DNA of 64,000 nt from a virus (IMGVR_UViG_3300032053_005312:1-64000); one strand, 5' to 3'. Numbered from the stretch's first letter, positions 1 to 64,000 are shown. Program-made: numbers and translations. The notes: generated from the letters alone by a model not told the origin.

Positions 1-1
1 G

Positions 2-181
2 ATTGTCTATAAGTTGAGGCGAAGGAAAGGGGAAGAAGGGATCGACAACCACGGGATTCGGGTAGTTATGATGTGGCTTATTGCCAATATCGACTATCTG
101 AAAGAAAGATACTTGGAAGAAGGATACGGTAAACGCCATCGGAAAATAACAGCCGGTTGGTATCCAAGTATAGATGATTGA
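2..181 (+). CDS. 3' end of hypothetical protein (runs off window start)
   Basis: Open frame 2 from the window edge to TGA at 179-181. Confidence 0.6.
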   Translation: MVYKLRRRKGEEGIDNHGIRVVMMWLIANIDYLKERYLEEGYGKRHRKITAGWYPSIDD

Positions 182-185
182 ATAT

Positions 186-275
186 TGTGAGATACGCTAG
201 TTGGTAAGCGGCGAAGCTGTTAACTTCGTGCAATCCGTCTTGAACGGTACGCAGGTTCGACCCCTGCTCTCACAG
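186..275 (+). tRNA. tRNA-Asn(GTT) with long variable arm
   Basis: TGTGAGA/TCTCACA-G acceptor; CGAAG-CTGTTAA-CTTCG anticodon arm; GCAGG-TTCGACC-CCTGC T arm; ~22-nt variable region. Confidence 0.85.
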
Positions 276-280
276 CTTTC

Positions 281-368
281 TATTCCCGAACGGGAATAGA
301 ACGATCCCGAACGGGAATAATTTGATGTTTTTGGCAACAGAATAGTCAAATTATTCCCGAACGGGAAT
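281..368. repeat. Three copies of palindrome (TAT)TCCCGAACGGGAAT
   Basis: Copies at ~281-298, ~305-319 and ~352-367. Confidence 0.85.
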
Positions 369-372
369 GAAA

Positions 373-446
373 CGGGGTGTGGGCTAAAGGTGAGCCGCCT
401 GATTTGGGATCAGGACATCGAGTGAGTTCGATTCTCACCGCCCCGA
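373..446 (+). tRNA. tRNA-Pro(TGG)
   Basis: Cloverleaf; CCTGA-TTTGGGA-TCAGG. Confidence 0.9.
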
Positions 447-453
447 CTTGGTT

Positions 454-469
454 TGTTCTTTGACAATTT
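454..469 (+). promoter_or_regulatory. boxA-like antitermination site
   Basis: TGTTCTTTGACAATTT resembles rrn boxA (TGCTCTTTAACAA); recurs at 4477-4491. Confidence 0.55.
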
Positions 470-482
470 GGTGGCAAAAAAT

Positions 483-553
483 GGGGTCGTGGTGAAACGG
501 GATCACGTCTGCTTTGCAAGCAGAAATTAAGGGTTCGATTCCCTTCGGCTCCA
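483..553 (+). tRNA. tRNA-Ala(TGC)
   Basis: G3:U70, A73; TCTGC-TTTGCAA-GCAGA. Confidence 0.92.
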
Positions 554-560
554 CTAATTG

Positions 561-634
561 CGGCATATGTTGTAGTGGTTTCTGCAAGCCGTCCTGATAA
601 GACGGAAGTTCTGGTTCGATTCCAGGTATGCCGA
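561..634 (+). tRNA. tRNA-Ile(GAT)
   Basis: CCGTC-CTGATAA-GACGG; cloverleaf. Confidence 0.88.
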
Positions 635-644
635 CTGAAAGAAT

Positions 645-712
645 GGGGTAGCCTACGGGTAGGCGTTGTCACTTGCAATGACGACTAAGGGGTTCGACTC
701 CCCTCTGCTCCA
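645..712 (+). tRNA. Atypical tRNA-Ala(TGC) (no acceptor-D linker, 6-bp anticodon stem)
   Basis: GGGGTAG/CTGCTCC-A with G3:U70; CCT..AGG D stem; TTGTCA-CTTGCAA-TGACGA. Confidence 0.8.
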
Positions 713-720
713 CTGAATAT

Positions 721-791
721 AGGTGTGTGGTGTAGCGGTAGCACGCTGATCTCCAAAATCATCGGTGAGGGTTCGACTCCTTCCACACCTG
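721..791 (+). tRNA. tRNA-Trp(CCA)
   Basis: Anticodon loop CTCCAAA; G73. Confidence 0.9.
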
Positions 792-798
792 CTTAGAT

Positions 799-871
799 TC
801 CCTTGTAGCTCAATTGGTAGAGCGCCAAGCTGTTAACTTGGATGTTCTAGGTTCGAGTCCTAGCGAGGGAG
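799..871 (+). tRNA. tRNA-Asn(GTT)
   Basis: Canonical cloverleaf. Confidence 0.95.
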
Positions 872-916
872 TAGGTTCGAGTCAAAAAATAAGCTCGAAC
901 CTTACTATTATAAGGC

Positions 917-1291
917 ATGGAGGAATCTATGCCTTATAAAGATAAAGAAACACAGTTGAATTCACAATCGAATCATTATCAAAACAACAAAGATCAGTAT
1001 CGTGAGCGAGATCGAAAAAGAAAAGCCACAATACAACTTTGGTTGTTAGAGTATAAAAATGGTTTGGAGTGCATCAAATGTGGAGAAAGTCATCCGGCTG
1101 CATTGACGTTTCATCATCGTGATCCTTCAATGAAAACATTGAACATTTCCACAATGGTCAGTAACCGGGCGACTAAAGAAAAGATACTAGAGGAAATTGA
1201 GAAATGCGATTTGCTTTGTGCAAGCTGTCACTCAAAAGTGCATTTTGCAGAAAGTTCACCGTGGGCCGATATGTTTCCTGTAGTGTGGTAA
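917..1291 (+). CDS. HNH homing endonuclease
   Basis: CIKCG..LTFHH..CDLLCASCH motif. Confidence 0.85.
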   Translation: MEESMPYKDKETQLNSQSNHYQNNKDQYRERDRKRKATIQLWLLEYKNGLECIKCGESHPAALTFHHRDPSMKTLNISTMVSNRATKEKILEEIEKCDLLCASCHSKVHFAESSPWADMFPVVW

Positions 1292-1295
1292 TTAT

Positions 1296-1371
1296 TGCCG
1301 GGTATTCGGTGTTGGTATCCGTTCTCTGCCTTTGAAGCAGAAGGTCGGTGGTTCGATTCCACCCCCGGCAG
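1296..1371 (+). tRNA. tRNA-Gln(TTG), irregular D arm
   Basis: U1-A72, G73; TCTGC-CTTTGAA-GCAGA. Confidence 0.8.
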
Positions 1372-1374
1372 CTA

Positions 1375-1621
1375 GAGAGTGTAGTGTGAATAGCCGCAGA
1401 GGTAAATTCACAAAAGTTGAAGGAAGTGCAAAGCTAAAACTGCAAGTAACAGTTGCAAAAGCTATAAAAACCGTGAGCGGCTGTAAGGGCCGACAGGCTT
1501 GGAGACAATAACTTTGCATGGAGATCAATGAGTAGTGTTTCGAGATAAGCGGTAGGCAGCACAGAGGCTATAGCATTTGCAACCGGAGCCTCCAGTTTAG
1601 GTTCGAGTCCTAACGCTCTCA
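1375..1621 (+). ncRNA. tRNA-framed ~247-nt RNA with ~180-nt structured insertion in the D loop
   Basis: GAGAGTG/CGCTCTC-A acceptor; TTAGG-TTCGAGT-CCTAA T arm; insert closed by ATAGCC/GGCTAT. Confidence 0.65.
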
Positions 1622-1633
1622 TTTGTTAGTTAC

Positions 1634-1706
1634 GGTTCCGTGGTGTAGTGGTACTGCATACCTCCCTGTCACGGAGAAGGTACGAGTTCGATCCTCGTCG
1701 GAACCG
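1634..1706 (+). tRNA. tRNA-Asp(GTC)
   Basis: Loop CTGTCAC; G73. Confidence 0.9.
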
Positions 1707-1708
1707 CT

Positions 1709-1780
1709 GTGATTGAAGCCAAACGGTGCGGCGTCTCTTTGTGAAAGAGATAATAGTGGGTTCGACTCCCATCAATCACC
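1709..1780 (+). tRNA. tRNA-His(GTG)
   Basis: TCTCT-TTGTGAA-AGAGA; C73. Confidence 0.85.
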
Positions 1781-1793
1781 CTGTTAGTTTTAC

Positions 1794-1866
1794 GGGCGTG
1801 GAGTTCGGTTGGTAGAACATTCCCCTGTCACGGGAAAGGCTGCGGGTTCAACTCCCGTCACGCTCG
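1794..1866 (+). tRNA. tRNA-Asp(GTC)
   Basis: TTCCC-CTGTCAC-GGGAA. Confidence 0.9.
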
Positions 1867-1893
1867 CTTTGAAAATTGAACCCGTGCTAAATT

Positions 1894-1964
1894 GTCCTCA
1901 AGGTGTTACGGAAGCATCCGATCTTGGTAAGATCGTGGCGAAGGTTCAACTCCTTCTGGGGACT
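1894..1964 (+). tRNA. tRNA-Thr(GGT)
   Basis: CGATC-TTGGTAA-GATCG. Confidence 0.88.
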
Positions 1965-1966
1965 TA

Positions 1967-2025
1967 TGTTCATCAGGTCCGCTAACTTGGTGAACAGAAA
2001 GGTTGCGGCGAGTTTAGCGGCTCGT
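1967..2025 (+). ncRNA. Kissing-loop hairpin pair
   Basis: Loop CCGCTAA of hairpin 1 is complementary to loop TTAGCGG of hairpin 2. Confidence 0.6.
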
Positions 2026-2029
2026 TTGA

Positions 2030-2103
2030 GGTTGTGTTCGTCTAGTGGTCTAGGATGCCGTCGTTGAAGACGGAGACATGGGTTCAAATCCCATACACAA
2101 TCT
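2030..2103 (+). tRNA. tRNA-like RNA with 6-nt anticodon loop (undetermined)
   Basis: Intact D and T arms; CCGTC-GTTGAA-GACGG. Confidence 0.7.
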
Positions 2104-2119
2104 CGCAACTGAATTTTAT

Positions 2120-2198
2120 GGCCGTGGAAACGAAAGCTCCGTGGTGGGGCATCAGACTGCAAATCTGACGTTAAGAGGTTCGACTCCTCCTGCGGCCT
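2120..2198 (+). tRNA. Atypical tRNA-Cys(GCA), possible 8/4 fold
   Basis: TCAGA-CTGCAAA-TCTGA; U73; GGCCGTGG/CTGCGGCC; long A-rich linker before D stem. Confidence 0.78.
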
Positions 2199-2206
2199 CT
2201 GAATAT

Positions 2207-2276
2207 GGCCCATCCTGCGGATCAGGTGTTGAGTTTACGAAACTTGATTACGAAGGTTCGACTCCTTCATGGGCTA
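2207..2276 (+). tRNA. Atypical tRNA-Arg(ACG)
   Basis: G1:U72; CCT-GCGGATC-AGG D arm; TTGAGT-TTACGAA-ACTTGA. Confidence 0.8.
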
Positions 2277-2280
2277 CTAT

Positions 2281-2351
2281 GGGCGTTTGGTGAAATGGTA
2301 TCACGCTTGGCTTACATCCAATAGTCAGAAGTTCGATTCTTCTAATGCCTA
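2281..2351 (+). tRNA. tRNA-Val(TAC)
   Basis: Loop CTTACAT; cloverleaf. Confidence 0.88.
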
Positions 2352-2404
2352 CTAAAAAGAATTACATTGTGATGAATTTTCGATGCCAGAGCATATAATA
2401 TGTT

Positions 2405-2968
2405 ATGGAAAAAAAATACATCATAATGTCCGGTCAGAAACGTGCAGCGATTGAGTTAACTTGTGAATTTTGTAAAGAGTTATTTTTGACTCGACAAGGT
2501 GGTAAGTTAAAGCGATTTTGTAGTTCTGATTGTTGGAATAAAGCAAAAGTAAATAATGCCCAAGTTGAAGTGACTTGTGCGTTTTGCAGCAAGACTTTCT
2601 TGAAAAAGAAATCTTTGCTCAAAAATTCCAAAAGTGGATTGAGATTTTGCAATGCGACCTGCAAATGCAATGCTCAGAAATTAGGAGGCATAACTGAAAT
2701 TATGCCTTTTCATTATGGCGCAGGAGACGGGAGGTATTCTTGCAGAAACATAATTCAAGAGGGTTCAGAATGCGTTGATTGCAAAGAGAATAGATTGTAT
2801 TACTTGGTTATTCATCATGTCGATGGCGATAGGAGCAATAATGATGTAATCAATTTAGAAATAGTTTGTGCAAAATGCCATACAAAAAGACATTTGAAAA
2901 ATGTTGATGGCAAATGGATTTTTTGCACAAGTGTTTTAACTCCTCGCAATATGTTGAGTTATTTATAA
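2405..2968 (+). CDS. HNH endonuclease with N-terminal Zn-ribbon repeats
   Basis: CxxC..FCS repeats; IHHVDGDRSNN..CAKCH. Confidence 0.85.
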   Translation: MEKKYIIMSGQKRAAIELTCEFCKELFLTRQGGKLKRFCSSDCWNKAKVNNAQVEVTCAFCSKTFLKKKSLLKNSKSGLRFCNATCKCNAQKLGGITEIMPFHYGAGDGRYSCRNIIQEGSECVDCKENRLYYLVIHHVDGDRSNNDVINLEIVCAKCHTKRHLKNVDGKWIFCTSVLTPRNMLSYL

Positions 2969-2969
2969 T

Positions 2970-3041
2970 GGCCCATTCGTCTACTGGCTAGGACCGCTGT
3001 TTTTCAGGCAGCAGAAGACGGATCGAAACCGTCATGGGTCA
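2970..3041 (+). tRNA. tRNA-Glu(TTC)
   Basis: GCTGT-TTTTCAG-GCAGC. Confidence 0.88.
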
Positions 3042-3051
3042 CTTAGTTGTT

Positions 3052-3120
3052 GGATAAATTAGTGTAACGGTAGCACGCTCCCGTGGAGGGAGAAGATTGG
3101 TTCGATTCCAATACTCATTT
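3052..3120 (+). pseudogene. Degenerate tRNA (5-nt anticodon loop, broken acceptor stem)
   Basis: D arm TAGTGTAACGGTAGCAC; CTCCC-GTGGA-GGGAG; T arm ATTGG-TTCGATT-CCAAT. Confidence 0.6.
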
Positions 3121-3122
3121 AT

Positions 3123-3195
3123 GCCGCTTTGAGCAGAGTGGGATTGCGCCTGTCTTGTAAACAGGAATGAGTGAGTTCGATTCTCACAGGCGGCT
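3123..3195 (+). tRNA. tRNA-Thr(TGT)
   Basis: CCTGT-CTTGTAA-ACAGG. Confidence 0.88.
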
Positions 3196-3225
3196 CTGAA
3201 TACTTTAACCTTTTGGAGAAATACT

Positions 3226-3973
3226 ATGGTGTGTCTTTGGCTCGAAACTGTGCGGATTTAGACCAACAGGTAGGTTACACCTGGGGCATTACTTCTCGGT
3301 GATTCAACCGGGACAATCTGGGTGTACTGTACTGGTGGCAAACTATCATGCACCGGAGGTAAAGAATCTGGAAGTATCCGTGAACGCCTTACGGCAATAC
3401 GGTGTCCAGACCATAGTGATTCAGAAGGACGTGTTCGACGCTGAGTTGTTCTTCCGACTATTGACGCTCGCTAAAATGGGCGACTTGAGCCGGATGACAC
3501 AATTCAAGTCAACAGAAGAGGACGATAGGACTGGTCAATTGCTGACTTACCCTGTTCTCATGGCGCATGATGTTGCGGGTTACTCCGAAGTCATTGTGGG
3601 TCTGGACCAGAAGCAGCATTTGGAATATGCCAGAAAGCTGTTGAGAAAATACAACAGCGTATATGGCACGACACATCCGATCCCGATAGCCAATATCGTG
3701 GTGGGACGTGTCAAAGATTTGCGTGACCCGACGAAGAAGATGTCGAAGTCATCACCGCAAGGATGTTTATTCCTTGATGATACGGTTGATGATATTCAAC
3801 AAAAGATTCGGAAGGCGACCGCAGATGAAGAGGGCCTGAATAACTTGAAGTTTTTGTATGGGGAGTTTGTAAGAGAAACGCCTCCAGCAAGCAATCAAGA
3901 ACTGAAAGAGAAGCTGGCCGATAGTTTGGTGAAATGCTTTGCAAGCTGTAGTGGCACAGCATCCGGCTCTTAA
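3226..3973 (+). CDS. trpS: Tryptophanyl-tRNA synthetase (compact); needs +1 frameshift at CTT-TGG-C (3235-3241)
   Basis: GFRPTGRLHLGHY (HIGH) lies upstream of the ORF-track start; YPVLMAHD, GLDQKQH and KMSKS present; the only SD-ATG (GGAG..ATG 3226) is in another frame. Confidence 0.88.
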
Positions 3974-4008
3974 CTGGAAGGTTCAGGGTTCAAGTCCCTG
4001 GCGAAGCA
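3936..4008 (+). tRNA. tRNA-Lys(CTT), overlaps trpS 3' end
   Basis: TCCGG-CTCTTAA-CTGGA; trpS stop lies in the anticodon loop. Confidence 0.82.
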
Positions 4009-4013
4009 CTCAT

Positions 4014-4096
4014 GCAGGTATGGCAGAACGGTTTATGCTCCTGACTCTTAATCAGGGATCGCAAGATCAACGTAGGTTCGACTCCTACTGCCTGCA
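4014..4096 (+). tRNA. tRNA with Lys(CTT) anticodon and class II long variable arm
   Basis: CCTGA-CTCTTAA-TCAGG; variable hairpin GATC-GCAA-GATC; Leu/Tyr-like D arm. Confidence 0.82.
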
Positions 4097-4104
4097 CTAT
4101 TTAC

Positions 4105-4176
4105 GGCGTGTTCGACTTCTGGTGAGGTCATCTGCCTTTCAAGCAGATTAGATGGGATCGAAACCCATACACGTCA
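4105..4176 (+). tRNA. tRNA-Glu(TTC)
   Basis: TCTGC-CTTTCAA-GCAGA. Confidence 0.88.
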
Positions 4177-4177
4177 C

Positions 4178-4301
4178 TTGTTGGTGGAAGAGTTCATATA
4201 CAGTTGCCCAATACTATTTGCCTTCTACGCAAATATAGGGCTACCAGGGACATATGAAGTTCAACTGAAAAACTGGAATATCGGCCACCCGAAACCAACA
4301 A
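4178..4301 (+). ncRNA. Structured ncRNA candidate
   Basis: Closing stem TTGTTGGT/ACCAACAA; nested TTCATAT/ATATGAA and TATTTGC-CTTCTAC-GCAAATA. Confidence 0.5.
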
Positions 4302-4305
4302 AGCA

Positions 4306-4405
4306 GAAAAGAGATCGACAGCAAGGCTCCGTCAGCCAAAAATGATGGCGGCAGTCATGGTAATATAAACCATGACTCGAAATCGTGTATGTCGGCTACC
4401 TTTTC
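4306..4405 (+). ncRNA. Multi-branch structured ncRNA candidate
   Basis: GAAAAG..TCGACA/TGTCGG..CTTTTC closing stems; hairpins CCGTCA/TGATGG and AGTCATGGT/ACCATGACT. Confidence 0.5.
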
Positions 4406-4514
4406 AAACAACGGTTAGAGGGTTTGTACTCGACGCCGTGGATTGCCAATCTTGGGTGGGCGGCATTCCGAAGGCTGGTCTTTGACAATTTGGTAGTTAA
4501 ATTAAGGCCAAGAA

Positions 4515-4649
4515 GTGCCTGTGGTGTAAGTTGGTCGGCAGCATCGTGGAAACACGAAACACTACATTGCACGTTAATCACATTTTCCGGCAAGACCGGC
4601 TCTGTGATTAGCGTATAATGCCAATAGAGGTCGATTCCTCTCAGGCACA
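4515..4649 (+). ncRNA. tRNA-like RNA with long rod replacing the anticodon arm
   Basis: GTGCCTG/CAGGCAC-A; D arm; extra CGTG-GAAA-CACG hairpin; ~18-bp stem CATTGCACGTTAATCACA/TGTGATTAGCGTATAATG; T-like arm. Confidence 0.65.
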
Positions 4650-4678
4650 CTTCCCGGTCCAGAAATGGATCGGATTTT

Positions 4679-4820
4679 GGACTTGTCGTTCGTCTAAAAT
4701 ACGTTTTGACGTATCTCAGGACGCCTGCACCGCCAATGCCGTTCGGCGGTTGATGATGTGATTGGTTGGGTTGGAACTTCTCAAGCCAGGAAGCGCAAGC
4801 TGAACTTGCACGACAAGTCT
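4679..4820 (+). ncRNA. tRNA-Glu-like scaffold with insertions
   Basis: 11-bp GGACTTGTCGT/ACGACAAGTCT; Glu-type D stem CGTCT/GGACG; CCTG/CAGG arm with insert; GCAAG/CTTGC arm. Confidence 0.55.
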
Positions 4821-4826
4821 CTTTAT

Positions 4827-4899
4827 GGTGGTCGTAGTGTAGTGGTCTGCACGACTGATTGTGGATCAGTAAGTGGGAGTTCGATCCTCCTCGATCACC
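4827..4899 (+). tRNA. tRNA-His(GTG) with encoded G-1
   Basis: ACTGA-TTGTGGA-TCAGT; G-1:C73. Confidence 0.9.
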
Positions 4900-5001
4900 C
4901 CTGATATTTTTCAAATCGGCCACTCTTTTAAGTCGGCATTGATCGACTACGAGATTTGGATATACTCATCTCGTCCCAAACTTCACCAGGAAAGAGAAAT
5001 T

Positions 5002-5808
5002 ATGGACTCAAAATACACTGTTGGCCAAAAGGTGCTTTTCGCCAATCAAGACGCTATCATTCGCAAGCTCGAAGAGAGCGACGGAAAATTCAAGTATTAC
5101 TGCGAAGTGGGCGGCGTCCCACTGACCATGTGGATTCCCGAAGATTCTCTGGATGTTGGAAATCCATCCGGCCCGCCGTCAGTATTCTTCAATCGAAGAA
5201 TGCCACACTTGTTGATTGTGGATAACTTCTACAAAGACCCGGATGATGTGCGAGCCTTTGCCCTGGAGCAAGAGTTCAAGCCGAACTTGCGAAACTACAA
5301 GGGCGAAAGAACCGATGAACGATTCCTGTGGCCGTTCCTCAAAGAAGAATTTGAGCGACTATTGGGCCGTCCGATTGTTGACTGGCTGAACCAGCCTTGC
5401 AACGGTTGTTTCCAGATTACTGGCTTCAATGATCCGTTGGTGTGGCACTCCGACTTGCAGAGTTATGCCGCTGCGGTATATTTGACGCCAGATGCCCCGG
5501 TAAGTGCTGGGACTAGCTTCTGGAAAGATACGAATCATGGAAGCCGTCGTCCACCAAATCACCCGCTTGAGTTCGACCGATTTGCTTCAGATGAAGCACG
5601 AGCTTTGGCGGCGAATGAGATTTACAGCGAATACAATATCCTTCACCCGGATAATTGGGAACTGGTTGATAAAGTTGGAGCCGTATATAACCGGCTTGCA
5701 ATTTGGGATGCTCAAATGATCCATTCGGCAAGTTCCTACGAAGGCATGGTAAGTGGCGATGCTGATAAAGCCCGACTTGTCCAATTGTTCTTCTTTACCG
5801 TAAGGTGA
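5002..5808 (+). CDS. 2OG-Fe(II) oxygenase-like (DUF6445-like) protein
   Basis: IVDNFYKDPD, HSD, YNRLAIW..HSA, RLVQLFFF; start moved to ATG 5002 downstream of the tRNA. Confidence 0.7.
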   Translation: MDSKYTVGQKVLFANQDAIIRKLEESDGKFKYYCEVGGVPLTMWIPEDSLDVGNPSGPPSVFFNRRMPHLLIVDNFYKDPDDVRAFALEQEFKPNLRNYKGERTDERFLWPFLKEEFERLLGRPIVDWLNQPCNGCFQITGFNDPLVWHSDLQSYAAAVYLTPDAPVSAGTSFWKDTNHGSRRPPNHPLEFDRFASDEARALAANEIYSEYNILHPDNWELVDKVGAVYNRLAIWDAQMIHSASSYEGMVSGDADKARLVQLFFFTVR

Positions 5809-5813
5809 ACAAA

Positions 5814-6095
5814 ATGTCTTTCCGGTTGAGCAAAAAAGTCTCTCTCGAAGAGGGCGACAAAATACGAGTTTCAGGTGGTCCATACTTTCTCGCTCAATCT
5901 GGAAAAAAGATCAGCATGGGCGAGCATGGAGTTGGAACATTTGCTGGAGCAGAAGAAAACGGAGAAGCGATATACGTTAAGTTTGATCGCATGTCTGCTC
6001 CAAGATTCGTCTATATTGGGCCGGAGCGTTTGTCAGAATCAACTGGTACAACGCTCCGGCCCCATAAGATTGTCAAGCTGCGAAAGAAGGTGTGA
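5814..6095 (+). CDS. Hypothetical protein
   Basis: ORF in operon-like arrangement. Confidence 0.55.
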   Translation: MSFRLSKKVSLEEGDKIRVSGGPYFLAQSGKKISMGEHGVGTFAGAEENGEAIYVKFDRMSAPRFVYIGPERLSESTGTTLRPHKIVKLRKKV

Positions 6096-6427
6096 CCATG
6101 TGGTATATTCTTGATGACAAAAATGAACCAATTCCAGCCGACACGTTGGTTGCAGCCCGGTTCCTGGAAGATATTAAGCGACGAATTGTCGCTTACAACG
6201 ACATGCCTGACGGCAGCTTGTTGTCTACGGTGTTCTTGTGTTTAGATCACGGCATGGGTCGGTCAGACAGTCCTGTGGTTTTTGAGTCGATGTGGTTTGG
6301 TGGTCCGCATGACGGTCATCAGCGTCGGTACAAAACTTGGGACGAAGCCAAAGAAGGTCATGCCGATATGCTGGAGGCATATATGGAATATCAAAGACAT
6401 AATGCGGAACAATTGGCGAAGATGTAA
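6092..6427 (+). CDS. Conserved phage hypothetical protein
   Basis: STVFLCLDH..FESMWFGG..RYKTWDEAKEGH pattern. Confidence 0.65.
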   Translation: MTMWYILDDKNEPIPADTLVAARFLEDIKRRIVAYNDMPDGSLLSTVFLCLDHGMGRSDSPVVFESMWFGGPHDGHQRRYKTWDEAKEGHADMLEAYMEYQRHNAEQLAKM

Positions 6428-6488
6428 ATTTTTGGAACTCGATCTGTATATAATGGCATAAGCTGTTATACTTTGGGAGCGAGTTCAA

Positions 6489-7049
6489 ATGAATTATAAA
6501 CAAAAATGGCGACAAAAAGCCAGACGCCTTTTGGCAGAAGCATTTGGTGGAAAGTGTGCTGTTTGCGGTTATGACAAAAGCATTGCCGCTTTGGATTATC
6601 ATCATGTGAATCCAGGAGAGAAAGACCACTCCTTATACAAAGCTATGCGAAATGGATATGCTTGGTCTAAGATTGTGGAAGAAGCTAGGAAATGCGCTCT
6701 TGTGTGCTGTAGATGCCACAGAGAAATACATGCAGGCATTACAGAGCTTCCAGAAAACTATACTAGATTCAATGAAGAATATTCTGATCTCATAAAAATT
6801 AAAAAGAAAGAATTTGATAGTTGTCCAGTTTGCAACAAAATGAAAAACTTATTGAATTCTTTTTGCTCGGTTGAATGTTCTCAAAAGAATCAACAGAGGT
6901 TTTCAATAACGAAATCCGAACTTGAAAAGTTGGTAGCTGAATTTTCTTACGAAGAAATTGGTAGAAGGTTTGGCGTTAGTGGTAACGCAATAAAGAAAAG
7001 ATGCAAGTCTTTTGGTATTGTTCTTGCTCCTAGAAAAATGCGGGTGTAA
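6489..7049 (+). CDS. HNH homing endonuclease with C-terminal HTH
   Basis: GGKCAVCGY..LDYHH..CCRCHREIH; YEEIGRRFGVSGNAIKKR. Confidence 0.85.
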   Translation: MNYKQKWRQKARRLLAEAFGGKCAVCGYDKSIAALDYHHVNPGEKDHSLYKAMRNGYAWSKIVEEARKCALVCCRCHREIHAGITELPENYTRFNEEYSDLIKIKKKEFDSCPVCNKMKNLLNSFCSVECSQKNQQRFSITKSELEKLVAEFSYEEIGRRFGVSGNAIKKRCKSFGIVLAPRKMRV

Positions 7050-7090
7050 CTCAGTGGCTAGAGTGCTGGGTTCGAGTCCCATCACCCGCT
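7040..7090 (+). pseudogene. tRNA-Gly derivative lacking the whole anticodon arm
   Basis: GCGGGTG/CACCCGC-T; D and T arms nearly identical to tRNA-Gly 17856-17927. Confidence 0.75.
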
Positions 7091-7095
7091 CTGAT

Positions 7096-7167
7096 GCGAC
7101 TATGGTGTAGAGGTTGTCACGCTTGTTTGCCAAGCAAGAAGACAGGGTTCGAGTCCCTGTAGTCGCT
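7096..7167 (+). tRNA. tRNA-Gly(GCC)
   Basis: CTTGT-TTGCCAA-GCAAG; U73. Confidence 0.88.
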
Positions 7168-7172
7168 CTTTT

Positions 7173-7243
7173 GCAGATATGATGTAGTGGTAGCCTTCGA
7201 CTTTCCCAAAGTCGCTGTGTGAGTTCGATTCTCACTATCTGCT
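7173..7243 (+). tRNA. tRNA-Gly(CCC)
   Basis: CGACT-TTCCCAA-AGTCG; U73. Confidence 0.85.
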
Positions 7244-7254
7244 CTGTTCGATAT

Positions 7255-7393
7255 GCGTCTTTAGTGTAACTGTTAGAGCCGACCGACCTGAAAGGCCACC
7301 GGGCAACCGAGTTCTTCAGGCACGACAAGTGATAGCGGTTGAAGCACGTCGCCTGCGAAGGCGATAGTCTAGGTGCGAATCCTGGAAGACGCT
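7255..7393 (+). ncRNA. tRNA-like RNA with ~70-nt structured D-loop insertion and 6-nt anticodon loop
   Basis: GCGTCTT/AAGACGC-T; GTGT/GCAC D stem; insert closed by AACTGTTA/TAGCGGTT; TCGCC-TGCGAA-GGCGA. Confidence 0.7.
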
Positions 7394-7409
7394 CTTATAA
7401 TGCAAGTAT

Positions 7410-7480
7410 GGCCCATTCGTCTAATGGCAGGACGTAACCCTCTCACGGTTAAAACATGAGTTCGATTCTCATATGGGTCA
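7410..7480 (+). tRNA. tRNA-Glu(CTC)
   Basis: TAACC-CTCTCAC-GGTTA. Confidence 0.9.
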
Positions 7481-7482
7481 CT

Positions 7483-7544
7483 GTTGGTTGGGATTACATT
7501 CCATTATCAGGAGGAGGTCGCTGGTCCGATTCCAGCACCCGGCA
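7483..7544 (+). pseudogene. Fragment of tRNA-like / Y-like RNA
   Basis: GGATTACATT motif followed by a hairpin, T arm GCTGG-TCCGATT-CCAGC and acceptor 3' strand. Confidence 0.5.
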
Positions 7545-7546
7545 CT

Positions 7547-8428
7547 ATGATTTGCGTGTACTTAGTAAATGAAGAACCAGCTTATATTGGGATGTTGTCC
7601 CTCAGCCTTAAAATGCTGCGACAGCACAACCATAATGTGTCAGTTATTGTTTACTATATCCAAGACGGCAAAAGGGATTCACGAAATATCCCACTCACTG
7701 AGATAACGAGAGCCTTGAATAAGTTACCGAACGATTATGCGTCGTTCAGTAAACTCTGCGAAGAACTCAATGTCGAAATTCGAGTTCGCAAGCCAAAACA
7801 AGAAGAAGCATATTACTCACTGCATCGTTTGCTGTTGCAGGAGATCGAAGAAGAGACAGTGCTTCTGTTAGATGGCGACACCTTTATCTTCGGCAATATT
7901 GAGGAATTTCCTACGATATATGCTGGATACGATTTTGTCGCCACACCGAATTCTTGGGGCATGGTCAACCTGGTTCCTGGTTTAGACCCCAGCTTCAAGT
8001 CGTTCAACTCCGGCGTGGTGTTGTGTCAGAACGGCATATTCAAGCGTTGGATGAATACAATCGGCGATTACTGTCAGAGATTATATGACGGTCGCCACCC
8101 ACAGTCTGAATGGTTGTGGAGTGTAAGTTTAGAGTGTGCTGGCCGAGAAGAGTTAGCAGCGAGTTTGTTTGTTTTAGACAACGGTTTGAAGTACAGATAC
8201 TTCGAGGATCAGCATGTGCAAATGGGGAGTTACGATGGTAACGCCCGCATATTGCACACGCTAAGTCCTAGTTGGCATTCGTTGTACAACGAATGCTTCA
8301 AACCACAACGGCGAATGCTTTTTAAGCCACGCTTAAAAAATGATGCAGATGCCAGTCGTGAAGCAGATGATGATCTTGATTATCCACCAAAGGCCGATGG
8401 CAATACCGCCAACGCCCAAGCCGAATAA
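7547..8428 (+). CDS. Glycosyltransferase (GT8-like, GT-A fold)
   Basis: VLLLDGDTFI DxD motif; FNSGVVL. Confidence 0.7.
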   Translation: MICVYLVNEEPAYIGMLSLSLKMLRQHNHNVSVIVYYIQDGKRDSRNIPLTEITRALNKLPNDYASFSKLCEELNVEIRVRKPKQEEAYYSLHRLLLQEIEEETVLLLDGDTFIFGNIEEFPTIYAGYDFVATPNSWGMVNLVPGLDPSFKSFNSGVVLCQNGIFKRWMNTIGDYCQRLYDGRHPQSEWLWSVSLECAGREELAASLFVLDNGLKYRYFEDQHVQMGSYDGNARILHTLSPSWHSLYNECFKPQRRMLFKPRLKNDADASREADDDLDYPPKADGNTANAQAE

Positions 8429-8548
8429 CCAAGTTTTGAATGATTTAAGTTTAGAAATGAACTTGTCCTTGTCCATGTGTACCTCCTTGAATACGATAAG
8501 GTATATATGCAACAATTACGATGATTTTCAGGCTCTACTACAAGGCTA

Positions 8549-9358
8549 TTAAGAAGTGGTGTAGACAAATTCGCCAGTTGTGGGATTGTAGTAGCAAGGA
8601 TGGAACCCAGTCAATGCGGCAAAATTTGCGCCGCCAAGACGTACAGGTTTAACTGTGAATGTGTTGGCGTTGATTTGATTTAACTCAGCACCAGTAGCGT
8701 TTAATATAATTGAGTTGGCGGCTTGATTGGTATAACCAGCGTAAAAGCCAATGGCCACTGCTGAAGCACCTTGTGAGGTTAATCCAGCGTTGTAACCGAG
8801 TGCCACTGCGGTATTGCCTTGACTGGTTCTGCCAGCATTGAGACCAACTGCTACACTAAAAGCACCTTGTGTGGTTTGCCCAGCAGTGTAACCAATGGCC
8901 ACTGATTCGGTGCCTTGCGAGGTTAGACCAGCGTAAAAGCCAATGGCCACTGCGGATTCGCCTTGGTTTGTATTTCCAGCAACGACACCGACAGCCACTG
9001 CATTGGCACCTTGGCTGATATTTCCAGCACCACCACCAACAGCCACTCCATAAGCACCTTGATTTTGATTCCCGGCATTAACGCCAATAGCTACGGCAGC
9101 ACCGGCTTGATTGGTTTCGCCAGCAACGACACCAATTGCCACTGCATTAGTTCCTTGCGTGGTTAGACCAGCATTCGCACCAATGGCCACCGCACCCGAA
9201 CCTTGTGTGGTTTGCCCAGCAGTGTAACCAATGGCCACTGATTCGGTGCCTTGTGTGGTTAGACCAGCATTCGCACCAATTGCTATTTGTGTTGGCCCAC
9301 TGGCTCCATTTGTGTTGGCCACTGGCCAAGTTGATGTCCGACGAATAAGGCTTCCCAT
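8549..9358 (-). CDS. Trimeric-autotransporter-head-like repeat protein (possible fiber/adhesin)
   Basis: ~12 x 16-aa repeats of the type AIGxxAGxTxQGxxAV. Confidence 0.7.
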   Translation of the reverse strand: MGSLIRRTSTWPVANTNGASGPTQIAIGANAGLTTQGTESVAIGYTAGQTTQGSGAVAIGANAGLTTQGTNAVAIGVVAGETNQAGAAVAIGVNAGNQNQGAYGVAVGGGAGNISQGANAVAVGVVAGNTNQGESAVAIGFYAGLTSQGTESVAIGYTAGQTTQGAFSVAVGLNAGRTSQGNTAVALGYNAGLTSQGASAVAIGFYAGYTNQAANSIILNATGAELNQINANTFTVKPVRLGGANFAALTGFHPCYYNPTTGEFVYTTS

Positions 9359-9532
9359 AATACTCCTTTATTATTGTTTCTGATGGTAGAAATAATTACC
9401 ACTTCAGTGCTTTGTCTCATGGTATTTAGTAGAGTTTAATCAAAAAACTTCGAGGCCAATCAAAGTTTGATATTGTTTCTCAATGAAGCAACATGAAGCA
9501 ACATGAACAAATGCTAGTTGGGTTAGTGTTTT

Positions 9533-9603
9533 GCCTCATTGGTCTAATGGTATGACATTTCTTTCGTAAAGAAGTAGCGGGGGTTCAATTCCCTCATGAG
9601 GCT
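9533..9603 (+). tRNA. tRNA-Thr(CGT)
   Basis: TTTCT-TTCGTAA-AGAAG. Confidence 0.88.
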
Positions 9604-9611
9604 TTTTATAT

Positions 9612-9680
9612 TGCTATGGTGCTGGGACACAGTTGCCCCTCATAAGGGCGACATGGTGGGTTCGATTCCCACCTTAGCAA
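9612..9680 (+). tRNA. Atypical tRNA(CAT) (Met or Ile2)
   Basis: GTG-CTGGGA-CAC D arm with no linker; TTGCCC-CTCATAA-GGGCGA. Confidence 0.75.
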
Positions 9681-9683
9681 CTT

Positions 9684-9772
9684 GGTTCAAATGCCGACAG
9701 GATTACATTTATCGGGCGATGAGCCGAAAGGCCATCTTTCACAAAAAGTTTCTTGTCAATATTTGTTGAGCC
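9684..9772 (+). ncRNA. Bulged-helix ncRNA, putative Y RNA (Ro60 ligand)
   Basis: GGTTCAA/TTGAGCC stem, internal loop ATGCC / AATATTTG, GACAGGA/TCTTGTC stem; same module at 30221-30266. Confidence 0.6.
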
Positions 9773-9777
9773 ATTAT

Positions 9778-9849
9778 TGCCGGGTATTCGGTGTTGGTAT
9801 CCGTTCTCTGCCTCTGAAGCAGAAGGTCGTAGGATTCCTCCCCCGGCAG
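9778..9849 (+). pseudogene. tRNA-Gln(CTG) paralogue of 1296-1371 with damaged T arm
   Basis: 5' portion identical to 1296 copy except anticodon TTG->CTG; T arm deleted/degenerate. Confidence 0.75.
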
Positions 9850-9862
9850 CTTAAATAGATTC

Positions 9863-10495
9863 ATGAAATCACAATACAATGAAGAAGAAATCATTCTGAG
9901 ATATGCAGCCCAGCCTGCAAGGTTCCTGGAAATTGGCGCATATGATGGCGTATTTCTCAGCAATACTTATTGCTTATTGGAAAGAGGTTGGAAAGGCGTG
10001 ATGGTTGAGCCATCTCCTGAAGCCTTTTTGAAGTTGAGAGATAATCTCAAACAATTTCAAGACAATATTCAATTGGTGAATTGTGCCATAAGTAACAAAC
10101 ATGGATTAACGAAATTTTTTGAATGTGACGAGTCATCGACAAATTACATAAAGTCGGTTTCAACTGTGATGCCATCGCACGTTCAATGGTGGGGTTCACA
10201 GAACTCATACCCTAAACCACGGTTTAGAGAATTTCATGTAGCAACTGTTCCTTTGATTGATGTTTTGAATCAATTTGGATATGACTTTGGCTTCGTGAAT
10301 ATCGACGTAGAATCGGCCAATCAAATGGTATTGAGTCAATTGCCGATTTCCAAGATGCCAACTTTGCAGTTGGTTTGCGTAGAGAAAGATCACCACAGCG
10401 ACAGATATGATAAGTACCTGCCAGGGTTTGAGTTGGCTGGAGAGACGCCTGCAAACTTGATATATTCCCGCAAAAAACGTAAGCTGTTTCTGTGA
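9863..10495 (+). CDS. FkbM-family methyltransferase
   Basis: FLEIGAYDG..SNT..GWKGVMVEP; NIDVE. Confidence 0.85.
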   Translation: MKSQYNEEEIILRYAAQPARFLEIGAYDGVFLSNTYCLLERGWKGVMVEPSPEAFLKLRDNLKQFQDNIQLVNCAISNKHGLTKFFECDESSTNYIKSVSTVMPSHVQWWGSQNSYPKPRFREFHVATVPLIDVLNQFGYDFGFVNIDVESANQMVLSQLPISKMPTLQLVCVEKDHHSDRYDKYLPGFELAGETPANLIYSRKKRKLFL

Positions 10496-10515
10496 TTTCA
10501 TACTATAAATAGCTT

Positions 10516-11121
10516 ATGTTAAAATACCATTTTTCCATTAACATGGATTTATTCTGGCAAGACTTGGTTAGTCGAATTGTTCAATTGGGACATGATCGAG
10601 ATCAAGTTGTGCATGGCTCAATGCCTGAAAAAACATTAAGTCGTTTGTCTAGCATCTTGTCGGGAAATGGATTGCAAATCGGTGGGTTCGTTGGCGTGAG
10701 TCATTGCTATTTGGCGGCATCACTGCGAGGCAAGGGTTCCATATGTACTATCGACCCTAACTTGACCCATCGGGGGATTCAGAATCCCTTTCTAGTTGCA
10801 TCCAAGATGGCTTCTGAGTTCAAGTTATCGAAAAACTCAATGCTGATATGCGGATACAGTCTCGAACAGATGCGTTTATTTGCGGTTATGGGAGTAAAAT
10901 TTGATTTCATCATTTTAGATGGCAATCATGACTTCCAGACGGTGATTGACGAGATCGAATGTGCCACGCCGATATTGAAATCAGGTGGATATTTGGTCTT
11001 GGATGACATTGACAATTGGGATGGTCCAAAAAAGGTTTACAACAGCGTTCCAGCAGGGTATAATCGGGTCGAACTGGATTCGAGGGCTGGACTTTTGCAG
11101 AAAATGGAGAAAATGGGGTAA
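10516..11121 (+). CDS. Class I SAM methyltransferase (Methyltransf_24-like)
   Basis: FDFIILDGNH; LKSGGYLVLDD. Confidence 0.8.
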   Translation: MLKYHFSINMDLFWQDLVSRIVQLGHDRDQVVHGSMPEKTLSRLSSILSGNGLQIGGFVGVSHCYLAASLRGKGSICTIDPNLTHRGIQNPFLVASKMASEFKLSKNSMLICGYSLEQMRLFAVMGVKFDFIILDGNHDFQTVIDEIECATPILKSGGYLVLDDIDNWDGPKKVYNSVPAGYNRVELDSRAGLLQKMEKMG

Positions 11122-11197
11122 ATGCGTCAGAGCATCCTTTGAGAAGTGAAGAGAGTCTTGCTGTACTTTCGCAGCACTTTTTTCAAAGGAGATTCAG

Positions 11198-11557
11198 ATG
11201 AAGATTTACCAAGTTGGACCAGACGTTCCTTACGATTTGCCTGGGGAGGACGACCAGCAGTTCGAGTGGGTAGTGTTCTGGTATGAGGACGGTGGATACG
11301 ATGGTTCGGGTGAAGCAGTTGGACTGTGCAAGGATGACGGACTGCTTTACATCAAGGACTTGGGACACTGTTCTTGCTATGGGCCAATGGACGGCGGGTT
11401 GGAATCCGGCGACAAGTTAACCGTAGAGAAGTTTTTGGAAGATAAGGACGACATTCATTCCTATGATGCACGGAAGGAAATCAAGGATAAGGTGTCGGAA
11501 TTGCTACCTTCGTGGAAGGCTCCGGTCTTTCTCGAAAAGTTCAACTTCCTTAACTGA
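11198..11557 (+). CDS. Conserved phage hypothetical protein
   Basis: RBS GGAG; YEDGGYDGSG..GHCSCYGP. Confidence 0.65.
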   Translation: MKIYQVGPDVPYDLPGEDDQQFEWVVFWYEDGGYDGSGEAVGLCKDDGLLYIKDLGHCSCYGPMDGGLESGDKLTVEKFLEDKDDIHSYDARKEIKDKVSELLPSWKAPVFLEKFNFLN

Positions 11558-11598
11558 AATTTTGGGACATTTTTTGTAGGTTCAAACTCTATTAGGGA

Positions 11599-11976
11599 AT
11601 GAACCTACAAAAATGCGTCTCGTGCGGACAAGAGTTTCCTCCTGAAAGTTTTCCTGCGGCTGGCACTGTCAACGGTAAATTTTACAGGAGGCGAAAATGT
11701 CAGGCTTGTTATATTGCAGTAAAGCGTAATCGTCGTCATAAATTACAAGAGTGGCTGGAGCTATATAAGTCTAGCTGTTCTTGTGAGCAGTGCGGCGAGT
11801 CCGATTTTCGTGTGTTGGACTTCCATCATCCGAATGGCGACAAAGAATTTGAAGTTGCCAATATGGTTAATGGGTTTTCGACAGAACGAATCTTGAGTGA
11901 AATCAAGAAGTGTAAGTGTTGGTGCGTTAAGTGCCATCGCATCTTCCACTATGAAGAAAGAAACAACAGGGTGTAG
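11599..11976 (+). CDS. HNH homing endonuclease
   Basis: CEQCGE..LDFHH..KCKCWCVKCHRIFH. Confidence 0.85.
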   Translation: MNLQKCVSCGQEFPPESFPAAGTVNGKFYRRRKCQACYIAVKRNRRHKLQEWLELYKSSCSCEQCGESDFRVLDFHHPNGDKEFEVANMVNGFSTERILSEIKKCKCWCVKCHRIFHYEERNNRV

Positions 11977-12040
11977 CTCAGTCTGGTAGAGCGCTTGCTT
12001 TGGGAGCAAGAAGTCGCATGTTCAACTCATGTCACCCTGA
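11967..12040 (+). tRNA. tRNA-Pro(TGG)
   Basis: CTTGC-TTTGGGA-GCAAG. Confidence 0.92.
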
Positions 12041-12043
12041 CTT

Positions 12044-12137
12044 TCGCCTAAGACAACCAGTGCTGGTCTTGGATGACGTAAAATGCTGAAATTCTGCGGG
12101 GACTGATAAGGAAAACTAAAGAAGCTGGTCGAGGCGA
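12044..12137 (+). ncRNA. Structured ncRNA candidate
   Basis: TCGCCT/AGGCGA and CCAGT/GCTGG closing helices in an intergenic gap. Confidence 0.4.
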
Positions 12138-12143
12138 TCTATC

Positions 12144-12413
12144 ATGAAGTTCAAACGTCGTAAAACCGACAAGGGATTCCTGTATATCTTCTGGTGTCCA
12201 GGTTGTCTAACAAACCATACATTTGATGTGCGGGATGGCGAATGGGAATTCGATGGTGATTGGGAAAATCCAACTTTCTCACCATCATTGAATCTCATTC
12301 CTCAAGGCGGTCGATGCCACTTGTTTGTCAAGAAAGGCATCATTGAGTTCTTAGGCGATTGCAAGCATCATTTGTGCAATCAAAATGTACCAATGGTGGA
12401 ATTGCCTGAATAA
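12144..12413 (+). CDS. DUF6527-like metal-binding protein
   Basis: CPGC..H..W.FDGD.ENPTFSPS..CH.FV..G.IEFLGDC.H. Confidence 0.7.
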   Translation: MKFKRRKTDKGFLYIFWCPGCLTNHTFDVRDGEWEFDGDWENPTFSPSLNLIPQGGRCHLFVKKGIIEFLGDCKHHLCNQNVPMVELPE

Positions 12414-12414
12414 T

Positions 12415-12487
12415 GGGGTCGTAGCTCAGTTGGGAGAGCGTTTCGCTGGCAGCGAAGAGGTCAGGGGTTCAACTCCCCTCGGCTCCA
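12415..12487 (+). tRNA. tRNA-Ala(GGC)
   Basis: Canonical; G3:U70. Confidence 0.95.
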
Positions 12488-12490
12488 CTA

Positions 12491-12706
12491 CCTCTGGTTG
12501 TTTTACGACCGGAAGGCTGAATCAACAGTGTATCGGTCGTATTACGACTGATGGGGTTTCGGATCAGACCGGCTTTGGATTAAGCTAACCCGCAGGGCGT
12601 AGCCTCGTGCAACATCTGTCCCGGCAAAACCGTTCTTCGGGTGCCTAGCGAGGGCTGTAGTGAGTGTCAGTCACCCACCCTGGGGAATCAACGAGTTGTT
12701 CCGAAT
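12491..12706 (+). ncRNA. ~215-nt structured ncRNA candidate between tRNAs
   Basis: Two related hairpins (TCTGGTTGT/ACGACCGGA, ATCGGTCGT/ACGACTGAT); domain closed by TTCGGA/TCCGAA. Confidence 0.5.
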
Positions 12707-12712
12707 TTTTAT

Positions 12713-12783
12713 GGTCGATTGGTGAAACGGTATCACGCTACTTTGACGTAGTAGACTCAGAAGTTCGACTCTTCTATCGACCA
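12713..12783 (+). tRNA. tRNA-Val(GAC)
   Basis: CTACT-TTGACGT-AGTAG. Confidence 0.88.
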
Positions 12784-12788
12784 CTATC

Positions 12789-13127
12789 TTGAACACGACA
12801 TGGCTACTCACAATTCCAGCATTCATCGTCTTCTGTGCCGGTGCTTATTGCACATATACTAAAGGCATCCGGGAGTCGTGGGTGTATTTGCCTGCCTATA
12901 TTGGCCTGTCGCTCATTTCTTCGTTTATTTGGGTTGTCGTCGCTCGCCGACTTGACACGACAAATAACCTTCTCTTGTTCTCTTTGGTTTGGGATGTATT
13001 GATGGTCTTGGCGTATTACGCTGGACCTCTCATCTTCAAAGGCGAGAACCTAAGCTGGCAGGCTTATGCCGCCGCCGCCCTAACCGTAACCGGCATATGT
13101 TGGTTCAAAATCGCCACGGGCGATTAG
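12789..13127 (+). CDS. Small 4-TM membrane protein (SMR/EamA-like)
   Basis: Four hydrophobic segments in ~110 aa. Confidence 0.55.
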   Translation: MNTTWLLTIPAFIVFCAGAYCTYTKGIRESWVYLPAYIGLSLISSFIWVVVARRLDTTNNLLLFSLVWDVLMVLAYYAGPLIFKGENLSWQAYAAAALTVTGICWFKIATGD

Positions 13128-13158
13128 TTTGTAATTGTCACCATCAAAGGATTCTGGT

Positions 13159-13431
13159 ATGAATACCGCTGACAAATGCGAAGCCGTCATTCGACGTATC
13201 GTTGAACTGGCGAATGCAGGGAAGCCTGTTACATTTGAAGAAGATTGGGGAGGCAATTCGTTGACCATTAACGTGGGGTCAGGACACACCCATGTCGGTT
13301 ACGACGATGCTCCATTTGATCTTCTTGTCGATAATCTCTACAATACGCTTCACGGCGGTCCAGGTTTGTCTTGGGCCGGTCCTGGCCCTGACGATGAAGC
13401 TAATCCAAATCCCGGCCAAGTAGTTTCTTAG
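13159..13431 (+). CDS. Hypothetical protein
   Basis: RBS AAGGA + ATG. Confidence 0.55.
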   Translation: MNTADKCEAVIRRIVELANAGKPVTFEEDWGGNSLTINVGSGHTHVGYDDAPFDLLVDNLYNTLHGGPGLSWAGPGPDDEANPNPGQVVS

Positions 13432-13439
13432 GTGACAAA

Positions 13440-13772
13440 ATGCTTCCTGGCAATATTGATATTCAAAGAATGATCCGCAGGGAAGCGGCAAAAGGAATGG
13501 CGGTAGCCGAGTTGGAATATCTCGGTCTGTCTATGCGAGTCATCAATACACTCGAAGAGAAGGTCGGCATTGTCTATATCAAACAATTGATCGACAAAAC
13601 CGAACAAGAGCTTCTCGATATTAAGCAACTCGGATCAGGCGCAGTAAAACAAATCATTGCGGCTTTGAAACGATTTCCAGAGCTTGAAAGCGAGCGGAAG
13701 CGTTGGCATACTGGCTCGGAACGAACTGAGTATTACAAGACCCGAATCAATATAAGTGCCATTTTTGCGTGA
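13440..13772 (+). CDS. Standalone RNA polymerase alpha C-terminal domain-like protein
   Basis: LGLSMRVINTLE..GIVYIKQL..TEQELLDIKQLG..AVKQI matches the alpha-CTD pattern. Confidence 0.75.
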   Translation: MLPGNIDIQRMIRREAAKGMAVAELEYLGLSMRVINTLEEKVGIVYIKQLIDKTEQELLDIKQLGSGAVKQIIAALKRFPELESERKRWHTGSERTEYYKTRINISAIFA

Positions 13773-13782
13773 AGGGCAAATC

Positions 13783-14199
13783 ATGAAGTTATACTTGACC
13801 GTTGGTGGCGAAATCTGTGCTGGTCAAGAAAACGATGAGTCACACGAAGACGAACACATTGAGTGGAGACTGCGTGAATGCAGGAACACTCGTGACTTTC
13901 GAGTGGCGGTATGGTATCAAGAACAAATAGAGATTGATTTTTCAGCTAATGTCGGCTCTACTGTGTGGGTCGTTTATGTTCGTTATGGAACCGGAGACAG
14001 CTTCGGCCACACAAACGGTATTCTTGGCGTTTACGAACACCAGGGTCAGGCTGAAAAAGTCAAGCAGTCTGTGTATGACGACACTTACGAAAATTACAAA
14101 TTTTGGCAAGGTTACTTTGAAAACTTTGAATCATGCGAAGTAGAAAGCATGGTTGTTCAAGGCAACCCTTTGTGGGACGTAGTTAAGCTGGATCGCTAA
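13783..14199 (+). CDS. Hypothetical protein
   Basis: ORF in operon; YGTGDSFG motif. Confidence 0.55.
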   Translation: MKLYLTVGGEICAGQENDESHEDEHIEWRLRECRNTRDFRVAVWYQEQIEIDFSANVGSTVWVVYVRYGTGDSFGHTNGILGVYEHQGQAEKVKQSVYDDTYENYKFWQGYFENFESCEVESMVVQGNPLWDVVKLDR

Positions 14200-14200
14200 C

Positions 14201-15046
14201 ATGGCAGTCAATCTTGGTCCCCTTGGTCCCCTTGGTCCCCTCGGTCCCTCTGGCCATCCAGGTTTACTTGGTCCTGTTGGAGTTGATCCAAGTTGGTATC
14301 AACCTTGCGGTGGGGCCGAAGATGGCGGTTTCACAATTCGCATTTGCCCGCCGCTGAAGGGAAAGAAGTTTTGTCTGCGAACTCGCAATCATCGAGTTGG
14401 CAATAAAACATTTCAATGTCACAAAGAAGTCGTTGACAATAAGTGGCAAGGCGAATGTGCCATTTGCGATCAATACAATGCCTTTTGGCTGCTGTTTTAC
14501 GGGGGCTGGTATCAAGAACAAATCTTGTCACTAACTCGCCAGCCTCGTTTTTTTCCAGGCAGCATTGAAGACTTCAGGCGTGAAGTCAATATGATTAAGC
14601 CTAACGAGCGATATTACTTCAACATTATCGTTCGTGACGAAGAAGAACGTGGCGTTGTTAAATGGTCCTGTGGCAAGACCATATATACCAAAATCCTTGA
14701 AGGCATTGTGGGAAACGAAAGTAACCCAAATGTGCCTCGGCTTGGTGATATAACCGATCCTAAAAAGGGATATGATCTGCATATCCGAAAGATTGTAAAG
14801 AATGGCGGTGGCTCTCACGGGTGGCCCGATTATTCTGCTTCTCAGTTCTTGCCATCTACTCCGCTGGGCAAACCTAAACAAATCAAATTGTGGTTATCGC
14901 AATTGCATGATTTGTCTGCTTTGCGTATATTGTCTTCTAAGGAGAGCATGGAATCTGCTCTCGAAGACGTGTTTGGGTATCTCGGTGCTGTGAACCCAAA
15001 ACAAAAATATCGCTCTCTGACTGACCCATTTGAACCAGCGTGGTAA
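14201..15046 (+). CDS. T4 gp32-like ssDNA-binding protein
   Basis: H..C..CAIC Zn site; ERYYFNIIV; DITDPKKGYDL; WPDYS.SQF. Confidence 0.7.
   Translation: MAVNLGPLGPLGPLGPSGHPGLLGPVGVDPSWYQPCGGAEDGGFTIRICPPLKGKKFCLRTRNHRVGNKTFQCHKEVVDNKWQGECAICDQYNAFWLLFYGGWYQEQILSLTRQPRFFPGSIEDFRREVNMIKPNERYYFNIIVRDEEERGVVKWSCGKTIYTKILEGIVGNESNPNVPRLGDITDPKKGYDLHIRKIVKNGGGSHGWPDYSASQFLPSTPLGKPKQIKLWLSQLHDLSALRILSSKESMESALEDVFGYLGAVNPKQKYRSLTDPFEPAW
14213..14248 (+). repeat. 9-bp tandem repeat (CTTGGTCCC)x4, encodes LGP repeats
   Basis: Seen directly. Confidence 0.85.
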
Positions 15047-15056
15047 TAGATAACAT

Positions 15057-15470
15057 ATGCTCCCTAGCAAGCTAAAACTCTTTTTTGATGGGTCATGCGA
15101 GCCAAAGAACCCCGGTGGAATAGCTGGGTATGGATGGCGTCTAGTTGACATGGATGGCAACGAGGTCGGGACAGACCGTGGTGAGGTCTGCCGGGGTCCG
15201 GGAGCAACAAACAATATCGCAGAATGGGCAGGCGTAACGAATGGATTGCGTTACCTAAAAGAAAAAGAATGGCAAGGCACGCTGGAAATATTCGGCGACT
15301 CTCAACTTGTCATTCGACAATTACTTGGTGAATACAAGGTTCGCAAAGATACCTTAATCCCTTATCACCAAGAGTGCATGGGTCTTTTGAAAGACCTTCA
15401 GTGGAAGGCAACCTGGATTCCACGGGAACAAAACGAAGAATGCGACAGACTTTCTAAACATGGAGATTGA
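15057..15470 (+). CDS. rnhA: Ribonuclease HI
   Basis: FFDGSC..NPG; TNNIAEW; GDSQLV; WIPREQN..D.LS. Confidence 0.9.
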   Translation: MLPSKLKLFFDGSCEPKNPGGIAGYGWRLVDMDGNEVGTDRGEVCRGPGATNNIAEWAGVTNGLRYLKEKEWQGTLEIFGDSQLVIRQLLGEYKVRKDTLIPYHQECMGLLKDLQWKATWIPREQNEECDRLSKHGD

Positions 15471-15529
15471 TCGAGCTATATCCTTCCCATATAATTTGAT
15501 ATTCCAGCTTCAAATATGGGGAGATCAAT

Positions 15530-16777
15530 ATGCAGGTCAATTATCGTGTTTCAGCATCGGGCTATCCTGTTTACCATGTTCAAATGAAAGATGCCTCGGT
15601 CTGCGAGGCACATATCGTGTCTAACTGTGGGTCTTCCCACGAAGATGCTGATTCTTGGGGCGTGGCACACTTCCTTGAGCATATGTGCTTCCAAGGAACT
15701 CCCACCAAGAATAAACACCAAGTAAGCCGTGAACAGTCCTTGATTGGTTCGTACAACGCATACACCAATCACTTCAATACTGTTTATCACTTTGATGCAC
15801 TTAACGAAGACTTTGAGAAGGGATTTGGTCTTCTCAAAGAGTCCGTTTTTGATGCTTGTTTTCCTGAAAAGGAATTCGAGAAGGAAAAGAGCGTTATTGT
15901 CGAAGAGTGGAGGATGTATGACAATTATCCATCTGAACACTTTTCTAATTATGTGATTTCAAAATGCTTTGGTGCCGATGAAGGCCACCCAATCATTGGC
16001 ACAGTAGAATCTATTCGGGGAATGAATCCCGAAAAGCTGCATAGATTCAGAAATAAGTGGTACGGCAAAAACAATATCTTTGTTGTTATTGTCGGTAACT
16101 TGGATTTTGAAAAGGTGATGGAAGTCGTTGACAAAACACTCCCGCCAGCACCAGAAGTAGAAACCAGCCCTGTATGTTTGAACGGCTTCTTTGCAGATCA
16201 ACCGAAGTACAACTTTGAAACTGATCGTTTTGAACAAGCTGTGTTTGGCATGGTTCGTAAGTGGTCATCCCCAAAAGAGGTTTACAAGAACCGCTATATT
16301 GCGAGCTTTTTTTCCTCTGCTTTGTCCAATTATATGCACGAGTATATTCGAGACGACCTTGGCTTGTGCTATGGTGTCTGGAGCAGTCGCTTCCGTCACT
16401 TTGACAATTCCAATTTGATGATCTCGATGCTCACCAATAATGGATATTTGGAGAAGGCCGAAACTGAACTTGCGAATTTGTTTGCCAAGATTAAATCAGA
16501 AGGCTTTCCGAATGAAGTCTTTGAGATCGCCAAAAAGAGTTTGACTTATAATCAAGTCAAAACGCTTGATAACGTCGGCGGCATCGCTGGTTCGGTGGTC
16601 AATGGCGTACTCAGTTCAGTTGATAAGGATTGGTTCCTGACCGAAGGACAAAAGGGCATGGACCCTGTTTGGCTCAAGTCTGTGGCCGCACAACTGACCC
16701 AGGAAGACCTGAAGGAATTTGCTAACACTTGGCTCGGCGACTTCACCAAGTTCGCTATGGTTTCGACCAAGAAGTAA
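15530..16777 (+). CDS. M16-family zinc peptidase
   Basis: GVAHFLEHMCFQGT; NAYT; EKSVIVEE. Confidence 0.9.
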   Translation: MQVNYRVSASGYPVYHVQMKDASVCEAHIVSNCGSSHEDADSWGVAHFLEHMCFQGTPTKNKHQVSREQSLIGSYNAYTNHFNTVYHFDALNEDFEKGFGLLKESVFDACFPEKEFEKEKSVIVEEWRMYDNYPSEHFSNYVISKCFGADEGHPIIGTVESIRGMNPEKLHRFRNKWYGKNNIFVVIVGNLDFEKVMEVVDKTLPPAPEVETSPVCLNGFFADQPKYNFETDRFEQAVFGMVRKWSSPKEVYKNRYIASFFSSALSNYMHEYIRDDLGLCYGVWSSRFRHFDNSNLMISMLTNNGYLEKAETELANLFAKIKSEGFPNEVFEIAKKSLTYNQVKTLDNVGGIAGSVVNGVLSSVDKDWFLTEGQKGMDPVWLKSVAAQLTQEDLKEFANTWLGDFTKFAMVSTKK

Positions 16778-16781
16778 ATGC

Positions 16782-16810
16782 TTTACAGGCTAGTTGATTT
16801 GTGGTACTAT
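16782..16810 (+). promoter_or_regulatory. Sigma70-type promoter TTTACA-N17-TACTAT
   Basis: Member of the repeated TTTACA..GTGGTAnAAT family. Confidence 0.6.
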
Positions 16811-16833
16811 CAGATGTAAGGAACGGAGATACC

Positions 16834-17382
16834 ATGAAGTACGTCGAAGCATTCTCACTGGAACACCCGGCTCAATATCGAGGCGGGCCTCTAGGCAATA
16901 TTGTCCCAGGAGAAAACAGTTTGTTCCTGGGCGGTGGCATCACGGGCTGCTTTGATTGGCAGGCCGAAATGTGTCGCCTATTGAAAGATGTGGACGACCT
17001 CGTGGTACTCAATCCTCGGCGTAAGAACTGGCCGATGAATGATCCTAATGATCCTAACGACCCTAACGACCCTAACGACCCTAACGACCCTAACGCCACT
17101 GACAAGCAGATCAGGTGGGAATACGAACATCTTCAGACGGCGAACATGATTATGTTCTGGTTCGCCCCTGAGACGCTGTGTCCCATCACTCTGTTTGAAT
17201 ATGGCAAGTGGTTGGTTCGCAACAAGCCACTGTTCGTCGGTTGTGATCCGCAATACAAGCGGCTTCTCGACGTGCAGGTTCAGACTGCTCTGGAGCGACC
17301 TTTCCAGAAAGTCTATACGAGTCTTGAAGAAGTGGCAGATAGCATTCTGCTGCATCTCGACAGATACACGGAGACTGAGTGA
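16834..17382 (+). CDS. Nucleoside 2-deoxyribosyltransferase-like protein
   Basis: LFLGGGI..WQ..LNPRR..QIRWE..FWF..PITLFEYG. Confidence 0.8.
   Translation: MKYVEAFSLEHPAQYRGGPLGNIVPGENSLFLGGGITGCFDWQAEMCRLLKDVDDLVVLNPRRKNWPMNDPNDPNDPNDPNDPNDPNATDKQIRWEYEHLQTANMIMFWFAPETLCPITLFEYGKWLVRNKPLFVGCDPQYKRLLDVQVQTALERPFQKVYTSLEEVADSILLHLDRYTETE
17038..17094 (+). repeat. 9-bp tandem repeat encoding (NDP)6
   Basis: AAYGAYCCT x6. Confidence 0.9.
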
Positions 17383-17603
17383 CCATGCTAGTTACGACTA
17401 TTGAAGCGGTCTTCAATCCACAACTATGGCAAGAGTTGTGGCGTGAAGTCATGAAGGACGAAGTGCCGGGTTCAAAAGCCTACCTCAAGGCTGAATACTA
17501 TATGGGGCAAGCAATTGCTTTATATGGAGCCGAAACGCTCATTAAGGAACACAATGAGCGAGAAAAGATTTTCGATAAGCCTTTTGAACTTCTTGGTAAA
17601 TAG
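17379..17603 (+). CDS. Hypothetical protein
   Basis: GTGA overlap with the upstream gene. Confidence 0.5.
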   Translation: MTMLVTTIEAVFNPQLWQELWREVMKDEVPGSKAYLKAEYYMGQAIALYGAETLIKEHNEREKIFDKPFELLGK

Positions 17604-17612
17604 ATAAGATAT

Positions 17613-17683
17613 GTCTCGGCCTGCGGATCAGGCGTTGGGCCTCCGAAGCCCGAATGAAAAAGGTTCAACTCCTTTCCGGGATA
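17613..17683 (+). tRNA. Atypical tRNA-Arg(CCG)
   Basis: G1:U72; CCT-GCGGATC-AGG; TTGGGC-CTCCGAA-GCCCGA. Confidence 0.8.
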
Positions 17684-17688
17684 CTTTT

Positions 17689-17756
17689 GCCCCAGCCGTC
17701 GAACGGTGCCAGCACTTCTAAGGCAGGCTTAGTAGGTTTAACTCCTACCTGGGGTA
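17689..17756 (+). tRNA. Atypical tRNA-Arg(TCT), weak anticodon stem
   Basis: G1:U72; CCG-TCGAA-CGG; loop CTTCTAA. Confidence 0.65.
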
Positions 17757-17778
17757 CTTGGTTGACCCATTTTAAGAA

Positions 17779-17851
17779 GCGGAATGCGCATAATGGCTGT
17801 TGCCCCTGATTTCCAATCAGGTCTGAATGGGTTCGATTCCCATATTCCGCA
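17779..17851 (+). tRNA. tRNA-Gly(TCC)
   Basis: CCTGA-TTTCCAA-TCAGG; A73. Confidence 0.8.
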
Positions 17852-17855
17852 CTAT

Positions 17856-17927
17856 GCGGGTGTAACTCAATGGTAGAGTACCTGCCTTCCAAGCAGGTTG
17901 TTGTGGGTTCGAGTCCCATCGCCCGCT
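17856..17927 (+). tRNA. tRNA-Gly(TCC)
   Basis: Canonical. Confidence 0.93.
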
Positions 17928-17932
17928 CTTAG

Positions 17933-18616
17933 CTAGTTGTCCAAAAACTCCGGCACGTCAACCGTGTGCGGCACCGGACTGAAAGAATCTCTCCAATGGA
18001 CAGAATCTTCTAGTCCTTTGTCACGCAAAGCGTTAGCCAATTCAATTTCTGTTTTGGTTCTGGATGTTTCTGTTCTCCAAATAACTGCTGAGTAGTCGCC
18101 ACTCCCATTGGAATTACGAAGGATCATGTCTGGAATTTGGCTTGGGCTGACTTTAATCTCGCCAAATTTTGTTTTCACAAAACAATCATGATCTCTTATG
18201 ATGATTTTGGTTGGAGTTCCGAGTTCCGATGTCATATTGTTCTGGTTGGTGCCTATAATGGAATTCGCTCCACCAAGAACTGCGTTGACACCAAGTCCTG
18301 TTCCAATTGTTCTTGCCATATATGGGAACAAACTTCCCCAAGGGATTCCAGACCCTAACAATAAACCAATGGCCGCAGCACCGAGAGCGCCATACTTCAA
18401 CATTGTTTTGTTTTTGTCCCACCATTTTCTGGCCCAAGATTTTTCTTTTGGAGGAACTGTTGGGACTTGGATGCTTTTAGGCATTGGAGGGACTTGTGTG
18501 GCGACTTGGCGATTCACAACTTTGTCATCTAAAGCGTTTTGCTCTGCTTCCACCAAGCATCTGATTCCAATTTCTATATTGCGTCTATTTGTAAACTCTT
18601 TGAATGATGTGTTCAT
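17933..18616 (-). CDS. Hypothetical membrane protein
   Basis: 227-aa ORF with Gly-rich TM segment. Confidence 0.55.
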   Translation of the reverse strand: MNTSFKEFTNRRNIEIGIRCLVEAEQNALDDKVVNRQVATQVPPMPKSIQVPTVPPKEKSWARKWWDKNKTMLKYGALGAAAIGLLLGSGIPWGSLFPYMARTIGTGLGVNAVLGGANSIIGTNQNNMTSELGTPTKIIIRDHDCFVKTKFGEIKVSPSQIPDMILRNSNGSGDYSAVIWRTETSRTKTEIELANALRDKGLEDSVHWRDSFSPVPHTVDVPEFLDN

Positions 18617-18702
18617 TTACGCCTAATCTTTTATCCATTGGTGGAAATCTAACATTTTGTGCTGCTATTATATAGAATTAAAAAGAAATATTTGGGTGTT
18701 TC

Positions 18703-19086
18703 ATGAAACAAGAAACTGAAGACAAGATAGTTGCAGAGTTCCCGGAATACTTTCCTGATTTCCGTGGCGATCCAACTAAGACCTGTCTTGCGTGGGGACT
18801 TGCTGTCGGCGAAGGATGGAGTAACTTGTTCCATCAGTTGTGTCGTGATATAAAAGCGACCAACCCGCCTGAAGGCTTCAAGTTCGAGCAGGTCAAGGAA
18901 AAATTCGGTGGCTTGCGAGTGTATGCTTCTGGCGGCACGAGCGAGATCGGCAAATTGATTGATGCCGCCGAAAATGATTCCTATACGATCTGCGAAAATT
19001 GTGGAACTAAGGAAGGCGTGAAGTCCGAGGGCGCTTGGATTACTACCTTGTGTGGCAATTGTCGTGGGACGATCAAAGCCGTATGA
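18703..19086 (+). CDS. Conserved phage protein
   Basis: GEGW..QVKEKFGGLRVY..CENCG..WITTLC. Confidence 0.75.
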   Translation: MKQETEDKIVAEFPEYFPDFRGDPTKTCLAWGLAVGEGWSNLFHQLCRDIKATNPPEGFKFEQVKEKFGGLRVYASGGTSEIGKLIDAAENDSYTICENCGTKEGVKSEGAWITTLCGNCRGTIKAV

Positions 19087-19092
19087 GTAAAT

Positions 19093-19164
19093 GCCGGTGT
19101 AACTCAGTGGTAGAGTAGTTGTTTTGTAAACAACCTGTCGGGGGTTCGATTCCCTTCACCGGCT
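19093..19164 (+). tRNA. tRNA-Thr(TGT)
   Basis: Canonical. Confidence 0.93.
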
Positions 19165-19215
19165 CTTTTTGACAAGCCTGAATTTGTGACCTATGCTTCA
19201 AGCAGGAGGCCACAA

Positions 19216-19416
19216 ATGCAAGTGATCTGTGCTTGGTGTAAAAAAGACATGGGGCAAAAGGAACCGTTGGAAGAGAATTTGATCTCTCACGGTATTTGCC
19301 CCATCTGTGTTGCTGCTATTGAGGCAGAAATACATACTCTTCAGGATACTTGCCCTGTGGGTTATTGCGATCCACAATCGGCAGAAATGGTACACCCGAC
19401 TTTCCAAATATCGTGA
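19216..19416 (+). CDS. Small Zn-binding hypothetical protein
   Basis: RBS GGAGG; CAWC..SHGICPIC. Confidence 0.6.
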   Translation: MQVICAWCKKDMGQKEPLEENLISHGICPICVAAIEAEIHTLQDTCPVGYCDPQSAEMVHPTFQIS

Positions 19417-20242
19417 AGTCGCCGCTCTTAGCGTGTACTCGACTGCCATAGGAACCGTTAATGGTATTCATGAACGCCCTCAGTTCCGTGGCAGCGATCT
19501 TTCCATCTCCGTTCGGGTCGATGGCACTACTTTTCTCCGCCATAGCATTGAATATCTTTGCCATGATGTTTCCTTGAACATATGCAGCGCTTGTCTCATT
19601 GGCCGATGAACTGGCAAACATGGTTATGAGTTCTTGTTGACGAGGCGACAAACTTCCAATATCAGGAAGCCCAGCACTCGCATAACAACTCAGTTGCCAC
19701 CAGAATATTTTCTGATTGTTCTTTTCGGCAATATCAGCGATGACCTTGAGGACTTCTGATCTGCGTCCCAAGTTGTCTACACTCCCACCAGGGAAGCCGT
19801 GGCCAATAGTGAACAATATCAATGTGTCGCCCGGCGTAGCATCAGTCTTGATATACTGGTTCAAATATTGCGACAATGTTTCAATGGAGTACATTCTTTC
19901 AACGGTTTCTGGATCGGCCATTTGGAAGCCCATATACCGACCGTCTACGAAGTGGTTGCCGACAACCTTGATGTTTAGACCCTTCTCAGAAGCCTTCTGA
20001 GCAGCTTTAATGGCTAGATCGGCATCACCGTCAGCCATGTGTTCTCTGGAGTGCTTGATGCACAGCAGGCGAATCTTGGGGGTTGGTGTTTCGGCACCGT
20101 AGTACCGAGTTGGCACCGTGGTCTGTTGAGTTGAAGAATTGACATTGCCACAGCCGACAATGCCGACAATGCCGAATATAAATACAAGCGGAAGTATCCA
20201 CCCGAATAGGCGTCGATCCATCGTATACCTCATTTTGAACAA
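19316..20242 (-). CDS. Lipoprotein with caspase/C13-like His-Cys dyad
   Basis: Signal peptide with IVGC lipobox; LFTIGHG and QLSCYAS; EF-hand-like DPNGDGKI. Confidence 0.6.
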   Translation of the reverse strand: MFKMRYTMDRRLFGWILPLVFIFGIVGIVGCGNVNSSTQQTTVPTRYYGAETPTPKIRLLCIKHSREHMADGDADLAIKAAQKASEKGLNIKVVGNHFVDGRYMGFQMADPETVERMYSIETLSQYLNQYIKTDATPGDTLILFTIGHGFPGGSVDNLGRRSEVLKVIADIAEKNNQKIFWWQLSCYASAGLPDIGSLSPRQQELITMFASSSANETSAAYVQGNIMAKIFNAMAEKSSAIDPNGDGKIAATELRAFMNTINGSYGSRVHAKSGDFTIFGKSGVPFLPIVDRNNPQGKYPEEYVFLPQ

Positions 20243-20282
20243 TCCTTGTTGCTATATCTAGTTATGAAAGTGGGGACGATAA

Positions 20283-20675
20283 ATGGTAATCGTTGGAAGA
20301 ATATCCTTGGTCGATCACCCTACGGCTGTTCACCTACAAGTTGGCACGATTCAGGGCAAAACCGTTGTCGTGGGTCGCCACTATGACGAAGGCACCTTTG
20401 GATTTTTCATTCCAAATGGGGCGATTGTGCCGGACAAGCTGGCTGACGAGATGTGGGTGAAGGGCAAATTGTCCGGCAAAAACAAGGATCGAGTCAAAGC
20501 CAGGGAGATGCACGGCGTTTTTTCCGAAGGACTGTTTTACGGCAGTCGGTACTTTGTGGTAGAATTTGGTGAAAAGGTCTACATCGACAGCCCACGCTGG
20601 AACCCTGCCTGGGTTGAGGGTCAAGATGTGGCGAACGAAGTGGGGGTTCTTGAAAGTGGCCCGCCATCAACTTAA
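20283..20675 (+). CDS. tRNA-binding OB-fold protein (like RNA-ligase N-domain)
   Basis: HPTAVHL..VVVG..RVKAREMHGVFSEGL..EGQDV. Confidence 0.65.
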   Translation: MVIVGRISLVDHPTAVHLQVGTIQGKTVVVGRHYDEGTFGFFIPNGAIVPDKLADEMWVKGKLSGKNKDRVKAREMHGVFSEGLFYGSRYFVVEFGEKVYIDSPRWNPAWVEGQDVANEVGVLESGPPST

Positions 20676-20718
20676 AATACTGAGTCAGTAGTTCATACAT
20701 AAGGAGTATCGCTTCAAT

Positions 20719-21057
20719 ATGAGTGAAACAATAACGCTCCCGGAGCCAAAAGAGAAAGTCGATAACAAGACTGATAACAAGACTAAGCGTCAACCACCAT
20801 ATAACGTCATTCTGATGAATGACGACGATCACACGGTCGAATATGTTGTGACGTTGTGCCAAAAAATCTTTGGCTTCCCAATAGAAAAGGGTCTGTTGAA
20901 AGCTAAAGAGGTCCACGAAAAGGGTCGGTCTATTTTGTGGACTGGCGCTCTCGAATTGGCCGAGTTGAAGCAAGAACAAATTCACGCTGTTGGTAAAGAC
21001 CCGCAGATTAACCGCTGCAAGGGTAGTATGACTGCGGTATTGGAACCGGCAGCGTAA
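20719..21057 (+). CDS. clpS: ATP-dependent Clp protease adaptor ClpS
   Basis: PPYNVILMNDDDHTVEYVV..EVHEKGRS. Confidence 0.92.
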   Translation: MSETITLPEPKEKVDNKTDNKTKRQPPYNVILMNDDDHTVEYVVTLCQKIFGFPIEKGLLKAKEVHEKGRSILWTGALELAELKQEQIHAVGKDPQINRCKGSMTAVLEPAA

Positions 21058-21067
21058 CAGGAGAACA

Positions 21068-21532
21068 ATGAGAGGAATATTGGTTTCGCTGGCCGTCGTA
21101 TTCGGTTTTATAATCGTGGTCGCCCTCGTGCATCAAAAGCCAAGCGAGCCACAGCAGATTGCTGTTATATCAACAGAATCACCCCTTCCCGCTCCCACCC
21201 AGGTTGAGCCTCAAGCAAAAATAGATAATCCTCCGGCAAGCATGAAGATGCCGGAACCAATGGTAATCACGTCATATAAAGATGTGAATCGCATTCCAGA
21301 TGCAGGTCTTCGCACCTTCGTTCGCCGCAAGGCAGATTTTCGTCACGATAATGTTCTCTTCTTTGAGTGGAAGGGTATTTCTGGCGACAAGATGATTGGT
21401 GAGGTTAAAGACAAAAAATACACGATCACTTTACATCCTGCATATACTGTCATGTTTGGACAAGAAGTTGTGCATCGGCAGATATTTGTGATTCCAGCTT
21501 CGTATCCTTACGTTTGCGAAGTCGCCAAGTGA
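21068..21532 (+). CDS. Hypothetical membrane-anchored protein
   Basis: RBS GGAG; N-terminal TM segment. Confidence 0.55.
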   Translation: MRGILVSLAVVFGFIIVVALVHQKPSEPQQIAVISTESPLPAPTQVEPQAKIDNPPASMKMPEPMVITSYKDVNRIPDAGLRTFVRRKADFRHDNVLFFEWKGISGDKMIGEVKDKKYTITLHPAYTVMFGQEVVHRQIFVIPASYPYVCEVAK

Positions 21533-21554
21533 GTGCATGTCTATACTGTAGATC

Positions 21555-21788
21555 ATGAACCTTTGGCTTAAACTCGCCGTCGCAAGAAGGATTGCAGCGG
21601 AACTACAAATCAAGTATTGTGGCGTTCCTTACGGCGATGACTCCGAGCCTATCGAAGACGAGATGATTGAACATCTCTGGAGTCATCCAGAATTCGATGA
21701 AGATATGTGGCTCAACGTCCATTGGGACGATTTTGAGTGCGTCTGCTGGGTCCAGGTTGGAGTCGGCCTTGAACTCGTTCCGAGATAA
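21555..21788 (+). CDS. Hypothetical protein
   Basis: ORF in gene array. Confidence 0.5.
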   Translation: MNLWLKLAVARRIAAELQIKYCGVPYGDDSEPIEDEMIEHLWSHPEFDEDMWLNVHWDDFECVCWVQVGVGLELVPR

Positions 21789-21790
21789 AC

Positions 21791-22051
21791 ATGGCAAGAA
21801 TCAGTAAAATCATTTGGATTAAAGATGATGACGGGACGATTTCTTTGGACACAATTCCTGGCATGACTCGCCAGGATATATTCCAAGCATCCCTTATCAT
21901 AACTGACAAAGGCCGCATTCTGAAAAATCGTCTCGGCCCGGACAATCAGATAATTCCATCGTTCGATCTCGTGAAGCAAGCTGTCAAGCCGCCCAAGAAA
22001 TCCAAATATCGTTCGATATACGATTCAATGGATATGAATGCCGATCTATGA
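21791..22051 (+). CDS. Hypothetical protein with KYRSIYD C-terminal motif
   Basis: ORF in gene array. Confidence 0.55.
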   Translation: MARISKIIWIKDDDGTISLDTIPGMTRQDIFQASLIITDKGRILKNRLGPDNQIIPSFDLVKQAVKPPKKSKYRSIYDSMDMNADL

Positions 22052-22299
22052 GCGATTCAATTTGGCTGGAAGCATCAGTTAAATTCCTCAAGACTTCATG
22101 GGAAGAAGTCCAAGACGGCGATGTGGTATATTACCAAATCATTCGGCGTCATCACGACAACAATGCCCACGGGCCATTTATCGTTGTCGATAAAACCCGT
22201 GGCAGATTGCGGAATGGAAATGGGGTTGAACTGAATTTCAATTCTGATAATCTGCAACTGTTGAAGTTCGACCTTGTGTCCATATTGATGGGCGATTAG
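22048..22299 (+). CDS. Hypothetical protein
   Basis: ATGA overlap. Confidence 0.5.
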   Translation: MSDSIWLEASVKFLKTSWEEVQDGDVVYYQIIRRHHDNNAHGPFIVVDKTRGRLRNGNGVELNFNSDNLQLLKFDLVSILMGD

Positions 22300-22362
22300 C
22301 TCAGTTGGTTAGATCGCCTGCTTTACACGCAGGAAGTCGGGGTTCGAGTCCCTCATCGCCTA
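22290..22362 (+). tRNA. tRNA-Val(TAC)
   Basis: CCTGC-TTTACAC-GCAGG. Confidence 0.92.
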
Positions 22363-22368
22363 CTCGAA

Positions 22369-22397
22369 TTTACAAGTCATCAATTTCGTGGTATAGT
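22369..22397 (+). promoter_or_regulatory. Promoter TTTACA-N17-TATAGT
   Basis: Repeated promoter family. Confidence 0.6.
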
Positions 22398-22406
22398 TCC
22401 ATCACT

Positions 22407-22868
22407 ATGGCACAGAAACTTTTTATTCCGAATCTCGGAACGCTGATGATTTTGGCTGAAGATTGGACTTTCAAGCTCTATTTTGAGCGAAGAAATGACA
22501 CCATGATTCAGGCGTTCGGCGGCAAGAAAAGTCGTTGGTGGTGGGGCGATAAGCTCAGTGCCGATGATTTCGAGGATGGAAAAATTCCTCCTATTGAATA
22601 CGAGAAGGCCATGTCCGAAAAAGAGTTAGGCGAAGCCTACCAATCCTTCCGGGCCACCAATGCTGAAGACAAGCCGTTTATTCGAGTCACCCTGCTGAAA
22701 GGCACTCAACTCAAGGTTGACCGAATCTATATTCGCCGAGGCAGGGAATCATTCAGTTCTGTGACATTTCGTACAACCAAAATTTGTCCTGAAAAGCGCT
22801 TTGCAAGCAAGCGATTTTGGGCTAAACTTCGTGAGGCAAATGAGATCGTTGCCGATGTTATTGGGTAG
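22407..22868 (+). CDS. Conserved jumbo-phage hypothetical protein
   Basis: LAEDWTFKLYFERRN..LKVDRIYIR..RFWAKL. Confidence 0.7.
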   Translation: MAQKLFIPNLGTLMILAEDWTFKLYFERRNDTMIQAFGGKKSRWWWGDKLSADDFEDGKIPPIEYEKAMSEKELGEAYQSFRATNAEDKPFIRVTLLKGTQLKVDRIYIRRGRESFSSVTFRTTKICPEKRFASKRFWAKLREANEIVADVIG

Positions 22869-22869
22869 T

Positions 22870-23040
22870 TCGCCCAAGCTATAAGCAACATTCCAAATTG
22901 GAGACGGGAGATTTGGTTATGCGACTAAAATCTCCAGAACGTGTCGATGAAATGGTGCGATTGCTCCTACAATATAAGCAGGAGGTTTGGCCGAAACCGA
23001 CAACGGATGGTCAACATAGGCACTCAAGCCTCAACTGATA
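22870..23040 (+). ncRNA. Structured intergenic RNA candidate
   Basis: Hairpins GGAGATTT/AAATCTCC, CTCCT/AGGAG, TGTCG/CGACA. Confidence 0.4.
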
Positions 23041-23041
23041 T

Positions 23042-23112
23042 TGCCCGATGGTGTAATGGTAGCACAATTGACTTTGACTCAATTAGACCAAGTTCGAGTC
23101 TTGGTTGGGCAA
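23042..23112 (+). tRNA. tRNA-Gln(TTG)
   Basis: ATTGA-CTTTGAC-TCAAT. Confidence 0.92.
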
Positions 23113-23114
23113 CT

Positions 23115-23279
23115 ATGGCAAGATCACTACAAAAAGATCAAAGCATCACTCAAAAAAATGATGCCAGCAGCATTGGGAACAAGCGTCGGAAGGCTCGGAA
23201 GGCCAAGACGAATTCCAATAAACGTGACCGTCAATTTCTAAACAAAGACCTAAAGGAACAGATCATGAGCTTGTGCTAA
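23115..23279 (+). CDS. Small basic protein upstream of frr
   Basis: MARSLQK..KRRKARKAK; stop 22 nt before the frr ATG. Confidence 0.5.
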   Translation: MARSLQKDQSITQKNDASSIGNKRRKARKAKTNSNKRDRQFLNKDLKEQIMSLC

Positions 23280-23301
23280 CTTAAACGAAGCCCGGTCCTC
23301 G

Positions 23302-23772
23302 ATGGACAAGGCATTTGAATTTTTCCGTGACCAAATGCGAGGCATCAGGCATGGAGAAATCTCCACTGGCCTCATCGACACAATCCGGGTGGAAGCATAC
23401 GAGCAGCGATTGCCGCTCAAGCAACTGGCCTGGACAGCACCAGATAAAAATAACCGAATCCTAGTGTCACCGTATGACACAGCTTTATTGGGAGCGATTG
23501 ATCGTGCCATTAGAGCAGAAGGGTTCAACTCCTATGTTTTCTCCAAAACCCAGGTGGTAGTCAATTGTCCGGTTCGTAGTGGCGAAGATACAGAACGGGT
23601 GATCCAACAGATCAATAAGCTGGCCGAAGAAGCCAGAGTTGTGATTAGGAATATCCGAAAGAAGATTCGCCAAAAAGCCGAAGAGGATATAGACAAGCCG
23701 CTTCAAAAGTTGACGGATGAAAAGATCAAAGAAATCAATGATCTCGTTGACTATAAGGTGAAGTGCTTATGA
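23302..23772 (+). CDS. frr: Ribosome recycling factor (compact)
   Basis: IRHG..LIDTIRVEAY..PLKQLA..PYD..EEARVVIRNIRK..LQKLTD. Confidence 0.88.
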   Translation: MDKAFEFFRDQMRGIRHGEISTGLIDTIRVEAYEQRLPLKQLAWTAPDKNNRILVSPYDTALLGAIDRAIRAEGFNSYVFSKTQVVVNCPVRSGEDTERVIQQINKLAEEARVVIRNIRKKIRQKAEEDIDKPLQKLTDEKIKEINDLVDYKVKCL

Positions 23773-24200
23773 CGCATCCGAATATGATCCCGGTCAGTTG
23801 TTCCAACATAGATGAGATGCGTCTGCTGGCACAACAGATGCGTGCTTTGTGTCTCGTGGACCCCGATAAAGTCGAAGGATATACGGCCTCGACTACTAAG
23901 GAAGAATGCGACAAGCGTTCTTTGGATGTTCAGGCAGACATAATCGCAAGTGGTCATTTGCGATTCATTCACTATCCACCAGATGGTCGTATTGTGAATG
24001 TTGTTTACACGCTATTGGAACCTGAGAGTGGCGAAAAGGAATGGAACCTTTCCATGAGCCATGCCACTCTTGCTGGGCCGAGGCGAGTTGAAGACGATCT
24101 TGCCAAGATGATTTGCGAAGCGTTCTTGGATGACTTCTACCAAGAAGTTGATCCCAAGGCGTATTGGAAAAACGTGAGGCATTTCGTCAAGGCTGCATGA
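23769..24200 (+). CDS. Hypothetical protein
   Basis: ATGA overlap. Confidence 0.55.
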   Translation: MTHPNMIPVSCSNIDEMRLLAQQMRALCLVDPDKVEGYTASTTKEECDKRSLDVQADIIASGHLRFIHYPPDGRIVNVVYTLLEPESGEKEWNLSMSHATLAGPRRVEDDLAKMICEAFLDDFYQEVDPKAYWKNVRHFVKAA

Positions 24201-24203
24201 AAA

Positions 24204-24518
24204 CATGATGGTTGGTTTTGGTTTGCGTCAATATTATTTATGTTGACTGCTAAACCAGGGATAGGAACCGATGATAAACTCTGTAGTGTAAGCAACACGC
24301 CATTCAATGGTCCTCGTGCCGTAATTGGATGGAAATGCTTGGTAAATCCAATAGGCCACCAGTTTGCTGGGTTCTATGGGCTAGTCCGAGAGAGAGCGAG
24401 TCAAAGGGTGGTATTCCCTGTACGCAAATTGACAACGCCTACGGGATTAACGACCGGGGCCGATAGTCTAGCAGTCCTTCGGCAGTGGGTTTGACCCCCA
24501 CAGGGACCAACCATCATG
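24204..24518 (+). ncRNA. ~315-nt large structured ncRNA with T-arm-like 3' hairpin
   Basis: 13-bp terminal helix CATGATGGTTGGT/ACCAACCATCATG; GTGGG-TTTGACC-CCCAC. Confidence 0.6.
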
Positions 24519-24536
24519 CCTTTTAGAAAGCAGAAC

Positions 24537-24644
24537 ATGAAGTTCGCCATACTGATCCTTGTGGTGTCGATTTCAGGATGTGTCACACTCGATCCACACA
24601 AGATGCCTCCGCTGCATCTTGTGGCAAAACAGAAGGCTAAATGA
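24537..24644 (+). CDS. 35-aa putative lipoprotein
   Basis: MKFAILILVVSISGC lipobox; below ORF-track cutoff. Confidence 0.5.
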   Translation: MKFAILILVVSISGCVTLDPHKMPPLHLVAKQKAK

Positions 24645-24666
24645 ACATTTATAAACCTATTCGTGA

Positions 24667-24908
24667 TGGTCCAGACAGAAAGAAATTTCTCGTTTGGAAC
24701 TACTTGGAGAATCTAATGCCAACAATCTCATTGAGATTAGCTTGGATGCCCCCTGGCCACCGGAAAACCGAGATCAGGGTCAATGATTTGAGTGGTTCTT
24801 GGCACTGGCAGGCTGTCAGGAGTGGGGATTCTGTCATAGAATAGCCGAACTAAGGTTCGCTCAAAGGGAGCGGACACGAATAAGGCGAATAAAGGCAGAG
24901 CGGGACCA
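24667..24908 (+). ncRNA. ~240-nt structured ncRNA candidate
   Basis: TGGTCC/GGACCA closing stem; several internal hairpins. Confidence 0.4.
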
Positions 24909-24927
24909 CAGATTATCTGCTAACTTT

Positions 24928-24997
24928 GTTCCGTCCGTTGGATTGCGGCGTCGAGTTTCCTAAACTTGATAAATTGGTTCGATTCCAATACGGAATA
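24928..24997 (+). tRNA. Atypical tRNA-Arg(CCT)
   Basis: G1:U72; CCG-TTGGATTG-CGG; TCGAGT-TTCCTAA-ACTTGA. Confidence 0.8.
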
Positions 24998-25027
24998 CTT
25001 TGGTGTTTGTTGTCAGAAAGGATTGCC

Positions 25028-25267
25028 ATGAAATATTGCACTTACGTTAGATCCCAAGGCATCCTTGGTTGGTTGCATGGCTGGTTCTTAGTCGGTATTT
25101 CCGACGAACAACGAACATCTGGATATGTGACCGAGTTCGCTTATTTTGGCATCAAGGTGCTGTTGCTTGAAATGGAACCACCACTAACACCTAAATTTCA
25201 CTTCGTTCCCAAGGGAGCGAAGATCATGGGATCAGGAACCGTATCGGTATACAGGATTTGGAAATGA
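25028..25267 (+). CDS. Hypothetical protein
   Basis: RBS AAGGA. Confidence 0.5.
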   Translation: MKYCTYVRSQGILGWLHGWFLVGISDEQRTSGYVTEFAYFGIKVLLLEMEPPLTPKFHFVPKGAKIMGSGTVSVYRIWK

Positions 25268-25467
25268 ATAAGTGGCTTATATTTGCTCTATTTTGTTTGT
25301 TGTTATTGGGATGCAGACACAAGCCGACCAAGGTGACGAATCCGACTCCGGGCGGCATTATTGTCGTAGACCAAGAAGGCAACGAATCAGAGTTCCTTCC
25401 TTTGACTGAAGATGAGTTTAAGAAACTCCAAGTCCGGGCGAAGGATTCAAAGCAAAACAGTAGATAA
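25264..25467 (+). CDS. Small lipoprotein
   Basis: LLLGC lipobox. Confidence 0.55.
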   Translation: MNKWLIFALFCLLLLGCRHKPTKVTNPTPGGIIVVDQEGNESEFLPLTEDEFKKLQVRAKDSKQNSR

Positions 25468-25508
25468 TTACCTGCGGCTCTTTTTCGCAAGAGAAATAGC
25501 CTTTGCAC

Positions 25509-25611
25509 GGTCGGGTAACTCAGCGGCAGAGTCATCAGTGAATCCGGGTGGTTTTATAGTTGCCATTGCGGAAAGTTGATGAGGTCGCAGGTTCGAGTCC
25601 TGCCCCGGCCA
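25509..25611 (+). ncRNA. tRNA-like RNA with extended stem replacing the anticodon loop
   Basis: GGTCGGG/CCCGGCC-A; canonical D and T arms; CATCA/TGATG enclosing a ~38-nt insert. Confidence 0.75.
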
Positions 25612-25613
25612 CT

Positions 25614-26240
25614 ATGAATGAGTTCGAGGGTTTAGTTTCAGTCAAAGATGAAGTAGTCGATGGGGTGGGAGATTGGCTTTGGCCACAGTCCGATCTACAC
25701 GGCTTCAAAGCATTGACTGCTAACTGGCGGGAAGAACACAGATGGACCTACTTAGAACACATCAAGAAATTCGACGTTGTGGTTCAAGCAGGCGGGCATT
25801 GCGGATTATGGCCCCGATTATTGGCTGGACTTTTCAACAGAGTATACACCTTCGAGCCAGACGCAATGAATTTTCATTGTCTTGTGCATAATTGCCAGCG
25901 AGACAATATATTCAAGATAAATGCGGCACTTGGCGCAGAGTGTAAATTCGTCGCTCTTTCAAAGTTCAAAGAGCCAGACAATACTGGAACCCATTTCATT
26001 GAAGGCGTTGGCAGCATTCCAATGCTGACAGTGGATTCCTTCAACTTTGATGCTTGCGATTTCTTGCAGATTGACGTTGAGCGATACGAATTAAACGTCT
26101 TGAAGGGAGCCAAGAAGACCTTGGCGAAATTCAAGCCTGTGTTGTCGATAGAAAGAACCAACGAAGAAATAGAGGCGTTCCTGAATCAGTTTGCCTACAC
26201 CAGAGGTAGAACTGCTGAGATGGACACGATATACTACTAA
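25614..26240 (+). CDS. FkbM-family methyltransferase
   Basis: VVQAGGHCG..YTFEP..LQIDVERYE..VLKGA. Confidence 0.85.
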   Translation: MNEFEGLVSVKDEVVDGVGDWLWPQSDLHGFKALTANWREEHRWTYLEHIKKFDVVVQAGGHCGLWPRLLAGLFNRVYTFEPDAMNFHCLVHNCQRDNIFKINAALGAECKFVALSKFKEPDNTGTHFIEGVGSIPMLTVDSFNFDACDFLQIDVERYELNVLKGAKKTLAKFKPVLSIERTNEEIEAFLNQFAYTRGRTAEMDTIYY

Positions 26241-26241
26241 C

Positions 26242-26526
26242 ATGGAAATTGGCGGCTACGATCTGATATTCAAAACAGAAGACCCGAAGGGTTTGGTTCA
26301 ACGAATAATGGAATTCGTGAACTGGCCGGAAGGTATAATTGAACAAGATGAAGGCGATGACTTCTTCTGGTACAAGGATTCTGATTCAAAACGTGGTTGG
26401 GACATGGAAGGAGCCGTGCCATCACTTGAAAATACGATGGTTTATTTTCTGCCACGAAAAGAAGAATTGACAGTAGTTGTTGATAAAGAAATGGCATTGG
26501 CCATTCGAGAAAATTTCGGATTATAA
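26242..26526 (+). CDS. Hypothetical protein
   Basis: ORF in gene array. Confidence 0.5.
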   Translation: MEIGGYDLIFKTEDPKGLVQRIMEFVNWPEGIIEQDEGDDFFWYKDSDSKRGWDMEGAVPSLENTMVYFLPRKEELTVVVDKEMALAIRENFGL

Positions 26527-26559
26527 CAACAAATTGTTGTTATAAGGCATACATACCTT

Positions 26560-26949
26560 ATGCGAACGAGAAACAACGAGTTGAATCGCACTCATCAACA
26601 GCGATGGTATGCTCAAAATAAAGAGCTTCAAATACAAAGAAACAATGCCAATCGAGAAAAAAAGCTGACGTGGTTCATTGAATATAAAAGGAATTTGAAG
26701 TGCGAGTTGTGTCCTGAATCCCATATAGCGGCTTTGGATTTTCATCATTGTGATCCAAAGAAGAAAAGAGCGGGCATTAACAGACTGATAAATAACAACA
26801 ATAGTTTAGAGGTCATACAAGAAGAAATACAAAAGTGCAGGGTGTTATGCAGTAATTGTCATCGCAAACTACACTACGAAGAAAAGACGGGAGCATGGTG
26901 TAACGGTAGCACACGGGATTTATACCCCCGGCCTAAAGGTGAAGCCTGA
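26560..26949 (+). CDS. HNH homing endonuclease
   Basis: CELCPE..LDFHH..KCRVLCSNCHRKLH. Confidence 0.85.
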   Translation: MRTRNNELNRTHQQRWYAQNKELQIQRNNANREKKLTWFIEYKRNLKCELCPESHIAALDFHHCDPKKKRAGINRLINNNNSLEVIQEEIQKCRVLCSNCHRKLHYEEKTGAWCNGSTRDLYPRPKGEA

Positions 26950-26986
26950 TTAGCTTCAAGAGAAGGTTCGATTCCTTCTGCTCCTA
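26889..26986 (+). tRNA. tRNA-Ile(TAT) with oversized variable region
   Basis: GGGAGCA/TGCTCCT-A; loop TTTATAC; extra hairpin TGAAGC-CTGATTA-GCTTCA. Confidence 0.7.
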
Positions 26987-26999
26987 CTATGTGATTGCA

Positions 27000-27287
27000 A
27001 TGGGCAAGAACAACAAATACCACAAATTCCCTCCCCGCAAGCAGGTTCCTGTCGGCGGGGTTTGTCTTTTGTGTGAATGCAACAGACAAGTGCGAATGGC
27101 AGCACGACCCTTTGTTAAGGGCAAGGCAATTTCTAATGCCCTGGGCTTTCCTGCACCGATGCCATTGATTTGTCCAGGGATGATATTCAAAGGCGTCAAT
27201 AACTTGACAGGCGAAGAGGAATCGTTCAAAGTACATTGTGTATTGATTCTGAATCCAGAACGTAGTTCAGTAGAAAGAATAAAATGA
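27000..27287 (+). CDS. Hypothetical protein
   Basis: ATGA overlap with gltX. Confidence 0.5.
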   Translation: MGKNNKYHKFPPRKQVPVGGVCLLCECNRQVRMAARPFVKGKAISNALGFPAPMPLICPGMIFKGVNNLTGEEESFKVHCVLILNPERSSVERIK

Positions 27288-28192
27288 ACATCACACGCAT
27301 TGCTCCGTCGCCGACCGGCGATATGCACATTGGCACTGCCAGAACTGCATATTTCAACTGGCTCGCAGCACGGGCCAGCGGTGGCAAGTTCATTCTTCGG
27401 GTGGACGACACCGATCAGAAGCGAAACGATCCAGCCTATACAGAAGTCATTCTGTCCACTATGAAGTGGCTGGGTCTGGACTACGATGAGATCGTATTCC
27501 AGAGTTCCAGATTCGACACATACAAGGCCGCAGCGGGCTTGTTGATCCATGAAGGCTGGGCTGTTCCGAAAGATGGGGCCACGGTCTTCAATTTGAAGAA
27601 GGACCATGTGTTCCCTTCTCATTGGAAGGACGAAATCAAGGGCGACATCAAGATTAGTGCCGACGACATATCTCATATGGATGGGATGGTTCTCATTAAG
27701 TCTGATGGAAGTCCATCTTATAATTTTTGTTCAATTGTTGATGATTTGCATATGGGGGTTAACCTAATCATCCGTGGAGTAGATCACATAACAAACACAG
27801 CAAAGCAGGTGATGCTTTGGGATGTTCTCAACAGCGGACAGACGCTACCAAGATTTGCCCACCTTGGTCTTATTTGCATTGATGGAAAGCCTATGTCCAA
27901 AAGAGACGGGGCATCGAGCATGTTGAATTACATGAACGCCGGATATGATGCCGACGCCATGTTGAATTTTCTTGCACGGCTTGGCTGGGGACCAACAAAG
28001 GATGATAAGTCCACAACCCTCTTACCGAGAGATAAGATGCTTGAAATGTTTCTAACTTCGGGTAAGATGAGAAGCCAGCCAGCTAGTTTTGATTCTGGCA
28101 AATTAGAGTCGTTTGACCGCAAATACAAGGCCCGTAAGGGTACTTGGCGAACGGGCGACAAGTTGATTCCTGACACCAACAAAGAGGAATAG
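27284..28192 (+). CDS. gltX: Glutamyl-tRNA synthetase-like, catalytic domain only (GluRS/GluQ-like)
   Basis: RIAPSPTGDMHIG; RVDDTD; IIRGVDHITNT; MSKRDG; 302 aa. Confidence 0.85.
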   Translation: MNITRIAPSPTGDMHIGTARTAYFNWLAARASGGKFILRVDDTDQKRNDPAYTEVILSTMKWLGLDYDEIVFQSSRFDTYKAAAGLLIHEGWAVPKDGATVFNLKKDHVFPSHWKDEIKGDIKISADDISHMDGMVLIKSDGSPSYNFCSIVDDLHMGVNLIIRGVDHITNTAKQVMLWDVLNSGQTLPRFAHLGLICIDGKPMSKRDGASSMLNYMNAGYDADAMLNFLARLGWGPTKDDKSTTLLPRDKMLEMFLTSGKMRSQPASFDSGKLESFDRKYKARKGTWRTGDKLIPDTNKEE

Positions 28193-28194
28193 GC

Positions 28195-28479
28195 ATGAAC
28201 GAGGGAACTAAACTTGACATTGAACTGGCAAAAGACAAGGCGTGCGAGCAATTCGTGCGTCGTTGTCGATATGCCATTTGCATTGAGAAGATCGACAACG
28301 GTGGTCTACATGCTGGTGCGCCGATGTACTTCTACTGCAAGGACTGTGGCATTCCTACGGAAGTCTTGCCCGAAGACTATCTGTTCCCGCCACTGCGTCA
28401 GTGCAGCCAATGCCAAGGTCTTCATCAACAAGGCTGGATGGAACATGCCAAGTCTATGGCGAAGGACGATGATCTATAG
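28195..28479 (+). CDS. Zn-ribbon hypothetical protein
   Basis: AGAPMYFYCKDC..CSQC. Confidence 0.6.
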   Translation: MNEGTKLDIELAKDKACEQFVRRCRYAICIEKIDNGGLHAGAPMYFYCKDCGIPTEVLPEDYLFPPLRQCSQCQGLHQQGWMEHAKSMAKDDDL

Positions 28480-28567
28480 GATCGAATGAATATCCCAGGG
28501 ATACGTTATACCCCGGACATACTTTCGGTGCTTGACCGATAGTAAGTTCGGGGTATAATTATTTACT

Positions 28568-28801
28568 ATGGATAATGAACAAGTTGCAGAGACAGAAAAG
28601 AAACCTCTGACACTCAAAGATATATGCCTTGGAGTGTTTGGCGTATTCATCATTCTGGCAATATTTGCCTTGCCTATTATGTTCCTGATGAATTTCCTTT
28701 TACCAGTTTTCGGTGTAGATCGGCAGATTGACTACCAGCATTCGTTGGCGTTTGCGGTTCTTCTGTTTTGCATGGGGCGATGCTTCAGCCCAGCCAAGTG
28801 A
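28568..28801 (+). CDS. Small membrane protein
   Basis: Two TM segments; promoter-like TTGACC..TATAAT upstream. Confidence 0.55.
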   Translation: MDNEQVAETEKKPLTLKDICLGVFGVFIILAIFALPIMFLMNFLLPVFGVDRQIDYQHSLAFAVLLFCMGRCFSPAK

Positions 28802-28840
28802 TTTTACAACTGAAGCAAATCAGGGTATAATCCGGCTGTC

Positions 28841-29210
28841 ATGAAAAAAAACCGATGCCTACAAATTCTTGCATTTGTTGGTTGAAAAGTATCCGAGCGA
28901 TGCGGCTCCGATGCTGATTGACATCATTGTGGACTATTTGCTGTTTCCGAAGGGCGACGGCACCAGCCCTCAACTTGTTGGCATTGACCAAAAAGTTGCC
29001 GAAATGATGGCCGATCCGGGTCGCAAGATTGAAGCCGTCAAATACGTTCGAGATGAACTTAAATGTGGTCTTAAAGAAGCCAAGGACTACGTTGAGCAAC
29101 GAGTGTGGCCCGCTGGCGTCGGTCCTCAAAGTGAAAAGGCTTTAGAACTACAATCCCGATATGTGCAATCGGTTTTGGACAAAATTCGTGTTGATTATAA
29201 TGTAGGGTGA
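28841..29210 (+). CDS. Ribosomal L7/L12 C-terminal-domain-like protein (A8 frameshift near start)
   Basis: KIEAVKYVRD..CGLKEAKDYVE; ATG 28841 followed by A8 is out of frame with the body. Confidence 0.65.
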
Positions 29211-29216
29211 TATTGC

Positions 29217-29780
29217 ATGGCTGGATCGTTAGAAAGATTCGACTTCCAAGGTCGAAGTCTTGTGCGTGATGTATTCATTGAAACTGGCACCTACCTGGGC
29301 CAGTCTTCGGAGAATGCGTCTCGTGCGGGGTTCAAACACGTCCATACCATCGAAGTCTCCGACAGGATATTTGCACTGGCTCAAGAGCGATTTGCAGGCC
29401 GGTCAGACGTGACGGCACATCATGGCTCCAGTCCTAGTGTGCTGCCAAGCCTGTGTGATCCTAAGTTGTCAACTGTGTTTTATCTGGACGGCCATTACCA
29501 AGGTGGGCCGCTTGATGAAAATGATCCGTTGGTGGGTGAATGTCCTCTGATATTGGAGTTGGATATTATTCGAGCGGTGGCCTGGGAAACTCCACCAATC
29601 ATCATTATTGATGACTCGAAGATATTCACTATTGCGGCTGAAAGTCGTGATGACTATTTGAAAAACTGTCACCTTGATCCGGTCTTTTGGCCAAGTTATC
29701 AACAGGTGATTGATGCGTTGGGACCGGCCTATACGGTCTACGAAGAAGATGATAGGCTGTACTGCATACCTGGGGAGTGA
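29217..29780 (+). CDS. SAM-dependent methyltransferase-like protein
   Basis: FIETGTYLG..TIE..FYLDGH..IIIDD. Confidence 0.75.
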   Translation: MAGSLERFDFQGRSLVRDVFIETGTYLGQSSENASRAGFKHVHTIEVSDRIFALAQERFAGRSDVTAHHGSSPSVLPSLCDPKLSTVFYLDGHYQGGPLDENDPLVGECPLILELDIIRAVAWETPPIIIIDDSKIFTIAAESRDDYLKNCHLDPVFWPSYQQVIDALGPAYTVYEEDDRLYCIPGE

Positions 29781-30127
29781 CATGGACCAGAACTGGAAGA
29801 AGTTTCTCAAGTGGCAATGGTCGGAAATCAAGAAGTATTTCGGACTACGAGTCCTGGGTGGATAGTCTCGGCTACCATGCTGGCAATGGCAACGGTACAG
29901 CACTGCTCCAAGAGTGGGTGAAGTACAAGAGCCATAACAAGAATGCCAAGCTGATTTGCATCGACCTGACCCCTCGTGCAAACCATCAGGTCAAGGAACG
30001 TGAAGATATTCTCCAGGTCGGTGGATTCTCGGACAACGTATTCAACGTGATCGCAAGGTTCGTTGAAGGTGGCTGGTCGAAGGATTTTTGGGTCAAGGAG
30101 ATTGAAAGCGTTCAACTGGATACTTAA
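29777..30127 (+). pseudogene. C-terminal (vWA) remnant of TROVE/Ro60 (Rsr) protein
   Basis: ISDYESWVD..EW..YK..N..AKLICIDL.P...Q...EDILQVGGFSD.VF. Confidence 0.75.
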
Positions 30128-30183
30128 AATATATCCAGCTAGGTTTGGCTGGGGACCGGGTTGCTGGTCCTCGGCCTGCTTTT

Positions 30184-30306
30184 TGGCGGGTAGCTCAATG
30201 GTAGAGCAAAAGTAAAAACAAATCTAAGCGATATTTGGGCTTCGGCCATGCAGTTTGGATTACATTATCCAACTTTAGGTTGTGTGTTCGATTCACACCC
30301 CGCCAG
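30184..30306 (+). ncRNA. tRNA with permuted Y-RNA-like module in place of the anticodon loop
   Basis: TGGCGGG/CCCGCCA-G, canonical D and T arms; insert AATCTAAGC-GATATTTG-GGC-TTCG-GCC-ATGCA-GTTTGGATT-ACATT. Confidence 0.75.
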
Positions 30307-30338
30307 CTTTTCCAGCAAACTTTATTTTCAGGTGATAT

Positions 30339-30461
30339 ATGGCTAAAGGTAATAACGCACAGAAGAACGACAAGAAAGACAAAAAGCAATCCAAGAATGC
30401 CAAGAAGACAACAGCTACGGCAAGTCAGCCCGCTGTTATTGGCAAGTCCAAGGGTAAGTAA
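30339..30461 (+). CDS. 40-aa Lys-rich protein
   Basis: RBS AGGTGA; MAKGNNAQKNDKKDKK.. Confidence 0.55.
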   Translation: MAKGNNAQKNDKKDKKQSKNAKKTTATASQPAVIGKSKGK

Positions 30462-30766
30462 TGCCGAAAAGGACAAAACATCCTGACGGCTCTGTGTGTC
30501 TTGACGGAATTCGTAGCACTCGTCGCAACAAGCAAGTTTGTTGCGACGATTTTTACTTCCGCACTGCAACTTGTGTTTACGACATAAGGTATCAGTGGTA
30601 TAATCGCCAGAAGACTTGGGGCATTCCTGTTTGTGATGGCGGGAGCAGCTTCATTGCCATAACCTTCTGTCCACACTGCGGAGTCAAATGTGATCCACGT
30701 CAAAGAAGACAAACTCCGTTCAGTCCTGGCAACAATGACAGGGACCAGAGCCGAAGGCTTGCTTAG
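30461..30766 (+). CDS. Zn-binding hypothetical protein (DUF6980-like)
   Basis: CCDDF..WGIPVCDGGSS.I.ITFCPHCG. Confidence 0.6.
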   Translation: MPKRTKHPDGSVCLDGIRSTRRNKQVCCDDFYFRTATCVYDIRYQWYNRQKTWGIPVCDGGSSFIAITFCPHCGVKCDPRQRRQTPFSPGNNDRDQSRRLA

Positions 30767-31541
30767 GTTCCACGACGATCACATCAGCGAAATTCTTTCA
30801 GCCAAAGGCTCATCAGGCGGCAATCATCAAGCCTGGAGCGGCGGTCTTCACGACCATCTTGTGCATTGCTTTGTGTTAGCACAAGACCTCTATAAGCTCT
30901 TTCACGAGCGTATCGGCCCTGGTCCTCATGCCGGGCAAGACATCTATGGCGTACACGATTCACGCCCAATCCCGTTTTCTCTCGAAAGCGCCCTCGTGGT
31001 GCTTTATTTTCATGATATAGAGAAAATATTCAAATACGGAAACAAACCACATCGGTATCCTGAGCGTCTCATCGAAGCGAAGGACGCATGGTATCTTGGT
31101 ATTTTGCCAACCAAATACGGCATCGTATTTGACGATCAAGAATACAACGCATTGAAGTACGCCCACGGCGAAGGCGACGACCATCGTAAAGATCAAAGAG
31201 TCGCCAGCCCCTTGGCGGGTTTCATTCATGCCATAGATTATCTATCGGCACGAGTCCTGTGGCAGATCAAAGACTTCGATTACGGTCTGGTCCCCAGGGA
31301 GCCAGTATTGCCATCAGCCATTCAGAGTCTCCATTCCACTTGCTGCAAGGCAGTGGGCAAGCGTGTTAAGTACACCGGCACCAATGGCGATGAATACGAC
31401 AAAATCAATCACGGCCTGTATGTCGAGGGCGAAGGAATCTTCGTCATCTTCTCCGTCAGCCTGAATCGAGCGATGGTTCAGCACGATGATCGCACCACTA
31501 TTTGCGTTGATCCCATTACCGTTGAAATTCTCGGTGACTAA
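30690..31541 (+). CDS. HD-domain phosphohydrolase
   Basis: HQAWSGGLHDH..FHDIEK..HG..HAID. Confidence 0.75.
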   Translation: MIHVKEDKLRSVLATMTGTRAEGLLRFHDDHISEILSAKGSSGGNHQAWSGGLHDHLVHCFVLAQDLYKLFHERIGPGPHAGQDIYGVHDSRPIPFSLESALVVLYFHDIEKIFKYGNKPHRYPERLIEAKDAWYLGILPTKYGIVFDDQEYNALKYAHGEGDDHRKDQRVASPLAGFIHAIDYLSARVLWQIKDFDYGLVPREPVLPSAIQSLHSTCCKAVGKRVKYTGTNGDEYDKINHGLYVEGEGIFVIFSVSLNRAMVQHDDRTTICVDPITVEILGD

Positions 31542-31876
31542 TGTTTAAGATCAAGCATGATTCCTTCGTGTACATTGATGACGCAAAACGTATTGGCGAA
31601 TGTCGCTATGACGTTATTGCAACTATTGATTCACGATGGATTGTGGTGTTCACGGAATTGTTGAAGAATCCAGGGCCGAGTGTCACAAATGCCATCGAGT
31701 CTATTGTTCCACAATTTTGCCGATGCACTAGCCTCAAGCCAGAGGAAGTGATGTTTATTGAGCGATACCAAACGCATCCAGATGATCTTGATGTGATAAA
31801 CTATCAGCCCGATGGCACAACGAGTTGGAGTAGGCTTCCAGAGGATCAAGCTCGTCCAATCTTGGAGTTACTATGA
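31541..31876 (+). CDS. Hypothetical protein
   Basis: TE..NPGPSVTNAIE motif. Confidence 0.6.
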   Translation: MFKIKHDSFVYIDDAKRIGECRYDVIATIDSRWIVVFTELLKNPGPSVTNAIESIVPQFCRCTSLKPEEVMFIERYQTHPDDLDVINYQPDGTTSWSRLPEDQARPILELL

Positions 31877-31942
31877 TACCGCTGCCGGTAATAAAAGTGG
31901 ACTATCCTTTGTCTGTGGTCCCGGCGTGGTGCCGGATGCCTA

Positions 31943-32785
31943 TTGAATGCCACCAGGATGGCATTGGTGGTTGTTGGGGAATCTATCATGGGGAAGTGGC
32001 AAAATATGGCGAATCGCATTGCCAAACTTGCGAGTATAAAGCCGCAACTACAAATGGTCGAAAGTAATTTTTCCCCCATGTACAACGAAGGGGTGACGGT
32101 TATTGCACAGCCGCCCACTCGCCGTATTGTTCAAATCAATATGGAGTATCGTGGTGAAGAAGGCGAAGAACCGGGATACAACGGAAACTTCTTCCTGAGT
32201 TTTCCCTTGATGTATTTTCGTATTCAATACAAAAGATACTTTGAGAAAAATAAAGAGCAATTTTCTGCATCATCGCTGCACGTCATTTTTGCTGTTGCCG
32301 ACAACAAAAGCAAAGCATTCATTCCACCACTGCCAAATGTTGATGACTTGATGCGAGTTTGTATCGAGTTGCCAAAGAAGCGATTTTCAAATGTCGATGA
32401 TCTCTACAAGGCAGCAATTGATTGCTTCTGGTCAACAGACTTCAATGACGGAATGACCATCGCTTTATATCAATATGATTGCGACTCCTTGTTGGGCAAC
32501 CATCGTAAATGGCAAAATAAAACAAAGAAACAGCCCATCTGGATTCCAAACGGTCGTAGCTTGAAGCCGATTGAAAATTTCGACAAAAAGTTCTTCTATG
32601 GATCGTCCTTCAAAAAGGACATTCAACCAGAAGACGAATACGATTCTGTTCAAGAACGATGGCAGCGAGCTGGAGCAGATGAAAGCCATCACCGCACGAA
32701 GGTTACTGCTGATTTACAACCAAGAGTTGTGCCATCTGTCCTCAGCGTGGTGAATCTGGTTTACAACCAGCAAAAATCGTGGTAG
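31943..32785 (+). CDS. Hypothetical protein, possibly prokaryotic E2 family D-like (start uncertain)
   Basis: SFPLMYF..PPLPNV..VC..FWSTDFN. Confidence 0.45.
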   Translation: MNATRMALVVVGESIMGKWQNMANRIAKLASIKPQLQMVESNFSPMYNEGVTVIAQPPTRRIVQINMEYRGEEGEEPGYNGNFFLSFPLMYFRIQYKRYFEKNKEQFSASSLHVIFAVADNKSKAFIPPLPNVDDLMRVCIELPKKRFSNVDDLYKAAIDCFWSTDFNDGMTIALYQYDCDSLLGNHRKWQNKTKKQPIWIPNGRSLKPIENFDKKFFYGSSFKKDIQPEDEYDSVQERWQRAGADESHHRTKVTADLQPRVVPSVLSVVNLVYNQQKSW

Positions 32786-32788
32786 AAT
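32760..32788 (+). promoter_or_regulatory. Promoter TTTACA-N17-TAGAAT
   Basis: Repeated promoter family. Confidence 0.65.
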
Positions 32789-32817
32789 CCCTGTAAGAAG
32801 GGAACAGAAAATGCAAA

Positions 32818-33345
32818 ATGCAAAAGCACAATGATCCAGAAGGTTGTAAGTGCGCCCGGTGTGCGGCTATTGCCAGAGGCATGACGCCGGATGAAGCTAC
32901 CGTCGCTCAAACTGAGTGGGAAAACAAGGCATTGGTTGAACGTGGATTTTATGTTCACTATGTCAGTGCTGATTCCTCTTCTCCGACAAACTTCAATGCC
33001 CATACACATGGTATGCAGGCATTTGACAATCATCTGGATTTTCAGCTTATTGTCCCTCTACCGCCAGAATCCGCTCACAATATAATTTGCACACTCGCCG
33101 AACGAGTGAAAGCTGGTGAGCGGTTTGTGTCAGGACAGAAGTTGGACAAGATCATTCGAGGGTTTGAAGTCAAGCTGGTCGAGGCTCCCGAAGACGACCG
33201 CAAGGTTCTTCGGATTGTATTGCCAGACCCGGATGGCAAATTGGAACCTGACGAAATCAACGAACAATACGCTGTCCAATACAAGGACGTTGAAGGGGTG
33301 AAGCTCCCGAAGCGTTCGTGGGTGGCTTACAAGCCAAAGCGATAA
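32818..33345 (+). CDS. DUF4262-like protein
   Basis: GFYVHYV..HTHGM..H.DFQ..LPDPDG. Confidence 0.55.
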   Translation: MQKHNDPEGCKCARCAAIARGMTPDEATVAQTEWENKALVERGFYVHYVSADSSSPTNFNAHTHGMQAFDNHLDFQLIVPLPPESAHNIICTLAERVKAGERFVSGQKLDKIIRGFEVKLVEAPEDDRKVLRIVLPDPDGKLEPDEINEQYAVQYKDVEGVKLPKRSWVAYKPKR

Positions 33346-33349
33346 AGCC

Positions 33350-33640
33350 ATGACAGAAGACCCTCGCAATGTTGGATGGGTGTGTCCCGACCATACGCCT
33401 AAGCCTGACCCGCAGTATTTCAACAATCCCTTTGAATGGTTTGTCGGAAAACATTGTAAATTGGGTTTTCCAACGGGTCGCACCGAGGCTCCATTCACTG
33501 AGTTCATGTGGGTTTATGTCACTGGTCAAGAGGAAGACTTCCTGGTTGGCAGGCTAAACAACGATCCTTTATTTGTCGAAGAATACACGGATGGTGATGG
33601 CGTTGCTTTTGAGCGTCATGAAATCTGTGCTGTTGAATAG
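33350..33640 (+). CDS. DUF2314-like protein
   Basis: EFMWVYV..GRLNNDP. Confidence 0.6.
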   Translation: MTEDPRNVGWVCPDHTPKPDPQYFNNPFEWFVGKHCKLGFPTGRTEAPFTEFMWVYVTGQEEDFLVGRLNNDPLFVEEYTDGDGVAFERHEICAVE

Positions 33641-33648
33641 GACTGTTT

Positions 33649-34239
33649 ATGACTGCAATACTTGACTTTTACCGTGATGAGGCCGCTTGGGATAAAACCA
33701 AGGTGCCTAACCCTAGCGGCTACACACATTTTGACATTGTGCGGAATTGGTCGGACGCACAATGGGAAGTCGCACACGATTTCATTCAGTGGGTCTTTCC
33801 ACTCAAGGAAGAATCAGTATTTAATCCAGATGCTCCATTGTTGATTGACGAAGACATAGCGATCTTTCGGGCCGATGACGAATTGAAGCAAGCCTTGTTT
33901 CTTTCGTTTCATCGGTTCCTTCGTTTTTTGGGCCTTCGTTGTCGATACGATCAACCAACTAACAAATGGATCATAACTCCTGTAGCAGCCAATGAAAGTG
34001 GCATCGGTGACGAGTTCTTGACCAAAGCGGAAATTGAAAAGAAACAACAGGTATGGTCATATCCGAACCATAATTGGTTGAGGGTCACACGTTGCCTGCA
34101 CAGCTTGCGTCTCCTGGGCCTGGAGTATGCTGCTGATTCCTTTTTTGATTCACTGTGTAAGTTGTATGACGAGAACCGAGGCATCACGCCAGATACATTC
34201 AGGTATTGGCAAGATGCCGCACAAGGAGGATTAGAATGA
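33649..34239 (+). CDS. OGFr N-terminal-domain protein
   Basis: HDFIQWVFP..FNPDAP..HNWLRVTRCL.SL. Confidence 0.8.
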   Translation: MTAILDFYRDEAAWDKTKVPNPSGYTHFDIVRNWSDAQWEVAHDFIQWVFPLKEESVFNPDAPLLIDEDIAIFRADDELKQALFLSFHRFLRFLGLRCRYDQPTNKWIITPVAANESGIGDEFLTKAEIEKKQQVWSYPNHNWLRVTRCLHSLRLLGLEYAADSFFDSLCKLYDENRGITPDTFRYWQDAAQGGLE

Positions 34240-34266
34240 CCTGCCAGAGCCACCGAGGTACTAAAC

Positions 34267-34812
34267 GTGCGAAGGTTAAATGACAGTCTGAAGTTCAATG
34301 AGGGTGAAGAACCTGAAAACGACATGCCGCACATTCACTACGCCACTGACGGCAAGGGCCGTTGGTGGAAGACTGAATACAAGCGGCAATGCCCTGAAGG
34401 CGTCTTCATGCGTGGTCGTTGTCAAGGCGTCGAAGGTCATTTGGGAGTTCACTGGAGCTTTAACGCTCAAGGTGGCTTCTGTTATGACGACAATGATAAT
34501 GACCCCAGCGAAGGTGGATGTTCTGGCAGTATCCCGCCAGACCACAAGAGCTATCGAACGCCATTGGAAATGTCGAGCCATTATCACATGAGTCACAGCA
34601 CTCATGCTGAAGTGGTTGATCCCGCTGAGATTGCTCGGTTGGAGGCCGACGACGTTGACGAAGGCGAATCAGTAAGTCGTCCGCTCGATATGTCAAAACT
34701 TTCTCCTGAATATGCTGCCGAGTTGCGGCGACGTTCAGAAGAATACAAAGAAAACAAACCCAAGAAGCCTTGGTGGGCATTCTGGCGTTCTGAAAAAACA
34801 AAGATCGACTAA
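34267..34812 (+). CDS. Hypothetical protein
   Basis: ORF ending KKPWWAFW. Confidence 0.5.
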   Translation: MRRLNDSLKFNEGEEPENDMPHIHYATDGKGRWWKTEYKRQCPEGVFMRGRCQGVEGHLGVHWSFNAQGGFCYDDNDNDPSEGGCSGSIPPDHKSYRTPLEMSSHYHMSHSTHAEVVDPAEIARLEADDVDEGESVSRPLDMSKLSPEYAAELRRRSEEYKENKPKKPWWAFWRSEKTKID

Positions 34813-34835
34813 CCGCCCTCAGAGAAAAGAACACA

Positions 34836-35288
34836 ATGTTTGACTTCTTCAAGAATACGTTCTTGAACCGTGGCCGATACAAGACGCACTCCGAGGCAGT
34901 CGTTGTGTCGTGCTTTTACAATCCTCAGAACAGCCCATACCGACTTCTGGCTTTCCAGAAGTGGTATCACAGCATCAAGCACTTGAACTATCGCATTATT
35001 GAGTGTTTGATGGGGCCTGATGCTAAGTCTCAACTCCCGGATGATCCCAATATCATCCAGGTGCAAACTGACTCTGTTCTATGGCACAAAGAGTCGCTAT
35101 TGAACAAGGTTATTGCAGAGCTTCCCGAAAAGTTCAAGTATGTCTTTTGGGTGGACGCCGACGTGTTGTTCACCAACGACAACTGGCTGGTCGATTCGGT
35201 GAAGGAACTCGAACGTGGTGCCAACATCTGGCTTCTACGAAGACATGGGTTCCGACATCATTTATATGTTCGGTCAGCCTCAATATGA
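34836..35288 (+). pseudogene. Truncated glycosyltransferase-like protein
   Basis: LWHKESLLN..FWVDADVLF.N..W, then the sequence degenerates. Confidence 0.5.
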
Positions 35289-35415
35289 ATTCCAAGTCGA
35301 TATTGAGGGCCATGAAGAACTTGATTGTGAATCGTGTTAGTCGAACAATGTCACTACGAACAACGACATTGAATGGTGTCGATCCATTCTTTCACCGTGG
35401 TTATGGAACCGAAAA

Positions 35416-35832
35416 ATGAAGACGGTAATTGAACAACTGGCCGATTTCATTAAGAACTCCGAGGACAGCCACACGAACAACTTGTGGTTGCAGGACGATA
35501 TAATGAAGGTATACGTCCGCAAAGGGCGGCACATGGTATATCCAGGTAAGCTCTCTACGACTCTGGATATTGCCGCCGTCGAAGTGGATGAAGACAAGCA
35601 AAGTCAGGGACATTGGACGGCTTTTCTCGATAAGGCCCACGAGATGAATCCGTGGGAGGCAACATATGTCGAGAATACGTTGAATCCTATTCTTGCTACA
35701 TCCCTCATTCGACATGGGTGGATGCCGGTTCCGGGTGCGTATCCAGAATCCTTCTTCATGCCGAAAGATTCGGCAAAGTATTTCGAGCAGCAGTTTTTAC
35801 AACAAAAGTTTTCCAGAAGAAATGCCTACTGA
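35416..35832 (+). CDS. Hypothetical protein (GNAT-like)
   Basis: VYVRK..LDIAAVEV..QSQG..YVENTLNP.L. Confidence 0.55.
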   Translation: MKTVIEQLADFIKNSEDSHTNNLWLQDDIMKVYVRKGRHMVYPGKLSTTLDIAAVEVDEDKQSQGHWTAFLDKAHEMNPWEATYVENTLNPILATSLIRHGWMPVPGAYPESFFMPKDSAKYFEQQFLQQKFSRRNAY

Positions 35833-36121
35833 AACAGCAACGTGCATGGGTTGTTTTGTGAATAACCCAAGAATATGGGATAATCAACATTTGGAGTCCT
35901 TGCGGACCAATCCGACAACCTTCAGTGCGATTGGCTTGACCGCCGATGAGAAATTGTGTCTCAAGCATTTGGCCGATGCGTGGAATTTGTTCGTCAATAT
36001 GGCCGCAAAGCATCCAGACGACGACAGTGAATTCCATACGGCAATACATGACGCACAAAAAATGATCGCTCTGCGGGTTGCTCGTCGAGTGGACACAGAC
36101 GTATGGAAGCAGCCAGAATGA
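35822..36121 (+). CDS. Hypothetical protein
   Basis: ORF in gene array. Confidence 0.5.
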   Translation: MPTETATCMGCFVNNPRIWDNQHLESLRTNPTTFSAIGLTADEKLCLKHLADAWNLFVNMAAKHPDDDSEFHTAIHDAQKMIALRVARRVDTDVWKQPE

Positions 36122-36609
36122 AAGTAATATCCGGTGGGCAAACTGGAAGTGATGAAGCTGGTCTTCGAGCGGCGAAAGCGTGCGGTTTTGAAACTGGAGG
36201 ATGGTTGCCCCAAGGCTGTAAAACTCTTGATGGGACACGACCAGACCTATTGACAGAATACGGCATGAAAGAGCATAGTAGTTCTCTCTACCCGCCCAGG
36301 ACTGAGGCAAATGTCAAGGACAGTTGTGGCACCATAAGATTTGCTAGGACATTCTCTTCAGCCGGGGAAAAGTGTACTCTCCGTGCGATCAAGTGGTTTA
36401 ATCGTCCGTATTTGAACGTGGATATAAATAAGCCGATAGATAAACAGGAAGTATTGTCTTGGCTTAAAGAGCATGATATAAAGATTCTCAACATTGCTGG
36501 GAATTCTGAGGAAACCGCTCCCGGCATTGGCGATTTCGTCTTTAAGTATCTCATGGGTGTCTTTTCCGACGTAAAAAACGGGCTTGACAACATGACCCAT
36601 GCGGAGTAA
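36118..36609 (+). CDS. SLOG-family (circularly permuted YpsA / MoCo-carrier-like) protein
   Basis: ISGGQTGSD..GGWLPQG..RTEANV.DS.GT..LNIAG. Confidence 0.85.
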   Translation: MKVISGGQTGSDEAGLRAAKACGFETGGWLPQGCKTLDGTRPDLLTEYGMKEHSSSLYPPRTEANVKDSCGTIRFARTFSSAGEKCTLRAIKWFNRPYLNVDINKPIDKQEVLSWLKEHDIKILNIAGNSEETAPGIGDFVFKYLMGVFSDVKNGLDNMTHAE

Positions 36610-36657
36610 AAACTGATGTTGGACAAATTTACGACCCCTATCCAAAAGGAAGACCCG

Positions 36658-36918
36658 ATGGCTGCAACTGCAACGACCCAGACCCAAATCCAAACTCAGT
36701 CTCAAAATGCTTGTCCCGTTCAGGGTGCAGTTGAGCAACTGAGCGCCACATCCGAAACTTGTGAAGGCACGGGATGCTGCGAGAACACTCTTTGCCAGGA
36801 GTCCCTCCGAGAGCGGGCTTATTTGCTGTGGGAGAAGGCTGGTTCCCCAATCGGCGATGGCGTGGATTTCTGGATCACCGCCGAGCAAGAACTGTTGGCC
36901 GATGCCACCGCTGAATAA
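36658..36918 (+). CDS. DUF2934-domain protein
   Basis: RERAYLLWEKAG.P.GDG..FW..AEQEL. Confidence 0.75.
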   Translation: MAATATTQTQIQTQSQNACPVQGAVEQLSATSETCEGTGCCENTLCQESLRERAYLLWEKAGSPIGDGVDFWITAEQELLADATAE

Positions 36919-36947
36919 ACCGGCCTGCCTTGATGGTTTGCTTCATA

Positions 36948-36987
36948 AACGCCACAACCACTGACAAAAATCAGTGGTTGTGGCGTT
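36948..36987. terminator. Perfect 17-bp hairpin
   Basis: AACGCCACAACCACTGA-CAAAAA-TCAGTGGTTGTGGCGTT. Confidence 0.6.
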
Positions 36988-37109
36988 AGTACGGTTGTGT
37001 CAGGTCACGATCCAGAACTGCTGGCTTATGTCCTCAGTGTCACAGCAAAAGGCGTGCTGGTTTTTCACGATCACGATGAGGAATTTTTTCCGTGGTCGCT
37101 ACATAGGGC

Positions 37110-37457
37110 ATGGGCAAGAATGATACTTTGGTTGAAGGACTTCACTATTACATTGACGGAAAAGGCAAGTGGGTATTTACCTCTTACTTTTTGCTCAATC
37201 GTGGGTATTGTTGTCACAACGGTTGTCTTAACTGTCCATATGGTGCTAACATGAAAATCGAACCGGGCCAATATATCTGGAGATCGAAAGACACAGACTT
37301 TCCAGTAACGGTTATTGAGTCCATTGGCAAAGGCCCGGACGGGCGATTCTATGTAAAGATCGCTGATAGCAACACATCCGTTCCAGCCGATGAACTCATA
37401 AAGGTTCCGAATGTGGCGCAAGCATCACGACGACCCCAATCGAAAAGACTATTTTGA
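37110..37457 (+). CDS. DUF5522-like Cys-rich protein with C-terminal extension
   Basis: YY..G.WVFT..FLLNRGYCCHNGCLNCPY. Confidence 0.65.
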   Translation: MGKNDTLVEGLHYYIDGKGKWVFTSYFLLNRGYCCHNGCLNCPYGANMKIEPGQYIWRSKDTDFPVTVIESIGKGPDGRFYVKIADSNTSVPADELIKVPNVAQASRRPQSKRLF

Positions 37458-37522
37458 TGATTTGGTGATTGGTGGTTTACTTATTGTTGTCCTTATTCTG
37501 CTGGGGTTTATGTCCTTTCATG

Positions 37523-37574
<52 letters not shown>

Positions 37575-37611
37575 AATCCATCACATTCATCCGATGTAGG
37601 ATATATAAAGC

Positions 37612-38028
37612 ATGAAAAGGATATGCACATTTAATGAATTCATGGTCTTGAAGGAAGATGATCGGCGAACTGGTAGCAAAACAGGGCTATATCCTCTAGG
37701 ATATGGTGGAATTGGGTTATACCCCGATGCAGACATGATGACTCATTCTGCTGATGCGATCCTTTATGTCACAATAGACAACCGATTGTTCAAGAACGGA
37801 GATTCAGCCCCATTCAGCATTGCTCACTTGCCCGGCCACAAGCAATATGGCGACATGGCGAATTCAGGCGAGAATGAACCATATGACATTCGCCATCTTC
37901 CTGGCGATGTTGTTCCCCACAAGGACAGCCCATTGGGTGGCAAGTCCATACCGTTCAAGAGTTTTGTAAAGTTGGTAGAAAAGCCAAAAGAAATTTCCCC
38001 GCCCGATTCCCCGAACCTTCCCAGGTAG
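37612..38028 (+). CDS. Hypothetical protein
   Basis: ORF. Confidence 0.55.
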   Translation: MKRICTFNEFMVLKEDDRRTGSKTGLYPLGYGGIGLYPDADMMTHSADAILYVTIDNRLFKNGDSAPFSIAHLPGHKQYGDMANSGENEPYDIRHLPGDVVPHKDSPLGGKSIPFKSFVKLVEKPKEISPPDSPNLPR

Positions 38029-38041
38029 TTAGGGTCTTGTC

Positions 38042-38413
38042 ATGAAGCGTAATCCGATTGCCAACTATTGTAAACAACAAGTAGAGGGCTGGGACAAGCT
38101 GCCTGAGTTCATGAACTTCGCCCCTCTTGGGGAAGAGGACTTTTGTTGCAGTTTTCTTCGTCGTGCTGACGGGATTCAAATGTTGGCGTCAGTGAAAGAC
38201 CTAAACTCCCTCAATACCATCCACATCTCTTTGGCTCCGATTCGAGATTGCCGCAAAGACTGGACTGATGAAGAACATAGTGGACACATATTCGATGTGG
38301 CGTTTGAAGTAGTCGAGTCGTTTTTCCCCGGTCGAAGGTTTGCACGACAGCCCGATGATCTCCGCAGACCCCAAGTGAAGCATTACTTCGCCATTCTGGA
38401 GGCCAATGAATGA
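38042..38413 (+). CDS. Hypothetical protein
   Basis: ATGA overlap with metG. Confidence 0.55.
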   Translation: MKRNPIANYCKQQVEGWDKLPEFMNFAPLGEEDFCCSFLRRADGIQMLASVKDLNSLNTIHISLAPIRDCRKDWTDEEHSGHIFDVAFEVVESFFPGRRFARQPDDLRRPQVKHYFAILEANE

Positions 38414-40056
38414 ACGAGTTCCACATTTCAGAAAAAGACAACAACACCACGTTCGTCACCACGGCGATTGATTATCCGAATGCTATGCCGCATATTGGTA
38501 CAGCTTTCGAGAAGATCGGTGCAGACGTGTACGCCCGGTTCCGTCGATTCCAGGGTCGTGATGTATATTTCACGATGGGCAATGACGAGAACACGGTGAA
38601 AGTGCTTAAAGCGGCGAAGGCTGTGGACAAGCATCCTCAGCCATATGTCGATGAAATGGCCGAAGCGTTTAAGGCTGTGTGGAAAGAACTCAATATTTCC
38701 TTTGACGATTTCATTCAGACCAGCGAAGATCGGCATCTGTTGGGCGTTCAGAGATTTCTGCGTGCTGTTAATGCTGCTGGATATATCGAGAAGCGACCAT
38801 ACAAGGCTCTCTATTGTGAGGGCTGTGAAGAGTTCAAGAGTCCAAATAGCTTGGACCATGCAAAGCGATGCCCGAACCATACTGGCACACCGTTGGTGGA
38901 GCGGGAGGAAGAGAATTACTTCTTTCTTCTATCTGCATTCAAGCAGCGTGTGGCTGATTTGATTTATCCTACTCCATTCCTCACTGCTTTCCTGAGTATC
39001 GAGCCAGAGTCTCGTTACAACGAAGTCACCAAGTTCATCAACACGGAACTGACGGATATTTCCATCAGTCGCCGCAATGAAGGCTGGGGCATTCCAATTC
39101 CTTGGGATGATACACAGGCCACCTATGTCTGGTTCGACGCTTTGTTGAACTATTTGACCGTGATTGGTTTCGGGAACGATTGGGAGAAATTCCAAAAGTA
39201 TTGGCCTGCTGAAGTTCACTTCATCGGCAAGGACATTACTCGGTTCCACTGTGCATTGTTCCCGGCAATGTGCATGGCATACAACGAAGGCTGTGATAAG
39301 TTGGGTGAACCTCAATACAAGTTGAAGGCTTTCCCTCAGCGTGTATTCGCCCACGGATTCGTGAATCAAAAGAAGGGAAGTCAGGTTGTCAAGATTTCCA
39401 AGAGCGGAGATTCAATCCAACCTGGAGAACTGATTGAGCAGTTCGGGTCGGATGCGTATAGATATTACTTCTTGTCGAAGTTCAACTACGATACGGACGG
39501 CGAATATAGCCTGGACCACTTCAGAGAAGTGTATAACGCTGACCTCGCCAACTCTTTGGGCAACCTCGTGAGTCGTACTGTAGGAATGTCGATGCAGTAT
39601 TTCGACGGGAAGATTCCACCGATGGCCGCAGAAGGCCAGACTTGGCTTGATGAGAAGACGGCGTTGGAATACGAGCAATTTATTGTGGATTGTTGTTCGT
39701 ATCGGCACGCTCTTGAATTGACGTGGAAGATCATCTTCAACGCCAACAAGCTGATCGAGGATTCCAAGCCGTGGGAGTTGGTTAAGTTGCCCGGCAACAC
39801 CTGCGGTCAGGTGTTGGGCCAACTTGTGGGCAGTCTGAGAATCATCAGTCTGTTGATCCGACCGTTCACTCCAGCGGTGGCCGAGAAGATTTACACGACG
39901 TTCCAGTGGGCTGAAGGTTGGAATGAACTCGATTGGGAGTTCGTCAAGAAGTTGTCTGAAAACAACTTCCTGGGACTCGAAAACGGTATTGCCATCAATA
40001 GGAATGTTTTAGATAATGCCGGAAAGTTTCCAGTGTTGTTTCCGAGGGCCAAATGA
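38410..40056 (+). CDS. metG: Methionyl-tRNA synthetase
   Basis: TTAIDYPN..HIGT; YVWFDALLNY; IGKDITRFH; KISKS; LANSLGNLVSR. Confidence 0.93.
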   Translation: MNEFHISEKDNNTTFVTTAIDYPNAMPHIGTAFEKIGADVYARFRRFQGRDVYFTMGNDENTVKVLKAAKAVDKHPQPYVDEMAEAFKAVWKELNISFDDFIQTSEDRHLLGVQRFLRAVNAAGYIEKRPYKALYCEGCEEFKSPNSLDHAKRCPNHTGTPLVEREEENYFFLLSAFKQRVADLIYPTPFLTAFLSIEPESRYNEVTKFINTELTDISISRRNEGWGIPIPWDDTQATYVWFDALLNYLTVIGFGNDWEKFQKYWPAEVHFIGKDITRFHCALFPAMCMAYNEGCDKLGEPQYKLKAFPQRVFAHGFVNQKKGSQVVKISKSGDSIQPGELIEQFGSDAYRYYFLSKFNYDTDGEYSLDHFREVYNADLANSLGNLVSRTVGMSMQYFDGKIPPMAAEGQTWLDEKTALEYEQFIVDCCSYRHALELTWKIIFNANKLIEDSKPWELVKLPGNTCGQVLGQLVGSLRIISLLIRPFTPAVAEKIYTTFQWAEGWNELDWEFVKKLSENNFLGLENGIAINRNVLDNAGKFPVLFPRAK

Positions 40057-40241
40057 GCAGATTGATGTTGGTTCTAGGATTAGTCATTGGGTTTTGGGCG
40101 GGCCATTGGTTCGCCCGAACTTCATGGCATCAACGATGGTATGCTCAGTGGTATGAGGGGTTTCTCAACGGCGCTGTTGTTGCAGCAATACTGGTGGGCA
40201 TCTACTTCATTGTCATAAGAAATTGGAAACAATCTTCTTAG
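40053..40241 (+). CDS. Small membrane protein
   Basis: Two TM segments. Confidence 0.5.
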   Translation: MSRLMLVLGLVIGFWAGHWFARTSWHQRWYAQWYEGFLNGAVVAAILVGIYFIVIRNWKQSS

Positions 40242-40316
40242 GGGTTGCACGGTGAGTCCAATCGGTAAGGCGCAAGTCGCTCCGATTAACTGAGGGTTCG
40301 ATTCCCTCCAACTCCA
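40241..40316 (+). ncRNA. Ala-acceptor mini RNA resembling the tmRNA tRNA-like domain
   Basis: GGGGTTG/CAACTCC-A with G3:U70; no D stem; AATCGG/CCGATT helix; GAGGG-TTCGATT-CCCTC. Confidence 0.7.
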
Positions 40317-40318
40317 CT

Positions 40319-40603
40319 ATGAATGAAAAACCAGCCGATGGCGTCCGAGGCTTCTTTCTCTACAGTCCGTTTTCGCATCGACACTTCTTCCGTGTTTACG
40401 GAGAAGTCGATCCGACGACGGGCCATAAGACGTTCACCGATTACAAGGTGTGCGCCGAAGATATAGAAGTCACGATTGAAGCGAATGGGTTGTCCCTGTA
40501 TGAAGGGGACGAAGATAAAAACCGCCTTGATTGGTCCAGCCGTGTCTTAGGAAGAGATGGCAAAGACCACTTGGATGTGCGAACACCAAAAAAGGAACAG
40601 TAA
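40319..40603 (+). CDS. Hypothetical protein
   Basis: ORF. Confidence 0.55.
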   Translation: MNEKPADGVRGFFLYSPFSHRHFFRVYGEVDPTTGHKTFTDYKVCAEDIEVTIEANGLSLYEGDEDKNRLDWSSRVLGRDGKDHLDVRTPKKEQ

Positions 40604-40683
40604 TGGGACGGCCCGTAGAATTTTCTTGATACGATCACTCCTTTATTGTGTCTGAAAAGATATAATGAACCAAGGAGTAAATC

Positions 40684-40896
40684 ATGGATAAAGAATACGC
40701 AAAAGCTATTTCCAACTTCGAGCAAGCGGGAGCGCACCTGGGAAACTTCGCCAACCTATTGTTCACATATCACAAATCGCTATGTGAATCCGGCTTCCAG
40801 AGAGACGAAGCATTGGAATTGGTGAGGGAACTCCAAACGACCTTATTTGCACAGGCTTTCAACTTCGGACCACAGAAGCAAGATGATGACGACTAA
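40684..40896 (+). CDS. Hypothetical protein
   Basis: RBS AAGGAG; SGFQRDEALELV. Confidence 0.6.
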   Translation: MDKEYAKAISNFEQAGAHLGNFANLLFTYHKSLCESGFQRDEALELVRELQTTLFAQAFNFGPQKQDDDD

Positions 40897-41002
40897 AGTA
40901 ATCATTGTTAAGCCAGAAAGACTTGCAGGATCGGTCGCAGAGAAATCTGGCGACCGATTTCGTTATCCATGCAGATGACTTCCTTGCGGAACTGGAGCGA
41001 AC

Positions 41003-41260
41003 ATGAGTGATTGCGAAGTGGCCCAATTCAGCAGAATGGCCATCCCTTTGATGAGGAGGATATATCCTCAGCTTATTGCCAACCAGATATACAGTGTTCA
41101 GCCATTGGCTTGCCCAACTGGTTTAGTGCATTATTTGCGATATAAATATTCTGAGAACAAAGGCAGCACCATCAATACCGATGGTTGGATCATCAAGTCC
41201 AAGAAGAAAAAGATTTGGCGTGACATCAACGATCCGTGGGAGCCTTCTAGCAATGGCTGA
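41003..41260 (+). CDS. Mini-protein matching the T4-type major capsid (gp23) Gol segment
   Basis: PLMRRIYPQLIANQIYSVQPLACPTGLVHYLRY. Confidence 0.7.
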   Translation: MSDCEVAQFSRMAIPLMRRIYPQLIANQIYSVQPLACPTGLVHYLRYKYSENKGSTINTDGWIIKSKKKKIWRDINDPWEPSSNG

Positions 41261-41483
41261 GAATATATGGTATCGTATTCGCAAGCATCTTGGGATGTTG
41301 TCCTATGAGGAAAGTCGCATTGAATCGAGTGAGCAGGTAAAGAACTCGATCAGGGCGCAAATGATACATCCCGATGACGTTAATTGGTCTGATGGAATCA
41401 AGACCGAGAATATTCCCAAAAAAGATAAACTGCGGCCCAGGTCGATTCTCGAAGATTGGGGAGTAACCCAAGATTCGGGCTGA
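41253..41483 (+). CDS. Hypothetical protein
   Basis: ORF; RSILEDW tail. Confidence 0.5.
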   Translation: MAENIWYRIRKHLGMLSYEESRIESSEQVKNSIRAQMIHPDDVNWSDGIKTENIPKKDKLRPRSILEDWGVTQDSG

Positions 41484-41527
41484 ACCTTTTGGCAGCGGCG
41501 ATCTCTAGTAGTGTAAGGAGAAACATC

Positions 41528-41932
41528 ATGGCAGTAAAGCAAGTTATCGTTTGGCGACACGATTTAGGTTGTCGAGTTGGCAAGAAGATGTCGCAAGCGG
41601 GTCATGCTGCTTTGGCCGACTTGTCGAACACGATTCGTGACAATGTTGATGCCGAAGGTAATGTATCGTTCAAGCTGTCGCCTGCACAGTTTGAGTGGTA
41701 TTTGACGAACTTCCGTAAGATCGTTCTCCGTGTTGACAGTGAGGCCGACCTGTTGCTTCTGTACCATCTGGCGCAGGAAGTGGGGTTGCCGACTGAACTC
41801 ATCATCGACAGTGGTTTGACGGAATGGGATCAGCCCACAAAGACTTGCATCGCTATCGGGCCAGCAGAAGATGCCGAGATTGACGAGATCACTGGTGAGC
41901 GTGGCCCTTTGGGAAGATTGAAGTTGATGTGA
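41528..41932 (+). CDS. pth2: Peptidyl-tRNA hydrolase Pth2
   Basis: KQVIV.R.DL..GK..SQAGHA; KIVL; IDSGLTE..T.TCIAIGP. Confidence 0.9.
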   Translation: MAVKQVIVWRHDLGCRVGKKMSQAGHAALADLSNTIRDNVDAEGNVSFKLSPAQFEWYLTNFRKIVLRVDSEADLLLLYHLAQEVGLPTELIIDSGLTEWDQPTKTCIAIGPAEDAEIDEITGERGPLGRLKLM

Positions 41933-41974
41933 CCTTTACTGATTGGTGGTTTTTGTGGTGTATAATACAATACC

Positions 41975-42484
41975 ATGATTGCAACCATCATAATTGCCGC
42001 AGCAACTTTTTTCACCCTGATGGCCTTGACGTATTGCTGTCTACGTTTATGGTCGGCACGGAATGCTTTACAACATAAACTTTCCGTGGTAGAATCAACC
42101 GTAGCAGAGCAGCATCTTGCCCTTAGTGCATACGAGGATCGGCTGAGTAAAGTCGAGGCTGTTCAAGAAGAAGAATTGACGCAAGATCAGGCTGAATACA
42201 GAGATCAGCTACAGGCACAATACGCTGCCCTGTTCAAGCAGATCGAAGACAAAATGAAAAACGATCTGAAGACGGCGAGAACCGAAACTTCAGATTTGGT
42301 GAAGAAGAGTCGTGCGGAATTCGACAAAAAGTTGAAGGACGAGTTCAAGAAAGCCTGTGAACAGATCAAGTTTAGCGAAATCGAATACAAACGAACCATC
42401 ACCAAAAAGCGGAAAGAATTCAGTCGCAAAAATGCAAAGAACGCCAAACCTCAGAGGATATGGCGATACATAGATGAAGAGTAG
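41975..42484 (+). CDS. Membrane-anchored coiled-coil protein
   Basis: N-terminal TM segment followed by heptads. Confidence 0.55.
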   Translation: MIATIIIAAATFFTLMALTYCCLRLWSARNALQHKLSVVESTVAEQHLALSAYEDRLSKVEAVQEEELTQDQAEYRDQLQAQYAALFKQIEDKMKNDLKTARTETSDLVKKSRAEFDKKLKDEFKKACEQIKFSEIEYKRTITKKRKEFSRKNAKNAKPQRIWRYIDEE

Positions 42485-42551
42485 CCCTTTGAACGCAGAG
42501 GAAAAAATGGGTCCGTAGATACACGAAAGGAACCATCAACCGGAGGTCAGT

Positions 42552-43160
42552 ATGTCATTAGCACAGAGAAAAGTCTTAGTTTTGAACAAGTCGTGGACTG
42601 CCATTGGCGTCGTCACGTTGGAAAAGGCACTAAAGAAAGTCGCCGGAACCTACAAAGACGGTACGCCGAAGGCACGCATCATCGACGCACTTCATGACTT
42701 TGCTATGCTGACCTGGGATGATTGGGCAAAACTCCGTCCAGGGGAAGACGAGCCAGCAATGCGTTCTGTGAACGCAGTGTTTCGTATTCCTGAAGTTATC
42801 CAGTACACTCGATACGACAAGCTGCCTACACAGAAGGTCCACTACAACCGTAGGACCATCTACCGGCGTGACGGTAACGTCTGCCAGTATTGTGGAAAGC
42901 AGAAGCCGGGTAGCGAGTTGTCATTGGACCACGTTATCCCACGTTGCCAGGGTGGTTTGACCACCTGGGAAAACATTGTCGTGGCTTGTACCGACTGCAA
43001 CGCAAAGAAGGCTGGCCGGACTCCGAAAGAAGCCAATATGAGGTTGCTCTCTGTGCCTAAGAAGCCGAAGCACAACTTCTTCCCTGGTGATGTTCGGGTG
43101 AAGTCTTGGGAGCAATTCCTTGGCGAAGCGTACTGGCTCACAGAGCTAGAACATGACTAG
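42552..43160 (+). CDS. HNH endonuclease (McrA/HNH_5-like)
   Basis: VLVLN..RRD..CQYCG..LDHVIP..GG..WENIVVAC..CN.KK. Confidence 0.88.
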   Translation: MSLAQRKVLVLNKSWTAIGVVTLEKALKKVAGTYKDGTPKARIIDALHDFAMLTWDDWAKLRPGEDEPAMRSVNAVFRIPEVIQYTRYDKLPTQKVHYNRRTIYRRDGNVCQYCGKQKPGSELSLDHVIPRCQGGLTTWENIVVACTDCNAKKAGRTPKEANMRLLSVPKKPKHNFFPGDVRVKSWEQFLGEAYWLTELEHD

Positions 43161-43182
43161 CTGTCTACGGATTGCTAAACGA

Positions 43183-43222
43183 TAGCCTCTGGCGTGTGGC
43201 GACATGCGCCAGAGGCTTTTTT
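43183..43222 (+). terminator. Rho-independent terminator
   Basis: AGCCTCTGGCG../..CGCCAGAGGCT + T run. Confidence 0.7.
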
Positions 43223-43239
43223 ATTCTTCATGGTGCGAC

Positions 43240-43641
43240 ATGGAATTATCACCCTCTGTTCAAAAACTTATAGCTATCCGCACCAAGCTGGAAGAGGAAC
43301 GGCATCAATTTGCCATCAAGCACGGCTTCGCCTTCAAGCGGGCGCAAAACTTCAAAGATTGCGTCGTGATCCGTTGGAAAACATCAACTAAGAAGCACAA
43401 GATCAACCATCCTCGCATTGAGGAATATGTCAAAATAAGTCATGAACTTTCCGACAAGCACAATTTGTGGGTTGAAGATTACCCATTCCTCGAAACCGGA
43501 CTCCTATTGTTGAAGATTGGCATTTACGTCTTCTATTCATGGGACTACCAATCTTGGGCCATCCCAAATGAAAACAAGGAAATTCAGGACTACGTTCTGA
43601 GCAATTTACCCAAATGGGCCAAAGTGAGTGTGAAGAAATGA
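43240..43641 (+). CDS. Hypothetical protein
   Basis: ORF overlapping the argS start. Confidence 0.5.
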   Translation: MELSPSVQKLIAIRTKLEEERHQFAIKHGFAFKRAQNFKDCVVIRWKTSTKKHKINHPRIEEYVKISHELSDKHNLWVEDYPFLETGLLLLKIGIYVFYSWDYQSWAIPNENKEIQDYVLSNLPKWAKVSVKK

Positions 43642-44930
43642 TTCGCCCTATCCCGCTATCTCATGGCGTTGGGTTTTTCTCAATGCAGCAATTGCCTCAA
43701 TTTGCAGGCAAGTACCGTGAGGAAAATGTCGGTCGCTACTGGAACTACTACGTCACTCCAGAGTGCCAGGAATGGCCCGAAGCTGTGACGTATAAGGGTC
43801 CGTATGTAATCGACGGGTTCTCCCCAAACCTCAACAAGAGTCTGCACGTCGGGCATCTACGTCAATTGGCTTTGGCCAAGTCTTTGGAGAGCATTATGAA
43901 CTATGCTCAACAAAAGCCTAATGCCAAGTTCGTGTCCCTATTGGGAGCGTCACAAGGCGTCTTTCAATACGCCACCGAGCAACTGAATGGATGGTTCGAT
44001 TTTCTGAACTTCCATCCAGAGTTGCACTACGACGTATTGATGCCACGAGATCAGGAGATCGTTCCTCGTTACAAAACCAAGGTGCCGGTCAAAGACTCTA
44101 TTTCGACCGACATTAACGGCAACCCTTTCGAGCATGAGGAAGAATGTGAAGTATGGGATGGCCCCAATGGGCCTGTAATCGTCGTTCGTTGGGATGGGCG
44201 TCCTTTGTATGCCTTCCAAGACATTGCCTTCTCGAAGGTTGTGGGGCCGACGCATTACATCACTGGCACTGAGCAACAGGAGCATTTCGCAAACCTGGGG
44301 CTGGGCGACAAGCACTTGCCTATGGGCCTTGTATTGGGCGCTGACGGCAAGAAGATGAAGTCTCGTACTGGCGATAGTGTCACGGCGAAAGAAGTGCTGG
44401 ATCAGATTGTGTCACAGCTTGATCCGACACCTGAACCGAACAAGCTGGCGTGGAATGTATTGGCATGGAACTTCCTTCATGTCGCTCGTTCCAAGAGTGT
44501 GAAATATACACCGCAAGAATGGACGAAGCCGGATGCTCCGGGCATGTATATTTCCTACACTTATGCTCGTTTGCAATCGGCCATGAGTCAGGTGCCATAT
44601 CGTGATCGCACGGCTCGGCATGTTGTTCGCATTACCGCAGCGGGTGTCAACGCAGTGTTTGATCCAGAGTACGATTTGACGCAAGGTGATGCCGAACTCA
44701 TTGGCTTTGCAAATCAACATGCTTATTTTTTGGCACGAAGCATTGAGTCGTTTGACCCAGCGATTTTGGCAAACTTCACTTACGATCTTGCAGCGAAATT
44801 AGGACAAGCGTATCATCTGGACAAAATCGTTGATGGTCGTTGGGGATTCAAGTATTCTGTATCGCAGGCGTTGACACACCTTCGTTTGTGCATGTGTCAA
44901 CTTGGCATGTTTCCTTTGGAGAAGATTTGA
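43638..44930 (+). CDS. argS: Arginyl-tRNA synthetase (lacking most of the N-terminal domain)
   Basis: SPNLNKSLHVGHLR; EQQEHF; KMKSRTG; YISYTYARL. Confidence 0.88.
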   Translation: MIRPIPLSHGVGFFSMQQLPQFAGKYREENVGRYWNYYVTPECQEWPEAVTYKGPYVIDGFSPNLNKSLHVGHLRQLALAKSLESIMNYAQQKPNAKFVSLLGASQGVFQYATEQLNGWFDFLNFHPELHYDVLMPRDQEIVPRYKTKVPVKDSISTDINGNPFEHEEECEVWDGPNGPVIVVRWDGRPLYAFQDIAFSKVVGPTHYITGTEQQEHFANLGLGDKHLPMGLVLGADGKKMKSRTGDSVTAKEVLDQIVSQLDPTPEPNKLAWNVLAWNFLHVARSKSVKYTPQEWTKPDAPGMYISYTYARLQSAMSQVPYRDRTARHVVRITAAGVNAVFDPEYDLTQGDAELIGFANQHAYFLARSIESFDPAILANFTYDLAAKLGQAYHLDKIVDGRWGFKYSVSQALTHLRLCMCQLGMFPLEKI

Positions 44931-45262
44931 TGGATGCTCAACAACGAGAGGCCGATCAGCGAGTCATCGCTTCTGAAAGGAAGATGACGGATGCCGAGTT
45001 TCTTGAAACCATGTCAAGAACGGACTCGTTGATTGACCATGAGCCTGATACCACCTGTGGCATGTGCCATCACCAATTCGTGATGGCACAGGTCGCTCGT
45101 GATATGATCGTTGCAGGCGAGACGGAAGACGTAATCAAGAAGTGGTCTGAGGAAGCCGAACGTCGTTGGCGTTCATCGAAATTTGTCCAGCTTTGGGACG
45201 AAGCTGTTGCTGCCGATAAAGACCCTAATGCGGTCTTCGAGGAACGTGGTTGGGAGCCTTAA
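44930..45262 (+). CDS. Hypothetical protein
   Basis: TGATG overlap. Confidence 0.55.
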   Translation: MDAQQREADQRVIASERKMTDAEFLETMSRTDSLIDHEPDTTCGMCHHQFVMAQVARDMIVAGETEDVIKKWSEEAERRWRSSKFVQLWDEAVAADKDPNAVFEERGWEP

Positions 45263-45263
45263 A

Positions 45264-45815
45264 ATGTCAGAACATGGAATCGTCAAAGATGGTTGTTGGG
45301 TGCCTTTGCCCCCAATCATGACTGTTGAATCCTTGTTGGCTTATGGATTTAGAGAATGGCCTGTCGGCCAACATGACAAGCATGATCGGCATTGGCAATT
45401 TTGCAAGCGTGATGAAAAGGGCAAGAAGCTCTATGTGCAGGTGCGACTGTGGGCGTTCAGTAAATACAGCAATACTGAACGAACAGTTGAAGACTCATTC
45501 GATGCCGATGTTCAGTTTGACATGAATGGTCCCAAGACATTCAACGTCAATATGAGCGTCAATAATATGACGCCAGCACAGGTCGTTGAATGGTTCGAGA
45601 AAATGCACGACACAATGGGATGTACTCATTACGAGTTGTATTCCGACGACCGATACAACGAAGAAGGCGAACAGACTTCTTTCGACTGTGATAAATGTGG
45701 AAGATATTTGCCACCAGAAGAAGCTGTCGCACCGTTTCTTTGTCCTGGGTGCAAGTACGAAACAGAGAGTGGTTTTAAGCAAGTTGCCAGAAAGGTCAAA
45801 GTAAAGCGTAGATAG
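45264..45815 (+). CDS. Hypothetical protein with Zn ribbon
   Basis: CDKC..CPGC. Confidence 0.55.
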   Translation: MSEHGIVKDGCWVPLPPIMTVESLLAYGFREWPVGQHDKHDRHWQFCKRDEKGKKLYVQVRLWAFSKYSNTERTVEDSFDADVQFDMNGPKTFNVNMSVNNMTPAQVVEWFEKMHDTMGCTHYELYSDDRYNEEGEQTSFDCDKCGRYLPPEEAVAPFLCPGCKYETESGFKQVARKVKVKRR

Positions 45816-45816
45816 C

Positions 45817-45845
45817 TTTACAATTTGGGCCTCTCGTGGTAGAAT
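45817..45845 (+). promoter_or_regulatory. Promoter TTTACA-N17-TAGAAT upstream of the release factor gene
   Basis: Repeated promoter family. Confidence 0.65.
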
Positions 45846-45881
45846 GTAGAGGTCCAGCAAAATTTTTTGGAGTAGAGAGAG

Positions 45882-46686
45882 ATGAGAAATGTCAAAATCA
45901 TGAATCAAGGACACGGCGGCAAATCTTCGGCAACATCCTGTCTTTAGCGACTCTAAAGTTCTAATCTTAGAACTGCATGGCGGGGAAGGTGGCGAAGACT
46001 CGAAGTTGTTCGTCGCCGATTTACTTGAAACCTATCTCAAATACGCTTCCAACTGTGGATTAGGCTATGAAGTCCTGACAAAAGAACACGGTCACGCAAT
46101 TGCCAAGATCACAGGCAAAGGCGTCTGGAAAGCGTTTCAAAACGAACCCGGCAAACACGTTGTACAGCGTGTCCCACCCACAGAGCGTGGTGGGCGACGG
46201 CAAACCTCTATTGTGACGGTTTCTGTCATGCCGCTGCCTCCTGAGAACACTCAGGAGCCGCTTCGTGAAAAAGACCTGGACATTATCTTTCAGACGGGCA
46301 AGCAGAAGGCAGGCGGTCAAAACGTCAATAAGGTGGCGTCAGCCGTCCGCATGAAGCATAAGCCGACTGGAATGATGGTGTTCATCAACGGTAGAGATCA
46401 GAAGCAAAATCTCGATGAGGCGTTGCGCATTTTGACCTTCAAGGTCAATGAGCAAAAGCGGCTCAAGATCGAGGGCGAATACGATCAATCCCGTAAGACG
46501 CAGATGATGAGCGGCGGTGATCGAATTGGTGGTAGAGGCGATAAAATTCGCACCTACAACTTCATTCAGTCTCGTGTCGTGGATCACAGGCTTGGTCGCA
46601 AAACGGCAAACATCAAAGAGGTCATGAAGGGTAATTTCTCCATCCTGTTCAATGATGGAGAAATGTCTGGCAGTGACGACGAATAA
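45882..46686 (+). CDS. prfA: Peptide chain release factor 1-like (lacks domain 1); needs +1 frameshift at CTT-TAG-C (45942-45948)
   Basis: ILELHGGEGGEDSKLF lies upstream of the ORF-track TTG start; E.GKH.VQRVPPT (PxT); AGGQNVNK; IRTYNF..RV.DHR. Confidence 0.88.
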
Positions 46687-46705
46687 CTCGATTTTGCTTA
46701 ATCGA

Positions 46706-46743
46706 GGGCCAGCATCTTCTTTTGGGGGTGCTGGCCTTTTTTG
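46706..46743 (+). terminator. Rho-independent terminator
   Basis: AGGGCCAGCATC../..GGTGCTGGCCTTTTTT. Confidence 0.7.
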
Positions 46744-46788
46744 TTCGCCCGTACTCCTTTGTTATATCCAGCTTCAAAGGAGCATATT

Positions 46789-47076
46789 ATGTGGCTTGAA
46801 TTAGGCAAAGAACGACCGGGTGGTGTCCCACAGAACAATCCACGAATTTGGGTCAATACAGACCATATCGTGCGTGTAGAATTCATTCAGGAAGGTGCGG
46901 TATTGACCGCTACAGTCATCTCTACGAAGCCGGGCGGTTCAGATCGCACGATATTCAAAGGTGATGACGCAGAACGATTAAGACTGGCTTTGAATATGGA
47001 GCGTTCGTGGCAACCACTGCTCGACTATGAAAAGCCAGCAGAGCCAGAAAAGGCTGTCAAAAAACCAAAGAAATAA
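46789..47076 (+). CDS. Hypothetical protein
   Basis: RBS AAGGAG. Confidence 0.6.
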   Translation: MWLELGKERPGGVPQNNPRIWVNTDHIVRVEFIQEGAVLTATVISTKPGGSDRTIFKGDDAERLRLALNMERSWQPLLDYEKPAEPEKAVKKPKK

Positions 47077-47121
47077 GCGAACCCGGTTTGCTTATTTCCT
47101 GTCAAGTAAACGGAGGGAAAA

Positions 47122-48048
47122 ATGGCAAACGTAATTAAAGAACTGTACGACAAGAGATTGACAAATCTCGGCGGTCATCGCTGGATTCCAGACAACATGC
47201 ACTACATCACAATGATGGGTAGTGTGGCCTATGGTGTTTCAAACGATACGTCCGACACGGACATTTATTCCTTTTGCATTCCACCAAAGGAAGAATTGTT
47301 TCCGCATCTTCGTGGCGAAATCGTAGGCTTTGGCGATGCCGTACACGCCAATAATAGATTCACCAATTACCAAGAACACCACATCAAAGATGTCGGTGCC
47401 GAGAAAGAATATGACCTCAACATTTACAATATTGTTGACTTCTTTCAGTTGGTGATGGAAAACAACCCTAACATGATTGACTCTTTGTTTACGCCTCAAT
47501 GGTGCGTATTGCATAGCACCAGAGTCGGCCAGATGGTGCGAGAGCAGAGGAAGATATTCCTTCATTTAGGAAGCTGGAATACTTTCAAAGGCTACGCCTA
47601 TTCACAGCTAAAGAAGTGTGGGTCAAAGAAGCGAACCGGGAAGCGAAAGCAAGTGGTAGACGAAATGGGCTTCGACCCTAAATTCGCTTACCATATTGTG
47701 AGAAATCTGAATGAAATCGAACAGATTCTCACAGAGGGCGATCTGGACCTACAGCGAAATAGAGAACAATTGAAGGCTATTCGCCGTGGGGAATGGTCGC
47801 TCGAACAGATAGAAGAATATTTCGAGCGGAAAGAACTTGAGCTAGAAACTCTGTATAATGAGAATAAAGCCGGTTTACCTTGGGGGCCTAAACACGATGG
47901 TTTGCAAGAGAAAGTTAAACAACTTCTCTTTCAGTGCCTCGAAGAACACTATGGATCGCTTGACAAATGTATTGTCAATCCAGATGCCGCAGTGATGGCT
48001 CTCCGGGAGGTTGGCGACGTTCTCGCAAAATACAGAAACCTTCTATGA
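47122..48048 (+). CDS. Pol-beta-superfamily nucleotidyltransferase (YcgL/RlaP-like)
   Basis: GSVAYG..SDTD; NNPNMIDSLF; FKGYAYSQ; K.AYH..R; L.AIRRG. Confidence 0.82.
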   Translation: MANVIKELYDKRLTNLGGHRWIPDNMHYITMMGSVAYGVSNDTSDTDIYSFCIPPKEELFPHLRGEIVGFGDAVHANNRFTNYQEHHIKDVGAEKEYDLNIYNIVDFFQLVMENNPNMIDSLFTPQWCVLHSTRVGQMVREQRKIFLHLGSWNTFKGYAYSQLKKCGSKKRTGKRKQVVDEMGFDPKFAYHIVRNLNEIEQILTEGDLDLQRNREQLKAIRRGEWSLEQIEEYFERKELELETLYNENKAGLPWGPKHDGLQEKVKQLLFQCLEEHYGSLDKCIVNPDAAVMALREVGDVLAKYRNLL

Positions 48049-48683
48049 AATTCATTCCGACAGATGTTGAAAACTGCACGGTCGTCATGATGGATCGCTA
48101 TCATGACGACCGTGGTTTTTTTCAGGAACTCTACGAACAAGACAAATATACGCATGGCATTGAGTTATTGAATTGGCAACAAACCAATTGGTCCGTAAGC
48201 AACAAGAACGCATTGCGAGGAATCCATGTTGCTAATTATGCCAAGCTAGTCACATGCGTCTCAGGAAAAATATGGGACTTGGTAGTTGATCTTAGGACAA
48301 ACTCGCCAACTTTCTTAAAGTACGTCGGAGTCGAACTGACTCCTGATGAACCCAAACAAGTCTATGTGCCGCCAGGATGCGGACATGGGTTTGTATCTCT
48401 TGAAGACAACTCTTCTGTTGTCTATATGCAGACTGGTCGATATGCCCAAGATGGCGAATTGACGGTTATGTATAACGAACCCAATCTTGCCATTCAATGG
48501 CCCGGCGAAAACCACACTATATCAGAACGTGACAAAGGTGGTCAGCCGCTCTGGTCTTTTCAGATGTGTTTATCTGAAAAAATAGACTATAAAATGAATG
48601 ATGAGCTTCAATCTGTATGGGTCGCCTCTCTCCCTCCAGAAAACCAGGAAGAGTGGAACAAAAAATATCCTAAGTTAGAATAA
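48045..48683 (+). CDS. rmlC: dTDP-4-dehydrorhamnose 3,5-epimerase
   Basis: DDRGFFQE; LRGIH; KLVTC.SG.I.D..VDLR..SPTF; PPGCGHGF. Confidence 0.9.
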   Translation: MKFIPTDVENCTVVMMDRYHDDRGFFQELYEQDKYTHGIELLNWQQTNWSVSNKNALRGIHVANYAKLVTCVSGKIWDLVVDLRTNSPTFLKYVGVELTPDEPKQVYVPPGCGHGFVSLEDNSSVVYMQTGRYAQDGELTVMYNEPNLAIQWPGENHTISERDKGGQPLWSFQMCLSEKIDYKMNDELQSVWVASLPPENQEEWNKKYPKLE

Positions 48684-49590
48684 AGTCAACAAATTGAATT
48701 TCCAATACATCTCTTGGAAACTGTGTTCCTGCCGCTAGAGCTTTATTTTCACTTACTTTCCATTGTTCTTTGATTCGTCTTAGGACGGCAGGCTCGTGAG
48801 TGAAAAATAGCTCTACAGGATGTGTGACTAATTCTTCTTCAGATATGGTTAGTCCTGCCTCTTCGATTATCTTTCTATATTCCGTCATAGGATCGAGGAA
48901 GTTTCTAGTGCGGGTTTCTTTTAGTCCCATACTAAACAATTCATCTGTGTCGAACACAAGATGCAGATAAGCTCTATTTAGTTGCTTATAAAGGTGCGTG
49001 CCGTGGCGACTGGTCCAGGGATGGCATCGTAAATAAATGCGACCATTTGGAGCTTTGACCTCGTTTGCTTTGATGAGTATATTTTCATCTGCGTGGTCAA
49101 TGACATCATTGACCAGTATGACATCGTATGGGCCATTCTTTTTGATTTCGTCAAAATCAGTGCTGAATTGCAGGTTGACGGTATCTTCAAAGTGGCTCCA
49201 GTTTTGCTCGCTGGGATCATAGCCCATAGCCAATTTGACGCCGACGAGATTGGCAGCAACATAGGGAACATGCCCTTCACCGCAGCCGAAGTCTAGTAGC
49301 TTTTTATCGCTTAGATCGGTGCGAATAAAGTCATGTACGATTCCTGCTGCACGAGACAGCTTGTGATCCTCGTCTTCGCCGCAAATTAGGTCTTCAGGCA
49401 CCGCCAGAGGCCATTTCTCGGATTTAGCGAGCAATCGGAGGGTTGTGATCTCCGATAGCCTCTCACGCTCACCAACGGGCATTGGGGGCGATTTGAGTTC
49501 TTCTTCGAGTAACGAACGCATGAAGCCTGTCATGTGTTCAAGCGCCCGGAGGTATTCTTTGATTGTTTTTTGGTCCATGTTTCTTTCCAC
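48670..49590 (-). CDS. Class I SAM methyltransferase
   Basis: LLDFGCGEG; YDVILVNDVIDH. Confidence 0.75.
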   Translation of the reverse strand: MERNMDQKTIKEYLRALEHMTGFMRSLLEEELKSPPMPVGERERLSEITTLRLLAKSEKWPLAVPEDLICGEDEDHKLSRAAGIVHDFIRTDLSDKKLLDFGCGEGHVPYVAANLVGVKLAMGYDPSEQNWSHFEDTVNLQFSTDFDEIKKNGPYDVILVNDVIDHADENILIKANEVKAPNGRIYLRCHPWTSRHGTHLYKQLNRAYLHLVFDTDELFSMGLKETRTRNFLDPMTEYRKIIEEAGLTISEEELVTHPVELFFTHEPAVLRRIKEQWKVSENKALAAGTQFPRDVLEIQFVDFILT

Positions 49591-49636
49591 CTAAGACTCT
49601 ATTAGATGAGTGAACTTTGCGAAAATTGGAGCGTGC

Positions 49637-50170
49637 ATGAAAGATTTTGAACGGACATTGTTAATTGGGGTCGTATTTGATCTATCGACGTTGCACACCA
49701 ACGGTACTCGGAACTTGGATATTGTAAAGGATGTTCTTCTGAAGAATGTCTTGGATGTGAAGCCGTCATCGAAAATATATGTTTCTCATCCAAATTGGCA
49801 TACAATCCCACGGGATCAGGGGGAAAGCACATATTATGTGATCTCCTATCAAGAGCCGCCAAATTTCTATGTTGATTCTACTTTGAAAAACGCCGTCACA
49901 GTTGTTGGCGAGTATGTCGAAGATTGTGATAAGTATATGTTTTTGATTACAGATCGTTTTCAAGCACCACGCAACTATCAATATCGCAAGGGATTTTTGG
50001 CAAATAATATCAGAGGCTATAGTACGAAGATGTGTGTCTTTGGCATAGGAGATGGTTATGACAACATGAATCTCAAATCATTGGCCGAAGAATACGAGGC
50101 ACATTTTTCACACTTGTCAGACGCCGCCTCGCTGTCTGATGAACTTACCAAATTGTTGACGGGATACTAA
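49637..50170 (+). CDS. vWA-like hypothetical protein
   Basis: VFDLS; LITD; VFGIG.GYD. Confidence 0.45.
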   Translation: MKDFERTLLIGVVFDLSTLHTNGTRNLDIVKDVLLKNVLDVKPSSKIYVSHPNWHTIPRDQGESTYYVISYQEPPNFYVDSTLKNAVTVVGEYVEDCDKYMFLITDRFQAPRNYQYRKGFLANNIRGYSTKMCVFGIGDGYDNMNLKSLAEEYEAHFSHLSDAASLSDELTKLLTGY

Positions 50171-50955
50171 TGGAAAATCCAAAGATATTCGTAAAGCGAA
50201 CTGTAGAAAATAATCCTTTTTACATGGCCCCGGTGGAAATCATCATTCCATTTCATGGCGAACAGGCTCGTGTTGCCAAGTTGATGGAGAGTATATTTAC
50301 CACAGTGCATACCAACAGGTATTTGATTTCTCTAGTTGACGATGGTTCTCCGAACCAGACATTCATCAAAGATATAGACAAGAAGAAAATGCCTGGTGTG
50401 CGATGTTTTCGTACCGATGAAAACAAGGGATTCGGAGCAGCGGTAAATTTGGCACTCAAAACTCCGTGGAGCCAAAATATCACCTGGATCGCCATTATGC
50501 AGTCTGATGTTTTTGCAGAAGAAAACAATTGGCTCTCCAATATGGGAGAGACGATGAATCTACTCAAGAATAAAGGCGTAAAAATGGTGTCTCCAATGAC
50601 CAACAATCCAATGGTCGAGTCAAATATTTTGACTGGACGAAAAAGTGATCGTCGGCCTGATGCGATTTTGACAGAAGGCTATTTGCCGATGTATTGCGTA
50701 TTGGCTCATAGAGAATTGTTCAATAAAGTTGGGTCATTGAAAGAATGCCCGTATGCCGGAACCGAAGCTGAAGAATTCGCCGTGCGTATGCGATTGATGG
50801 GTTACAAACAGGCTGTGTGTGGCACCAGTTGGGTGAATCACTCTGGCGGCGCTACCCTTGCCAATTTCACTGAAAACATAAAGGTTCAGGAAATGTTGCG
50901 AAAGGTAAAAGAAGAGTTCGATCCAGGCCCTAAGAAAGAGGCCCAGGTTGGATAG
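50170..50955 (+). CDS. Glycosyltransferase family 2
   Basis: IIIP; LVDDGS; N.GFGAAVN. Confidence 0.8.
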   Translation: MENPKIFVKRTVENNPFYMAPVEIIIPFHGEQARVAKLMESIFTTVHTNRYLISLVDDGSPNQTFIKDIDKKKMPGVRCFRTDENKGFGAAVNLALKTPWSQNITWIAIMQSDVFAEENNWLSNMGETMNLLKNKGVKMVSPMTNNPMVESNILTGRKSDRRPDAILTEGYLPMYCVLAHRELFNKVGSLKECPYAGTEAEEFAVRMRLMGYKQAVCGTSWVNHSGGATLANFTENIKVQEMLRKVKEEFDPGPKKEAQVG

Positions 50956-51003
50956 ATAATGGTGAAGTGATTAACTCTTCAACCTATTATGGAGGATATT
51001 CTC

Positions 51004-51159
51004 ATGAGATGCAAAAAGCCAGACGGCACATACACGACAACCAGTTGGTTGTACTTCTACCCTCAGTGCGGTAGAATTCTGCAAGCCCTTGGCATCTGCT
51101 CTGCTAAGGCAGGCGCATATGTTCCAGCTATTACGGTATGCACTCAGCGTTTGTACTAA
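51004..51159 (+). CDS. 51-aa Cys-containing small protein
   Basis: Strong RBS GGAGG; followed by a terminator. Confidence 0.5.
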   Translation: MRCKKPDGTYTTTSWLYFYPQCGRILQALGICSAKAGAYVPAITVCTQRLY

Positions 51160-51184
51160 CGCTTGATTGTTGACCATATTTAGA

Positions 51185-51220
51185 GAGGTTGCCCGATTGA
51201 AAAGTCGGGCAACCTTTTTT
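51185..51220. terminator. Terminator between convergent genes
   Basis: AGGTTGCCCGA../TCGGGCAACCT + T run. Confidence 0.75.
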
Positions 51221-51656
51221 ATTTGCCTTGCCAATTTTCACTGTGGTCGATCAGTTCTTTTGCGATTGCTTCATAGCAAGGACGATCAATGGTTCCTGCT
51301 GAGGGGCTATCGAATTCCATCACAAAGATTTGATGGACGACTTCGGTGATTTCCTTCAATCCTGGCGTGCCACGGATAGCCAGTTCACGCAAGATCATTC
51401 TGGCTTCAATATCATATTCGTCTTTTGGCACTACGCAGGGAACCAGATCAATCGGGTCATGTTCATACAGAATCCGTGTGAGCCAATCCAATGCGTTACC
51501 GAAGCGACACAGATCGTCTCTGTGTTCGAGATCATGGAGATGAAGCATCTCCATCCGTTGGTCTTGTGTGACTCCATTGCCTTTGCTGGTCTGAAAGATC
51601 AATCGCAGTCCCGCCATACGTTCTTTGGCAGCATTGTTCCATTCGGTGTATTTCAT
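51219..51656 (-). CDS. Hypothetical protein (DUF1871-like)
   Basis: DPI..P.DEYD.EA..I. Confidence 0.55.
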   Translation of the reverse strand: MKYTEWNNAAKERMAGLRLIFQTSKGNGVTQDQRMEMLHLHDLEHRDDLCRFGNALDWLTRILYEHDPIDLVPCVVPKDEYDIEARMILRELAIRGTPGLKEITEVVHQIFVMEFDSPSAGTIDRPCYEAIAKELIDHSENWQGK

Positions 51657-52294
51657 ATTGCTCTGGTTATATGGGTGGCATAGCCAAAAATGTTGCTGAT
51701 GTAAGAGTGATGCCCAGGAGGGGATAAGTATACCATCTTGCCGCCGTGCTTTTCAACCAACTGAAGCAGTCTTCCTGGTGAGCGAAACACAGCGCCCCAC
51801 GTTTGGGCTTTGAGGTCATCTTGTTCGTATAGGGCTATTGCCCACTTGCCGTCCTGATGAGTAGGAATAAGCCTATCATCTAAATGGGAAAATTGGAGTG
51901 CATAAATGCCACCAACTTTTAGACTCTTGATGATCTTCTGAAGTTGAATCTCAAAGGCTTCATGACTCATGTGTATGCACACATTGTTTGAGAATACATA
52001 GTCGAACTTATTCTCAGGCAAGTCATCTTCAGGCAGAAATTGGCCGAGCGTATATGGCTTGACATTTTCAAGAGCGATTGGCGAAATATCAAGGGCATAT
52101 ACATTGCCGCCTTTTTGTTGGTAAAACTTGCTTGGGTTGCAAACGCCAACGCCGATAGCAAGAATAGTTTTACCAGCCAGAGAATCCGGGTCGATTCTCA
52201 AAACGCCTAGTTCAGTAGGCCCGTCACTACCCGTCAGACTGATGCAGTCTTGACGGGTGTGAACGTCGTTCCAAAAGTCTTGTATTTCGCTCAT
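51653..52294 (-). CDS. Class I SAM methyltransferase
   Basis: ILAIGVG; ALDIS; FDYVFS; LKVGG. Confidence 0.75.
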   Translation of the reverse strand: MSEIQDFWNDVHTRQDCISLTGSDGPTELGVLRIDPDSLAGKTILAIGVGVCNPSKFYQQKGGNVYALDISPIALENVKPYTLGQFLPEDDLPENKFDYVFSNNVCIHMSHEAFEIQLQKIIKSLKVGGIYALQFSHLDDRLIPTHQDGKWAIALYEQDDLKAQTWGAVFRSPGRLLQLVEKHGGKMVYLSPPGHHSYISNIFGYATHITRAI

Positions 52295-52300
52295 GCTTTA

Positions 52301-53449
52301 TTAAGTCCGACTGAGACGAATTTTACTGCTCGACATATCAACCGGAGGCAAAATATCCGGTGGAATGATTTGGCCCATCTTCAAGAAGCGAGGGTCGATG
52401 CCGTCGAGTCCTTCTTCATGCGAAGCCCTTCCATCCATTATACGGTGGAAGACGATAAATTTGGCATCCTGGCGAATCAGGGTTGCCACTACTTCGTCAA
52501 TCTTGCCGTATTTCGGGTCGCTGATCCGCTTAAATGTATCCCAGCCTACCACGAAGGTTGCGCCGTAGAAATATTCGGCCTTCTGCATGAAGGTCGCCAG
52601 CGACGTAAAGTGAATGTCTCCACACCACGGATTGACTTTTTGCGATTCCAGATGAGCGATCCGCTCTCTGAGATTGGTGTAATTGAAGGCAGGCTTATCG
52701 ACATTGTGGACACACACTTCGAGATCGACTGGTTTTCCAGTAATCTCGAACACCTTGGCTGCAATGCCAGCATGTCCGGGGTGAAGTGGATGGAATGATC
52801 CAGCGAAAATAACTCGGTTCTCTGGACGGTCCATTCCAGCGGCGATACCAAGCGTGAGGGACTTCAACTGTCCGGTCAACAGCTTGAACATTTCCGGCGT
52901 GCCGGGGGTCATGACTTCTGTGACGTAATTATTCTCAAAAATGTCGATGGCTTCATCACGAAAGCCAGATGCAAACGCCAGCACACCGATTATAACACGG
53001 GCAACCAGAGTTTCTTCTTCGACTCGGTTGTGTCCACGACCAGTCAGGTCGATTTCGTAGGTTCGTGTGAATTCGCTGGTTTGAACAGCGATATAGGCGT
53101 GGTGTTCTCGTCCTTCACGCTCATGATCTTTGGCAAGCGAACAGGATGCGCCGATTCCGACAAGACTTTCGGCATTGTCCAGTCCAGAGTATTTGATGGC
53201 TTTCTGATATGCTGCCATTGCCAGATCACGAGCAGCGCCAGTGGAACAATATTTGTCGGGAGTTCCCTTCACAAAGTTGTCGAACGACTTCTGATCGTAT
53301 GGTACAATGGCTTCCAACACGGTGTTGGAACCTTGGCCATATCGGAGAAGTTCTCCGATGACTTCGGCCCCGCCCCCGGTGAGAGCAAGCACTGCTTTTT
53401 GCGGAGTTTGATGGATTCTCAAGACCAGATCACGTTCTGACAGCGACAT
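52301..53449 (-). CDS. CinA-like/NMN adenylyltransferase-like (cytidylyltransferase) fusion
   Basis: TGGG..GSNTVLEA.VPY; FAGSFHPLHPGH; F..KA..F.GATFVVG.DT; SSSKIR. Confidence 0.75.
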   Translation of the reverse strand: MSLSERDLVLRIHQTPQKAVLALTGGGAEVIGELLRYGQGSNTVLEAIVPYDQKSFDNFVKGTPDKYCSTGAARDLAMAAYQKAIKYSGLDNAESLVGIGASCSLAKDHEREGREHHAYIAVQTSEFTRTYEIDLTGRGHNRVEEETLVARVIIGVLAFASGFRDEAIDIFENNYVTEVMTPGTPEMFKLLTGQLKSLTLGIAAGMDRPENRVIFAGSFHPLHPGHAGIAAKVFEITGKPVDLEVCVHNVDKPAFNYTNLRERIAHLESQKVNPWCGDIHFTSLATFMQKAEYFYGATFVVGWDTFKRISDPKYGKIDEVVATLIRQDAKFIVFHRIMDGRASHEEGLDGIDPRFLKMGQIIPPDILPPVDMSSSKIRLSRT

Positions 53450-53614
53450 TTTATGCTCCCGTAAAAAATTGGTTCATCAGATTGTACCACGGCATTTGTG
53501 GGGTGTAAAATGTGTGGTGTAAAACTTCAAACTGGTCTTGTGGCCTTTCGCAGCTTTCGGTAGAATCGGGCGAGTTTCATCCATCACGGCATCGTGACCA
53601 AAAGGAGTTAGCCG

Positions 53615-53815
53615 ATGTTAGTTCTGAGCAGAAAAAAAGACGAGTCGATTGTTATCGGGGAAAACATCCGAATCGTCGTCGTTGAAGTTCGTGGCGACAA
53701 AGTACGTTTGGGGATTGAAGCCCCAAGCGATATTCCTGTTCACCGACAGGAAGTCTATGACGCCATCCAAAACGAAAAGGGAAAAGGGGATATTGAGCTA
53801 GATGGCAAATCCTAG
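53615..53815 (+). CDS. csrA: Carbon storage regulator CsrA
   Basis: MLVLSRKKDESIVIG..VRLGIEAP....VHRQEVY. Confidence 0.95.
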   Translation: MLVLSRKKDESIVIGENIRIVVVEVRGDKVRLGIEAPSDIPVHRQEVYDAIQNEKGKGDIELDGKS

Positions 53816-54047
53816 AATATGCCCTCATTGCCATGAAAATATTCCCACAGATCGAGATTTTACCTTTGATGAAAAGTTAAATCTCATCTGTGGGAAGTGT
53901 TGCAAAGTAGCCTTTCCGACAACTTCGGAAGCGGAACTTGCGTTTTCCCAGCCCGGCCTGAAACAGCCGTTAGCGTCTCAACCACACCAGACTTATATGC
54001 CGAGGCATAGGACTGGACCTCATCACGACGATATTCCAGAAGGATAA
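53802..54047 (+). CDS. Zn-ribbon protein
   Basis: CPHC..CGKC. Confidence 0.5.
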   Translation: MANPRICPHCHENIPTDRDFTFDEKLNLICGKCCKVAFPTTSEAELAFSQPGLKQPLASQPHQTYMPRHRTGPHHDDIPEG

Positions 54048-54049
54048 TC

Positions 54050-54718
54050 ATGGAGAAGACCTCGCTTATTGCCGAATTGGAGCGTATTTTCGGCGTTCTA
54101 AACCAAGCCTTATTTGGTGGTGAACTGGAGTCGGTAAGTTTCACTCTTCAACCCAAGAAGAAGGTTTCGTTGCGATGGATGCCTGATGTTGAGGGCATGA
54201 TTATCGGAGTGGATTTTTCCAAACTGGAATATGGAGAAATCCCTGGTGCCATGCTGCACGAGATGATTCACGTCTCAAATCAACAGAAGGGTTTGCCAGA
54301 CGTTACAACGAATCAATATCACAATAAGAACTTCCTTGAAGCTGCTCTGGAAGTTGGACTTGTGGTAATCAAGCACAAGACCCAAGGTTGGGCGATCACT
54401 TCGACCGTATATCCGAGAAACGTAGTTGAGCGAGTATACATCAAGCGGCCCAATAAAGATGCCATTCGGCGGCGAGACGATGCCTTTGATTCCGTTGATA
54501 TGGACAAGGCTATATTCAAAGCCGGACGTGCCGATATGCGGGATCGAGTCAGAAGTGAGAAGCCGACCAAGACGTATTTCCTCAAATATCAATGCAACTG
54601 CCTGCCACCGCACAACAGCATTCGATCAGGAAGAAGGCCAGATGGACCCAATGCTTTGAATATCCAGTGTCTAAACTGTCGCTCTCTGTTTGAGTGCGTC
54701 ACTGAACTAGACGAATAA
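54050..54718 (+). CDS. SprT-like metalloprotease
   Basis: LHEMIH; YHNKNF; C-terminal Zn ribbon. Confidence 0.75.
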   Translation: MEKTSLIAELERIFGVLNQALFGGELESVSFTLQPKKKVSLRWMPDVEGMIIGVDFSKLEYGEIPGAMLHEMIHVSNQQKGLPDVTTNQYHNKNFLEAALEVGLVVIKHKTQGWAITSTVYPRNVVERVYIKRPNKDAIRRRDDAFDSVDMDKAIFKAGRADMRDRVRSEKPTKTYFLKYQCNCLPPHNSIRSGRRPDGPNALNIQCLNCRSLFECVTELDE

Positions 54719-54727
54719 AGGATTTGT

Positions 54728-54985
54728 ATGGACAAAGAGACGCTGGCTGACCAGATTCAGAGCGTATTGAAGGAATGTCCGCATGTTCGGGGATATAAAC
54801 TTTCCGTGATGGAGCTTTCTAACTCGGTCGTAATCGGAGGAGCCGTCAGTTGTTTCTACCACAAGCAGATGGCACAAGAAGCCATTCGTATATTTCTCAA
54901 ACCTCTTGTGGAGAAAGGACTTATGTTGACGCTGATAAACGAGATCACCGTGAATTTGCCTCGTCCACGGGTCAACGACGAATAA
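54728..54985 (+). CDS. Single BON-domain-like protein
   Basis: G.VSCFYHKQMAQEA..NEITV. Confidence 0.65.
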   Translation: MDKETLADQIQSVLKECPHVRGYKLSVMELSNSVVIGGAVSCFYHKQMAQEAIRIFLKPLVEKGLMLTLINEITVNLPRPRVNDE

Positions 54986-55000
54986 TCTTTTGCCTCCGAT

Positions 55001-55052
55001 TTTACAACAATCGGATTGCGTGGTAGAATCTTCCACGCAATCCGATTGTTGT
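55001..55052 (+). promoter_or_regulatory. Promoter TTTACA-N17-TAGAAT embedded in a 20-bp inverted repeat
   Basis: Arms 55004-55023 and 55033-55052; the -10 hexamer is in the loop. Confidence 0.7.
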
Positions 55053-55073
55053 TTCGAGAAGGGGAAGAAGCTC

Positions 55074-55736
55074 ATGGCCGTCAAGATCATATATCCTCCC
55101 CGGCCAAAGAGCAAGATGCTTCCCAAGGACTTGGGATACTACGAAAGCACTGGAAAATGGCTCGCTCAACGAAAGTTTCGTGGAAGTCGGGCCGTCATCA
55201 ATATCTCACCGGCATGTGAGATCACACTCGGCAATCGCCACGGCACTTCTTTTGCCCGTTTTTCTCTTGACCGCAAACACAAGGAAGAAATTCTGTCCGG
55301 CCTTCACCTTCAGAAAGGTGTCGAATATTGGCTGGATGGCGAACTGATGAATAAGGACGAAAATGCTACGAACGAGATCATCTTGTTCGATGTTCTTCAG
55401 GTCGGCAAATATTTATTCGGTTCCCCCAATCAAGTTGAGCGGCTGAAAATGCTCGACGATATTTGTGGGAGTCCGAAGGAATATTGTCCGAGTGGCATTG
55501 CTCTAAAGGTCACGCCTCGCATTTGGATGGCCGAGACGTTCGCTTCGGATTTCACAAAACGCTTTGAAGAGGCGTTGCCCATTGTTCAACTTGAAGGTTT
55601 GGTTCTTCGCAAGAAGACTTCAGCTTTGGATCATTTCGGTCATGCCGAATATGAAACAAACAATATCATCCGGTGTCGGAAGCCATTTGCATCTGAGACG
55701 CCGAAGTCGCAGCGTTCGGGTGGATATGAATTCTAG
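55074..55736 (+). CDS. ATP-dependent ligase-like nucleotidyltransferase domain
   Basis: QRKFRGSR (motif I variant); LDGEL; LFDVL; EGLVLR. Confidence 0.7.
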   Translation: MAVKIIYPPRPKSKMLPKDLGYYESTGKWLAQRKFRGSRAVINISPACEITLGNRHGTSFARFSLDRKHKEEILSGLHLQKGVEYWLDGELMNKDENATNEIILFDVLQVGKYLFGSPNQVERLKMLDDICGSPKEYCPSGIALKVTPRIWMAETFASDFTKRFEEALPIVQLEGLVLRKKTSALDHFGHAEYETNNIIRCRKPFASETPKSQRSGGYEF

Positions 55737-55875
55737 TCTTGACACCCATGCCGATAAATCATACTCTGCCTCTGCCATTTTAAGGAGCGACGATTAAAGA
55801 AACATTGGCACGCACTAGAACCTACGATGGATCGTTTTTTTGACAGACCGACCGAACCCGAAGCAGGAGTGACTG

Positions 55876-57210
55876 ATGAATAAAAGTGAATCTTTCCCGA
55901 TGGATCGCATCCCGGAAGGCAGCAAGCATCTTTATGGTGCGTTGTTCGCCGTTCCGTTCGCTGCGGTGCGTACCCCGGACATTGACGAAGAAGAAACGTC
56001 AAAGTCGGAATACAAGTTCAGGAACCCCAGGCTCTTGACTGAGAAAGGGCAGAGTGAGTTGCTGGACAAGCGACTCTCGGCTGAACTTCGTGAGAGCATT
56101 AAGAACCGCACGTTGCTCAACCCGCTAGTGTGCAGATGGGTTCAAGAAGGGGATAACTACTATCCCCAACTGGTTGGTGGTGATCGCCGATACCGTGCAT
56201 TGGACTTCCTCATTCGCAAGAAAGAGATCGTCACCGATCCCAGCAGTCTGCAACTGAACGACAAGGGCGAATGGGTTTATACCCAATGCTCGGCTGACAA
56301 AGCCTATGCAATGATTCCTTGTCAAGTCTTCGCCGTCAACGACGACTTGCAAGCCTTGGCGCTGGCCTGGGCTGAGAACAAGGGCCGCATCAACCTGACT
56401 GAAGGCCACGAGATTGCCGAAGTCATGAAGTTGCGTAAGGTCGGGGCTTCAGACGAGAAGATTCTTGAAATCTTGCAGCAAGACGAGAAGTGGTTGGCCG
56501 AGTCCGATTCGTTGATCGCCAATCTCGATACTGATACACTCGCAGACTTGCTGGAAAACCGGATCGACCGGGAATCGGCTTGTGAGCTTTCCAGCATCGA
56601 AGACGAGCATGTTCGCACCAAGGTTCGTCTTGCGGCGAACGAAGCGTCCAAGGAAGCCTGTAATCGCAAGATTAAGCGCATCCAGAAGCAGATCGAGTCG
56701 GCGCTTGAACGCAAGGAAATCGCCGAAGGCTCTGTCGCCGATGCTGAATTCCAGCACGATGACGAAGCGGCAGAAGAAGCCAAGGGCGAATTGGTTAACG
56801 CCGAGAAGAAGGTCACTCGTTCTGTGAAGGAACGGGATGAAACCACTCCGGTCACGTCCTTGAGGGACGTGAAGAAGGCCGAAACCGATGCCGGGGCCAA
56901 GCCGCCAAAGGAACATCGAAACGACGAGGATCGACCTCTCCGCATTCTGTCCTCGAAGAAGATTCAGGATGCAGTCGATTATCTTGATGCTGTTATTGCC
57001 AATGGCGGAAAGTGTCTCGAAGGCACGTTCATCGGTGGGCCGGGTCTGGTGACGGCGTTGGGATTGGCGAGGAAATTCCTCAATAATAACGTCTTGGCGA
57101 ATGAGCCGGACTTCGGTTCGACCATCAAGCGGTACTTGGATGCTGCTCGTAAGATGAAGGCCGACCAGTCCCAGCCTGTCGAACGGGTTGAGACTGAAGA
57201 AGGCCAATAA
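55876..57210 (+). CDS. ParB/Srx N-terminal-domain protein with coiled coil
   Basis: ELRESI..LLNPL..LVGGDRRYRA; AEN..R.NL. Confidence 0.75.
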   Translation: MNKSESFPMDRIPEGSKHLYGALFAVPFAAVRTPDIDEEETSKSEYKFRNPRLLTEKGQSELLDKRLSAELRESIKNRTLLNPLVCRWVQEGDNYYPQLVGGDRRYRALDFLIRKKEIVTDPSSLQLNDKGEWVYTQCSADKAYAMIPCQVFAVNDDLQALALAWAENKGRINLTEGHEIAEVMKLRKVGASDEKILEILQQDEKWLAESDSLIANLDTDTLADLLENRIDRESACELSSIEDEHVRTKVRLAANEASKEACNRKIKRIQKQIESALERKEIAEGSVADAEFQHDDEAAEEAKGELVNAEKKVTRSVKERDETTPVTSLRDVKKAETDAGAKPPKEHRNDEDRPLRILSSKKIQDAVDYLDAVIANGGKCLEGTFIGGPGLVTALGLARKFLNNNVLANEPDFGSTIKRYLDAARKMKADQSQPVERVETEEGQ

Positions 57211-57258
57211 TCTTCCCTGGCAACGGGGAAGTGGTGGAGGGCGGCATCAGTCGCTCCT

Positions 57259-57297
57259 AAGCCCCGCCAAGAGAAATCTTGGCGGGGTTTTTTATTT
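57259..57297 (+). terminator. Rho-independent terminator
   Basis: GCCCCGCCAAGA-GAAA-TCTTGGCGGGGT + T run. Confidence 0.85.
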
Positions 57298-57310
57298 GGC
57301 GGGCATAAAT

Positions 57311-57625
57311 ATGATAATGATACAAGCCTGCCCAAACTGCGGTCATGCCCTTCAGCGTGAATTGAAGGATGGCCTTACACATTGTTCCCATTGCAATCAA
57401 GTTTTTGATTCAAGCGATTTTAATCGTCTTTTATCAGCCGCTTGGCAAATACGCAGGGAGCATTTGTCGTTGGAACAACTTAAATGGCAATGTAAATTGG
57501 GAGACGATTATTCCATATTGATATACACATTTGTCAGTGACTATGGCTATGCCCACGATGAGTTAATCAAATTATTGCGAAAACTCGGCGTGGCAAATAA
57601 AGCGTATATCGACTTTTCGGCCTAG
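57311..57625 (+). CDS. Zn-ribbon hypothetical protein
   Basis: CPNCG..CSHC. Confidence 0.55.
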   Translation: MIMIQACPNCGHALQRELKDGLTHCSHCNQVFDSSDFNRLLSAAWQIRREHLSLEQLKWQCKLGDDYSILIYTFVSDYGYAHDELIKLLRKLGVANKAYIDFSA

Positions 57626-57671
57626 ATCGAGCATTGCGGCTTTGGTATCCTCTTATTTATGGAGGATAAAT

Positions 57672-58763
57672 ATGAAGCCTTTTTCAGATTTGCGCAAACA
57701 ACAATTTGGTTTGCATGTCGTTCTTGAATATGTTGATCGAACACCTAGCGGACATGCTCGTTGGTTGACTGAATGTTTGAATTGCAAGTGTCGTTCTATT
57801 CGTCACGGAGTAAATATCAAAAGATGCTCTAAAGTTTCAGGAGGTTGTCGCAATTGTTCTGGTAAGCCAAAGGGGTACATGGGTCTACATCAATTATTTA
57901 CTCAATATAAATTACGTGCAAATAAAATAGGTCGTATTTTTAATTTGTCTATTGAACAATTTCAAACAGTTACATCAAGCAATTGTCATTATTGTGGTCG
58001 TGAGCCATATCAAATTAAAAACAGTGGTAACAAGAATCAAATTTCAACGTGGGGCATTTATCAATATAATGGAATTGATCGCAAGGACAATTCTAAGGGT
58101 TACATTATAGAAAACTGTCTTCCTTGTTGTGGAATTTGCAATCAGATGAAAGGCAGTATGTTGTATAAAGATTTTGTTGATTGGCTCGATGTTGCGTCCA
58201 CTTTTCGCAAAAATAGAAATGGTGATAAGGTGATGGCGGACATCGGCGTCGGATACAGGGTCAAAATTCAAATTTTATGCGGAATGATCGCAGCAGGAAA
58301 GTCATCTTATTGTAAATTAGCCGCCAAAAAAGGAATGTTGATTTTGAACGATGACGCAATCGTCAATATGCTCCATGCTGATGACTATACGCTTTATAGT
58401 ACCGATCTCAAGGTGTTGTATAAGTCTGTTGAAAATCACGTTATTGGAACCAGCCTTGCTATGGGCCGTTCAGTAATTGTTGATCGTGGACTCAATATGA
58501 GTCTTGCCGGTCGGCGTCGTTGGTTGGCCTTGGCTCAAAGTTTTGATGTGCCATGTGAAGCCATTCATTTCAAAAACGACGGACCAGAAGAACACGCTCG
58601 TCGTCGTACTCAATCTGATGGTCGAGGCCACACCTGGGAATATTGGCTTAGGGTTGCAGAGCTTCATAATTCCTTGTATATTCCACCTACTAAAGAAGAG
58701 GGCTTTGATGCCATCTACGATATTGGGTTTGATGAAATACAGCAAGGTAAAGTCATTCTTTAA
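57672..58763 (+). CDS. HNH endonuclease fused in frame to an AAA_33/PNK-like P-loop kinase
   Basis: CHYCG..GIDRKDNSKGY..NC.PCC..CN.MK; GMIAAGKSS; VIVDR.N. Confidence 0.8.
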   Translation: MKPFSDLRKQQFGLHVVLEYVDRTPSGHARWLTECLNCKCRSIRHGVNIKRCSKVSGGCRNCSGKPKGYMGLHQLFTQYKLRANKIGRIFNLSIEQFQTVTSSNCHYCGREPYQIKNSGNKNQISTWGIYQYNGIDRKDNSKGYIIENCLPCCGICNQMKGSMLYKDFVDWLDVASTFRKNRNGDKVMADIGVGYRVKIQILCGMIAAGKSSYCKLAAKKGMLILNDDAIVNMLHADDYTLYSTDLKVLYKSVENHVIGTSLAMGRSVIVDRGLNMSLAGRRRWLALAQSFDVPCEAIHFKNDGPEEHARRRTQSDGRGHTWEYWLRVAELHNSLYIPPTKEEGFDAIYDIGFDEIQQGKVIL

Positions 58764-58775
58764 GGGGACTTGTAA

Positions 58776-59648
58776 ATGGAGTGTAGGCTCATTGATGGCA
58801 ATGCCATTGCCGCCGATATTCGTAAAGAATTACGACAACGTGTGGCAGAATATAAAGCAACTACAGGTATCACCCCGACTTTAGTTGCTTTGATGGTGGG
58901 CAACAATCCAGCCAGTCAAATTTATGTCCAAAAGAAAATTGCTGCCTGTGATGAAGTTGGCATATTGGCATATCGAGTTGAATCAAATGAAGATGAGGAC
59001 GATCTCCGAACTCATATTCGGAGATTGAACAATGATGATTCGGTGCATGGATACATTCTTCAACTGCCATTGCCTCCAGGATGGAAACCCGATAGATATT
59101 TTTCTGACTTCAATCCGTATAAAGATGTGGATGTATTCCACCCGGAGAATGTAGGCTTGCTGGTTCAAGGGCGACCCAGGTTTAGACCTTGTACGCCACA
59201 CGGTATTCAGGTGATGCTCCATAGGAGCGGCATTAAAGTTGCGGGAAAGAAAGTGGTTGTCATCAATCGCAGCAATGTGGTTGGCAAACCTCTATCCTCA
59301 ATGCTTATTCAAGAGTGCGATGATTACGCCAATGCCACGGTCACAGTATGCCACGACCGCACGCCTCCTGATCTTCTCAAAAGCGTTACTCAAACAGCCG
59401 ATATTGTAATTGTCGCCGTGGGCAAACCGGGATTCCTGACTCCAGATATGATTCGACCGGGAGCGGTAGTGATTGATGTGGGCATTACACGAATTGGAAA
59501 CAAGGTAGTTGGAGATGTTGATTTTGAAAATGTCAGTAAAGTTGCTGGTGCTATATCTCCGGTCCCAGGTGGTTGTGGACCAATGACAGTTGCTATGTTA
59601 TTGGAAAATACTTTACAAGCTGCTAAATATCAAACAAAAAGCCATTGA
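58776..59648 (+). CDS. folD: Bifunctional methylenetetrahydrofolate dehydrogenase/cyclohydrolase
   Basis: LQLPLP; KDVD.FHP.N; PCTPHG; RSNVVGKP; PVPGGCGPMT. Confidence 0.95.
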   Translation: MECRLIDGNAIAADIRKELRQRVAEYKATTGITPTLVALMVGNNPASQIYVQKKIAACDEVGILAYRVESNEDEDDLRTHIRRLNNDDSVHGYILQLPLPPGWKPDRYFSDFNPYKDVDVFHPENVGLLVQGRPRFRPCTPHGIQVMLHRSGIKVAGKKVVVINRSNVVGKPLSSMLIQECDDYANATVTVCHDRTPPDLLKSVTQTADIVIVAVGKPGFLTPDMIRPGAVVIDVGITRIGNKVVGDVDFENVSKVAGAISPVPGGCGPMTVAMLLENTLQAAKYQTKSH

Positions 59649-59664
59649 TCCGAATAGATACTGT

Positions 59665-60297
59665 ATGGGAACATACAAAAAAGATATTCGTCAAGAACGT
59701 AGAGATTTAGGTCTGTGCATTTACTGTGGAAATGATGCAAAAGGATTTCGTCGTTGTGAGTCTTGCAGAGAAAAATCAAACAAGGCAACCGCTCGTTGGC
59801 GAGATAAAAACAAAGAAGCTGGTTTGTGTATAAAGTGCGGCAAACCTACCTCAGAAGGTCATACTCGTTGTGAAGATTGCCTAGTTTCGCACAATGCTGT
59901 TTATTCACAGAGGAAACAGCGTGGAGTTTGTCTTTATTGTGGAAAGTCGTCTGATTATGGACATTGTGAAATTTGCTATCTGAAAAAACGAGCGACAAGA
60001 CATTTAGGAGATGCTTCTATGTGGATTTTGCTAAAAAAGATATTTGACGATCAACAAGGGATTTGTCCATATACGGGAATCGAATTACAGATTCGAGCGA
60101 ACACCGAATTAGATCATCGCATCCCCAGAAGCAAAGGTGGCACGGACGAGTTGTCGAATCTACAGTGGGTTTACGCTCCGGTGAACACAATGAAGTGGAA
60201 TATGACTGAAGGCGAATTTTTGGCGACTGTTGGAAAGGTTGCCGCCCACATGCTTTTGGAAAATACTTTGGCCGCAGCCCAGCTTCAAGGGCAGTAG
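59665..60297 (+). CDS. HNH endonuclease inserted at the folD 3' end
   Basis: Repeated CxxCG Zn fingers; CPYTG..LDH.IP.SKGG..NLQWV..N.MK; ends in a FolD-like tail. Confidence 0.85.
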   Translation: MGTYKKDIRQERRDLGLCIYCGNDAKGFRRCESCREKSNKATARWRDKNKEAGLCIKCGKPTSEGHTRCEDCLVSHNAVYSQRKQRGVCLYCGKSSDYGHCEICYLKKRATRHLGDASMWILLKKIFDDQQGICPYTGIELQIRANTELDHRIPRSKGGTDELSNLQWVYAPVNTMKWNMTEGEFLATVGKVAAHMLLENTLAAAQLQGQ

Positions 60298-60356
60298 GCT
60301 TTACAACCACAACTATTCGGTGGTATAATTCTCTCACAGAAAAGGAGACTTTAACC

Positions 60357-61364
60357 GTGAACGATTTGCGTATTTTTGGCCTGGGATCGAGCGTTGAATA
60401 CACAGATCAAGTATGCAAGGCGTTATCGCTCAAGCGATCTGACCACAAAGAGACGTGGCAAGACGATGACGAGCCTTACGTCCTTTCCCAAGAGAATGTT
60501 CGGGGCTGTGACGTATTCATCGTGCAGAGTTTGTACTCCTGTCACAAAGAGCGGCTGGCAGATAAGTTCCTGAAGCTCCTGTTGTTCGCTCGTTCTCTTC
60601 GTGACGCATCGGCCCGGCGTATTACGCTTGTGTTGCCGTATTTCGCATTTCAACGTCAGGATCGAAAAACCGAGTCCAGAGCGCCGGTATACACCAAATA
60701 CATCCCTGAAATTGTCGAGGGCTTGCTTCGTCCCGACGACCGCATTTTGACTATTGATGCTCACAACCTGAGCGCATATCAGTCGGGCTTCCGGTTGATG
60801 CTCGATCACCTTGAGGCGAAACCAGTTGTCTGTGACTGGTTCAGCAATGCCGCTGCCCGACTTTGGCCCGAAGTCGATTTCGACAATCTCTGTTTTGCAT
60901 CACCCGATGAAGGTGGCGTCAAGCGTGTTGGTTTCTATCGAAAACGTGTTCAGTCTCAGATGAAAATCGAGATCAGCACGGCGTCAGTCTACAAAACCCA
61001 CGAGGGTAAGCAGATTGAGGCACATGGCGTGATGGGTAACGTCCAAGGCAAAGACGTGTTCCTGATTGACGACATGATCTCGTCTGGAACCACGTTGGTA
61101 AAAGCAACCGATGCCATTGAGAAGGAAGGCGGCAAAGTTCGGGGTGCTATCGCAACGCACGGTTTATTCGTCGGTAACGCCAATGAGCGTATAGGGTTAC
61201 TGCAAGAGCGTGGCATCAGGGTTATCGTCACCGATACTGTCCACACCAATAAGTTGGACCCAAAGTTGCAGAAGTCGTTGGTGGTTATTCCGACCGCTCC
61301 GCTAATCGGTGAAGCGATTCGGTGTATTCACAACGAAGAGTCTGTCAGCAAATTACTTTCCTAA
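60357..61364 (+). CDS. prs: Ribose-phosphate pyrophosphokinase
   Basis: ENVRG.DVFIVQS; PYFAFQRQDRK; SPDEGG; LIDDMISSGTT; ATHGLF. Confidence 0.92.
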   Translation: MNDLRIFGLGSSVEYTDQVCKALSLKRSDHKETWQDDDEPYVLSQENVRGCDVFIVQSLYSCHKERLADKFLKLLLFARSLRDASARRITLVLPYFAFQRQDRKTESRAPVYTKYIPEIVEGLLRPDDRILTIDAHNLSAYQSGFRLMLDHLEAKPVVCDWFSNAAARLWPEVDFDNLCFASPDEGGVKRVGFYRKRVQSQMKIEISTASVYKTHEGKQIEAHGVMGNVQGKDVFLIDDMISSGTTLVKATDAIEKEGGKVRGAIATHGLFVGNANERIGLLQERGIRVIVTDTVHTNKLDPKLQKSLVVIPTAPLIGEAIRCIHNEESVSKLLS

Positions 61365-61413
61365 AAATCTGGTTGTCAAGACCAATACCCCCAAGTATAA
61401 TCGGAGGCGCACA

Positions 61414-62007
61414 GTGGCTCTCAAGATTTGTCCTGCCTGTCAGAAGCAGGTTGGACCCAGGACAAAAAAATGTGATTGTGGACACCAGTTCGCAACAACC
61501 ACGGCGGCGGTTCCAGCTAGTGGACAGTCTATGTCACTTGACCCTTTGGACAAGCGCATCGCTGAGTCTGTTGGCAATGTCCGTGACATTATTTCCAGAG
61601 TCGAAAATCGCCCTGCCTCAGCAGTTCCAACCACAGTTCTCAACAATGAGGATGTAGATCAATCGCCTCGGCGCACAACGGTAGTACAGCAGCCAGTTCG
61701 ACCACAACGATTTTATGGTGGTGGCGGCGGCAAGATTGTTGCACCAGCGGGTGAGTGTCCATTTAAGCCCCAAGGATATAAAGACAAATGGCCTGATGGC
61801 CCAGCCTCAGATGAGGTTGTCCAGAATTGGGCTATAGACGTGTACAACTACGGCGAGGGTAGATACGCAATTGATGCGGTCATCTACTTCGCTCGTCACT
61901 TTTGGGACATTAACGGGCAAGAATATCGCAGGATTCGTGAACTGATTGTGAAGACGTTACAACCTTCACGTCCATCCGATCACGAATCCGGTGATGAAGT
62001 TGCTTAG
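61414..62007 (+). CDS. Hypothetical protein with N-terminal Zn ribbon
   Basis: RBS GGAGG; KICPAC..GPRT..C.CGHQF. Confidence 0.6.
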   Translation: MALKICPACQKQVGPRTKKCDCGHQFATTTAAVPASGQSMSLDPLDKRIAESVGNVRDIISRVENRPASAVPTTVLNNEDVDQSPRRTTVVQQPVRPQRFYGGGGGKIVAPAGECPFKPQGYKDKWPDGPASDEVVQNWAIDVYNYGEGRYAIDAVIYFARHFWDINGQEYRRIRELIVKTLQPSRPSDHESGDEVA

Positions 62008-62228
62008 GCACTCTCAGCGGACAACTGTTCAACCGGAGAGCGAAGTGTTTCTACTTCAATGCCTTCGGTTGTCAGTTCAGACCGCAATACAGTGATTTCC
62101 TTGTCGGCTTCGATGCCAATGCGGACCTTATTGCGGTTATCAATACGGACGACAGTAATCCTAATGTCTTCCATATTTGGACCCTTGAGAATGATAGTTT
62201 CGTCTTTCTTACGACTTAGTACGAGCAT
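62004..62228 (-). CDS. csrA: Second CsrA paralogue
   Basis: MLVLSRKKDETIIL..VRIGIEA....VLRSEL. Confidence 0.85.
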   Translation of the reverse strand: MLVLSRKKDETIILKGPNMEDIRITVVRIDNRNKVRIGIEADKEITVLRSELTTEGIEVETLRSPVEQLSAESA

Positions 62229-62468
62229 GGTTATTCCTTTCTTAGCTTGTTTGCTTGCGTGCTGTACGCTGTATCCGTTATTAAGTGAGTGCGGATACAG
62301 ATTTTCTGTGAAAGGGTGAGAAATTTTGTCTGCGGCATCTTTACACTCAGGATATTTGACGTAATATCTGTGTAGAGGGACGAGTTTTCGGTATACGATA
62401 GTCAGCGTGATGCACAGTCCCAGCACACGCCACCGACAAGAACCTGGGACTGTTTTGGGAGAAATCCG

Positions 62469-62966
62469 ATGGCGCAAGTTACGAAGTACGACGATCAACT
62501 GGAAAGCAAGCTGAAAGAAGCCGAATTGCTCCAAGAGCAAATTGGCCTGTTGCAGCGTGTTCGAGAAATCGAACTGGAAATCACTGGTGGTGTGGTCGCA
62601 GTTGCCGCAGTTCCCACTGTGAGGACCACCGCTCCGGTGCAGGCTGCTGTTGCCGCTCCTACGGGCGAAGTCAAGCGTCGTGGTCGCCCGAAGGGAACGA
62701 CTAACGCAGCCAAGGCCGCAGGCGTTGCAACCGATGACGGCAAGTCGGTCGATCTTCCGACACTGTTGGAAACGATTGCCCAACAGGTCAATCGTCCTTT
62801 GCTGCTGGCAGATTTCGTCACGCTGGCTCGTGAAGCTGGCTACACGACCAAGGCCAAGGACTTCAGCAACATGGTCTATCAGTCCGTGCTGAAGCTGGTC
62901 AAGAAGGGGCTGTTCAAGAAGAACGAAGAGACTCGTGCATACGAGTACGTCGGCAAAGCAGCCTAA
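62469..62966 (+). CDS. Putative nucleoid/DNA-binding protein (coiled coil, AT-hook, wHTH)
   Basis: KRRGRPKG; C-terminal winged-helix-like region. Confidence 0.6.
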   Translation: MAQVTKYDDQLESKLKEAELLQEQIGLLQRVREIELEITGGVVAVAAVPTVRTTAPVQAAVAAPTGEVKRRGRPKGTTNAAKAAGVATDDGKSVDLPTLLETIAQQVNRPLLLADFVTLAREAGYTTKAKDFSNMVYQSVLKLVKKGLFKKNEETRAYEYVGKAA

Positions 62967-62977
62967 CCGACAACGAT

Positions 62978-63007
62978 GAAGGTCCGTGTGTGCGGACCTT
63001 TGATTTT
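62978..63007 (+). terminator. Terminator
   Basis: AAGGTCCGT/GCGGACCTT + T-rich tail. Confidence 0.6.
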
Positions 63008-63063
63008 GGAGTTTTACTTTACAACCCTACTGAAACAGGGTAACATCCTCAAGGAGAAGTTTG

Positions 63064-63528
63064 ATGGCTACGACTGAACAACCGAAGGTCAACAAGACCG
63101 CTTTCGTTCGCAACGTCCTGAAGGAGATTGGCGCAATCACTGCCACTCCACCTGAAGGCTGGCGGCAGAAGGTCGAGGAGGCGCTGGCAAAGCAAAATTT
63201 GAACATGCACCAAGTCACCATCTACCAGATTCGTCAGAAGGCAATCAAGGAAGCGGCTGGCGCTCCTGCCGCCATAGACGATAAGAAAAAACAATTACTT
63301 GAAATGGCTCGTCGAGGCGATCCTAAACCTAGTCACATAAAGGGAAAGTCCAAGGGTCGCCCAAAGGCCCAGGCTACCGCCCCGATTGCTCCGGCTCCGG
63401 CTCCTGTCAATGGCAATGCCAATCTGACTGTCGCCGATCTGCAAGCGGTGCTGGAATTCGCCAAGAAGTTCGGTGGACTGGACGGGCTTACCGAAGCCGT
63501 CAGCACCATCAAGTCCTTCAAGAGCTAA
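63064..63528 (+). CDS. Hypothetical DNA-binding-like protein
   Basis: VNKTAFVR..; LQAVLEFAKKFGGLD. Confidence 0.6.
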   Translation: MATTEQPKVNKTAFVRNVLKEIGAITATPPEGWRQKVEEALAKQNLNMHQVTIYQIRQKAIKEAAGAPAAIDDKKKQLLEMARRGDPKPSHIKGKSKGRPKAQATAPIAPAPAPVNGNANLTVADLQAVLEFAKKFGGLDGLTEAVSTIKSFKS

Positions 63529-63556
63529 TTGCAAGCTGGCATGGCATGGGAAAACA

Positions 63557-63603
63557 CTAAGCGGGTATCCGAGATTCTTTATCGGATGCCCGTTTAGCTT
63601 TTA
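63557..63603 (+). terminator. Terminator
   Basis: CTAAGCGGGTATCCGA/TCGGATGCCCGTTTAG + T run. Confidence 0.65.
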
Positions 63604-63615
63604 TGGAGAAACAAT

Positions 63616-64000
63616 ATGGAAAGTCCATTTTTGTTGCGTATTGTGGGCAACAAGATTGCTCCGGTCGCCATGAACCCTAATGTTCCCACACTTAGTTTTT
63701 GGTGTGAGCTTCATCGTTCGGCAGGTCAAGATCGCAGCCTTGCCGTAATCATGATTCCAGATAACTGGCATGATATGCTGGTTCAAGATGCCCATATGCA
63801 AATGGGAGCAATGGTCTTTGCTGCCTCTCAAGCCAAAGACTATTGGAACCACAAGTTTGGGCCATTATCCAAAAAAGAAATACATGATCGGGCGTGGTCG
63901 TCTGAGGCAGAATTACTTCATTATTTTGCTCGCACCGCTCCTGACTTCAAAGCCAACGACTACCAGAAGAAGATCATGGAAAAATACCAAAAGGGTATTG
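63616..64000 (+). CDS. Hypothetical protein (partial, runs off window)
   Basis: RBS GGAG; open frame MESPFLLRIV.. Confidence 0.55.
   Translation, partial: MESPFLLRIVGNKIAPVAMNPNVPTLSFWCELHRSAGQDRSLAVIMIPDNWHDMLVQDAHMQMGAMVFAASQAKDYWNHKFGPLSKKEIHDRAWSSEAELLHYFARTAPDFKANDYQKKIMEKYQKGI

What the first reader, a model, noticed from the sequence alone, without database searches (positions are those of the whole stretch)
45882..46010. RF1 with its own autoregulatory frameshift: CUU-UAG-C mirrors the RF2 CUU-UGA-C switch
Seen: conserved release-factor sequence (ILELHGGEGGEDSKLF) extends upstream of the TTG called by the ORF track. The leader from ATG 45882/45900 ends TGT CTT TAG C (45939-45948), and a +1 slip enters the RF frame (AGC GAC TCT AAA..). 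The protein has the PxT motif (VPPT) of RF1, which reads UAG/UAA, and GGQ. Established: this feedback is classic for RF2 with UGA. Inference: the stop codon matches this factor's specificity, so RF1 would be produced when UAG termination is weak. The context TGT-CTT-T is identical to the trpS site, suggesting one reused regulatory module. No clear internal SD is visible here.
Basis: partly seen in the sequence, partly recalled or inferred. Interest (0 to 1): 0.88.

Follow-up and report, generated by a model that had tools for sequence, protein, structure and literature searches.

The report
Frameshift-gated short phage release factor
A huge phage carries a shortened RF1-type translation-termination factor that can be made only if the ribosome slips one base forward at CUU-UAG-C, the device known from bacterial RF2; it is conserved in most related phage and bacterial genes, and I found no published description for an RF1-type gene.

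Summary
A 21-codon leader (ATG 45882) ends TGT CTT TAG C (45939-45948). The RF1-like frame is +1 and has no ATG, GTG or TTG before TTG 46006. RF1 homology starts at AGC 45946, the first codon after the slip. Contigs from three other sediment runs span the site with no differences.

Comparison shows it is programmed. Of 84 dereplicated relatives, 72 have CTT plus a stop in the -1 frame at this junction. About half carry a prfB-like SD element three bases upstream. Twenty-one have two tandem cassettes. Six instead have an early in-frame UGA. Five start normally.

The stop here (UAG) fits the factor's PxT/Q/T decoding motifs. Across the family the junction stop is TGA 44, TAG 27, TAA 1. It changed at least 13 times on the tree. 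The nearest relative has TAA. No residue tracks stop type. Matched autoregulation is therefore not the family rule.

The window's trpS has the same TGT-CTT-T module with a UGG A-site codon.

Closest known cases are bacterial prfB and Mimivirus eRF1. A 2016 review and a 2025 survey report no recoding for RF1. This scan reported the same family earlier on other DNA. I rate it a new variant of a known kind.

The parts
45817..45845 (+). sigma-70-like promoter TTTACA-17-TAGAAT with TG before the -10 hexamer; it would make ATG 45882 the first ATG of the transcript
   Evidence: 10 of 12 matches; one such site is also expected by chance. The block 45783-45872 is nearly identical in relative L002, while the leader downstream has diverged.
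45869..45872 (+). Shine-Dalgarno GGAG, 9 nt before ATG 45882
   Evidence: read from the sequence; conserved in L002
45882..45947 (+). leader ORF in the 0 frame, 21 codons (MRNVKIMNQGHGGKSSATSCL) plus TAG
   Evidence: Relatives L002 and L004 have 22-codon leaders ending ..SSAMVCL and ..QQPATVCL; a 3-nt indel against L002 preserves the frame.
45939..45948 (+). +1 frameshift site TGT CTT TAG C: E-site UGU, P-site CUU slipping to UUU, A-site UAG, then C
   Evidence: CTT plus a stop occurs at the same junction in 72 of 84 relatives, TGT precedes it in 35 of 72 and C follows in 44 of 72. Identical in contigs of three other runs that span it.
45946..46686 (+). RF1-type release-factor body in the +1 frame: 246 codons covering domains 2, 3 and 4, with GGEGGEDSK, QRVPPT and GGQ, ending at TAA. 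The predicted product is 21 + 246 = 267 aa.
   Evidence: Homology to RF1 positions ~100-107 onward starts at residue 15-16 of P0001 (codons 45946/45949), the first one or two codons after the slip.
45889..45903 (+). RF-frame ATG TCA AAA TCA TGA (the rival readthrough route); judged fortuitous
   Evidence: no RF-frame ATG before the RF-frame stop in L002, L051, L052, L053 or L004
46006..46008 (+). TTG called as the start by the ORF track. A start here would remove the strand and the GxGGxDSK helix tip, which are invariant in the family.
   Evidence: invariant G27 G29 G30 D32 S33 K34 lie upstream of this codon
46704..46745 (+). intrinsic-terminator-like hairpin (16 pairs) followed by a T run, closing a one-gene unit

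Best explanation
The gene encodes a class-I release factor of the RF1 type that lacks domain 1. It is made only through a programmed +1 ribosomal frameshift. Ribosomes start at ATG 45882, behind GGAG, on what looks like a one-gene transcript, and read 21 leader codons. They arrive with CUU (Leu) in the P site and UAG in the A site. Either a release factor ends the 21-residue peptide, or peptidyl-tRNA-Leu re-pairs from CUU to UUU and AGC (45946) is read next. The second path gives a 267-aa protein: leader plus RF domains 2-4. Slipping competes with termination at UAG, so the yield should fall as UAG-termination capacity rises (host RF1 plus, by inference from its PxT/Q/T motifs, the phage factor) and rise when that capacity is short. 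Shown: the frame architecture, its conservation, the prfB-like signals in relatives and the fidelity of the sequence. Inferred: that slipping occurs, its efficiency (probably low here, since this lineage lacks the SD-like stimulator), the factor's codon specificity, and the feedback.
For: The RF frame has no start codon, and RF1 homology starts at the first codon after the slip. The region upstream of TTG 46006 holds family-invariant residues. CTT plus a stop in the -1 frame occurs at this junction in 72 of 84 dereplicated relatives, and 65 of those 72 have no RF-frame ATG. The stop is followed by C in 44 of 72. An SD-like 4-mer lies just before CTT in 36-37 of 72 junction cassettes and in 20 of 21 distal cassettes (consensus cGGaGG-N3-CTT-TAG-C), which is the prfB design (prfB elements as described in PMC12421855). 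In the 94%-identical relative L002 the leader has diverged in sequence, with a 3-nt in-frame indel, but TGT CTT TA. C is kept. Leaders of L002 and L004 are alike at the peptide level in the 0 frame. The sequence is identical in contigs of three other runs that span the site. Promoter-like and terminator-like sites bracket the gene. The decoding motifs QRVPPT...QTS and GGQ are RF1-like. Crude ORF calls end in TAG in 29 of 121 cases, so there is demand for UAG termination. The same TGT-CTT-T module precedes a product-matched A-site codon (UGG) in trpS. The same heptamer CUU UAG C was shown experimentally to frameshift in Mimivirus R726 expressed in E. coli (PMC3521657).
Against: There is no SD-like stimulator in this lineage (window, L002, L004), so efficiency may be only a few percent. 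No RNA or protein data exist: no RNA run was listed. The stop at the junction is not conserved (TGA 44, TAG 27, TAA 1; at least 13 changes; nearest relative TAA), so RF1-specific feedback is not the selected feature across the family. The specificity of a PPT factor without domain 1 is untested. Some relatives have PKN, PPS, PSN, PDN or PHL in place of PxT.
Confidence: 0.7

Rival explanations
1. The frameshift is real, but its role is not RF1-matched autoregulation. Any single-factor stop (UAG or UGA) serves as a slow A-site codon. It either fixes a low expression level for a factor that is harmful in excess, or reports the cell's general termination capacity, including host RF2.
For: TGA, which an RF1-type factor should not read, is the commonest junction stop (44 of 72). 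TAA, which both factors read, is nearly absent there (1 of 72). Stop type switches between close relatives (TAG, TAA, TGA at 84-99% identity) and changed at least 13 times on the tree. No RF residue tracks stop type. Tandem cassettes mix TAG with TGA in 4 loci.
Against: In this window the stop is UAG and the factor has RF1 motifs, so self-feedback follows mechanically if the factor is active. Distal cassettes are mostly TAG or TAA (18 of 21). In Obscuribacterales-type MAGs the site is TAG in every case. In bacterial prfB the stop identity is strictly kept (PMC12421855), which shows that specificity can matter.
Confidence: 0.2
2. The factor is made without frameshifting: from TTG 46006 or a non-canonical start in the RF frame, with the leader acting only as an upstream ORF (possibly by termination-reinitiation).
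For: The ORF track calls TTG 46006. This lineage has no SD-like stimulator at the site.
Against: A TTG 46006 start would remove the family-invariant GxGGxDSK helix tip and the preceding strand. There is no ATG, GTG or TTG between 45904 and 46006. What is conserved at the junction is CTT plus a stop in the -1 frame, not a start codon. Gene callers pick inconsistent internal starts across homologues.
Confidence: 0.05
3. The factor is made from the RF-frame ATG 45889 by readthrough of UGA-A at 45901.
For: ATG TCA AAA TCA TGA A lies in the RF frame. Six relatives (L009, L024, L087, L098, L100, L122) have just such a short in-frame leader with an early UGA (UGA-A in five, UGA-C in L009) and no CTT site.
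Against: The feature is absent from L002, L051, L052, L053 and L004, while the CTT-stop site is present in all of them. ATG 45889 lies inside the leader ORF, 7 nt after ATG 45882. Standard code fits the contig, so UGA is a stop here.
Confidence: 0.03
4. The interruption is an assembly error or the gene is a decaying pseudogene.
For: A single-base frame break is the commonest kind of sequencing artefact.
Against: The sequence is identical in contigs of three other runs that span the site. The same break with the same hexamer occurs in 72 of 84 diverged relatives. The RF body is intact and conserved, with invariant catalytic and decoding residues.
Confidence: 0.02

Closest known systems
Bacterial prfB (RF2) autoregulatory +1 programmed frameshift: AGGGGG-N3-CUU UGA C
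   Same: A short 0-frame leader ends in a stop and the main ORF is +1. The slippery CUU-U, the C after the stop and a leader of about 20-25 codons are shared. In about half of the relatives, and in 20 of 21 distal cassettes, the SD-like element lies at a 3-nt spacing (PMC12421855).
   Different: The protein is RF1-type, not RF2-type (PxT not SPF). The site lies at the domain 1/2 boundary of a factor that lacks domain 1, not at codon 26 inside domain 1. The stop is UAG here and varies in the family, whereas prfB has 98.6% TGA and never TAG. The window lacks the SD-like stimulator. A third of relatives carry two cassettes in tandem.
Mimivirus R726 / Megavirus mg280 release-factor genes (Jeudy et al. 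2012, PMC3521657)
   Same: A virus-encoded class-I release factor gated by recoding. The heptamers are identical: CUU UAG C (Mimivirus) and CUU UAA C (Megavirus). Two recoding events occur in one gene, and readthrough of UGA occurs in some members.
   Different: Those are eRF1/aRF1-type proteins of viruses of amoebae. This one is a bacterial RF1-type protein of phages (and some bacterial MAGs), and the two are unrelated apart from GGQ. The origin is therefore independent.
Canonical bacterial RF1 (prfA)
   Same: Domains 2, 3 and 4, GGQ, the PxT tripeptide, and the Gln and Thr that read the third base. About 35-38% identity to solved RF1 chains over about 230 residues.
   Different: No domain 1 (about 100 N-terminal residues missing). 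It scores below the NCBIfam equivalog cut-off (209 against 400). No recoding is known in prfA: a survey of more than 12,000 genomes found none (PMC12421855), and the 2016 review calls an RF1/UAG counterpart 'unknown' (PMC5009743).
PrfH (domain-1-less RF homologue paired with RtcB2)
   Same: A short release-factor homologue without domain 1 that keeps GGQ.
   Different: Weak match only (44 bits against a cut-off of 166.65).

Membership tests
Class-I release factor RF1 (prfA; NF001859/TIGR00019) | GGQ peptidyl-tRNA hydrolysis motif within the RF-1 domain (PF00472) | tested here: met
   AGGQNVNK; PF00472 E=5e-20
Class-I release factor RF1 (prfA; NF001859/TIGR00019) | RF1-type decoding elements: PxT tripeptide, Gln before it, Thr of the (H/Q)TS motif, and the GxGG helix tip | tested here: met
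   QRVPPT...RQTS and GGEGGED. The protein aligns to RF1 structures 1zbt and 4v4r. It scores 209 bits with the RF1 model against 130 with the RF2 model.
Class-I release factor RF1 (prfA; NF001859/TIGR00019) | Full four-domain architecture, including N-terminal domain 1 | tested here: not met
   The match covers only RF1 positions ~100-345 and PCRF profile positions 97-194 of 194. At most 35 residues precede domain 2.
Class-I release factor RF1 (prfA; NF001859/TIGR00019) | Score above the curated equivalog cut-off | tested here: not met
   209.1 bits against 400 and 196.1 against 423. It is an RF1-derived paralogous family (phrog_19918), not prfA itself.
Class-I release factor RF1 (prfA; NF001859/TIGR00019) | Peptide release at UAA and UAG but not UGA | not testable with these tools
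   Needs a release assay with the purified protein.
prfB-type autoregulatory +1 frameshift cassette | Short leader ORF ending in a stop, with the main ORF in the +1 frame and no start of its own | tested here: met
prfB-type autoregulatory +1 frameshift cassette | Slippery CUU-U followed by a weak stop with C at +4 | tested here: met
   CTT TAG C at 45942-45948. CTT occurs in 72 of 84 relatives and C at +4 in 44 of 72.
prfB-type autoregulatory +1 frameshift cassette | Internal SD-like element (AGGGGG) 3 nt upstream of CUU | tested here: not met
   The window has ggcaacatcc TGT CTT. The element is present in about half of related junction cassettes and in 20 of 21 distal cassettes.
prfB-type autoregulatory +1 frameshift cassette | The stop at the site is read by the gene's own product | tested here: inconclusive
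   UAG with an RF1-type factor fits in the window. The family has TGA 44, TAG 27, TAA 1 with no matching change in the factor.
prfB-type autoregulatory +1 frameshift cassette | Conservation of the cassette among homologues | tested here: met
prfB-type autoregulatory +1 frameshift cassette | Frameshift efficiency falls as release-factor level rises | not testable with these tools
   Needs a reporter assay with RF1 titrated.
PrfH (TIGR03072) | Score above the curated cut-off | tested here: not met
   44.2 bits against 166.65. Separately, the PxT/Q/T decoding motifs are present here; PrfH is said to lack them, which I did not check.

The most novel reading that the evidence does not exclude
Huge phages, and some Melainabacteria and Planctomycetes, use a portable 'A-site vacancy sensor': a CUU slip placed before a codon whose decoding depends on the gene's own kind of product. 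Examples are UAG, UGA or UAA before a domain-1-less RF1-type factor, and UGG before TrpRS. In the release-factor family the sensor is used singly, in tandem or as an in-frame leaky UGA. Tandem cassettes with different stops (TAG then TGA) would act as AND gates. The factor would then be made only when both RF1-type and RF2-type termination are failing, for instance during host shut-off or a translation-targeting defence.
Probability: 0.3. Interest if true: 0.9.

Novelty: new variant of a known kind. Interest (0 to 1): 0.75.

Why it matters
Programmed +1 frameshifting at a 'shifty stop' is the textbook autoregulation of RF2. The 2016 review of recoding says that an RF1/UAG counterpart, and an early in-frame stop in a bacterial-type RF gene, are both unknown (PMC5009743). 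A 2025 survey of more than 12,000 genomes found none in prfA, and never found TAG in prfB (PMC12421855). This gene family shows all of these: UAG, UGA and UAA cassettes, tandem double cassettes, and in-frame UGA variants. They occur in hundreds of phage and metagenome sequences. That gives a natural series for asking three questions: what the stop identity, the SD-like stimulator and the cassette number each contribute; how viruses sense and top up the host's termination capacity; and what a release factor without domain 1 does. On the practical side, gene callers truncate these genes at arbitrary internal starts, so annotations are wrong throughout the family.

Tried and rejected
Stop-codon reassignment: standard code gives 86% ORF cover with all three stops in use, the 78.6-kb contig has no suppressor tRNA, and neighbours of the in-frame-UGA relatives are intact under code 11. 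Rejected.

Nearby DNA relatives in the phage collection: none by blastn.

Residue-to-stop-type association: best Fisher p = 3e-5, far from perfect and consistent with shared ancestry alone. No evidence for altered specificity.

Downstream RNA structure as a substitute stimulator: 45940-46030 folds with z = -1.2, not distinctive.

Conservation of the ATG 45889/TGA readthrough route: not conserved.

Expression data: no RNA holder was listed for this stretch, so nothing can be said about expression.

The library lacks most subscription journals, so absence is not proof.

Other CTT-T-stop sites in the window: none fits.

Full report
WHAT IS THERE. The window is a tRNA-rich stretch of a huge-phage-like genome. 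It holds 35 tRNA genes and uses the standard code: crude ORFs cover 86% and all three stops are in use. The whole assembly is one 78.6-kb contig.

At 45882 an ATG lies 9 nt behind GGAG (45869-72). It opens a 21-codon frame, MRNVKIMNQGHGGKSSATSCL, that ends TGT CTT TAG C at 45939-45948. One base forward, a frame runs from AGC 45946 for 246 codons to TAA 46684-86. That frame is open only from 45904, after TGA 45901, and holds no ATG, GTG or TTG until TTG 46006, the codon the ORF track uses.

The product matches RF1:
- Pfam PCRF profile positions 97-194 of 194, plus the RF-1 domain.
- NCBIfam RF1 209 bits against RF2 130 bits and PrfH 44 bits, all below the equivalog cut-offs.
- Solved RF1 chains match from their residue ~103-120 onward.

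Homology starts at SDSK, the first codon after the proposed slip, so domain 1 is absent. The decoding and catalytic motifs are RF1-like: GGEGGEDSK, QRVPPT..RQTS and AGGQ. A promoter-like site (TTTACA-17-TAGAAT, 45817-45845) and a terminator-like hairpin (46704-46745) bracket the gene. These are only consensus matches, but they would make ATG 45882 the first ATG of a one-gene transcript.

IS THE SEQUENCE RIGHT? Contigs assembled from four other sediment runs were laid on 45700-46200. X3, X4 and X6 span the site, and X5 reaches 45952, too close to its end to count as spanning. None shows a substitution or an indel. No RNA run was listed, so expression is untested.

IS IT PROGRAMMED? The nearest relative, L002 (IMG/VR contig of 340 kb), is 94% identical in protein. 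Its promoter and SD block is almost unchanged. Its leader has diverged strongly, with an in-frame 3-nt indel, and reads MSKNNQWHSQERKGDSSAMVCL. It keeps TGT CTT TA. C, now with TAA.

I collected 48 viral-contig loci, 80 metagenome loci (438 relatives exist) and 21 loci from genome assemblies. Of 131 loci, 116 had a recognisable body, and 84 remained after dereplication at 90% identity. Among these 84:
- 72 have CTT followed by a stop in the -1 frame. The stop lies mostly 37, 34 or 43 nt before the GxGG motif.
- 65 of the 72 have no RF-frame ATG upstream.
- C follows the stop in 44 of 72.
- TGT precedes CTT in 35 of 72.
- An SD-like 4-mer lies just upstream in 36-37 of 72.

Many sites are exact copies of the prfB design, for example AGGGGG TGT CTT TGA (L013) and AGGAG TGT CTT TAG (L014). 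My script also recovered a true prfB (SPF motif, CTT TGA C) as an internal control (L151). Chance would give such a site in about 2% of loci.

Gene callers start these genes at many different internal codons. Where they extend upstream, the 'protein' shows a conserved VF(D/E/S/N), which is simply GTC TTT GAx/AGC/AAC read in the RF frame. A start at TTG 46006 would delete residues that are invariant in the family (G27 G29 G30 D32 S33 K34).

VARIANTS IN THE FAMILY. Of 23 loci with no ATG in the proximal leader frame, 21 have a second cassette 31-70 nt upstream. It has a short ATG leader of 8-28 codons (mostly 8-13, of the MSKKNRRYL type) behind a real SD, and the consensus cGGaGG-N3-CTT-TAG-C. 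So two successive +1 slips are needed.
- Distal stops are TAG 13, TAA 5 and TGA 3.
- First/second combinations are TAG/TAG 9, TAG/TGA 4, TAA/TAG 3, TGA/TGA 3 and TAA/TGA 2.

Six loci instead have a short in-frame leader with an early in-frame UGA and no CTT site; five of them read UGA-A. Their neighbouring genes are intact under the standard code. Five loci have an ordinary in-frame ATG with SD.

The family also occurs in MAGs labelled Obscuribacterales/Melainabacteria, on contigs of up to 1.1 Mb and always with CTT TAG C, and in Pirellulaceae MAGs with TAG or TGA.

WHAT THE STOP MEANS. At the junction cassette the stop is TGA in 44, TAG in 27 and TAA in 1. Close relatives of the window differ:
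- window: TAG
- L002 (99% over the body): TAA
- L051 (91%): TAG
- L052 (84%): TGA
- L053 (71%): TAG
- L004 (68%): TGA

On a maximum-likelihood tree of 82 bodies the stop type changed at least 13 times. Almost all members keep Q..PxT..TS, and PPT occurs with both TGA (28) and TAG (22). No alignment column tracks stop type beyond what shared ancestry explains (best p = 3e-5). Some members have PKN, PPS, PSN, PDN or PHL in place of PxT.

In bacterial prfB the stop is TGA in 98.6%, TAA in the rest and never TAG, which is read as proof of self-regulation (PMC12421855). Here the rule differs. Stops read by a single factor are favoured and TAA is avoided at the junction, but the stop need not be the one an RF1-type factor reads.

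Slipping competes with termination at UAG, and UAG is read by host RF1 and presumably by this factor. What evolution conserves, however, is the shifty stop, not its match to the product.

HOW IT MOST LIKELY WORKS. Initiation is at ATG 45882. After 21 codons the ribosome holds UGU in the E site, CUU in the P site and UAG in the A site. A release factor then ends the peptide, or tRNA-Leu re-pairs to UUU and AGC is read. The second path gives a 267-aa factor made of the leader plus domains 2-4.

Without the SD-like stimulator the yield is probably low. That statement rests on what is established for prfB (PMC12421855), not on a test here. Crude ORF calls in the contig end in TAG in 29 of 121 cases, so a phage supply of UAG and UAA termination is plausible.

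RIVALS.
- Readthrough from the RF-frame ATG 45889 across TGA 45901 is not conserved in L002, L051, L052, L053 or L004.
- Internal or non-canonical starts do not explain the conserved CTT-stop, and they lose invariant residues.
- Error or pseudogene is excluded.
- A run of three T is too short for transcriptional slippage (established knowledge).

THE trpS PARALLEL. At 3226 the sequence reads ATG GTG TGT CTT TGG CTC.., giving MVCLWLETVRI*. The TrpRS frame (class I W/Y domain, PF00579) is +1, reads ..GSKLCGFRPTGRLHLGH, and has no start of its own. The site is kept in L131, with CGT for TGT. In at least 12 of 120 homologues whose called start reaches upstream, the TrpRS-frame reading is the conserved W-C-(V/I)-F-G; the variant WWVFG also occurs. 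That is the string ATG GTG TGT CTT TGG read one base off. Many other homologues start normally at M-x-CGFRPTG. So the same E- and P-site module is used with a Trp codon in the A site before a Trp-tRNA synthetase.

COMPARISON WITH WHAT IS KNOWN. The device works like the prfB cassette. It is not prfB, because the protein is RF1-type, the site lies at the domain 1/2 boundary of a factor without domain 1, the stop varies, and cassettes can be doubled. The closest viral precedent is Mimivirus R726 and Megavirus mg280. These are eRF1-type factors that need UGA-C readthrough plus a frameshift at CUU UAG C or CUU UAA C, shown by expression in E. coli (PMC3521657). The heptamers are the same but the protein family is unrelated. 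[quoted passage not shown] The 2025 survey found no programmed frameshift in prfA. Papers on huge phages mention phage RF1 and RF2 but not recoding.

Earlier follow-ups of this same scan reported the same family on other genomes, both single and tandem. My results were obtained independently and agree with them.

VERDICT. Feedback through UAG termination in this phage is plausible (about 0.7 for the whole statement). 'Stop matched to the factor' is not the family rule. I rate it a new variant of a known kind and of high interest to people who study recoding and phage takeover of translation.

Noticed in passing
window 3226-3241 (trpS leader), TrpRS frame 3239-3973; L131: TrpRS can be reached only by a +1 slip at ATG GTG TGT CTT|TGG, with the Trp codon UGG in the A site. 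The leader frame gives MVCLWLETVRI*. The string is conserved in many phage TrpRS homologues, where it reads W-C-(V/I)-F-G in the TrpRS frame; other homologues start normally at M-x-CGFRPTG. It looks like a 'hungry codon' switch matched to the product.
   Followed up: partly
window 23265-23304 (RRF, PF01765): ATG AGC TTG TGC TAA, then the RRF frame one base forward (NLNEARSSMDKAF..). The P-site codon UGC is not a classic slippery codon, and ATG 23302 in the RRF frame is an ordinary alternative start. Unresolved.
   Followed up: no
L001, L005, L007, L012, L013, L017, L043, L056, L060, L064, L069-L071, L075, L079, L080, L084, L092, L103, L109, L129: Relatives of the release-factor gene carry two tandem prfB-like +1 cassettes 31-70 nt apart. 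An example is L075: CGG AGG TAT CTT TAG C ... CAC TGT CTT TAG C. Four loci combine TAG with TGA.
   Followed up: yes
L009, L024, L087, L098, L100, L122: Relatives with a short in-frame leader and an early in-frame UGA (UGA-A in five, UGA-C in L009) instead of a frameshift site. Their neighbouring genes are intact under the standard code. This is the readthrough design that the 2016 review says was never found in bacterial-type RF genes.
   Followed up: partly
L137, L138, L140, L142, L144-L146 (Obscuribacterales/Melainabacteria-labelled MAGs, contigs up to 1.1 Mb); L136, L139, L141, L143, L147-L149 (Pirellulaceae MAGs): The same short RF1-type gene with leader plus CTT TAG C (or CTT TGA C) occurs in bacterial MAG contigs, so the family may not be confined to phages. 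I did not check whether these are chromosomal genes, prophages or mis-binned phage contigs.
   Followed up: partly
L005, L008, L018, L019, L026-L033, L037-L042: The 'anticodon' tripeptide varies in relatives (PKN, PPS, PPN, PSN, PDN, PHL instead of PxT), which hints at altered or relaxed stop recognition in some members.
   Followed up: no
window 38410-48048: The release factor sits in a block of translation and RNA-repair genes: MetRS (38410-40056), PTH2 peptidyl-tRNA hydrolase (41456-41932), an HNH endonuclease (42552-43160), an ArgRS-like class I synthetase fragment (43614-44930), and directly downstream an RlaP-type 'RNA repair pathway' nucleotidyltransferase (47122-48048).
   Followed up: no
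window 2030-2104: ARAGORN reports a tRNA-like gene with an undefined anticodon loop (tRNA-???, 'tg') inside the tRNA array.
   Followed up: no
whole contig (78.6 kb): Crude ORF calls end in TAG in 29 of 121 cases, which looks high to me for bacteria (my recollection, not checked). TAG-C is not avoided as a real terminator (11 cases).
   Followed up: no
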